A stretch of DNA of 31,356 nucleotides from Candidatus Micrarchaeota archaeon (GTDB taxonomy: Archaea; Micrarchaeota; Micrarchaeia; Anstonellales; Anstonellaceae). Positions 1 to 31,356 of this stretch are shown one piece after another. The DNA is taken from positions 1-31,356 of the forward strand of contig DUFS01000064.1 in the NCBI GenBank assembly GCA_013331805.1, written 5' to 3'. The notes under the pieces were generated by a model, which saw only the letters and a program-made list of their open reading frames with translations, was not told the origin of the DNA and did not search any database. Numbering within the stretch: position 1 is the first letter of the stretch; the number at the start of each line of letters is the position of its first letter. The translations under genes were made by a program, and so were the position numbers.

Positions 1-35
1 CGCGCCAGTGAGCGCGAATTAGTCCAAATCTAAAG

Positions 36-1436
36 TCACTGCTCAGGGGCTTTCTGTTCACCGTCAAATAGGCCGGGAACGCCTTTTTTGAACCTGGAAA
101 GGTATTCTGGGATTGCCCCGTACACATTCTTTATTCTCTCGCGCAGATCATCCCGGATTTTTATGAAAACATCGTCATCAGAAAAAAATGCCGCCATGAA
201 TGTATTTTTTGATAAATCAACTGCATTCATGATCTGTTGCCTCTTCCTGGCATTCTCGATGGATCTTGCAGCATCGTAATACATATCCTCTGCATTATTG
301 GCATCCTTGAGAAAAATCTCAGGAATCAAAGACCTGAGGGCTGCCCTCACCCCCTCGGGGTCAAATCCAGCCTCATGTGAAATTTTTGAATAGGCAAACC
401 CGAAGAACTCCTCGCGCAGCATTACTTTCATATTTTCAATGTTTTCGTCCCTGCCGGCGGATGCAATCGTTGCGTGTGCAATCTCAATCCCTTTCATCAG
501 CTCCCCGCTTCCAAGCTCGTGCATAATTTCCCGGTAAAGAAGCACCCTTTCCAGGCTTTCCACAAGCGCATGCTTGCCCATCTTTACTGAAGACTCCACT
601 CCCTCCCCGATCCTTTCCCTTACTTCGGCAATGTCGGTCGATCTTGCGCATAGCTGGTGGATCTCATCGATTTTTTTCTCATGGGCAGTATGCATGAGCG
701 AAGGCATGTGCTTTTTTATCTCCTTTTCGAATTGTTCGTCGCTCAAGCCAAGCTTTTTGCCTTCTTCTGAATTTGCGAACCTGTAGAGCGTGGCTTCGGT
801 CCAATCCAGGGCCCTGTTATATGCCTCACTATTGAATTTTCCGGGCGCAACAAGGCATTTCTCAGCCAACCGCGCCATTTCTTCCGCGTGCCGAAGCGCA
901 GCCAGAAGGCCTTTTTCCCCGTAAAGCTCCTCGAGGATTTGCCTGCGCAGGCTGACCAACTGTATTTCCTTTTCAAATTGCGATGATTCGATTTTTTGCG
1001 CAAGCGATTTTTGCCTGTCCGAATTTCCATTCTGTTTGAGCATGCTGTAGCACTCTGAAATTGCATGCAAATTGTCGGGGTGGTGGACTGCCCTGTCCAA
1101 TACCAAGTCGGGCCGGGCCATTTCATTTTCCAATAAGCCCATTGCAGTCCTGATTAAGCGCTCTTTGTGGTCCAAAAGCCTCTGGCGCTTTTTTTCTGTC
1201 AGCGCCTCGTCCACTTTCTTTGCAGCCTCAATCAGGCACATGGCTGATTTGTAAGAATGGCCACCGTCCAGCCATTTGCGGGCTTCCTGCTCCAGCTGCT
1301 TTATCTGGCCAAGAGCCGGTGTCCTTCTGAAGCTTATTTTTTCAAACATCCTTATGAATGGGTTCCGGAACAGGCGCTTTTTAGCGACATGGCCATTGCT
1401 GGCCAAATCGGAAAATTCCTTTTTCATCTGTTTCAT
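36..1436 (-). CDS. Hypothetical all-helical protein (466 aa)
   Basis: Long ORF with SD-like AGGTGA just upstream of the ATG and an AT-rich TATA-like box near 1476-1482; no family recognised. Confidence 0.75.
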   Translation of the reverse strand: MKQMKKEFSDLASNGHVAKKRLFRNPFIRMFEKISFRRTPALGQIKQLEQEARKWLDGGHSYKSAMCLIEAAKKVDEALTEKKRQRLLDHKERLIRTAMGLLENEMARPDLVLDRAVHHPDNLHAISECYSMLKQNGNSDRQKSLAQKIESSQFEKEIQLVSLRRQILEELYGEKGLLAALRHAEEMARLAEKCLVAPGKFNSEAYNRALDWTEATLYRFANSEEGKKLGLSDEQFEKEIKKHMPSLMHTAHEKKIDEIHQLCARSTDIAEVRERIGEGVESSVKMGKHALVESLERVLLYREIMHELGSGELMKGIEIAHATIASAGRDENIENMKVMLREEFFGFAYSKISHEAGFDPEGVRAALRSLIPEIFLKDANNAEDMYYDAARSIENARKRQQIMNAVDLSKNTFMAAFFSDDDVFIKIRDDLRERIKNVYGAIPEYLSRFKKGVPGLFDGEQKAPEQ

Positions 1437-1551
1437 GCCATCACCTTTATTCTGTTATTTTCTGTGGTAATGCGTTTAAAAAGGTAGGCACCTAAAAGTT
1501 GGTGCAAGACTCGCTTATCGCATCAGAGAAGGCGTCGGGGGCGGTCAGTCC

Positions 1552-1566
1552 GAAATAGTTAAAAAC
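1552..1566 (+). promoter_or_regulatory. Probable BRE/TATA promoter of the 5S rRNA gene
   Basis: GAAATAGTTAAAAAC, with the TTAAAAA box about 27 nt upstream of the predicted 5S 5' end. Confidence 0.55.
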
Positions 1567-1586
1567 AGAATGCCTCATATCCTGCC

Positions 1587-1702
1587 TGTCAGCGGTCATA
1601 GGCGAGGGGAAACACCCGAACCCATTCCGAACTCGGAAGTTAAGCTCTCGCACGACGTTGTTTGTACTGCGCTCTGCGCGGGAAGGCGCGTTGCTGCTGA
1701 CA
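1587..1702 (+). rRNA. rrf: 5S ribosomal RNA
   Basis: Conserved core GGTCATAG...GAAACACCCGAACCCATTCCGAACTCGGAAGTTAAG...GTACT...GGGAA; terminal helix TGTCAGCGGT/GCTGCTGACA. Confidence 0.95.
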
Positions 1703-1748
1703 CAATTGATGCTCCTGAGCGCAAGCCATGCGGGAAACACAGCAAGCG

Positions 1749-2427
1749 CTATATGCAGTAGACCGGGGCTGCGGTCCCATGGCAGATTCCAACGCATTTT
1801 ATCTTCAGAGGCTTCTCCCCAATCTGCCTCTTTACTATCGGCAGGTTGTCAGCGTATTGTATAAACTCGAACCCGAAGTCATTGATGGTGACCTCCCCCT
1901 TGCCGTCCGGACCGCAGATGCCGTCAGCGCCGTTCAGGACTCCTTCCCAGGTGCTGGCGTTCTTGAGCCTGAACAGCACATGCCTGGCTTTGCACGCCTG
2001 GCCAGGAAGCCAATACTCACCGAAGCACGTTTCCTTCCCAGGATAGATATAGGTGGAAGTCATGTTGTCTACAGTGGCCCCCTCTTTCCAGTAAGTGGAG
2101 ATCTCCGCTCCTCCCCCAAACATCTTGGTCAGGCGCAGTGGGTAGCTTCCGCTGTTTCTTATGCGGAAGTAGAATATCTCATAGGGATCTGGATCCGATC
2201 CGATGACGTAAAAGTATGCTCCCGAATCCTCGCCTATAGAAAGCGGCTCAGTGCCCTTCCAGTATGCCTGGCTCTGGGTGAGGCTGACGTCTCCACTTGC
2301 CCCGAAGGAAAAGCCCAGGAGCGCTATAGAAACAAGCGCTATTATGAGAACCACTGCAAGAATGACAAGGTATTATGACAAGGTATTCGGTCGCACCCTG
2401 GGCGCGAAGAAGGGCGCAAAAACGCAT
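1749..2427 (-). pseudogene. Class III signal peptide (type IV pilin-like) surface protein, frameshifted by a 13-bp tandem duplication
   Basis: Removing one repeat copy gives 666 nt, a 221-aa ORF starting MRFCALLRAQGATEYLVILAVVLIIALVSIALLGFSFGASGDVSLTQSQAYW; as sequenced it is split over two frames. Confidence 0.85.
2362..2387. repeat. Perfect 13-bp tandem duplication ATGACAAGGTATT x2
   Basis: Copies at 2362-2374 and 2375-2387. Confidence 0.97.
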
Positions 2428-2479
2428 GCAGAGATTGCAGCGCCACACTTTATAAATTTCACAAGAAAACAGACCCAGC

Positions 2480-4054
2480 ATGCCAAAAGCCGAAGTTGCC
2501 GGCGAAGGAAAGCTCGCCCCCAAGGACTCTGTCTGGAAGTACAAGCAGTATGTCTGCAAAGCCAAGTGCTTTGACATCACCGCAGGCGGCAAGATAATCG
2601 TGCTCAACGAGACAGAGGCGCACGAGAACGACCTTTACACTTCGCATCGGGTCATCCTTCGGTCGCAAAAAGCCCAGACGGTTGCAATAATCGACGTTTC
2701 AAGCGACCTGGTGGGCAGGGGCGAAGTGGTCCTTTTTTCCGAAGTTGCATCCGAGCTTGGCGCAATGGACGGCAATGAAATAGAGATAATGCACATGCAG
2801 CGGCCGGCTTCGATCGAGTTCATAAAGAAAAAGATGGACGGAAGGACGCTTGCCAAGCGCGAGATCGACACCGTCATGCGCGAGCTCATGGAAAACCGGC
2901 TTTCCGAAGCCGAGCTCGCCTCTTTCATCACCTCCATATACATACGCGGCATGAGCGAGGACGAAATAGTTGGGCTGACCGAAAGCGTGGTGGGCACAGG
3001 GCAGACGCTCCAGCTCGGCAGGCGCCCGGTATGCGACAAGCACTGCATAGGCGGGGTTGCCGGAAACCGGACCACCATGGTGCTGGTTCCCATTATAGCA
3101 GCTGCAGGGCTTTACATCCCGAAAACCTCGAGCCGTTCCATCACTTCTGCTGCAGGGACCGCTGACACAATGGAAGTGCTGGCGAACGTTTCATTGGAGA
3201 TCGACGAAATGCGCTCGATTGTGCAGAAAAGCCACGGCTGCATAGTCTGGGGAGGGGCGCTCAAGCTCGCATCCGCGGACGACAAGCTCATAAAGATAAG
3301 AAATCCGCTTTCGCTTGACCCCAAGGGCGTTCTTCTTGCCTCAATTCTTGCGAAAAAGAAAAGCGTGGGCGCTGACAATGTCATAATAGACATCCCGATA
3401 GGAAGGGGCGCGAAAATCGCAGACCAGAAGGAGGCAAATGAGCTTGCGCACGATTTCATTTCAATCGGAAAGCGCCTGGACATGAAAATAGAGGTGCTGG
3501 TGACCGACGGCTCTGAGCCGGTTGGCAGGGGGATCGGGCCCGCACTCGAGTGCCGCGACGTGCTGTCCGTGCTGTCTTTCGAGGGGCCGCCCGACCTGTT
3601 TGACAAGTCCTGCCAGCTGGCAGGGGCGCTGATCGAGCTTTCCGGAAAGGCGAAAAAGGGGTCCGGTTACGCAGTTGCACAAAGGCTGGTAACCTCTGGC
3701 AAGGCATTGGCGAAATTCCAGGAGATAGTCGAGCTTCAGGGCGGGCAAAAAAACGCAAACGTGGACGACATCCCGGTCGCCTCCTACAAGCACACGGTCT
3801 ATGCAAAGGAGAACGGCAGGATCTTCCACATAGACAACAAGATGATCTCCAAAGTCGCCCGCGCGGCAGGCGCGCCGAACGACAAGGCTGCCGGGCTGCT
3901 GCTGCTTTGCGAGCGGGGCGACAAGGTGAACAAGGGAGACCCGCTGTTCGAAATGCACTCCGACTCCGAGGCAAAGCTGGACTTTGCCATCAAGGCGCTT
4001 GAGGGCTGGGAGCCTGTGGAGCTTCGCAGGGTGGTGCTAAGCTCGATCGACTAG
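2480..4054 (+). CDS. deoA: AMP phosphorylase (thymidine phosphorylase family)
   Basis: DKHCIGGVAGNRTT and PKTSSRSITSAAGTADTMEVLA motifs, with the archaeal N-terminal extra domain; 524 aa. Confidence 0.93.
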   Translation: MPKAEVAGEGKLAPKDSVWKYKQYVCKAKCFDITAGGKIIVLNETEAHENDLYTSHRVILRSQKAQTVAIIDVSSDLVGRGEVVLFSEVASELGAMDGNEIEIMHMQRPASIEFIKKKMDGRTLAKREIDTVMRELMENRLSEAELASFITSIYIRGMSEDEIVGLTESVVGTGQTLQLGRRPVCDKHCIGGVAGNRTTMVLVPIIAAAGLYIPKTSSRSITSAAGTADTMEVLANVSLEIDEMRSIVQKSHGCIVWGGALKLASADDKLIKIRNPLSLDPKGVLLASILAKKKSVGADNVIIDIPIGRGAKIADQKEANELAHDFISIGKRLDMKIEVLVTDGSEPVGRGIGPALECRDVLSVLSFEGPPDLFDKSCQLAGALIELSGKAKKGSGYAVAQRLVTSGKALAKFQEIVELQGGQKNANVDDIPVASYKHTVYAKENGRIFHIDNKMISKVARAAGAPNDKAAGLLLLCERGDKVNKGDPLFEMHSDSEAKLDFAIKALEGWEPVELRRVVLSSID

Positions 4055-4056
4055 CC

Positions 4057-4224
4057 AGTACTTCCGAAAGTGGTTTCAGACGATAAAATTCACGACGGAG
4101 CAGCAAGCAGCCCTTTCTAATCAAAATACATAAACAAAAGTTTATGCTTGGGCAATAACCGCTGGCTTTCGAGAGCAAAAATAAGCCCTCTGGCTCGTTG
4201 TCGCAAAAGATGTTCGGAAGTGCT
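4057..4224. repeat. Intergenic segment bounded by a 12-bp imperfect inverted repeat, with internal hairpins (MITE-like or structured RNA)
   Basis: AGTACTTCCGAA (4057-4068) and TTCGGAAGTGCT (4213-4224), 11/12 complementary; central hairpin CATAAAC-AAAA-GTTTATG (4129-4146). Confidence 0.45.
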
Positions 4225-4323
4225 TACCGCCAGTCCGCTCCCATTTTAAATTTTCCCCAGCATATTCGTCGTGGAACAAAAAATCCTTAGCATGCGCGAG
4301 GAAGAAAGAATGTTGGTTTTTTC

Positions 4324-5427
4324 ATGAGCCTGGACAACATCGAAAAGCAGATACCAGAAGGCATCACGGTTTCCGAGGAGGACGCGGAGCTTCTCAAGTT
4401 CATAGAGCAGTCCAAGCCCAAAATCTACGTCGTGGGCGCAGGCGGCTCGGGCTGCAACACCATGGCCAGGATGCACGAGGTCAGAATCGAGGGGGTCAAG
4501 CTGATCGCAATGAACACGGACGTGCAGCACCTGGTCAAGATGCGCGCGGACAAAAAAATACTGCTCGGCAAGAAGACCACGAGGGGCATGGGGGCGGGAA
4601 GCAACCCGTCCGTGGGCGAGGCGGCTGCAAAGGAGACAGTGGAGGAGATAAAGGCCTCGATTGCCGATGCCATGATGGTTTTCATCACCTGCGGCATGGG
4701 AGGGGGCACCGGCACAGGAAGCGCCCACATAATAGCAGAGCAGGCAAAGTCAATAGGCGCGCTCACAATTGCAGTGGTCACGCTGCCCTTCACTTCCGAG
4801 GGGAAAATCAGGATGCAAAACGCCATCGAAGGCTTGGACAAGCTCCGCAAGCACGCGGACACAGTCATAGTCATTCCTAACGACAAGCTTCTTTCCATTG
4901 TGCCCGACCTTCCGCTCAACACCGCATTCAAGGTTTCTGACGAGGTACTGGCAGGCGCGGTCAAGGGGATTGCCGAGCTGGTCACCAAGGCGGGATTGGT
5001 CAACCTTGACTTTGCCGACCTGCGGACAATACTCACCAGCGCGGGCTGCGCGGTCGTGGGAATTGGCGAGGCATCCGTGGAGGCAAAGCCAGACCAGCGC
5101 GCGCTCATTGCAGTCGATACAGCGATGAACTCCCCGCTTCTGGACGTGGACATCTCCACCGCGAACCGCGCGCTCATAAACGTCATAGGCGGGGAAGACA
5201 TGACCCTCAAGGAGGCGGAGCTCATTGTCTCCGAAGTTTCCAAAAGGATAGACCCCTCCTCGCACATAATCTGGGGGGCAAGGATTGAGAAGGCGGCGAA
5301 GAAAAGCTCCATCCGCGTGCTTTCGGTCCTGGCAGGCGCGAAATTCCCGCAATACGAGCTTAAGAATTTCTCTCAGGTTGCGGCCAGGCTGCAGGATGCT
5401 GAGCTGGACCTGGACCTTTTAGGGTGA
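4324..5427 (+). CDS. ftsZ: Cell division protein FtsZ
   Basis: VVGAGGSGCN, tubulin signature GMGGGTGTG, T7 loop VNLDFADL. Confidence 0.98.
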   Translation: MSLDNIEKQIPEGITVSEEDAELLKFIEQSKPKIYVVGAGGSGCNTMARMHEVRIEGVKLIAMNTDVQHLVKMRADKKILLGKKTTRGMGAGSNPSVGEAAAKETVEEIKASIADAMMVFITCGMGGGTGTGSAHIIAEQAKSIGALTIAVVTLPFTSEGKIRMQNAIEGLDKLRKHADTVIVIPNDKLLSIVPDLPLNTAFKVSDEVLAGAVKGIAELVTKAGLVNLDFADLRTILTSAGCAVVGIGEASVEAKPDQRALIAVDTAMNSPLLDVDISTANRALINVIGGEDMTLKEAELIVSEVSKRIDPSSHIIWGARIEKAAKKSSIRVLSVLAGAKFPQYELKNFSQVAARLQDAELDLDLLG

Positions 5428-5431
5428 AATC

Positions 5432-5596
5432 ATGTTCAACATAGTAAACTACCTTCGCGAATGCAGGCGAGTGCTGTATGTGGCATCCAGGCCCAAGAGG
5501 CGCGATTTCGAGCAGATAGTCAAGATCACCGGCCTTGGGACAATCCTCATCGGGGTCATCGGAGTGCTGCTCTCCTTCCTCCTGAACATCGTATGA
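5432..5596 (+). CDS. secE: Protein translocase subunit SecE / Sec61-gamma (54 aa; not in the ORF track)
   Basis: Translated by hand: MFNIVNYLRECRRVLYVASRPKRRDFEQIVKITGLGTILIGVIGVLLSFLLNIV; canonical position between ftsZ and spt5. Confidence 0.93.
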   Translation: MFNIVNYLRECRRVLYVASRPKRRDFEQIVKITGLGTILIGVIGVLLSFLLNIV

Positions 5597-5618
5597 GTTA
5601 TTGGAAAAAGGTGTGAAA

Positions 5619-6071
5619 ATGATTTACGTATACCGCGTGACAGCCGGCCAGGAAAAAGTCGTGCTGGACATGCTTATGAAGAAAATCAAGAAGGAGACCC
5701 TCAAGGTCTACTCCATTGCGCATTTCGAGGACCTGAAAGGCTACCTGATCGTGGAAGGCGAGGACGAGGTGTCGGTCAGGCAGGCAGGCCTGAGGATCCC
5801 GCACATAAAAGGGGTGCTGGACAGGCCCATGGCAATCAAGGACATCGAGGGCATGATAGAGGCCGCGAAGCCCGCGGTGCTTTCGGTGAACAAGGGCGAC
5901 TTGGTGGAGCTTATTTCCGGCCCTTTCAAGGGGGAAAAGGCGCGCGTCATAAAAATCGACACCAACAAGGACGAAGTGACGGTGGAGCTTTCCGAGGTGG
6001 CAGTGCCCATCCCGGTGACCATCAAGGCAAACACGATCAAGGTGTTCCAGAAGGCATCCGAGCAAAATTAG
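5619..6071 (+). CDS. spt5: Transcription elongation factor Spt5 (NusG)
   Basis: NGN domain (YRVTAGQE...KGYLIVE) plus KOW (GDLVELISGPFKGEKARV); SD AGGTG before the ATG at 5619. Confidence 0.96.
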   Translation: MIYVYRVTAGQEKVVLDMLMKKIKKETLKVYSIAHFEDLKGYLIVEGEDEVSVRQAGLRIPHIKGVLDRPMAIKDIEGMIEAAKPAVLSVNKGDLVELISGPFKGEKARVIKIDTNKDEVTVELSEVAVPIPVTIKANTIKVFQKASEQN

Positions 6072-6081
6072 CCTGTGTTCC

Positions 6082-7704
6082 CTACTTCTTCCTCTTTCTT
6101 ATCACGAAGAAATAAAGAAGGGCAATTGCCAACAGCAGGATAATTGCAGCTGCGGCAAAAAGCGCCTCCCCGCCGCCCCTTCCGTTTACTGTGAATGAAA
6201 CCGGGTCGTAGCCAGGCTTGTGAATTGAAACAGGCACAATGCCGCTTTTTCCTAGCGTGACTTCAAGCGGGCTGTCAGAAGTCCTGTTCACCCCTTCTAT
6301 GCTGAAAGTCACCCTGCGAAGCTCCTTTCCCTCATTGTCCCTTGCCGAAATATTGAACGCCTTTTTCGGGTCCACTTCGGATGGGGAGGAAATATACATC
6401 TTTTTCAGCTGCGCAGTGTCGGACTTGATGAGGAGCAGGAAGGAATATTCGCCTTCCTCGAGGTTGCCCGCGTTGTCCCTGGTGCGGCACTCCACGGTCA
6501 CAGCGCCGGAATCAAACGGGCTGAAATCCACGTCCGCATTCCAGTTTTCAGTGCCCTGCGCCAATATCCAGTCCCCCTTGTTTGCCCGGACTTCCACCCT
6601 TGAAATCCCGGTGTCAGCGCTCGACTTTCCCTCGATTTCGGATGGGAAGTTGCCAACTGTTTCAAGAGGCGAAGGCTTGGTGAAGCTGCAGATGGGCGAG
6701 GGCACAAGGGAATATATCCTGCCGGTCGAGGTGCCGAATATGAACGCATTCCCGCTCCTAGTTGTCGAAGTCGGCTTTCCGTATGAGGAGAACGCCCAGC
6801 GCTCGTTGCCGGTTTGCGAATCCAGCCCGTAAACCTTGCCTTCATTCGTTCCGAAGACCACCACCTGCCTGCCGGCATTTTCATATATCTCGGGCTTGGT
6901 CCAAGCGCCTTCTGAGGTGAAATGCCTGAAGCGCAAGGTGCCAGATGGCGAAACAGAATAGAAATACCCGTCATTCGAGCCGAAGTATATGGCATCGGAA
7001 GTCACAAGCGGGGTGGACATGACCCATCCCCTGGTGGGATAAGCCCAGCGCACCCTCCCGAATGCCGCGTCAATCGAATAAAGCTTTCCGTCAATCGCCC
7101 CGAAGTAGACAGCGCCAAGATGCCTCACCGGCCGCGAGAGGAAGGAATCGTCAGCATCAGCTGCCCACTCAACCGAGCCGTTTGCCGCGTCAAGTGCGTT
7201 CAGCTTTGAGCCAGAAGTGAAGAAAATTTCGCCTTCTGCATAGCCTATTTGCCCGATTGGGGGGAAGAAGGGCGAGTTCCAAAGCAGAGTGCCGTTGAGG
7301 CTGTATGCGCTCACGTTGCCCTCTGTCGCCAGGTACACCCTCTCCCCGCCTGCGGCAAGCGAAAGCGGCGGCTTGCCGAGGCCTGATTCGAAAAGCACGT
7401 TTCCGTCCGAAACCGAAAGGATCGAAAGCTTCCCTTCCGAATTCGCAACTGCCAGTATGCCAATGCTTGCAAGCACTGGCTCCAGGATGATTTTTCCCCC
7501 GGAATCGTACGTCCAGGTGGTGCTGCCGTTCGTGGTATTTACTGCATACACCTTGCCGTTGTATGAGGCAAAAATCGCCTTGCCCTCGGTCAGCACGCCC
7601 TTGCCTGAAATCGCATCCGCGGTTGACAGGCTCCACTTCACTGTGGCAAAGGAGAACGGGCACAGGAACAATGAGAACAGAACTAGGAGTATGGGCAGCC
7701 TCAT
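6082..7704 (-). CDS. Secreted PQQ-like (BamB-type) beta-propeller repeat protein with Ig-like domains and a C-terminal membrane anchor
   Basis: Signal peptide; repeated GKVYA.D..TG...W units; beta-rich C-terminal domains; terminal TM helix followed by RKRKK. Confidence 0.85.
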   Translation of the reverse strand: MRLPILLVLFSLFLCPFSFATVKWSLSTADAISGKGVLTEGKAIFASYNGKVYAVNTTNGSTTWTYDSGGKIILEPVLASIGILAVANSEGKLSILSVSDGNVLFESGLGKPPLSLAAGGERVYLATEGNVSAYSLNGTLLWNSPFFPPIGQIGYAEGEIFFTSGSKLNALDAANGSVEWAADADDSFLSRPVRHLGAVYFGAIDGKLYSIDAAFGRVRWAYPTRGWVMSTPLVTSDAIYFGSNDGYFYSVSPSGTLRFRHFTSEGAWTKPEIYENAGRQVVVFGTNEGKVYGLDSQTGNERWAFSSYGKPTSTTRSGNAFIFGTSTGRIYSLVPSPICSFTKPSPLETVGNFPSEIEGKSSADTGISRVEVRANKGDWILAQGTENWNADVDFSPFDSGAVTVECRTRDNAGNLEEGEYSFLLLIKSDTAQLKKMYISSPSEVDPKKAFNISARDNEGKELRRVTFSIEGVNRTSDSPLEVTLGKSGIVPVSIHKPGYDPVSFTVNGRGGGEALFAAAAIILLLAIALLYFFVIRKRKK

Positions 7705-7770
7705 TTCACGACCGTTCCCTCATTCGGAAAAAGGATATATAAAGTTGCCCCAGGCTTTGGAGCTGAGCGT

Positions 7771-8457
7771 CTATTCGGAAATATTAAGATAAACCCCGAC
7801 CATCCAGAAAAGCCGCTTGTGCTCGTTTAGGAATATCGCAGCTTTGGAATCCGATTTTTCCAGCCTGCGGTAGTATTTCGCCAAATCATGGAGGTTTCCC
7901 TTCTCAGCCAGAATGCGCATTTCGGTCAGCATAAGAACCTCGGTGGCAATGGTGCGCACCATTCCGACTTCCCCGAACAACAACCCATCCCAGTTCTCGT
8001 CTTTTGCCTGCTTGAAAATATCCCCCGACAGGTGTTGGAGCAGCTTGGCAGTCCCAAAATCCATCTCCTTGCCTTCCATGCCCTCAACCAATCCAATCAT
8101 GGTGACTGCCAGGGGAAGGGTCCCGCCCTCCACGTCAGTTACCTTGAGTTTATACAAAAGCCCTGCGATTTTCATATCCTTCAGCCACTTCTCCCATGTC
8201 CTTATTGCCACGATCCAGTCGTGATTCCTTGAAAGGTCATGCAAGGCAGTTGCCAGCGCTTTCCGGCTGCATTTCTCCCGCTCGTTGAGCCTGTCCTTTA
8301 TTTTTTCAGCAAGAGATTTCTTCGCAATCGTATCAAGCCGCTCCTCCAAGATTTTTTCCTTGCTAAAGTATCGCTGCCTTTTCGGAAACGGGTTAATCTG
8401 CTGTGTTTTTGGAAACAAGTCAATCTGATTGTTCGAGATTGCAACTCTCCTGTACAT
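7771..8457 (-). CDS. Hypothetical protein (about 228 aa)
   Basis: ATG at 8457 with AAGGA SD and TTTAAATA upstream; the longer track ORF overlaps rpl11 and is unlikely. Confidence 0.7.
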   Translation of the reverse strand: MYRRVAISNNQIDLFPKTQQINPFPKRQRYFSKEKILEERLDTIAKKSLAEKIKDRLNEREKCSRKALATALHDLSRNHDWIVAIRTWEKWLKDMKIAGLLYKLKVTDVEGGTLPLAVTMIGLVEGMEGKEMDFGTAKLLQHLSGDIFKQAKDENWDGLLFGEVGMVRTIATEVLMLTEMRILAEKGNLHDLAKYYRRLEKSDSKAAIFLNEHKRLFWMVGVYLNISE

Positions 8458-8506
8458 GCTTTCCTTATTGGGAAGGGAGTATTTAAATCTTGTGGTAAAA
8501 AGTAGA

Positions 8507-8995
8507 TCAGCCTGCAAGCTGCGAGTCCCGTTTTCCCTCCTTGACCTCTGCGATGATTTTCCTTGCGTCCTGCCCCTCAACCGTAATGCCAAGGGATACG
8601 CAGGTGCCCAGCACTTCATTCACGCCATTCTTCAGGTTGCGCACAAGCGAGCTTCCTGACTTCATCTTGGCCACCTTCACCACCTGCTCCATGGTAAGAT
8701 TGCCCACCACTTTCGGGTCCTCGGGACCGCCCTTTCTTCCCTTCTCAGCCCCGATTTCCTTCTTGAGAAGCTCGCCAGTGGACGGGCTGCCCACCTCGAT
8801 TTCGAATTTTTTCGTTGCCTTGTCCACAACCACTTTCACAGGCACCTTGAGGCCTGCAAAAGCGCCTGTCTGCTTGTTTATCTCGTCAATTATGCCCCCC
8901 ATGTTCACTCCAAGGGGCCCGAGCGCGGGCCCCAGCGGCGGGCCTGCATTTGCACGGCCTCCCTCGACTATGGCCGGTATTGTGATTTTTGACAT
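8507..8995 (-). CDS. rpl11: 50S ribosomal protein L11 (uL11)
   Basis: GGRANAGPPLGPALGPLGVN and EVLGTCVSLGITVEG motifs. Confidence 0.97.
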   Translation of the reverse strand: MSKITIPAIVEGGRANAGPPLGPALGPLGVNMGGIIDEINKQTGAFAGLKVPVKVVVDKATKKFEIEVGSPSTGELLKKEIGAEKGRKGGPEDPKVVGNLTMEQVVKVAKMKSGSSLVRNLKNGVNEVLGTCVSLGITVEGQDARKIIAEVKEGKRDSQLAG

Positions 8996-9022
8996 GGTAT
9001 CATCCTCGTTAACCTAAAGTTC

Positions 9023-9076
9023 CAGCAGTCTCGCTACTGCTCGACTGCTGTCTGGCAAACCATCTCTGGTTTGCCA
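9023..9076 (-). promoter_or_regulatory. Tandem hairpins in the predicted rpl11 5' leader
   Basis: 10-bp perfect stem TGGCAAACCA-GAGA-TGGTTTGCCA (9053-9076) and 8-bp stem CAGCAGTC/GACTGCTG (9023-9050). Confidence 0.55.
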
Positions 9077-9142
9077 TGGCTTGCCGATATGAGGGCACGG
9101 GAATTTAAGGCTTGCGGGCAGGGGATGGCGCTCCTGCTTGGG

Positions 9143-9171
9143 AAAAGGAAAAATAAAAAAGAAGAAAAAAA
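9143..9171 (-). terminator. Oligo-T terminator of the lipoprotein gene
   Basis: T-rich run on the minus strand immediately after the stop codon at 9173. Confidence 0.55.
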
Positions 9172-9172
9172 T

Positions 9173-10132
9173 TTACCCGGGCAGGCTAAGCTCCCCGCAG
9201 GGGTCGGTGCCGATCTTCACCGGCACATTCGCAGCCAGGGCCGTCTTTCCTTTGCACTGGATTTCGTAGATGAAGTCAGTGGAGGAAGGTATGCTCTCCA
9301 CCTTTATTTCGTGCGGGATGTCATAGCACTTGTACTTCAGAAGATCGCTTCCGGAGTAGCCCCTTCCTGACACGCGCGCCTTGTACGAATATTCCCCCTT
9401 TACCATCTCAAAGCTGCTTCCTAGCACAAAGCACTCGCGGGCTTTGTCAAACACCTCGAGAAGCGTGCTTCCGCACCTTTTCCCGTTCACCTCGGCGTAG
9501 ATGTCAATCGTGCCCGTTGTGTCAAACCTACACACCCTGCCCGAGTCCACCATGCCAGCCATCTTCTCGGAAACCATGCTTGTCCCGCAAAGATATGAGA
9601 GCACGTCGTTGGAGTTGGGGGTGTAAGCCTGAACTGTGACCTGCGTTGTGCTGCCCTTGGTTATTCTGGTTGGGGCAAGAAGCACGGTGCACTTGATTTC
9701 GCTGGTCGGCGATCCCTTTCCAAACGATTCCAAAAAGTCCGCCCTGCCGCATTCCTTTCCGTCAAGCAATCCGATCACGGGGTTTGGCAGGTCCAGCCTG
9801 TTGCAGAAGTAAAGCTCTCCCGATTTTTCAGCAGGGGTTCCGCTCGGGCAGATGACCTGCAGGCTCTTTGTCGAGGAGGTCTTGACCATCACATAATAGA
9901 CGCTTGAGGAGTCTTTCTGGAACTCCACAGTGCACTTGCCTTCCTCCATTGCAGGCGGAGGCTCTGCTGGCGGGGTTACAGTCGTATTGTTCACTTGCAC
10001 TGGCGGAGTAATTGGCGGCTGGGCAGGCGGCGATGCTGGCGGCTGCGCAGGCGGAGCTTGGGGCGGCTGCGAAGCGCAGCCCGCGAAAAGCAGCATCGCC
10101 ACAATTGATAGCACGAACAGGATATTCCCCAT
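9173..10132 (-). CDS. Lipoprotein with Pro-rich linker and three 4-Cys beta domains (319 aa)
   Basis: GGAGGTG SD; lipobox LLFAGC; PPQAPPAQPP linker; 12 Cys in three similar units. Confidence 0.85.
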   Translation of the reverse strand: MGNILFVLSIVAMLLFAGCASQPPQAPPAQPPASPPAQPPITPPVQVNNTTVTPPAEPPPAMEEGKCTVEFQKDSSSVYYVMVKTSSTKSLQVICPSGTPAEKSGELYFCNRLDLPNPVIGLLDGKECGRADFLESFGKGSPTSEIKCTVLLAPTRITKGSTTQVTVQAYTPNSNDVLSYLCGTSMVSEKMAGMVDSGRVCRFDTTGTIDIYAEVNGKRCGSTLLEVFDKARECFVLGSSFEMVKGEYSYKARVSGRGYSGSDLLKYKCYDIPHEIKVESIPSSTDFIYEIQCKGKTALAANVPVKIGTDPCGELSLPG

Positions 10133-10268
10133 ATATGCACCTCCCGGCTGCAAATGCGCTGCAAATCTATTTATTTGGTTGCATACAAATCCTAAAAGTG
10201 TGGTATTTAAGTAAATATTAGTTAAGTATATAAATGTGTTGCAATAAATGTAATGATGAGGTGTATTA

Positions 10269-11567
10269 ATGGAACACATCAGCCGAAGGAATTTCCTCAA
10301 AATTACTGGCATGGCAGTGGCAGCCACGGGACTCACGCACGCTGCAAAGAATCCACTGGTACAAAAATTAATGGCACTTGACAGCAAGCTGAAATTGGCA
10401 GTGTATGAGCAGATAGTGAAGAACACCTCGAATTTCAGGTTCAGCGGAAATTACAGGGGCGACGTTTCGATTTTCTCAGACCAGGTTCGAAAATTCCTTG
10501 AGCAAGGAGGGCTTTACAGGACTGAAAAAAGGCCTGCAAGCTCAAAGGATTTTTCCACCGTTCTTCACATAGACAAGCAAATGTGGTTCGCAACAGGCAC
10601 AAAAAATGTTGTCACGCCAAGCGGCCAGCAAACAACCAAGAACGTTTACACGGTGGTTAAGCCTGGCATCCATGTTTACAATTATGACACCGAAGCCCGC
10701 CTCACGCTCAAGAGGCTTGGCGAGGACAAGGAAGCGCTCAGGATAACACTGAACCCAATTGACCGAACCGGAATTCTTTCAAATGCTCCAGTCAGCCTCA
10801 GCGCAACGGGCAACATCGAGAACATGAAAAACCTCATGCAAGCCATAAACAGCACAGTCGAAATTTACAGGGGCAACAAGGAGATGGCGCAGGTTATGGA
10901 AATGGCGCTTGATGCGCTCTACTCAAAAGGGAATGCAGGATCTGGCATTGCAAAAGAAGGCTATTATCAGAGCGATTCAGGAAAACTGGCGGCAAAAACG
11001 CTTGTCCGCGAGTTGATGAAGGACATGGAGGAAATGGAAGTCAGGAATTCTTCCGAGCGGATTGCAAAAATGACAGTGCCGTTCGTACTGTTTTTTCCGC
11101 TTCACATTCTTGGAAGCCGGACAAATAATATTGACCAGGCGCGCAGGGAACTTGTGGCAGCCAACAACACAGTGGATAACCTGCTTGTTTCGTTCCAGGT
11201 TGAAAACAAGAAGCTGGTCATGGTTGTTGAAAACGGCACAGAATTCGAAAAAGGGGCCGCCTCCTACAATCCGACAATACAGTACAGGATGGCTGGCACC
11301 AATGGCAATTACGTGCAGTTCAAGAACAGCTACGAAAGCCAGATCATAGGCCTGACAGATGGCTTAGACTACGACAACTCCAAGGCATCCAAGGAGCCGC
11401 AGACTGAGTACGATAGGAAAATCTTATACAGGATGGGAACAGGAACTAATGGCATATATGGGATCGGCAAGCCCAACATGCCCAAGCTCTTTGTGGTAAA
11501 CATAGAAGCGCCTGCGGAGCAAATTGCCAAGCTCTTCCTTGCTGGTTACGAGCAGGCTTCAAAGTAG
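10269..11567 (+). CDS. Hypothetical protein with twin-arginine signal motif (432 aa)
   Basis: MEHISRRNFLKITGMAVAATGLTHA; GAGGTG SD; very AT-rich promoter region 10200-10260. Confidence 0.8.
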   Translation: MEHISRRNFLKITGMAVAATGLTHAAKNPLVQKLMALDSKLKLAVYEQIVKNTSNFRFSGNYRGDVSIFSDQVRKFLEQGGLYRTEKRPASSKDFSTVLHIDKQMWFATGTKNVVTPSGQQTTKNVYTVVKPGIHVYNYDTEARLTLKRLGEDKEALRITLNPIDRTGILSNAPVSLSATGNIENMKNLMQAINSTVEIYRGNKEMAQVMEMALDALYSKGNAGSGIAKEGYYQSDSGKLAAKTLVRELMKDMEEMEVRNSSERIAKMTVPFVLFFPLHILGSRTNNIDQARRELVAANNTVDNLLVSFQVENKKLVMVVENGTEFEKGAASYNPTIQYRMAGTNGNYVQFKNSYESQIIGLTDGLDYDNSKASKEPQTEYDRKILYRMGTGTNGIYGIGKPNMPKLFVVNIEAPAEQIAKLFLAGYEQASK

Positions 11568-11589
11568 GGAGCTGTGCCTTTTTTCATCT

Positions 11590-12168
11590 TTATTGCTTTT
11601 TGGTAGCAAACACAATGTAAGCAGTATGCGTGAGCCCGGTGTTCTCGGGCCGCACGCCCGCAGACCTCACCAAATAATTCCTCACAATCGACTCGACCAT
11701 CTGCATGTCAGAAAAGCCGGATGCTTCGCAAGCCTCGTAGAATCTCCTCGCCTGCTCTATGTGCGGAAGATAGCCCATTACCATGCCTCCTTTGCGCAGA
11801 GCCTTATGCGCATGCGGCACGACCTTGTCAGAGTCTGCAAGGTCCAGCGTCACCAAATCAATTTCAGTTTCATCCATGCCGTCAAAAACGTTCTTCCTCT
11901 TTATCTCCACTGACTCCGATACCCCTGCGCGCTTGGCGTTCTTTTCAGCCAATTCCGCAAATTCCTCGCGCCATTCGTAGGAAATTACCCTCTTTGCCAC
12001 ATTGCCAAGCGCAACAGCAAGCCACCCTGAACCTGCGCCTGCGTCCACCACAAGCGAGTTCTTGCCCACCCCCGAATAGGCAAGTATGATGCCTATGTCC
12101 TTGGGCAGCACCACCTGGGGCCCGCGCTTGCATTTTTTGAGTATTTCAGGGAAAAACAAACGAATCAC
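11590..12168 (-). CDS. trmI: tRNA (adenine-N1)-methyltransferase, TrmI/GCD14 family
   Basis: KRGPQVVLPKDIG, VVDAGAGSG SAM motif, LDLAD, RP...HTAY; probable GTG start at 12168 after GAGGGT. Confidence 0.85.
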   Translation of the reverse strand: MIRLFFPEILKKCKRGPQVVLPKDIGIILAYSGVGKNSLVVDAGAGSGWLAVALGNVAKRVISYEWREEFAELAEKNAKRAGVSESVEIKRKNVFDGMDETEIDLVTLDLADSDKVVPHAHKALRKGGMVMGYLPHIEQARRFYEACEASGFSDMQMVESIVRNYLVRSAGVRPENTGLTHTAYIVFATKKQ

Positions 12169-12205
12169 ACCCTCACTTGCCAAATTCGCGTTCGCAAGTA
12201 ACCAA

Positions 12206-12628
12206 TCACTTCTTGCCCAGCTTCTCAGCCAATTTCTTGTCCGAAAGCGCCAGTATCCTTGCAGCCAAAAGCGCGGCATTCTTTCCATTGTCAATTCCCA
12301 CTGTTGCAACTGGAACGCCTGGAGGGAGCTGCATGGTGGAAAGGAGCGCATCCAATCCGTCCAGTTTCACGTTCACGGGCACACCGATTACCGGCTTTGC
12401 GGTTTTTGACGCAATCACTCCTGGCAGGGCAGCTGACAATCCAGCAATGCCGATGAACACTTTTGCGGATGATTCCTTGATTAATTTGTCCAAAAGATCA
12501 GGGGTCCGGTGAGCTGAGGCGACCTTGATTTCATTTGAAATGCCAAGCGGGTCCAGCGCTTCCTTTGCTTTGGCTGCTATTGGCATGTCGGATTCAGAGC
12601 CAAGCAGGATAAGGACGTCCACCATCAT
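12206..12628 (-). CDS. purE: N5-CAIR mutase / AIR carboxylase PurE
   Basis: [37 protein letters not shown]. Confidence 0.95.
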
Positions 12629-12643
12629 TCACACCTCCCAATT

Positions 12644-13519
12644 TCACCGTTCGAAACTTTTTCCAGTCAGCTTCTCGTAAGCCTCAACGTATTTTTCCGA
12701 TGTTTTCACAATCACTTCCTGCGGCAGATTGGGCGCAGGGGGTTTTTTGTCCCAGCCCGTTGACTCCAGGTAATCCCGCACGAACTGCTTGTCGTATGAA
12801 GGCTGATTCTGCCCTTCTTTGTACAAGTCAGAAGGCCAGTAGCGCGAGGAGTCCGGAGTGAGCACTTCGTCAATCAGGATAATTTTGCCGTTGTAAAGCC
12901 CGAACTCGAATTTCGTGTCTGCCAGGATTATCCCCCTTGTGCGGGCATAGTCTGCCGCAGTGGAATAGATTTTCAGGGAAAGGGATTTTACTTCGTCATA
13001 GGTTGCGTCCCCGACAATTCTCCTCCCTTCCTCGTCGTTCACGTTTATGTCATGCCCCACGTCCGCTTTTGTGGAGGGCGTGAAAATCGGGGAGGGCAGC
13101 TTGCTTGAATTTTTCAGGCCAGATGGCAATTTGACGCCGCACACAGTTCCGCTTGAATTATACTCCTTAAGTCCCGAGCCTGCCAGGTAGCCGCGGACAA
13201 CGCACTCGAGCTTGATGGGAGCGGCCCGCTTCACTATCATGCTCCTTCCTTTCAGGTAGGAAGGCAGGCCGGATGGCATTTCCGTTGAAATTAGGTGGTT
13301 TTCCACCACGCCTTTCAGCTTCTCGAACCAGAATAAGCTAAGCCCGGACAGTATCTTTCCTTTGTAGGGTATGCCTTCGCTGAAAACAACGTCAAATGCT
13401 GACAGGCGGTCGGACGCCACCATGAGCAAGTTGCCGCCATCAAGTTCGTAGGTGTCCCTGACCTTTCCGCGCGAAAAAAGCTTGAGCGGAAGTTCTGTCT
13501 TAGTGATGACTTCTTCCAT
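12644..13519 (-). CDS. purC: SAICAR synthetase PurC (long form)
   Basis: GKVRD, SDRLSAFD, ECVVRGYL, ADTKFEFG, DEVLTPDSSRYW, DKQFVRDYL. Confidence 0.96.
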   Translation of the reverse strand: MEEVITKTELPLKLFSRGKVRDTYELDGGNLLMVASDRLSAFDVVFSEGIPYKGKILSGLSLFWFEKLKGVVENHLISTEMPSGLPSYLKGRSMIVKRAAPIKLECVVRGYLAGSGLKEYNSSGTVCGVKLPSGLKNSSKLPSPIFTPSTKADVGHDINVNDEEGRRIVGDATYDEVKSLSLKIYSTAADYARTRGIILADTKFEFGLYNGKIILIDEVLTPDSSRYWPSDLYKEGQNQPSYDKQFVRDYLESTGWDKKPPAPNLPQEVIVKTSEKYVEAYEKLTGKSFER

Positions 13520-13551
13520 GCCCACACCGAAGAAGAATTGACTGGGAATGT

Positions 13552-14415
13552 TTAAATTAGGCTCGCGGCGTAGCCTAGAAGTCCGATTGCAAGCGCAAGA
13601 AGGGAGGTTTTCCTGGCCGACTCGAAAGTTTTTTGGGTGGGCTTTTTGGAAACCTCAACCGCCATGAAGGCGAATGCAAGCGCAGTGAGCGTGACTGCCC
13701 CCAGGGAAAGGGTGTTCATGGGAAGCCCGAAGAAATAGGGCAGGAAGGATAAGGGCACCAGCAGGGCATAGCAGACCTGCGCGCCGAAAATCGCGTTTGC
13801 CTTTCCCACCAGCGCAGGCAGGGTGCTGGACTTCCTGTGCTTGACGTCCCCTTCCACATCCTCCACTGTCTTGATTATTTCCCTGCCCAAGCCGGCAATA
13901 AATGCCACGTCTGCTATCGCAAGCAGGGGGAGGAATGACATATCGGACACAATGATATTGCCGAACACAAACGGGATTGCCATGGAAGATGCTATGTAGG
14001 CGTTCCCAAGGAGCGCCACGTCCTTCAGAAGCAGGTTATAGAGCATTGAGAACAATGCAAAGAAGACGGCTATGAAAAGCGCGTTGGCAGGGAGCGGCAC
14101 TGCTGCGCCCACACCAATAATATAGCAAATGGCAGACGCAGCCAAAGCATTCTTGGGCTTGATATCGCCTGTAACAATGGGGCGGTCCAGACGCCTGTTT
14201 TCCCTGTCAGATTTCACGTCCCAGTAATCGTTGAGGGCAAACGAGCCCATTTCGATGAAGAGCGGCACTGCAAGGGAGAGGAGGATAATTTCAATCGTGG
14301 GAAGCGGGATATCGAAAGCGTCGGCTGTCAGAAGCTCTGAGAATAGCACAGCTGCGGCAAGCATCAGTGCATGCTCGATCCTGAACAGCCGCTTGTAGGC
14401 AAGTATCTTCTTCAT
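13552..14415 (-). CDS. UbiA-family prenyltransferase, probably DGGGP synthase
   Basis: NDYWDVKSDRENRRLDRPI and REIIKTVEDVEGD Asp-rich motifs; multiple TM helices. Confidence 0.85.
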   Translation of the reverse strand: MKKILAYKRLFRIEHALMLAAAVLFSELLTADAFDIPLPTIEIILLSLAVPLFIEMGSFALNDYWDVKSDRENRRLDRPIVTGDIKPKNALAASAICYIIGVGAAVPLPANALFIAVFFALFSMLYNLLLKDVALLGNAYIASSMAIPFVFGNIIVSDMSFLPLLAIADVAFIAGLGREIIKTVEDVEGDVKHRKSSTLPALVGKANAIFGAQVCYALLVPLSFLPYFFGLPMNTLSLGAVTLTALAFAFMAVEVSKKPTQKTFESARKTSLLALAIGLLGYAASLI

Positions 14416-14446
14416 GCTCTTCCTTTGCAGCCGAGGTTATAAATGC

Positions 14447-15481
14447 TTATTTCGGCTCCTGCTGGGTCACGCAGTGTATGCCCCCGTAACCATAAACCAG
14501 ATCGCGGCAGGGGATGGGCACGACTTCACGATTGGGAAAGCAGCCCTGCACAATTTCAATAGCCTTCGCATCATTCCTGTCGTTGAATGTTGGGAGAAGC
14601 ACGCAGGAATTCGCAATGTAGAAATTGGCAAAGCTTGCAGGAAGGCGCCTGTTTTCCGCCGGATCAATTGCTGGCGTGGGCATGGGAAGCGGAATTGCCT
14701 CGAAGCCGGATTCCGAAAGAAGCGCTTCATTCCTTTTCAGGACAGCGTGGTTGCTTTCGTGTTCATCGTCCTCTCTGGCGCATAAGACGCTGTTTTTCCC
14801 CACAAACCTTGCAAAATCATCCACATGCCCGTCAGTATCGTCCCCATCAATGCCGTCCTTCAGCCAGACAATCCTATTTGCACCCAGGTAGTCGCAAAGG
14901 TATCGCTCAATCTTCAATTTGGAAAGCGCGGGATTCCTGTTCTTGTTGAGAAGGCATTGTTCCGTTGTGATGAGCGAGCCCTGCCCGTTCACGTCAATTG
15001 AGCCGCCTTCCATCACAATGCCCGGGCGGAAAACCTCCATGCTGCCTTTGAAGCTATCCGCTATGGCGTCTCCAGTGCTATTGTCCAAAAGCAGGTCATC
15101 GTACTTGTTGCCCCACGCATTGAATTTCCAGCGCACTGCCGATCTTTTGTTTGTTTTCCTGTCCGAAAGAAAGGTGGGCCCGTAGTCCCGCATCCAGACA
15201 TCAACGCTTTTTATCATGAAAAAAAGGACAGTGCCGCCCATTACCCCTTTGCTTTGCAGGATTTTTTCAACGCGCTGTTCTTCCTCTTTGCTGTCAACGA
15301 GGAGCTTCACTTTTTCGCCCTGCTGCAATGCGCCTATCATCTTGCAGTAGGCATCTTCCACCCTCCTGATTATTGCAGGTGGGAAAGTTTCCTCATTTTT
15401 TGGCCAGCAAAGCCAGGTTGCCTCGTGCGGTTCCCACTCTGCTGGCATGGAAAATCCCAAGGAAGAAGGAGTTGCCGCCAT
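14447..15481 (-). CDS. aguA: Agmatine deiminase
   Basis: MPAEWEPH, WMRDYGP, FNAWG, EGGSI, DDTDGHVD, GGIHCVTQQEP; alternative ATG at 15493. Confidence 0.95.
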   Translation of the reverse strand: MAATPSSLGFSMPAEWEPHEATWLCWPKNEETFPPAIIRRVEDAYCKMIGALQQGEKVKLLVDSKEEEQRVEKILQSKGVMGGTVLFFMIKSVDVWMRDYGPTFLSDRKTNKRSAVRWKFNAWGNKYDDLLLDNSTGDAIADSFKGSMEVFRPGIVMEGGSIDVNGQGSLITTEQCLLNKNRNPALSKLKIERYLCDYLGANRIVWLKDGIDGDDTDGHVDDFARFVGKNSVLCAREDDEHESNHAVLKRNEALLSESGFEAIPLPMPTPAIDPAENRRLPASFANFYIANSCVLLPTFNDRNDAKAIEIVQGCFPNREVVPIPCRDLVYGYGGIHCVTQQEPK

Positions 15482-15489
15482 GCTTTTCC

Positions 15490-16356
15490 TCATTTTTTCC
15501 GGCTGATTATTCCTTTATACCGGTCCGGCCTCCTGTTATGGAAGAAACGCCAGCCCTCGCGCACCATTTTGCCATGCTCAAGGTCGATTGCAGCTATCAG
15601 CACTTCCTCCTTGCTTCCTGCGCGCGCGATTGTTTTGCCGAATGCGTCGCACACGAACGAGCCGCCCCAAAAATCCATCTTTCCCTCTTTGCCGCACCTG
15701 TTAACCGCTGCAACTGCCATGCCGTTTGCAATTGCGTGCCCGCGCATTACGTTTTCCCATGCTGACTGCCAGCTCCCCTCTGATTGTTCCATGCCATCCA
15801 CAGTGCCTATTGCAGTAGGGTATAATACCATGTCCGCCCCCAACAGCGCCTCGCACCTGGCAGCTTCAGGGTACCATTGGTCATAGCAAATGAGGGCCCC
15901 TATGTTCCCAAAGCCGGTTTTGAAAACCTTGAAGCCCAAGTTCCCCTCGTCAAAATAGTCCTTTTCGAAAAAACATTCATCCTGCGGTATGTGGATTTTC
16001 CTGTATTTTCCAATCAGCTTGCCTTTCTCGTCAAATGCGGTCGTTGTGTTGTATAGTCTTGATCCGTCTTTCTCATATATCGAGCCGCCCACAATCACAA
16101 CCTTGTTTTCCGATGCAGCATTGGAAAGGGCAAGGGTTGTATTCCCAGGCACCTCTTCGGCTTGAAAGGCGGCTTCCCGCTTCCCCCCACGTTGCTGCGC
16201 GAAATACGGGGCTGTGAAAAGTTCTGGCAGGCAAACCACTTCTGCCCCCATTCCCTTTGCCTTCTTTATCATGCCCAGCGCACGCTCAAGGTTTTCCTTC
16301 TTGCTTTCACCCATGCGCATCTGAATCAGGCCCAAAACGACTCGTTTGCCCTGCAT
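15490..16356 (-). CDS. aguB: N-carbamoylputrescine amidase (carbon-nitrogen hydrolase)
   Basis: LPELF, YRKIHIP, ICYDQWYPEAAR, YPTAIG; coupled to aguA. Confidence 0.9.
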   Translation of the reverse strand: MQGKRVVLGLIQMRMGESKKENLERALGMIKKAKGMGAEVVCLPELFTAPYFAQQRGGKREAAFQAEEVPGNTTLALSNAASENKVVIVGGSIYEKDGSRLYNTTTAFDEKGKLIGKYRKIHIPQDECFFEKDYFDEGNLGFKVFKTGFGNIGALICYDQWYPEAARCEALLGADMVLYPTAIGTVDGMEQSEGSWQSAWENVMRGHAIANGMAVAAVNRCGKEGKMDFWGGSFVCDAFGKTIARAGSKEEVLIAAIDLEHGKMVREGWRFFHNRRPDRYKGIISRKK

Positions 16357-16429
16357 TTATCTGCCTCGCGGTGTTTCTTCATGTGCAATCTTTAAAAACT
16401 GTCTAATGCACCTTTTGGCGGGAGTGAAA

Positions 16430-17692
16430 ATGGAAAAGAAATCGTCCGCAATCCCGGGCCTGTACAAGATGGACAGGAAAAAGAGGATAGATGGGGCAGT
16501 GGATGCTTCAGGGCTTAATTCCGAGCAGAAAAAACTTTTGGAGTCAGACTCGCCCTTGCCCTTCTCCTCGGCAGAGAAAATAATAGAAAACGTCCTTGGC
16601 TTCCATGCACTGCCCTTTGCGGTTGCAACGAATTTCATAGTGAACGGACGAGAAGTGCTGGTGCCCATGGCAATCGAGGAGCCCTCGGTGGTCGCAGCCG
16701 CGTCCAACGGGGCGAAGCTTTGCAGGGACACCGGCGGCTTTTCCGCGAACGCCGACCCGCCTGTTATGATCGGCCAGGTGCAGATTGTGGGGATGAAGGA
16801 CGCGAAGAATGCGGCCGAGAAGCTAAACGCCGCCAGGGCAGAAATCCTCAAACATGCAGAACCGTTTGCCGCCAATATTGCTTCTTACGGCGGGGGATTG
16901 CGGGGCTTTTCTGCGCGGGCAATTGAAACAAAGCGCGGCGGCATGGTTATTGCTGAGTTCCACATTGACGTTCGCGACTCCATGGGCGCGAACACGGTGA
17001 ACACGATTTTGGAAGGGGTTGCGCCTAAAATCGCCGAAATTGCAGGGGGCAAGGCGCGGCTGAGGATACTCACGAATTTGGCTGTGCTCCGCTTGGCAAG
17101 AGCGACTGCCATTTGGAAAAAGGAGACCATTGGGCAGGACGCGGTGGAAGGCATACTCGACGCCTGGGCTTTTGCCGATGCGGATATTTTCCGAGCATCC
17201 ACGCACAACAAGGGCATTATGAACGGGATTGACGCAGTGGCGGTTGCAACCGGGAACGACTGGCGCGCGGTTGAGGCAGGCGCGCACTCCTATGCGGCAA
17301 TGGGGGGGAAATACGGCCCGCTCACCCGCTACAAAAAGCTTCCGAACGGCGACCTGCATGGCGAAATCGAGCTTCCGCTTGCAGTCGGGACAGTGGGAGG
17401 GGCCACGCGCTCGCTTCCCTCGGCAGGAGTCGCCCTTGCAATTCTTGGCGTGAAATCAGCAGGCGAGCTTTCGTGCATAATGGCATCGATCGGCTTGGCG
17501 CAGAACTTCGCAGCGCTCAAGGCGCTCTCAACAGAAGGCATACAGCGCGGGCACATGGCGCTCCATGCAAAAAACGTGGCGATTGCCGCTGGCGCAAAAG
17601 GCGAATCGGTGGACAGGGTAGCCGGGCAGATGGCAAAAGAGGGGAACGTCTCAACCAGGCGCGCTGAGGAATTGCTCAAGAGCTATGAATAA
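16430..17692 (+). CDS. mvaA: Class II hydroxymethylglutaryl-CoA reductase
   Basis: ENVLG, EEPSVVAA, DSMGAN, THNKGIMNG, EGIQRGHM; GGAGTG SD before the ATG at 16430. Confidence 0.95.
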   Translation: MEKKSSAIPGLYKMDRKKRIDGAVDASGLNSEQKKLLESDSPLPFSSAEKIIENVLGFHALPFAVATNFIVNGREVLVPMAIEEPSVVAAASNGAKLCRDTGGFSANADPPVMIGQVQIVGMKDAKNAAEKLNAARAEILKHAEPFAANIASYGGGLRGFSARAIETKRGGMVIAEFHIDVRDSMGANTVNTILEGVAPKIAEIAGGKARLRILTNLAVLRLARATAIWKKETIGQDAVEGILDAWAFADADIFRASTHNKGIMNGIDAVAVATGNDWRAVEAGAHSYAAMGGKYGPLTRYKKLPNGDLHGEIELPLAVGTVGGATRSLPSAGVALAILGVKSAGELSCIMASIGLAQNFAALKALSTEGIQRGHMALHAKNVAIAAGAKGESVDRVAGQMAKEGNVSTRRAEELLKSYE

Positions 17693-19451
17693 TGGGGTTT
17701 TATTGATGCCCGAGCTGAAAATAGAAAAAAATGAAATATACGCTGTGCTCATTGTATTCCTGGTTTCACTTGGCTTCTGGCATTTTCCCATGAAGGAGAC
17801 TCTTCCAGATTTCAACACAGCAATGGTGATCCAGCGGCTGCCAGAAATGTCAGCAATCCAGCCCCTGCACCTTCAGGCTGCAGCCGCACTCCAGGGCGCA
17901 TATGCCTCGCTTGCAGGGCAGGAGGCTTCCTCGCCGCAGGCAATAGTTTCCTTCCTTTTGATATTCCCGTCAGTTCTGCTTGCCTTGACAGCACTTTTCC
18001 TCTATCTCGCCCTGCGCCAGCTTGGCGCAGGAAGAAGCGCATCCGCGTTTGCAGTGATTTTGTTTGCCTGTTCGCTTTCAGCCATGCAGTTTTTGCCAGG
18101 AGTCTTTGGCAGCCTGCCTTTTGCAGCCCTGCCCTTCTCGCTCTTTCTCCTTTCTTTCTCCCATTTCCATTCCAAGAGGCAAACCATCGCGCTTGTTATA
18201 GCGGTTTTCTTCGCCTTTCTCTCTGCCTTCCTGGATGCGGTTTTCGGAATTGCCGGATTCCTGTTCCTGCTTTCGTTTGCGCTCCCTTCAAGGGAAAAGG
18301 GCCAAAAGGCGCTTGCGCAGTTAATCGCGCTTGGCGCCACTTTCGCAGCAGGCGCCTTCCTCTCACATAATGCACAGTCTATCTCGCTTGGCTTGCAGGG
18401 AATGCAGTCATTATTCTCCCTCTCGCCTTTCCTGCTCGCTGCTTCCTCCTGCGCGGCTGTCCTTTGCTTTTTCCGCGAGGTGCGCCAGGAATACCTGTTC
18501 CTTTTCCTGTCAGGTGTTCTGGCATCCGCAGTAAGCCCTTTTGCAGGTTCCATGCTGCTGCTCGCCCCTGCTGCAGATGGTATAAGGCAGGCTGCCTCTG
18601 ACAAGCTCGCCTCAAGGCAGGCAAAGCTTGCGTGCGCTTATTCCCTTGCATTTTTTGCAATCTTTGGCTTGGCATCCCCTCTTGCAGGCGAACTTAAGGC
18701 TGTTGCGATTTCATTCATGCTTTCCTTCCTTTCCCCCCTTCTCCTGCATTTCTACGGATACAGGAACGGCCCTGCTTTTGCCGCTGGCGGCCTGGCACTT
18801 CTCGTGCTATCCTCCTCGATTGCCTTATTCTATCAGCTGCCTCCCAGCAAGGAATTCTACCCGCAATACGTTGACAAGGACATGGCGGGTGCATTATCCT
18901 CGCTTACGGGCAAGGGCGTGCCCAAGGTTGCGCTGATCGGCTACCAGGACGCTGCAAGATTCTACCTGCGATCCTCCAGCCTGGAAAGCCAGAAGGCTTT
19001 GTCGCAATACCTGGCAAGCGGAAAAGGGGTGCCTGACTCAGGGACGCATCTTCTCATTTCGCTTTCCTATTTTGATGAGCAGGCAGCCCCGGGAGGCGGC
19101 TATGAATCGTACTTCCCGTACTCCAACCTCACCTCCTCTGGGAGGAATTTCGCGCAATTCGTATCCCCTTTAAGCGGAAGCGTGCTGGTGCGCGAGCTTG
19201 ACACCAAAGGCGATTTCCTGCTTCGGGATGGCCAGCTCATCGACCAGGCAGGAAGGGTATACGCAAGCGTCCCCCTTTCACGAATGCTGCTTCTCAGGCA
19301 GGACATTCCACATGACTCTGCGCAGAACCGCCTGATAGTGGTGGAAGAGGGCGAGCCCGTCCCCTATTTCGTGGAAATATATTCCGGGAAAGCTGATGAG
19401 CTTGCAAAGGTTTCGGAACATGGGAAAGTCACCGTATTTAAGGTAAATTAG
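17685..19451 (+). CDS. Polytopic membrane protein with GT-C/AglB(STT3)-like architecture
   Basis: About a dozen TM segments followed by a soluble C-terminal domain; FPSVLLALTALFLYLALRQL...SAFAVILFA resembles GT-C; start may be 17706. Confidence 0.65.
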   Translation: MNNGVLLMPELKIEKNEIYAVLIVFLVSLGFWHFPMKETLPDFNTAMVIQRLPEMSAIQPLHLQAAAALQGAYASLAGQEASSPQAIVSFLLIFPSVLLALTALFLYLALRQLGAGRSASAFAVILFACSLSAMQFLPGVFGSLPFAALPFSLFLLSFSHFHSKRQTIALVIAVFFAFLSAFLDAVFGIAGFLFLLSFALPSREKGQKALAQLIALGATFAAGAFLSHNAQSISLGLQGMQSLFSLSPFLLAASSCAAVLCFFREVRQEYLFLFLSGVLASAVSPFAGSMLLLAPAADGIRQAASDKLASRQAKLACAYSLAFFAIFGLASPLAGELKAVAISFMLSFLSPLLLHFYGYRNGPAFAAGGLALLVLSSSIALFYQLPPSKEFYPQYVDKDMAGALSSLTGKGVPKVALIGYQDAARFYLRSSSLESQKALSQYLASGKGVPDSGTHLLISLSYFDEQAAPGGGYESYFPYSNLTSSGRNFAQFVSPLSGSVLVRELDTKGDFLLRDGQLIDQAGRVYASVPLSRMLLLRQDIPHDSAQNRLIVVEEGEPVPYFVEIYSGKADELAKVSEHGKVTVFKVN

Positions 19452-19486
19452 GAAGAAAATTTGGATTTGGTTGACCAGGTGATGAA

Positions 19487-20473
19487 ATGGTTGTCGATCT
19501 CGGCTTCATTGCGGCAATTTTCCTCTCCTCGTGTGCAATAACGTCCGTTGTCATGCCCCTTCTAATCAGGAAATTCACGGCAGCTTCAATGACCGGGAGG
19601 GACGTGAACAAGAAAGGCGCGCCAGAAGTTGCCGAAATGGGCGGCCTTGGCATAGTGATGGGCGCGATCGGCTCCCTTCTCATTGCAATTGCGCTGCAGA
19701 CTTTCCTGGGCTACCCTTTCAAGCTCATCGAAATACTCGCGGCAATGCTCACAATAATGATAATCTCGGTAATCGGCACCTATGACGACCTCTTTTCCAT
19801 GAGGCAGTCCATCAAGGCAGTTCTCCCCATGGCCGCGGCCCTCCCGCTGGTGGCGGTCAGCGCAGCCGGCAGCACAGAACTATCCATCCCCTTCCTTGGC
19901 TCATTCGATTTCGGCTTTTACTATATCTTTCTGGTAATTCCCCTGGGTGTGACAGTGGCTTCCAACCTGACCAACATGCTTGCAGGCTTCAATGGCATGG
20001 AATCTGGCATGGGCATAGTGATATTCGCCTGCACGCTGCTTCTTGCGCTTTCCAACGGCTCGACCGAAATGGCAATGATTTCGGCAGCCATGGCAGGCGC
20101 CCTTATTGCATTCCTTCCGTTCAACTGGTATCCTGCCAAGGTGTTCACAGGCGATATTGGCAACCTTACGATCGGCGCTGCGCTTGCTTCTGCAGTGATT
20201 ATAGGCAACCTGGAGACCGCAGGGGCAATACTGGTCATCCCTTATGTGCTTGACTTTTTCATCAAGGCAGCCAACCGCTTCCCTTCAGCCAAGTGGTGGG
20301 GCGAACTGAAAAACGGGAGGCTCTACCCTGTGGAAAACCGCGTTCGGGGACTGGCGCAGCTGGTGATGAAATTGGGCGGGGGGATTTCCGAGCAGAAGCT
20401 GGTGCTGGCTTTCATTGCGGCGGAAGGATTATGTGCTTTGCTTGCGATTCTTTTGTACGGGAGGCTCATCTGA
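19487..20473 (+). CDS. UDP-GlcNAc:polyprenyl-phosphate GlcNAc-1-phosphate transferase (MraY/GPT family, AglH-like)
   Basis: GRDVNK...VAEMGG, GTYDD, NLTNMLAGFNGME, FNWYPAKVFTGD. Confidence 0.9.
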   Translation: MVVDLGFIAAIFLSSCAITSVVMPLLIRKFTAASMTGRDVNKKGAPEVAEMGGLGIVMGAIGSLLIAIALQTFLGYPFKLIEILAAMLTIMIISVIGTYDDLFSMRQSIKAVLPMAAALPLVAVSAAGSTELSIPFLGSFDFGFYYIFLVIPLGVTVASNLTNMLAGFNGMESGMGIVIFACTLLLALSNGSTEMAMISAAMAGALIAFLPFNWYPAKVFTGDIGNLTIGAALASAVIIGNLETAGAILVIPYVLDFFIKAANRFPSAKWWGELKNGRLYPVENRVRGLAQLVMKLGGGISEQKLVLAFIAAEGLCALLAILLYGRLI

Positions 20474-20491
20474 CTCCTGGCTGGTCTTTCC

Positions 20492-21385
20492 ATGATAGTT
20501 GTCACAGGCGGCTCGGGCTTCATTGGATCGCATTTGTGCAGCCTTCTTGCTGAAGAGGGGCACGATGTCAGGATAATTGACATTGCCCCTCCGCCAATGG
20601 GCGTGAAGGCCGAATTCGTGCGCGCCTCGGTGCTGGATCCGTTGAAGCTGCAGAAGCTTTTTTCAGGAGCTGACGCAATCGTGCACCTGGCAGCGCTCAT
20701 AGACGTCCAGGCATCTGTTTCAGACCCGTTTTCCGACTTCCAGGTGAATGCCCAGGGCACCATAAACGTGCTTGAGGCTGCAAGAAGGGCATCTGTCCCC
20801 AAGGTGGCATTCGCCTCCTCTGCGGCAGTCTACGGCGATCCCGAGGAGATCCCCGTGCCTGAATCACACCCAGCCAGCCCCCTCTCGCCCTACGGGGCTT
20901 CGAAACTCGCCTCAGAGCGCTACGTTCTCCTTTACAGCAGGCTCTATGGCATGAGGAACACAGTGTTGCGCCTCTTCAATGTCTATGGCAGGGGGCAGAA
21001 TCCCCTTTCGCCCTATTCAGGCGTGATAACGAAATTTTCCGAGGCAATTGCCGAGGGCAAGCAGCCAATAATTTACGGCGACGGGGAGCAGACCCGCGAC
21101 TTTGTGCACGCGGACGATGCTGCAAACGCCTTTTCCCTTGCAATAAGCTCAGACGGCTGCGATTCTCCCCTGAACATAGGCTCGGGCAAGGGCACTGCAA
21201 TTCTGGACCTGCTGGAAAAGATGTGTTCGCTTGCAGGCAAAACGCCGAACCCTTTGCTCCAGCGCGAGCGAAAAGGCGACATCAGGAAAAGCGTTGCCGA
21301 CATCTCGCTTGCAAAAAGGAAGATCGGCTTTTATCCGAAAATCCCCCTTGAGCAGGGCCTGAAGGAGATTGTTGCTGAAAAGTAG
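20492..21385 (+). CDS. NAD-dependent epimerase/dehydratase (GalE-like)
   Basis: GGSGFIG, SSAAVYG, YGASK, FNVYG, GDGEQTRDFV. Confidence 0.9.
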   Translation: MIVVTGGSGFIGSHLCSLLAEEGHDVRIIDIAPPPMGVKAEFVRASVLDPLKLQKLFSGADAIVHLAALIDVQASVSDPFSDFQVNAQGTINVLEAARRASVPKVAFASSAAVYGDPEEIPVPESHPASPLSPYGASKLASERYVLLYSRLYGMRNTVLRLFNVYGRGQNPLSPYSGVITKFSEAIAEGKQPIIYGDGEQTRDFVHADDAANAFSLAISSDGCDSPLNIGSGKGTAILDLLEKMCSLAGKTPNPLLQRERKGDIRKSVADISLAKRKIGFYPKIPLEQGLKEIVAEK

Positions 21386-21400
21386 CACCCACTGTTCCCG

Positions 21401-22108
21401 TCAGTCCATTCCCTTTGCCAGGTCGATTACCGAGATGAACTGGTTGATGTGCTCGTAGTCCGTCGTCCTTCCGATGTCCAGCCAGTAGTCGGAAAAGACA
21501 TAGCCGGTCAGCTTCTTTTTTTCCGCAAGAAGGCGGGGGAACACGTCATTTGCGAAATCCTCCTTGGGCTTGATGAGCTCGAATATTTCAGGCTCAAAGA
21601 CGTATACGCCGGTGTTCACCAGGTTTTCAACTATGGGCTTTTCGCGGAAGCGCACAATGCGCTCGCCCTCCATGTCAGCCACCCCGTATTCCAGCGGCAC
21701 GCCCTTCCTGTTGAGAGCGATCGTGGCAATCCCGCCGTGTTTGCAGTGGAATTCGATAATCTTTCCTATCTCTGTGTTTGAGAGGTGGTCGCCCATCATG
21801 ACCACGAACGTGCCGTCAAGCTTCCCCATGAGCGGTATTATCGAGCCCGCCGTGCCAAGCTCGGCAGTTTCGACTGAATAGTGGAGCTTCAGGCCCCATT
21901 TGCCCCCGTCGCCGAAGTATTTCTCGATCTGCTCGTGCAGGTAGCCAACAGTAAGGTAGATTTCGGTTATTCCCGCCCTCTTGAGGCTGGCAAGCACGTA
22001 TTCGAGTATGGGCTTTTTCCCAAGTGGAAGCATGGGCTTTGGTATTGTATATGTATACGGGCGCAGCCTGGTGCCCTTGCCTCCGCAAAGAACGATTGCT
22101 TTTGTCAT
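21401..22108 (-). CDS. Sugar-phosphate nucleotidyltransferase
   Basis: LCGGKGTRLRPYT...PKPM, LGTAG, FREKP, WLDIG. Confidence 0.9.
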   Translation of the reverse strand: MTKAIVLCGGKGTRLRPYTYTIPKPMLPLGKKPILEYVLASLKRAGITEIYLTVGYLHEQIEKYFGDGGKWGLKLHYSVETAELGTAGSIIPLMGKLDGTFVVMMGDHLSNTEIGKIIEFHCKHGGIATIALNRKGVPLEYGVADMEGERIVRFREKPIVENLVNTGVYVFEPEIFELIKPKEDFANDVFPRLLAEKKKLTGYVFSDYWLDIGRTTDYEHINQFISVIDLAKGMD

Positions 22109-22138
22109 GCTCTGTCCCCCAGGAATTCTGCTGAAAAC

Positions 22139-22636
22139 CTATTTAAACGAAACCGACTTCAGGCCAAGCGACCGCAGGGCAGAGGCAGCCTTCTGCGGCA
22201 GCTTGCCGTTTACCACCACGTGCATCTTGGGCTCAGGGTACAAGTCAGGGTCGTCCGCGATTATCTGGCGGATTTTCACGTTGTGCCTGGAGAGCACCCC
22301 TGCCACCTTTGCCACCACTCCGAGCGAATCCGGGTCTGCCTCGATTTCTATCACGTCGTGGCCCAGCCTTTTTGCCGCCCCTGACACCTTTGCGACTGAA
22401 ACCAATTCAGAGAATATCCTGTAAAGGTTTTCGTCATAGGCGATTTCGCTGCAGGTCTCGATCACCACCCGCCTGTCCACAGAAAGCGCGCGCGCCACCT
22501 TTGCAGGGGCAAGCTCGATGTTCCCGCAGTAAAGTTTTCCCTTCTCGCCCACGCGCAGCCCCAGCCGCAGCATCTCTGTAACTACTCGAAGCTTAGCCCT
22601 CTGGCCTGCGAAGTGCTCCTCAAGGTACCTAAGCAT
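22139..22636 (-). CDS. ACT-domain regulatory protein (archaeal COG2150-like)
   Basis: LRLGLRV...IELAPAKVARALSVDRRVV; C-terminal ACT-like GVVAKVAGVL...IRQIIADDP. Confidence 0.8.
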   Translation of the reverse strand: MLRYLEEHFAGQRAKLRVVTEMLRLGLRVGEKGKLYCGNIELAPAKVARALSVDRRVVIETCSEIAYDENLYRIFSELVSVAKVSGAAKRLGHDVIEIEADPDSLGVVAKVAGVLSRHNVKIRQIIADDPDLYPEPKMHVVVNGKLPQKAASALRSLGLKSVSFK

Positions 22637-22720
22637 ATGTATATTTCTGTTCAATAGTGTTTATAAATATTCATGGCAGTAATAATACGTTGATTTATAA
22701 ATTACAACAGGTGATATCGG

Positions 22721-23191
22721 ATGGCAACGACACAGAAAAAGCCGCATTCAGAATTACTAATTTATCATCCAGGCATGGTGACGAAGAGCTTTTCGAAAAT
22801 GCTCCATGGGCGCTCCTTTCTCAACTATGACCCGAAGGCAAGTGAAATATTCGTAACAGTCAAAGCACAGGAAAAAAAGGACCCGCGCTCGCTTACCAGC
22901 CAGGAACTCTTTTCCTACTTGGTGAAGGGAATGGATGAAAACAAAGATGCCCTGCATCCATTGTTCAGCGTGGCTGCGTCGATTGAATTCCTGGCAAGGA
23001 GCCGGAATGGGAACAGCGCAGAGATTGCCGACCTGCTTAAAAATAACGAGCTGGATATGCGCACATTCCTCGATAAACACGTGAAGCCGAAAATCAAGTC
23101 AATAGAAGACCATATCTCCATGATGTCAAAGGATTCTATAAATATCGGCAAGGGGGGGAAAATGCGCATTAGGGGCGTGTTCGGGGGCTAA
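22721..23191 (+). CDS. Hypothetical protein (156 aa)
   Basis: AGGTGA SD and TTTATAAA TATA box upstream; no family recognised. Confidence 0.7.
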   Translation: MATTQKKPHSELLIYHPGMVTKSFSKMLHGRSFLNYDPKASEIFVTVKAQEKKDPRSLTSQELFSYLVKGMDENKDALHPLFSVAASIEFLARSRNGNSAEIADLLKNNELDMRTFLDKHVKPKIKSIEDHISMMSKDSINIGKGGKMRIRGVFGG

Positions 23192-24330
23192 GCTTCTTTC
23201 CTGATTTTCTTTTCCCAGCGCTCGAGCCTGCCCTTGAAGCGCTCGATTATGTCGAAAATGCGCCCCGAGGTTTTCCCGTCGCCGTAGGGGTTTTTTGTCC
23301 CCCTCATCCTTTTTGCCGCAGCCTGATTGCCAAGAATCCCTTTCACTTCCTTAACGATATTCTCCTTTTCGCAGCCCACGCACCTGTTTGCCCCTGCCTC
23401 CACTGATTCGGGCCTGTCGGTCACATAGCGCAGGGTGAGGCAGGGTATGTGGAGCGCTGCGCACTCCTCCTGCATGCCCCCTGAGTCAGTGAGAACCAGG
23501 TCGGACTCCAGCATAAGGCAAAGCGCGTCTGTATATTTGGGAAGGCACTTCTCCCAGATTATGTGCGGGGCATTCTTGAGCTTGTCAGCAAACCCATATT
23601 TTTCAGCCGCAAGTTGTGTGGAAGGAAGCACTGAACAGAAGAAATTCACCTCTTTCATATCAAGAAGCGATCCGAATATTCCCGTCATCCTCTTTTCAGA
23701 AAGCATATTCTCCTTCCTGTGGCAGGACCAGAACACAAAAGGATGCCTGATTTTGAAGCGTTCGGTAATGCGGCTCTTCTTCTTCGCGAGTACAGCGTGT
23801 TCCAGGGCGGCATCAACAACGCTGTTGCCGACAACGAATATCCTCTCTTCCGGCGCATGCTCGGACAGCAGGTCCTTGCGGTTCTTTTCCGTTGCCGCAA
23901 AGAAAAGCGCGGAACAGGCATCAGAAGTTTTTGTGCATATCTGCTCTGGGAATGGCTCCCAGGAATAGGTCCTCAAGCCAGCCTCAACGTGCCCCACAGG
24001 CACCAGTGAGAGCGCGGCAGCCTGGGAAAAGAACATCGCAGTGAATGTGTCCCCGTGCGTAAGCACAATGTCCGGCTTTTCCTTTTTGCATATTTTTTCG
24101 AATTCCACAAGTATCTTTGCCCCGATTTCCGGCGAGGATCCCCTGGCTTCTATGTCATAGTCCGGCCTCGGGATCTCCAAATCGTCGAACAGGTCCAGGT
24201 ACAGATTGTCGTCATAGTGCTGCCCGCTCCAGACAATGACGTTCTTGTGCCCCCTGCGGATTCCTTCCTTGATCAAAGGCGCCATCTTTATGGCGCAGGC
24301 GCGGCTCCCGAATGCATGTATTATTTTCAT
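23188..24330 (-). CDS. wecB: UDP-N-acetylglucosamine 2-epimerase (non-hydrolysing)
   Basis: IKMAP, SGQHY, HGDT, HVEAGLRT, PFPE, HRKEN, TDSGGMQEE, NPYGDG; family N-terminus begins at MKIIHAFG (24330). Confidence 0.92.
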   Translation of the reverse strand: MKIIHAFGSRACAIKMAPLIKEGIRRGHKNVIVWSGQHYDDNLYLDLFDDLEIPRPDYDIEARGSSPEIGAKILVEFEKICKKEKPDIVLTHGDTFTAMFFSQAAALSLVPVGHVEAGLRTYSWEPFPEQICTKTSDACSALFFAATEKNRKDLLSEHAPEERIFVVGNSVVDAALEHAVLAKKKSRITERFKIRHPFVFWSCHRKENMLSEKRMTGIFGSLLDMKEVNFFCSVLPSTQLAAEKYGFADKLKNAPHIIWEKCLPKYTDALCLMLESDLVLTDSGGMQEECAALHIPCLTLRYVTDRPESVEAGANRCVGCEKENIVKEVKGILGNQAAAKRMRGTKNPYGDGKTSGRIFDIIERFKGRLERWEKKIRKEA

Positions 24331-24358
24331 AATGCCCCTCGCAAGGAGACCTCTGGCT

Positions 24359-24526
24359 TCAGCCAGAGGAGGAATTGCGACCCTTCTCCTGCTCTTGAAT
24401 ATATCTCCGTATCGTCTCTTCTGAAACATGTCCTGCGGTTCCCACATAATAACTTGGAGACCATAGCTTGCCTTTCCTGAGAACTGTTTTCAGAAGTGGA
24501 TTTTGCCCAAATAGGCTTATAAGCAT
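24359..24526 (-). pseudogene. tnpA: C-terminal remnant of IS200-type Y1 transposase TnpA (55-codon ORF)
   Basis: Hand translation: MLISLFGQNPLLKTVLRKGKLWSPSYYVGTAGHVSEETIRRYIQEQEKGRNSSSG; LWSPSYY and YIxxQ present, HUH half missing. Confidence 0.88.
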
Positions 24527-24545
24527 TCTCCTTCCTAATAGGGTT

Positions 24546-25658
24546 ATGATGAAAACGATACAGACTGTTGTTGAGGAACTGCCAGAGCAGAGGGCTATCT
24601 TTGATGAAAACCTTTTGCTTATGGCTGATGCCCAAAACTTTGTCGTTTCCTCCTGCTATGACCATGAAGAAACCAACACCTTCAGGATGCACCATTTCAA
24701 CTATCCCATTCTCAGGGAACGCTTTGGCCTTCCCTCCCAGCTTGCGGTTGTTGCCAACAAGTATGCCTGCTCTTCCGTGAAGGGAGCCATCAGGCGAAAA
24801 GCTCCAAGACCAAATTTTTCTGGAAGAGCCGTCCATTATGATTCCCGCAGCAGCACAATAGACCTCGTTAAGAAATCCGCAAGCCTTCTGACAAAGGAAG
24901 GGAGGCTCAAGGTGAAGCTCAACGTCCCTTTGTATTTTCAGAAGTTCTCCGATTGGAAGGTCAAGGAAAGCAACCTCGTGAAATGCAGGGACAACAAGCT
25001 CAGGCTGATGATTATGATTGAGAAGCCGGCCATCAAATCCAACGGGAGTGGAAAAGTTATCGGTGTTGACAGGGGAATAACCAATCTGATTGCCACCTCT
25101 GATGGTTGGCTCTATGAAGGCCGTGATGTTTTTTCCGTCAAGAAGAGATACGTTGGGCTCAGGGCAAGGCTGCAAGCCAAAGGCACTCGTTCTGCCAAGA
25201 GACATCTTTCCAGGATGCGCGGCAGGGAGAAACGTTTTATGGCTGATGTCAACCATTGCATAAGCAGAACTTTGATAGACAGCGCAGGACTGAACGGAGC
25301 TTTGATTCTGGAAAACCTCAAGGGAATCAGAACCGCAAGGCACAGGCATCAGCAGAACTGGCTCTTCTCCAACTGGGCTTTTTACCAGCTTGAAACCTTT
25401 CTCAAATACAAAGGGGAAGAGCGAGGTGTCGCTGTTGAGTTTGTTCCAGCAAGGAATACCTCCAAAGCTTGCTCCGCATGTGGAAGCATCAAGAAGGGGC
25501 AGAGGCAAGGCTCTGTGTTCAGGTGCAAAACCTGCAACGTGGTTCTCCACGCCGACTTGAACGCTGCCAAAAACATCCTGCATAAATACCAATCCTCAAG
25601 GGCTGCTGTCAACCAGCCTATTGCTCTCCAAGCGGATGGAGCAAGCCACCGTCTTTAG
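24546..25658 (+). CDS. tnpB: RNA-guided endonuclease TnpB (about 370 aa)
   Basis: RuvC-I IGVDRG, RuvC-II ILENL, Zn finger CSACG...CKTC, RuvC-III HADLNAAKNI; TTATAA about 25 nt upstream. Confidence 0.95.
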   Translation: MMKTIQTVVEELPEQRAIFDENLLLMADAQNFVVSSCYDHEETNTFRMHHFNYPILRERFGLPSQLAVVANKYACSSVKGAIRRKAPRPNFSGRAVHYDSRSSTIDLVKKSASLLTKEGRLKVKLNVPLYFQKFSDWKVKESNLVKCRDNKLRLMIMIEKPAIKSNGSGKVIGVDRGITNLIATSDGWLYEGRDVFSVKKRYVGLRARLQAKGTRSAKRHLSRMRGREKRFMADVNHCISRTLIDSAGLNGALILENLKGIRTARHRHQQNWLFSNWAFYQLETFLKYKGEERGVAVEFVPARNTSKACSACGSIKKGQRQGSVFRCKTCNVVLHADLNAAKNILHKYQSSRAAVNQPIALQADGASHRL

Positions 25659-26138
25659 ACGGTGGTAGTTGACGATTTCCTTCGCATCGGATTCGGCATG
25701 GTAAAGCAGGCTCACGATGTCTATCGCGTCTTTTTCGCCCTTCGGCGTTTCGGCCCGGTCTTTCCAAGCCCCGAGCTTGAGCATCAGGAGCTGGGGCACG
25801 GTTGCCACCCGGATTCCATCTACTACATTGTGGTTTTCCAATATTTTTTCCACAGGGTAGGACAAGCGCGAGAATTTCGGGACATAAATGTCAACGTCAA
25901 ACTCCCCTGTCCTTATTTCGTATTTCGCGAGCCTTTCGTTTTTCAAGAGCCCGAATTCCTTTTCGAGCGCCAAAAGGGAACCATAATCAGCCACGATGTC
26001 AATGTCCCTTGATTTTTGGGCCCTTGTGTGGAGGTAGACTGCCCAGCCGCCTATAAGGACAAACGAGTGCCCAGATGACAGCTCCAGCAAAAAATGGTAG
26101 CTTTTTTCAGTGACCGTCTCATTCCAATACTGTTTCAT
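25596..26138 (-). CDS. AbiEii-like nucleotidyltransferase; last 25 codons are read from the IS right end
   Basis: VLIGGWAV...SRDIDIV and KGEKDAID motifs; 155 non-IS codons (26138-25674), then reads into the IS. Confidence 0.8.
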   Translation of the reverse strand: MKQYWNETVTEKSYHFLLELSSGHSFVLIGGWAVYLHTRAQKSRDIDIVADYGSLLALEKEFGLLKNERLAKYEIRTGEFDVDIYVPKFSRLSYPVEKILENHNVVDGIRVATVPQLLMLKLGAWKDRAETPKGEKDAIDIVSLLYHAESDAKEIVNYHRLKTVACSIRLESNRLVDSSP

Positions 26139-26727
26139 ATAGCCCCATCCTCTTTCCAAGTGCATCCTTATATCTGGCGGACTGCCAGTCGTTCAGGTTC
26201 CATAAGTCAACATAGACCTGCGGGTCAGGGCATATGCCTTTGTCGGCATAGCCTGCAAGAAAGGGGTCTTTGCCAAGCACCAGCACTCTGGCATTTCCCT
26301 TTTCATTCCTGAATCTCCCCCCAGCTTCTGCAGCCTCTTTCTGGTCAGCATAAACAATCACTGTGGAATAGTCTGCCACGGCCTCATTGTGCCTCAGCCT
26401 GTATGCAGTGCAGCCTCCCCAGACTATCCCCGAGGGCATCGCCTTTTCAGCTTCGGAGACGCTTGCTGCCCAGCCGCTCCAGACAACGTCTTTCGCAAGC
26501 TTCCGCTGCGTTCCCCAGAATGCCAGGAGCTTTCCAAGGTCTGAGAGCCTGCATCCCCTGGAAAGGGGGGAAACAATCCCGTTTTGCACAAGCGGGAAAA
26601 TGGCATTGTGCACGGTGGACAGTGATATCCCGAATTTCCTGGACAGCCCAAGCTGGGTGAACCGCGCACCACGTTCCTTCAGCGCGTTGCAGGCAAGTTC
26701 CCTGTAAATCCATTCCTTTTTCTTCAT
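26119..26727 (-). CDS. Winged-HTH protein, AbiEi-like antitoxin/transcriptional regulator
   Basis: FTQLGLSRKFGISLSTVHNA HTH; C-terminal PQVYVDLW; overlaps the NTase start. Confidence 0.75.
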   Translation of the reverse strand: MKKKEWIYRELACNALKERGARFTQLGLSRKFGISLSTVHNAIFPLVQNGIVSPLSRGCRLSDLGKLLAFWGTQRKLAKDVVWSGWAASVSEAEKAMPSGIVWGGCTAYRLRHNEAVADYSTVIVYADQKEAAEAGGRFRNEKGNARVLVLGKDPFLAGYADKGICPDPQVYVDLWNLNDWQSARYKDALGKRMGLYETVLE

Positions 26728-26771
26728 GTTTCGATTTTTGAATTAGGCTATTTATATAGGTTTCGATATTC

Positions 26772-26816
26772 TTCGAAACATCTCTTAATACAGGAACCCG
26801 GCCATGTAAAGTGGTA
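26772..26816. repeat. 45-bp imperfect direct repeat, copy 1 (relic 3' end of an ATPase gene)
   Basis: 40/45 identical to 28253-28297; encodes PLYMAGFLY-stop on the minus strand. Confidence 0.92.
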
Positions 26817-26871
26817 CGCCCAGCAGGTGGAATCAAATTCGGGGTTATCATGCTGTATCAGTATATCATAC

Positions 26872-26898
26872 TATACTAATAAAAGCTTTATTAGTATA
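26872..26898. promoter_or_regulatory. Perfect 12-bp palindrome over the promoter of the plus-strand ATPase
   Basis: TATACTAATAAA-AGC-TTTATTAGTATA. Confidence 0.6.
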
Positions 26899-26922
26899 TT
26901 ACACTATATGAACGTGATTGCC

Positions 26923-28194
26923 ATGGATGTTGGCGCATTGGAGAAATTCAATCCCTGGTGGGTAGGGGAAGGTGTGCCGCCCGGGCTTCTTGGCACGCAC
27001 AGGCGGCCCTACTTTGAAGAAGCGGCAAAGTATATTGACAAACGGTTCATAGTGCTGCTCTATGGGCTGCGGAGAGTGGGCAAATCCACCATACTCTACC
27101 AGCTGGCGGACATGCTCCTGAAAAAAGGCATAAATCCGCTGAGGGTGCTCTACTTTTCGTTTGACGAGCAGCCTGCGCAAATCGAGCAGATTCTGTCTGC
27201 ATACGAGGAAAAGGTGATAAAAGGCAGGATTGGCGGGCAAAAAACCTACCTTTTCCTGGACGAAGTGCAGAAGGTCGGCGATTGGCAATCCAAGCTCAAA
27301 GTCCTATACGACCTGAACCCGGACTTGAAGATATTTGTTTCCGGCTCGGCTTCGATTTCACTGCAAAAAAAAGCCGCCGAAAGCCTTGCCGGGCGCGTGG
27401 TCGACGTGCATGTCAAGCCGCTTTCATTCCGCGAGTTTTTGCAGTGGAAGGGTGCAAAGATGGATGAAAGCCGGCCAGAGCTTTACCAAAAAGAGGCGTC
27501 CCTCCATCTTGCAGACTACATGCGGAAAGGCGGCTTTCCGGAAATAACCGACCACGCGGAGGACGGGATGGTGCGGAAGTACGTCAAAAGCGCGGTGCTG
27601 GACAGGATACTCTACCGCGACATTCCGCAGGAGTTTGGAGTGCGGGATCTCGAGCTTTTGAGGGCATTGCATGAATTGTTTGCCCGCGAGCCTGGCATGA
27701 TTGCCAATGTTGAGGGGATTGCGAAAGACCTGGGAAGGAACAGGATAACTGTCGCAAATTACATTGAATATCTCAAGCATGCCCTTCTCATATGCGATGT
27801 GAAAAACCTGCGTGGAAGCGCCCTGGCAACGTCAAGGAAGAACAAGAAAATCTATCCCACCAGCCCTGCATTCACATTTGCCATGCGGGAAGACTTCTTT
27901 TCAGGGGCAGTCCTTTCCAAAGTGGCTGAAACGCTGGTTGCCGCCCATCTTGAGGCAGAGTACTATTACCGCAACAGCTTTGAAGTTGATTTTGTAAAAA
28001 AGAAAGGGAAGGTTGCCGTGCCGGTGGAAGTCAAGTTTGGGAAAGTTGCGCAGGGGCAGGCCCTGCGATTTATGGAAATTTATAAATCTCCGCGTGGAGT
28101 GGTGGTAAGCAAGGATGAATTTTCCCCAAGAGGCAAGGTTAAGGTTGTGCCGCTTTGGCTTTTCCTGATGAAAAGCTCCGAAGCAGCGGAATAG
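26923..28194 (+). CDS. AAA_14/DUF4143-type ATP-binding protein
   Basis: FNPWW, Walker A GLRRVGKS, Walker B FLDEVQ, VSGSAS, LAGR, GGFPE, C-terminal EVDFV...VEVK nuclease-like motif; alternative ATG at 26908. Confidence 0.9.
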   Translation: MDVGALEKFNPWWVGEGVPPGLLGTHRRPYFEEAAKYIDKRFIVLLYGLRRVGKSTILYQLADMLLKKGINPLRVLYFSFDEQPAQIEQILSAYEEKVIKGRIGGQKTYLFLDEVQKVGDWQSKLKVLYDLNPDLKIFVSGSASISLQKKAAESLAGRVVDVHVKPLSFREFLQWKGAKMDESRPELYQKEASLHLADYMRKGGFPEITDHAEDGMVRKYVKSAVLDRILYRDIPQEFGVRDLELLRALHELFAREPGMIANVEGIAKDLGRNRITVANYIEYLKHALLICDVKNLRGSALATSRKNKKIYPTSPAFTFAMREDFFSGAVLSKVAETLVAAHLEAEYYYRNSFEVDFVKKKGKVAVPVEVKFGKVAQGQALRFMEIYKSPRGVVVSKDEFSPRGKVKVVPLWLFLMKSSEAAE

Positions 28195-28252
28195 GGATTC
28201 CGCTCCAGTGCAGAAAAAGGGCATGACTGGCTTGTGCAACACCCAGAAGATT

Positions 28253-28297
28253 TTCGAAACATCATCTAATACAGGAACCCAGCCATGTAAAGCGGTA
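28253..28297. repeat. 45-bp imperfect direct repeat, copy 2
   Basis: Spans the stop codon of the minus-strand ATPase; 1481 bp from copy 1. Confidence 0.92.
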
Positions 28298-29456
28298 TGG
28301 ACTTGCCAGTGAACTCCTCGGAATCCTTCAATATGAATTCCGGCTCCTGCCCGAAGTTCTTTCCCGCCCCGCCAACCTCCACTGTCCGCCCTTCAAATCG
28401 GAAATCAGGCGTCTTTTGCCCACGGTTGCCTTTCAGGTAGCAGAGCTTGTCAGCATGGGAAACAAAGAACTCCTCCCGCAGAGCGCCAGCGTCCGGCTCA
28501 CGGAGGACCGACCTTGCTATGTGGGTGCGGAACGGGGGCGCCAGGTAGAGTTTCGGTTCCTTTCGCACAAGATCCTTTCCGCACGGAAGTACGCGCATCA
28601 CCAGCCCCATCCGGCAAATGGCGTCCACTATTTTCATCAGGGTGGGCTTGGAAACGCTGAGCTTTCCGCCAAGCGACGAATAGCTCAGTTCGGCAGGCGG
28701 GCTTATGGCAATCCATTGCAGTATTTTTTTCACGCTTTCCACGCTTTCGTGCTTCAGGACTTCCGAGCGTGGCAGGTCAGAATAGATTATCTTCTCCAGC
28801 GAATTGGAAAGCATGAGGGAGAATTGCTCCGGGTTCACGCTTGGATATGCCAATCCTCCGAAGGAATGGTATTCCGCAACATAACCTGCGAATTCCGAAT
28901 TGGACGAAGCGAAGACGGCCCTTGTTTTTTCTTCGAAAAGCGCCTGCGGGCTGATGCGTCCCGCATCCCGGATTCCTTTTTTTATGACCAGGTGCTCACG
29001 AAATGAGACCGGCTTCATATGGTACAAGAGCGCCCGCCTTGAAAGATCCGCGCCCTTTCGGAGTTCCAGTGCGGATGAGCCTGAAAAAAACACCCGGGCA
29101 AGGTTTTCATCATAAGCGGTTTTGAGGGCCGATTTCCATTCGCTTCGCGTGTGTATTTCGTCTATGAACAGATGTTTCCAGCCTCTGGAGGCAACAAACC
29201 GCATTATGTCATAAAGGTCGTATTCTTCCAGGTACTCGGCGTCTGATGAAAAGTAAAACGAGTCTTTCATCGCATTGGCAAGCTGGAGCAGAAGCACGGT
29301 CTTGCCAATTCCCCTAAGCCCGCATATGCCAGCGTGGGTTCCGGCAGGCGTGTTTGCCAGGCTGTCAAACAGGTAACGCCTGAAAACAAAGCGGCCAGCG
29401 TCCGCCTTGCGCGCTTCGCTGTTTTTCAACAGCTTTGAAAAGGCCATTTCGTCCAT
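28266..29456 (-). CDS. AAA_14-type ATP-binding protein (DUF4143-like C-terminus)
   Basis: GLRGIGKT, FIDEIH, FSGSSAL, DLSRR, KEPKLYL, TPDF...VEVGG, IPLYMAGFLY. Confidence 0.88.
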   Translation of the reverse strand: MDEMAFSKLLKNSEARKADAGRFVFRRYLFDSLANTPAGTHAGICGLRGIGKTVLLLQLANAMKDSFYFSSDAEYLEEYDLYDIMRFVASRGWKHLFIDEIHTRSEWKSALKTAYDENLARVFFSGSSALELRKGADLSRRALLYHMKPVSFREHLVIKKGIRDAGRISPQALFEEKTRAVFASSNSEFAGYVAEYHSFGGLAYPSVNPEQFSLMLSNSLEKIIYSDLPRSEVLKHESVESVKKILQWIAISPPAELSYSSLGGKLSVSKPTLMKIVDAICRMGLVMRVLPCGKDLVRKEPKLYLAPPFRTHIARSVLREPDAGALREEFFVSHADKLCYLKGNRGQKTPDFRFEGRTVEVGGAGKNFGQEPEFILKDSEEFTGKSIPLYMAGFLY

Positions 29457-29557
29457 GGATGAATTATGGCAGAAAGGCTTATATTTCTTACATTTTGTAA
29501 ATTGTAATTGACAAAAAGCGTGCATTTTGTAAAACAGGTTTATCAAAATGCATTAAG

Positions 29558-30919
29558 CTAGCTCTCCATCGCCTTCTCCACGACGTCCTTATATTCCTTC
29601 ATCAGCGAATCTGCCCTTTTCTGCGTCTTCGCCTCTGCAAAAATCCGCATGGCGTTCTCGGTGCCCGATGCCCTCACAATCGCCCAGCCATCCTCAAAAT
29701 CAATACGCACTCCGTCTATGAGCGTGAGCCTGCCGCCTGACTTTTCAGCGTGCTTTTTCGCAGCAGCAAGCCCGGCTTCTTTCTTCTCGGGCGCAGCCTC
29801 AGGCTTCGCCTTCGCATTATAATAGACCGGAAGCTCAGCCACAAGCTCGCTCATTTTTTTGTCGCAGGCCATTTCGCACATTTTCGCAGCCGCGAAAATG
29901 CCGTCCTTTGCAAGCGAGAAGCCGGGCCAGATTACGCCTCCCACTTCCTCGCCGCCTGAAACCACCTTCTTCCCGAGCTCTACAATCTTTTCGGAAAGAT
30001 AAGGCGCCCCAACTTTTGTGTAAACTGTTTTCGCGCCAAGCGAAGCGCAGGCATCCTCCACGCATCTGCTCGTTGCAACGGTAGTCACCACCACCTTTTC
30101 TCTCTGCCCCTTTGCCTCCTCGCATGCCTTTTTCGCGGAAATCGCAAATCCCTTGTCGCCCACTATCCAGCTCCCCCTTTCGTCCACGAACACAACGCGG
30201 TCGGAATCCCCGTCCCATGCAACGCCGAAGTCTGCCGATTTTTCGCGCACTGTTTTGAGAAGCCTCTGCACATTTGGCTCGGAGGGCTCGGAAAGCCTTC
30301 CAGGAAAATGCCCATCGATTTTTTCGTTTAGCACAGTCACTTCGCATCCAAGGGACTCGAATACAGGACGCGAAAGAGCGGAGGTGCCGTTGCCGAAATC
30401 CAGGGCGATTCGCAGTTTCCTTTTCCTGATTTTTTCCGCATCCACAGCTTTCAGGACTGCAGCAGCGTGGTCGGTTGCCGCGTTCGGATACTCCTGCTTC
30501 CTGCCAACGTGGTTCCACTCAGATCTCATGAATTTCTTGCCAAGAGCCATCCTCTCGATTTCGGCTCCCCTCTCATGCGAAATGGCAATCCCCTTCCCGT
30601 CCACGAACTTGAGCGCGTTCCACTCAGGGGGATTGTGCGACGCAGTGACGATTATCAGCCCGGCTGCTTTCTTCTTCTCAAGCGCCCACTCGGCCACAGG
30701 GGAGGAAACCATCCCCAAGTCAAGCGCATCCTTTCCAGCTGAAAGTATCCCCGCCTCCACAGCCGAATGGAGCATTGGGGACGTAAGGCGCATGTCTCTT
30801 CCCAGCGCAATCTCTCTGCCTGCGCAAGACGTGGCAAAAGACGCGGCAAGGTCAAAGGCAAGGCCCGGGGTGAGCACATCCAGCCTCCCCCTCACCCCGT
30901 TGGTTCCGAAAAGCGCCAT
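29558..30919 (-). CDS. glmM: Phosphoglucosamine mutase / phosphomannomutase
   Basis: LFGTNGVRG, TASHNP, DGDSDR, GGEE, RASGTE; GAGGAG SD. Confidence 0.9.
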   Translation of the reverse strand: MALFGTNGVRGRLDVLTPGLAFDLAASFATSCAGREIALGRDMRLTSPMLHSAVEAGILSAGKDALDLGMVSSPVAEWALEKKKAAGLIIVTASHNPPEWNALKFVDGKGIAISHERGAEIERMALGKKFMRSEWNHVGRKQEYPNAATDHAAAVLKAVDAEKIRKRKLRIALDFGNGTSALSRPVFESLGCEVTVLNEKIDGHFPGRLSEPSEPNVQRLLKTVREKSADFGVAWDGDSDRVVFVDERGSWIVGDKGFAISAKKACEEAKGQREKVVVTTVATSRCVEDACASLGAKTVYTKVGAPYLSEKIVELGKKVVSGGEEVGGVIWPGFSLAKDGIFAAAKMCEMACDKKMSELVAELPVYYNAKAKPEAAPEKKEAGLAAAKKHAEKSGGRLTLIDGVRIDFEDGWAIVRASGTENAMRIFAEAKTQKRADSLMKEYKDVVEKAMES

Positions 30920-30930
30920 AGTATCTCCTC

Positions 30931-31056
30931 TCACTTTTTTTCAGCAACCCTTAGCAGCATAGTCTTTTCAGCAAGGGAAATGAGCTTGGGGGAAATGTGC
31001 GCCTTGCCCGCAACAAGCATCCTGCCGCGTTTCGGGCGTTTGCCAGGCATTTTCAT
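30931..31056 (-). CDS. Possible small basic protein (41 aa)
   Basis: GAGGGGAG SD before the ATG; fills the gap between the upstream gene and glmM. Confidence 0.35.
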   Translation of the reverse strand: MKMPGKRPKRGRMLVAGKAHISPKLISLAEKTMLLRVAEKK

Positions 31057-31057
31057 G

Positions 31058-31356
31058 CTAATCTCCCCTCTTCGCGTGGATGATTTCCCAGTGCCCGCCC
31101 TTGTCCGGGCCAACACGGCGGAGCAGACTCTTCTTCCTGAGATTGCTTAGGTGGAATTTGACTCCGTCCCCAGTCAATCCGAGCAGAACTGCAAGCTCTT
31201 TCCGCGTGATTTCTGGATTTTTGCTGATGGAATCAAGGATTTTCTGGGTAGTTTTCTGGGTAGCAGGTCTTGAATGTTTATTGAAAATTGCCCTGAAAAA
31301 TGTTGAAGATTCGAACCCCGGTTCGTTCAAGCCGGCGCCGGTCATTTTAATTCTTT
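31058..31356 (-). CDS. C-terminal part of a wHTH-containing protein (AlbA/RecG-C-like regulator or Fic-type tail), truncated by the window edge
   Basis: AGLNEPGF, TQKTTQK linker, NPEITRKELA...LRRVGPDKGGHW; frame stays open to the window end. Confidence 0.75.
   Translation of the reverse strand, partial: RIKMTGAGLNEPGFESSTFFRAIFNKHSRPATQKTTQKILDSISKNPEITRKELAVLLGLTGDGVKFHLSNLRKKSLLRRVGPDKGGHWEIIHAKRGD

Follow-up and report, generated by a model that had tools for sequence, protein, structure and literature searches.

The mechanisms of IS200/IS605 elements and of TnpB are well understood; how elements so abundant persist in tiny, gene-dense genomes is less clear. In IS608, base 1 of a guide tetranucleotide pairs with base 2 of the cleavage site, base 2 with base 1 and base 4 with base 4; in IS605 proper, tnpA is divergent from tnpB. 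Passages of the published work on IS608 give AAAG and GAAT as the guides and TTAC and TCAA as the sites (He et al., 2011; Morero et al., 2018), and the pairing scheme is consistent with the four IS608 tetranucleotides in Morero et al. (2018). In Geobacillus stearothermophilus, the nuclease motif of ISGst5 (IscB) and ISGst2 (TnpB) is the transposase target, TTCAT being the native motif of ISGst5; passages of the preprint do not give the relation of either element to start codons (Meers et al., preprint). PATEs, named in the Haloquadratum walsbyi genome paper, are MITE-like derivatives of IS200/IS605 elements.

The window, that is the whole stretch of 31 356 nucleotides that was analysed, carries an IS605-type single-strand transposon of Micrarchaeota (DPANN archaea). 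As in IS608 and ISDra2, there is a subterminal hairpin at both ends with a four-base guide directly 5' of each; the left site is in flanking DNA, with 19 bases between it and the foot of the hairpin, and the right site is internal, a few bases 3' of the hairpin. There are no terminal inverted repeats. The guides pair with the cleavage sites, the IS608 pattern fitting both GAGA with TCAT and CAAG with TGAC. The features are as follows.

23188..24330, minus strand: wecB-like UDP-N-acetylglucosamine 2-epimerase gene, 380 aa, starting at the ATG that abuts the left end
24327..24330, plus strand: left cleavage/target tetranucleotide TCAT, in the flank and outside the element (TTCAT at 24326-24330)
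24331-25673: IS605-type element, 1343 bases, ending at the left hairpin side at 24331 and at TGAC at 25673
24331..24349, plus strand: left-end linker, 19 bases, terminating in the guide GAGA
24346-24349, plus strand: left guide GAGA, at +16..+19 from the left end
24350..24369, plus strand: left subterminal hairpin CCTCTGGC/ttca/GCCAGAGG
24359..24526, minus strand: tnpA (Y1 transposase) remnant, PF01797 profile positions 84-121 of 121
24517..24522, no strand assigned: TATA-like palindromic box TTATAA, 23 bases 5' of the tnpB ATG
24546..25658, plus strand: tnpB, 370 aa, intact, its stop codon TAG inside the right hairpin
25600..25645, plus strand: conserved stems GGGCTG/CAGCC and TTGCTCTCC/GGATGGAGCAA, within the 3' end of tnpB
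25642-25645, plus strand: right guide CAAG, at the end of the conserved-stem segment
25646..25665, plus strand: right subterminal hairpin CCACCGTC/ttta/GACGGTGG, followed by TAGT
25670..25673, plus strand: right cleavage site TGAC, the final bases of the element
25674..25690, plus strand: right flank, where the guide part of the omega RNA would be expected, as in TnpB systems already characterised (Meers et al., preprint)
25674..26165, minus strand: nucleotidyltransferase-like gene, with weak AbiEii and DUF6036 matches

The coordinates given in a first-pass annotation of this DNA for TCAT, both guides, TGAC and the element ends were all correct on re-reading the sequence. Similarity among copies stops exactly after TCAT and after TGAC, both in two further copies from the same genome (the C19 copies) and in related copies elsewhere, and the boundaries therefore rest on more than the pairing rule; the right boundary proposed in that annotation is thus fixed at 25673. 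The stems of the left hairpin vary among relatives, with compensatory changes.

Left flanks were tabulated for the other copies, as the first-pass annotation had suggested, and TCAT was present in all 38 distinct insertions with a readable left end (duplicates removed); each end was located for this count by TCAT together with that end's own first bases. A second hairpin search, run without assuming TCAT, covered 44 loci and found the left hairpin in 33. TCAT occupied -23..-20, counted from the foot of the hairpin, in 29 of these; in two of the remaining four the script had picked the wrong hairpin, and in two the linker was 18 or 21 bases and TCAT was present on inspection. All counts exclude loci with a cut left end (L025, L037, L042, L045, L048-L050, L063 and L064), and the left ends of L041 and L047 were not found. 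TCAA replaced TCAT in L043, a 32%-identical relative. The base at -5 was T in 27/38 insertions, whereas start-like ATGA sites in the genome would give 45% (binomial P about 0.001), so TTCAT is preferred and not required; the (T)TCAT target that had been proposed thus holds as an invariant TCAT with a favoured preceding T.

Across relatives the pairing rule fitted GA(G/A)A or GATA with TCAT, and CAAG with TGAC, as had been claimed for GAGA/TCAT and CAAG/TGAC in the window. One exception was L023, with a non-matching left guide, TAAA. The rule also fitted C56, a different element of the same genome, with guide GACG and end TCAC. The chance of three paired bases matching is ∼1/64 per end with the positions taken as fixed.

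The TnpB of the window matched the NCBIfam guided_TnpB model NF040570 with 171.8 bits (cut-off 100) and the Pfam profiles PF07282 (76.5 bits, cut-off 26.3) and PF01385 (36.5 bits, cut-off 30.5), and it was matched by solved Cas12f and TnpB chains with E down to 1.5e-22. All three RuvC residues were in place, as the first reading had it: D175 and E256 were invariant across all 21 aligned relatives and D337 across 20 of them. The zinc-finger cysteines C309, C312, C327 and C330 (CxxC...CxxC) were kept in 20-21 of the 21, and the only relative missing conserved TnpB residues was a truncated copy. At the 3' end of tnpB and the right end, 29 base pairs were predicted, 11 of them with changes on both sides; the conserved stems at 25600..25645 are probably the scaffold of the guide (omega) RNA. 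By analogy, the flank from 25674 would be expected to serve as the TnpB guide, and the flanks predict (T)TCAT as the motif (TAM) of this TnpB. A search of the stretch against Rfam gave no significant family; the sole match, HEARO, was on the opposite strand with an E-value of 0.5 and was treated as noise.

Of the window tnpA only the last ∼40 domain residues remain, the 5' part having been deleted; the stop codon of this remnant sits in the left-hairpin loop on the minus strand. Complete tnpA was found in L036, a 95%-identical relative (NF033573 positions 2-126 of 126, PF01797 positions 2-121 of 121). In the full-length relative tnpA reads outward, toward the left end, and TTATAA is some 24 bases away from each of the two start codons, that of tnpA and that of tnpB. 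The window retains this box, a candidate archaeal promoter for both directions. The 91.5%-complete assembly has no intact tnpA of the family. As most of tnpA is gone, though tnpB is intact, the window copy would need an external transposase and could be mobile only with one supplied from elsewhere.

The complement of TCAT is ATGA, and in the window the ATG at 24330-24328 is the start codon of wecB. The left guide GA(G/A)A specifies TCAT, and insertion 3' of TCAT is insertion immediately 5' of ATGA on the other strand. It had been proposed at first reading that such an element would often land in front of start codons and in stop/start overlaps, and both proposals agreed with the counts. The complementary ATG opened an ORF of at least 100 codons in 25/34 close-clade insertions, 39-58 codons in 3/34 and <30 codons in 6/34, against a background of 23.8% of 9093 ATGA sites of the genome opening at least 100 codons (binomial P about 1e-9). 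Of the six insertions lacking a downstream ORF, two of the three with both flanks known sit at stop codons. With the element removed in silico, 17/23 two-flank loci combined an ORF of at least 100 codons with an in-frame stop no more than 23 codons upstream. An ATGA gene boundary was found at 22/23 two-flank loci, comprising 13 with a start only, seven stop/start overlaps (gatD|gatE, topoisomerase|NUDIX and HAD|MetAP among them) and two with a stop only; one locus had neither. Read backwards, the right end closes the upstream gene after six codons where TGA was its stop, at 23/27 loci. Surviving copies thus sit overwhelmingly where the ATG is the start codon of a host gene, often with the TGA as the stop codon of the preceding gene.

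These ATG codons appear native to the host genes. In Pfam alignments, residue 1-4 of many flanking proteins aligned to profile position 1-3, identifying true N-termini; proteins aligned in this way included RmlD, two epimerases, MetAP, NUDIX, GAPDH, GatE and a GT2 glycosyltransferase, and TBP and Kae1/TsaD were also among those placed at true N-termini. An empty site was available at the TBP locus: the sequence upstream of TBP in this genome aligned with the right flank of a congener's copy up to the base before ATG. The uninterrupted locus has ATGAAG at the homologous position, so that the ATG belongs to the host gene, and there was no target duplication.

A gene loses its own ribosome-binding site when the element inserts before its ATG, and the left end appears, from its sequence, to provide a substitute. 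Read as its reverse complement, the left end holds fragments of the Shine-Dalgarno consensus GGAGGTGATC at 2-8 bases ahead of the host ATG; the host 16S rRNA ends ...GATCACCTCCA, and among the long ORFs of this genome SD-like 5-mers are most frequent 4-8 bases upstream of the first ATG. In the window, GAGGGG (minus strand, 24340-24335) lies 4 bases before the wecB ATG and is proposed as an outward Shine-Dalgarno sequence for wecB. At least five bases of GGAGGTGATC at a spacing of 2-8 were found in 13/28 distinct left ends (shuffle mean 1.2, maximum 7 in 2000) and at least four in 23/28 (shuffle mean 4.8), a test that overstates independence, as the left ends are related to one another. The motif was weak, with 3-4 consensus bases, in 15/28, including the GAGGGG of the window. 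The variants (GAGG, GAGGTG, AGGTGAT, GGTGATC, GGAGGTG and GGAGGTGAT) are different sub-strings of the one consensus, and a motif of this kind, with the same spacing, is found in the native upstream sequences that insertion has moved to the right flank. TCAT and GAGA are shared by a Methanothrix-like clade that lacks the motif, and the pairing of cleavage site and guide seen here therefore does not itself require it. The conserved CCTCGCAAGGA block could serve the transposase instead of ribosomes. A tiny stem was considered as the cause of the conservation of CCTCGCAAGGAG; it has at most three pairs and was unconvincing.

The window copy itself has been rearranged, since its right flank is a truncated gene and not the native wecB leader. 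The first-pass annotation had the element landing without cutting the downstream gene; the insertion does adjoin the wecB ATG, but the right-flank gene is truncated near codon 164 of some 205, its frame continuing 25 codons into the element. Without the element this ORF and wecB are in frame, and a native fusion was considered and rejected: homologues of the right-flank gene run about 40 residues further and the wecB N-terminus is usual (PF02350, E 3.2e-82, profile positions 10-347 covered by residues 29-363). The right flank more likely arose by a deletion or by recombination of one copy with another. In four DNA runs the interior of the element is single copy, and no contig joined 24330 to 25674 among the contigs of these runs, which drop rare variants. 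The ends of the element occur at 3-5 times the flank depth, as mini copies: a form of ∼117 bases, joining 24380 to 25607, is present in contigs at about three times the flank depth. The two C19 copies are probably this form, and sit at the start codons of a carbonic anhydrase and a membrane protein with GAGGTG 4 bases before the ATG. A reading of them as 45-base single-hairpin elements was discarded; one hairpin and guide cannot specify both cleavage sites, the 'NN' is one of 82 two-base assembly gaps and the contigs show the ∼117-base form.

We consider it likely that this is an IS605-type element with ends built for ATGA boundaries, which docks at start codons and supplies translation signals to the gene it displaces. 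Read outward, the terminal ∼15 bases of the left end would form a Shine-Dalgarno sequence that complements the 3' tail of the host 16S rRNA and is spaced normally from the ATG. Transcription of tnpA would, in full-length copies, run outward through the left end from the TATA box common to tnpB, and the displaced host gene would be transcribed and translated from element-supplied signals; insertions before essential genes would persist because the element provides these. For the short tnpB-only copies, no outward promoter could be named beyond the nearly palindromic TATA box. After excision, TnpB with the right-end RNA would cut the emptied site (TCAT and right flank), and the copy would be restored by recombination following the cut, as shown for other TnpB systems. 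More tentatively, and with the balance somewhat against it, the whole family may be adapted to ATGA junctions as a swap cassette for gene starts, combining a left-end promoter (the TATA box of tnpA) and Shine-Dalgarno sequence, right-end closure of the upstream gene and host dependence. If so, the expression of TBP, gatE, kae1, GAPDH, MetAP and other essential host genes would rely on the element; the host would tolerate its excision only where this was precise, the element would therefore be hard to lose, and each docked copy would have a guide RNA antisense to the native leader that it displaced.

The same distribution might arise if any TCAT were targeted and copies within genes were purged, the G-rich motif being a transposition signal or chance and the displaced genes being read through from old promoters. 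The target has only four bases, and a genome that is 91% coding must impose strong selection; the CCTCGCAAGGA block is conserved as DNA, the motif is weak in the 15 left ends described above and a distant clade (L040 and L068) is without it, yet L040 is at a start codon. This account is nevertheless unlikely. The frequency of start codons among close-clade insertions also exceeds a 'tolerated sites' null of 0.39, built on crude gene calls (P about 4e-5). Insertion costs essential genes, among them TBP, GatE, Kae1, GAPDH and MetAP, their native Shine-Dalgarno sequences, and something must therefore replace these; and the motif lies at the spacing usual for the genome and varies as sliding sub-strings of the anti-16S consensus, not as one fixed word. 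It is scarcely credible that TCAT belongs to the element, so that any neighbour would receive from it an ATG and a ribosome-binding site: TCAT is invariant beside every copy, which would be expected of a terminal sequence, but this reading is contradicted by the ATGAAG of the uninterrupted TBP locus, and the flanking proteins begin at profile position 1-3 with that methionine. The left cleavage site of IS608 likewise lies outside the IS, according to a passage of He et al. (2011).

Whether the window copy is a dead relic, with tnpA deleted, the right flank rearranged and tnpB awaiting decay, is a separate matter that bears on present mobility only and is compatible with start-codon docking. 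The short tnpA remnant, the lack of an intact family tnpA in the assembly, the truncated right neighbour, the single-copy interior and the absence of contigs skipping the whole element all point this way. Set against these, tnpB is full length with all catalytic residues, both element ends are intact and abundant as mini copies, and the Shine-Dalgarno sequence of the element is the only one that wecB has. The relic interpretation is possible, although we lean against it.

The element differs from IS608 in that TCAT, at which it inserts, reads ATGA on the complementary strand, that its tnpA and tnpB diverge and are not co-directional, and that its right site ends 8 bases from the hairpin rather than 10. 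Its left-end linker has an outward SD-like motif, for which no counterpart in IS608 was found in the literature searched; nor did that literature, which lay outside subscription journals and supplementary files, describe start-codon docking or a left-end ribosome-binding site. In the passages on ISGst5 the partner of TTCAT is IscB, as against TnpB here, and the hosts of ISGst5 and ISGst2 are bacteria. The ∼117-base mini form resembles the PATEs and other MITE-like derivatives in being short, non-coding and composed of ends only; the mini copies differ in sitting also at start codons with GAGGTG 4 bases before the ATG. If the proposal is correct, the predicted compact TnpB with the motif (T)TCAT would be naturally aimed at translation start sites and its guides placed beside gene leaders, a position of possible relevance to the evolution of RNA-guided regulators from TnpB. 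This lineage would also offer one concrete answer to how such elements persist, its target complementing the commonest start-codon context and its terminus resembling a replacement ribosome-binding site, so that insertion before a gene would be nearly harmless. The IStrons (CdISt1-type, IS605 with a group I intron), of the same IS family, likewise limit the harm to the interrupted gene. They leave the RNA by splicing, whereas the element described here is without an intron and seems to supply a new ribosome-binding site, which would make it the counterpart to the splicing solution.

The window is part of contig C28, in an assembly of 1.19 Mb in 83 contigs that is 91.5% complete. Every coordinate given to the tnpB-carrying element in the first-pass annotation proved correct when the window sequence was re-read, and the parts are as follows.

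Features of the element in the window
24326-24330, TTCAT, end of the left flank
24331-25673, whole element, 1343 bases
Left linker, 19 bases, closing with the guide GAGA at 24346-24349
24350-24369, left hairpin, CCTCTGGC-ttca-GCCAGAGG
Minus strand, tnpA remnant, matching Pfam Y1_Tnp positions 84-121 of 121 only
24517-24522, TTATAA box
24546 to 25658, tnpB, 370 aa
25642-25645, right guide CAAG
25646-25665, right hairpin, TAGT next
25670-25673, right end TGAC

Similarity to this element ends exactly after TCAT on the left and after TGAC on the right in two further copies on contig C19 of the same genome, and it is likewise lost at these points in a congener copy (79% identity), in a copy with an internal deletion from a different family within the order (95-96% identity), and in 41 metagenome and 10 genome loci. 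The left flanks of the other copies were tabulated, as had been proposed; the boundaries were the same, and the predicted TCAT target was found in 38 of 38 distinct insertions after duplicates were removed. A T precedes TCAT in 27/38 insertions, whereas start-like ATGA sites would lead one to expect 45% (P ~0.001). When hairpins were sought with no prior assumption of TCAT, 33 loci gave a hairpin, and in 29 of these TCAT lay at -23 to -20 from its foot; among the remaining four, two hairpins had been wrongly picked and two had a linker of 18 or 21 bases, these last two with TCAT. A relative of 32% identity carries TCAA in place of TCAT.

In IS608, a 4-nt guide 5' of each hairpin pairs with the cleavage tetranucleotide (guide base 1 with site base 2, 2 with 1 and 4 with 4). 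Published descriptions of IS608 give guides AAAG and GAAT and sites TTAC and TCAA; the left site belongs to the flank and is 19 bases away from the hairpin, and the right site belongs to the element and is 10 bases away (He et al. 2011; Morero et al. 2018). These four tetranucleotides are consistent with the pairing scheme. The same rule, on which the annotation had relied, fits GA(G/A)A with TCAT and CAAG with TGAC in this element group, the exception being one locus (L023) with the left guide TAAA. A different element of the same genome, on contig C56, has an IS200-type tnpA (~2900-3250, minus strand) interrupted by a 27-N gap, and its right end comprises the guide GACG, the hairpin CCACGGGC/GCCCGTGG and the end TAGTTCAC. 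The pair GACG/TCAC obeys the scheme, and the same rule therefore holds with a different site.

TnpB scores above the NCBIfam guided_TnpB cut-off (171.8 bits vs 100), also matches Pfam PF07282 and PF01385, and is matched by solved TnpB and Cas12f chains. All three RuvC residues are present as claimed (D175, E256 and D337), and, like the four cysteines of the zinc finger, they are unchanged in 20-21 of the 21 relatives aligned, the sole miss being a truncated copy. The last 180 bases of 18 relatives share a fold of 29 pairs, 11 of them changed on both sides, and these changes are located in the right hairpin and the stem immediately 5' of it. This structure fits a predicted omega-RNA (TnpB guide RNA) scaffold overlapping the 3' end of tnpB. 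Six more TnpB-like genes, many for a 1.19-Mb genome, are found on C16, C40, C47, C50, C65 and C66; they are 25-29% identical to the window TnpB and belong to another subfamily (N-termini MKMYRFRLYPSK), and the right ends read on C40, C47 and C65 all finish in ATGTCAC.

Copy depth was assessed by mapping contigs of four DNA runs onto the window. The element interior was at flank depth in all four, and the ends (24337-24380 and 25607-25674) were at 3-5 times flank depth. Contigs from two runs joined 24380 to 25607, and loose contig ends matched the flanks of a C19 copy. In the assembly, the C19 copies (L002, C19:14446-14487; L003, C19:6683-6721) consist of a left end of 19 bases, NN and a right end of 24 bases, and 82 such two-base N runs occur. 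Taken together, the end depth, the joins and the loose ends indicate that the C19 copies are probably mini elements of ~117 bases; one directly precedes the start codon of a beta-carbonic anhydrase gene, the other that of a membrane-protein gene. No intact tnpA of the window element's family was found in this assembly (91.5% complete). To the right of the window element, a nucleotidyltransferase-like ORF (25674-26165, minus strand; weak AbiEii and DUF6036 matches) is cut at the element's end at about codon 164 of ~205, homologues in two congeners being ~40 residues longer; with the element removed it is in frame with wecB, the epimerase-like gene on the left. The cut ORF suggests a deletion beside the right end, or recombination between two copies. 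Elsewhere in the genome, a small-subunit rRNA match at C10:1759-4064 (minus strand) spans 2306 bases against a 1478-position model, and the gene is therefore probably interrupted by an intron or another large insert; C10:197-1384 gives a further, partial match.

The element docks at start codons and gene boundaries. For this, ORF length was measured from the ATG that lies opposite TCAT on the other strand, in a close clade of 34 distinct insertions (protein identity of 57% or more; L046, a cut copy of greater divergence, was also included). The ORF had at least 100 codons in 25 of the 34 (four of the 25 run off the contig), 39-58 codons in three and fewer than 30 in six. Among 9093 ATGA sites of the genome, 23.8% open at least 100 codons, and only 5.5% do so with an in-frame stop within 25 codons upstream, a stricter test passed by 17 of 23 two-flank loci after removal of the element in silico. 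The binomial tail for start enrichment was ~1e-9 against random sites; insertion merely at tolerated sites, represented by a crude null of start-like and intergenic sites only (value 0.39), gave ~4e-5. The two-flank loci comprised 13 with a start codon only, seven in which the TGA of ATGA closes a long upstream ORF (including gatD|gatE, topoisomerase I|NUDIX and HAD hydrolase|MetAP), two with an upstream stop and no downstream gene, and one with neither. In all, 22/23 loci thus lie at an ATGA-defined gene boundary, as anticipated. Read backwards in the overlap frame, the right end gives a stop after six codons in 23/27 loci, an effect that conservation of the hairpin loop may produce incidentally.

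The ATGs beside the element are real N-termini by Pfam alignment: RmlD residues 1-281 fall on profile positions 1-282, and the first aligned residue and position are 1 on 1 for GAPDH and NUDIX, 2 on 2 for GatE and 3 on 1 for MetAP, with further support from two epimerases, a GT2 glycosyltransferase and DUF6390. Other docked genes encode TBP, Kae1/TsaD, carbonic anhydrase, an M20 peptidase and a SIS protein. At a true empty site, the region upstream of TBP on C54 aligns with the right flank of a congener copy as far as the last base ahead of the ATG, and this ATG is native to the host gene. The uninterrupted TBP (C54 ~13230-13300) and gatE (C53 ~10225) of this genome open with ATGAAG and hence present a free TTCAT target on the opposite strand. 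Three TATA-like boxes (TTTAAATA twice, TTTAAAAA) are found in the leader of TBP.

Insertion directly 5' of an ATG separates the gene from its own Shine-Dalgarno (SD) sequence, and the only candidate ribosome-binding site of wecB is the SD-like motif of the element. The 16S rRNA of this genome ends in ...GATCACCTCCA, and in long ORFs SD-like 5-mers are at their maximum 4-8 bases ahead of the first ATG. Read as its reverse complement, the left end contains sub-strings of GGAGGTGATC 2-8 bases ahead of the host ATG: GAGGGG in the window, GAGGTG in the C19 copies and in L012 and L036, elsewhere AGGTGAT, GGTGAT, GGTGATC, GAGGTGA and GGAGGTG, and GGAGGTGAT in a 36%-identical relative. Among the 28 different left ends, 13 carry five or more consensus bases (mean over shuffles 1.2, highest value 7 in 2000 shuffles) and 23 carry four or more (shuffle mean 4.8), counts that are not independent because the left ends are related. 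The variants slide along the anti-16S consensus with no single fixed word, which is more persuasive than the counts, and displaced native leaders carry the same motifs at the same spacing. A Methanothrix-like clade has the same target and guide without the motif; pairing of guide and cleavage site thus does not itself require it. In one locus (L062:1003-1030) a tandem repeat of the 9-mer TTAATCACC places two SD-like motifs ahead of GAPDH, and in another (L030:1220-1240) the first nine bases of the left end and of the right flank are identical (TTGATCACC); the only account of both would be an SD plus spacer in each.

A complete tnpA is present in L036 (137 aa, HUH motif and catalytic tyrosine), divergent from tnpB and oriented towards the left end, with its stop codon within the loop of the hairpin. 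One palindromic TTATAA is found ~24 bases from both starts; in the window copy the tnpA lacks its 5' part but this box is kept, and a TATA-like or A+T-rich box precedes tnpB by 24-30 bases in 22/22 loci examined. From this arrangement we infer that the host gene would be the second cistron of an element-derived transcript, that of tnpA; in short copies it might alternatively lie on a transcript from the two-way box. On balance, judged from sequence, a role of the left end in translation and transcription seems somewhat the more probable reading. The copy L036/L067 (also G046:C78) comes from a different family of the same order and has a TnpB 95-96% identical, a likeness that hints at recent horizontal transfer; its tnpA is intact and its tnpB lacks residues 105-256, decay opposite to that of the window copy. 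In L061 (790-870) additional sequence lies within the left hairpin, and in L019 (1240-1460) the left-end promoter region is separated from tnpB by a further ~180 bases that contain hairpins of their own; these may be nested small elements.

The first-pass observation is confirmed and its interpretation supported. The machinery of the element is typical of the IS200/IS605 family; by its ends and site choice it is a new variant. IStrons, of the same family, avoid harm by splicing. Neither start-codon docking nor a ribosome-binding site in the left end was found described in the openly accessible articles on IS200/IS605 elements that were searched. ISGst5, an element with IscB as its nuclease, likewise has TTCAT as its native motif (Meers et al. 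preprint), whereas the window element carries TnpB.
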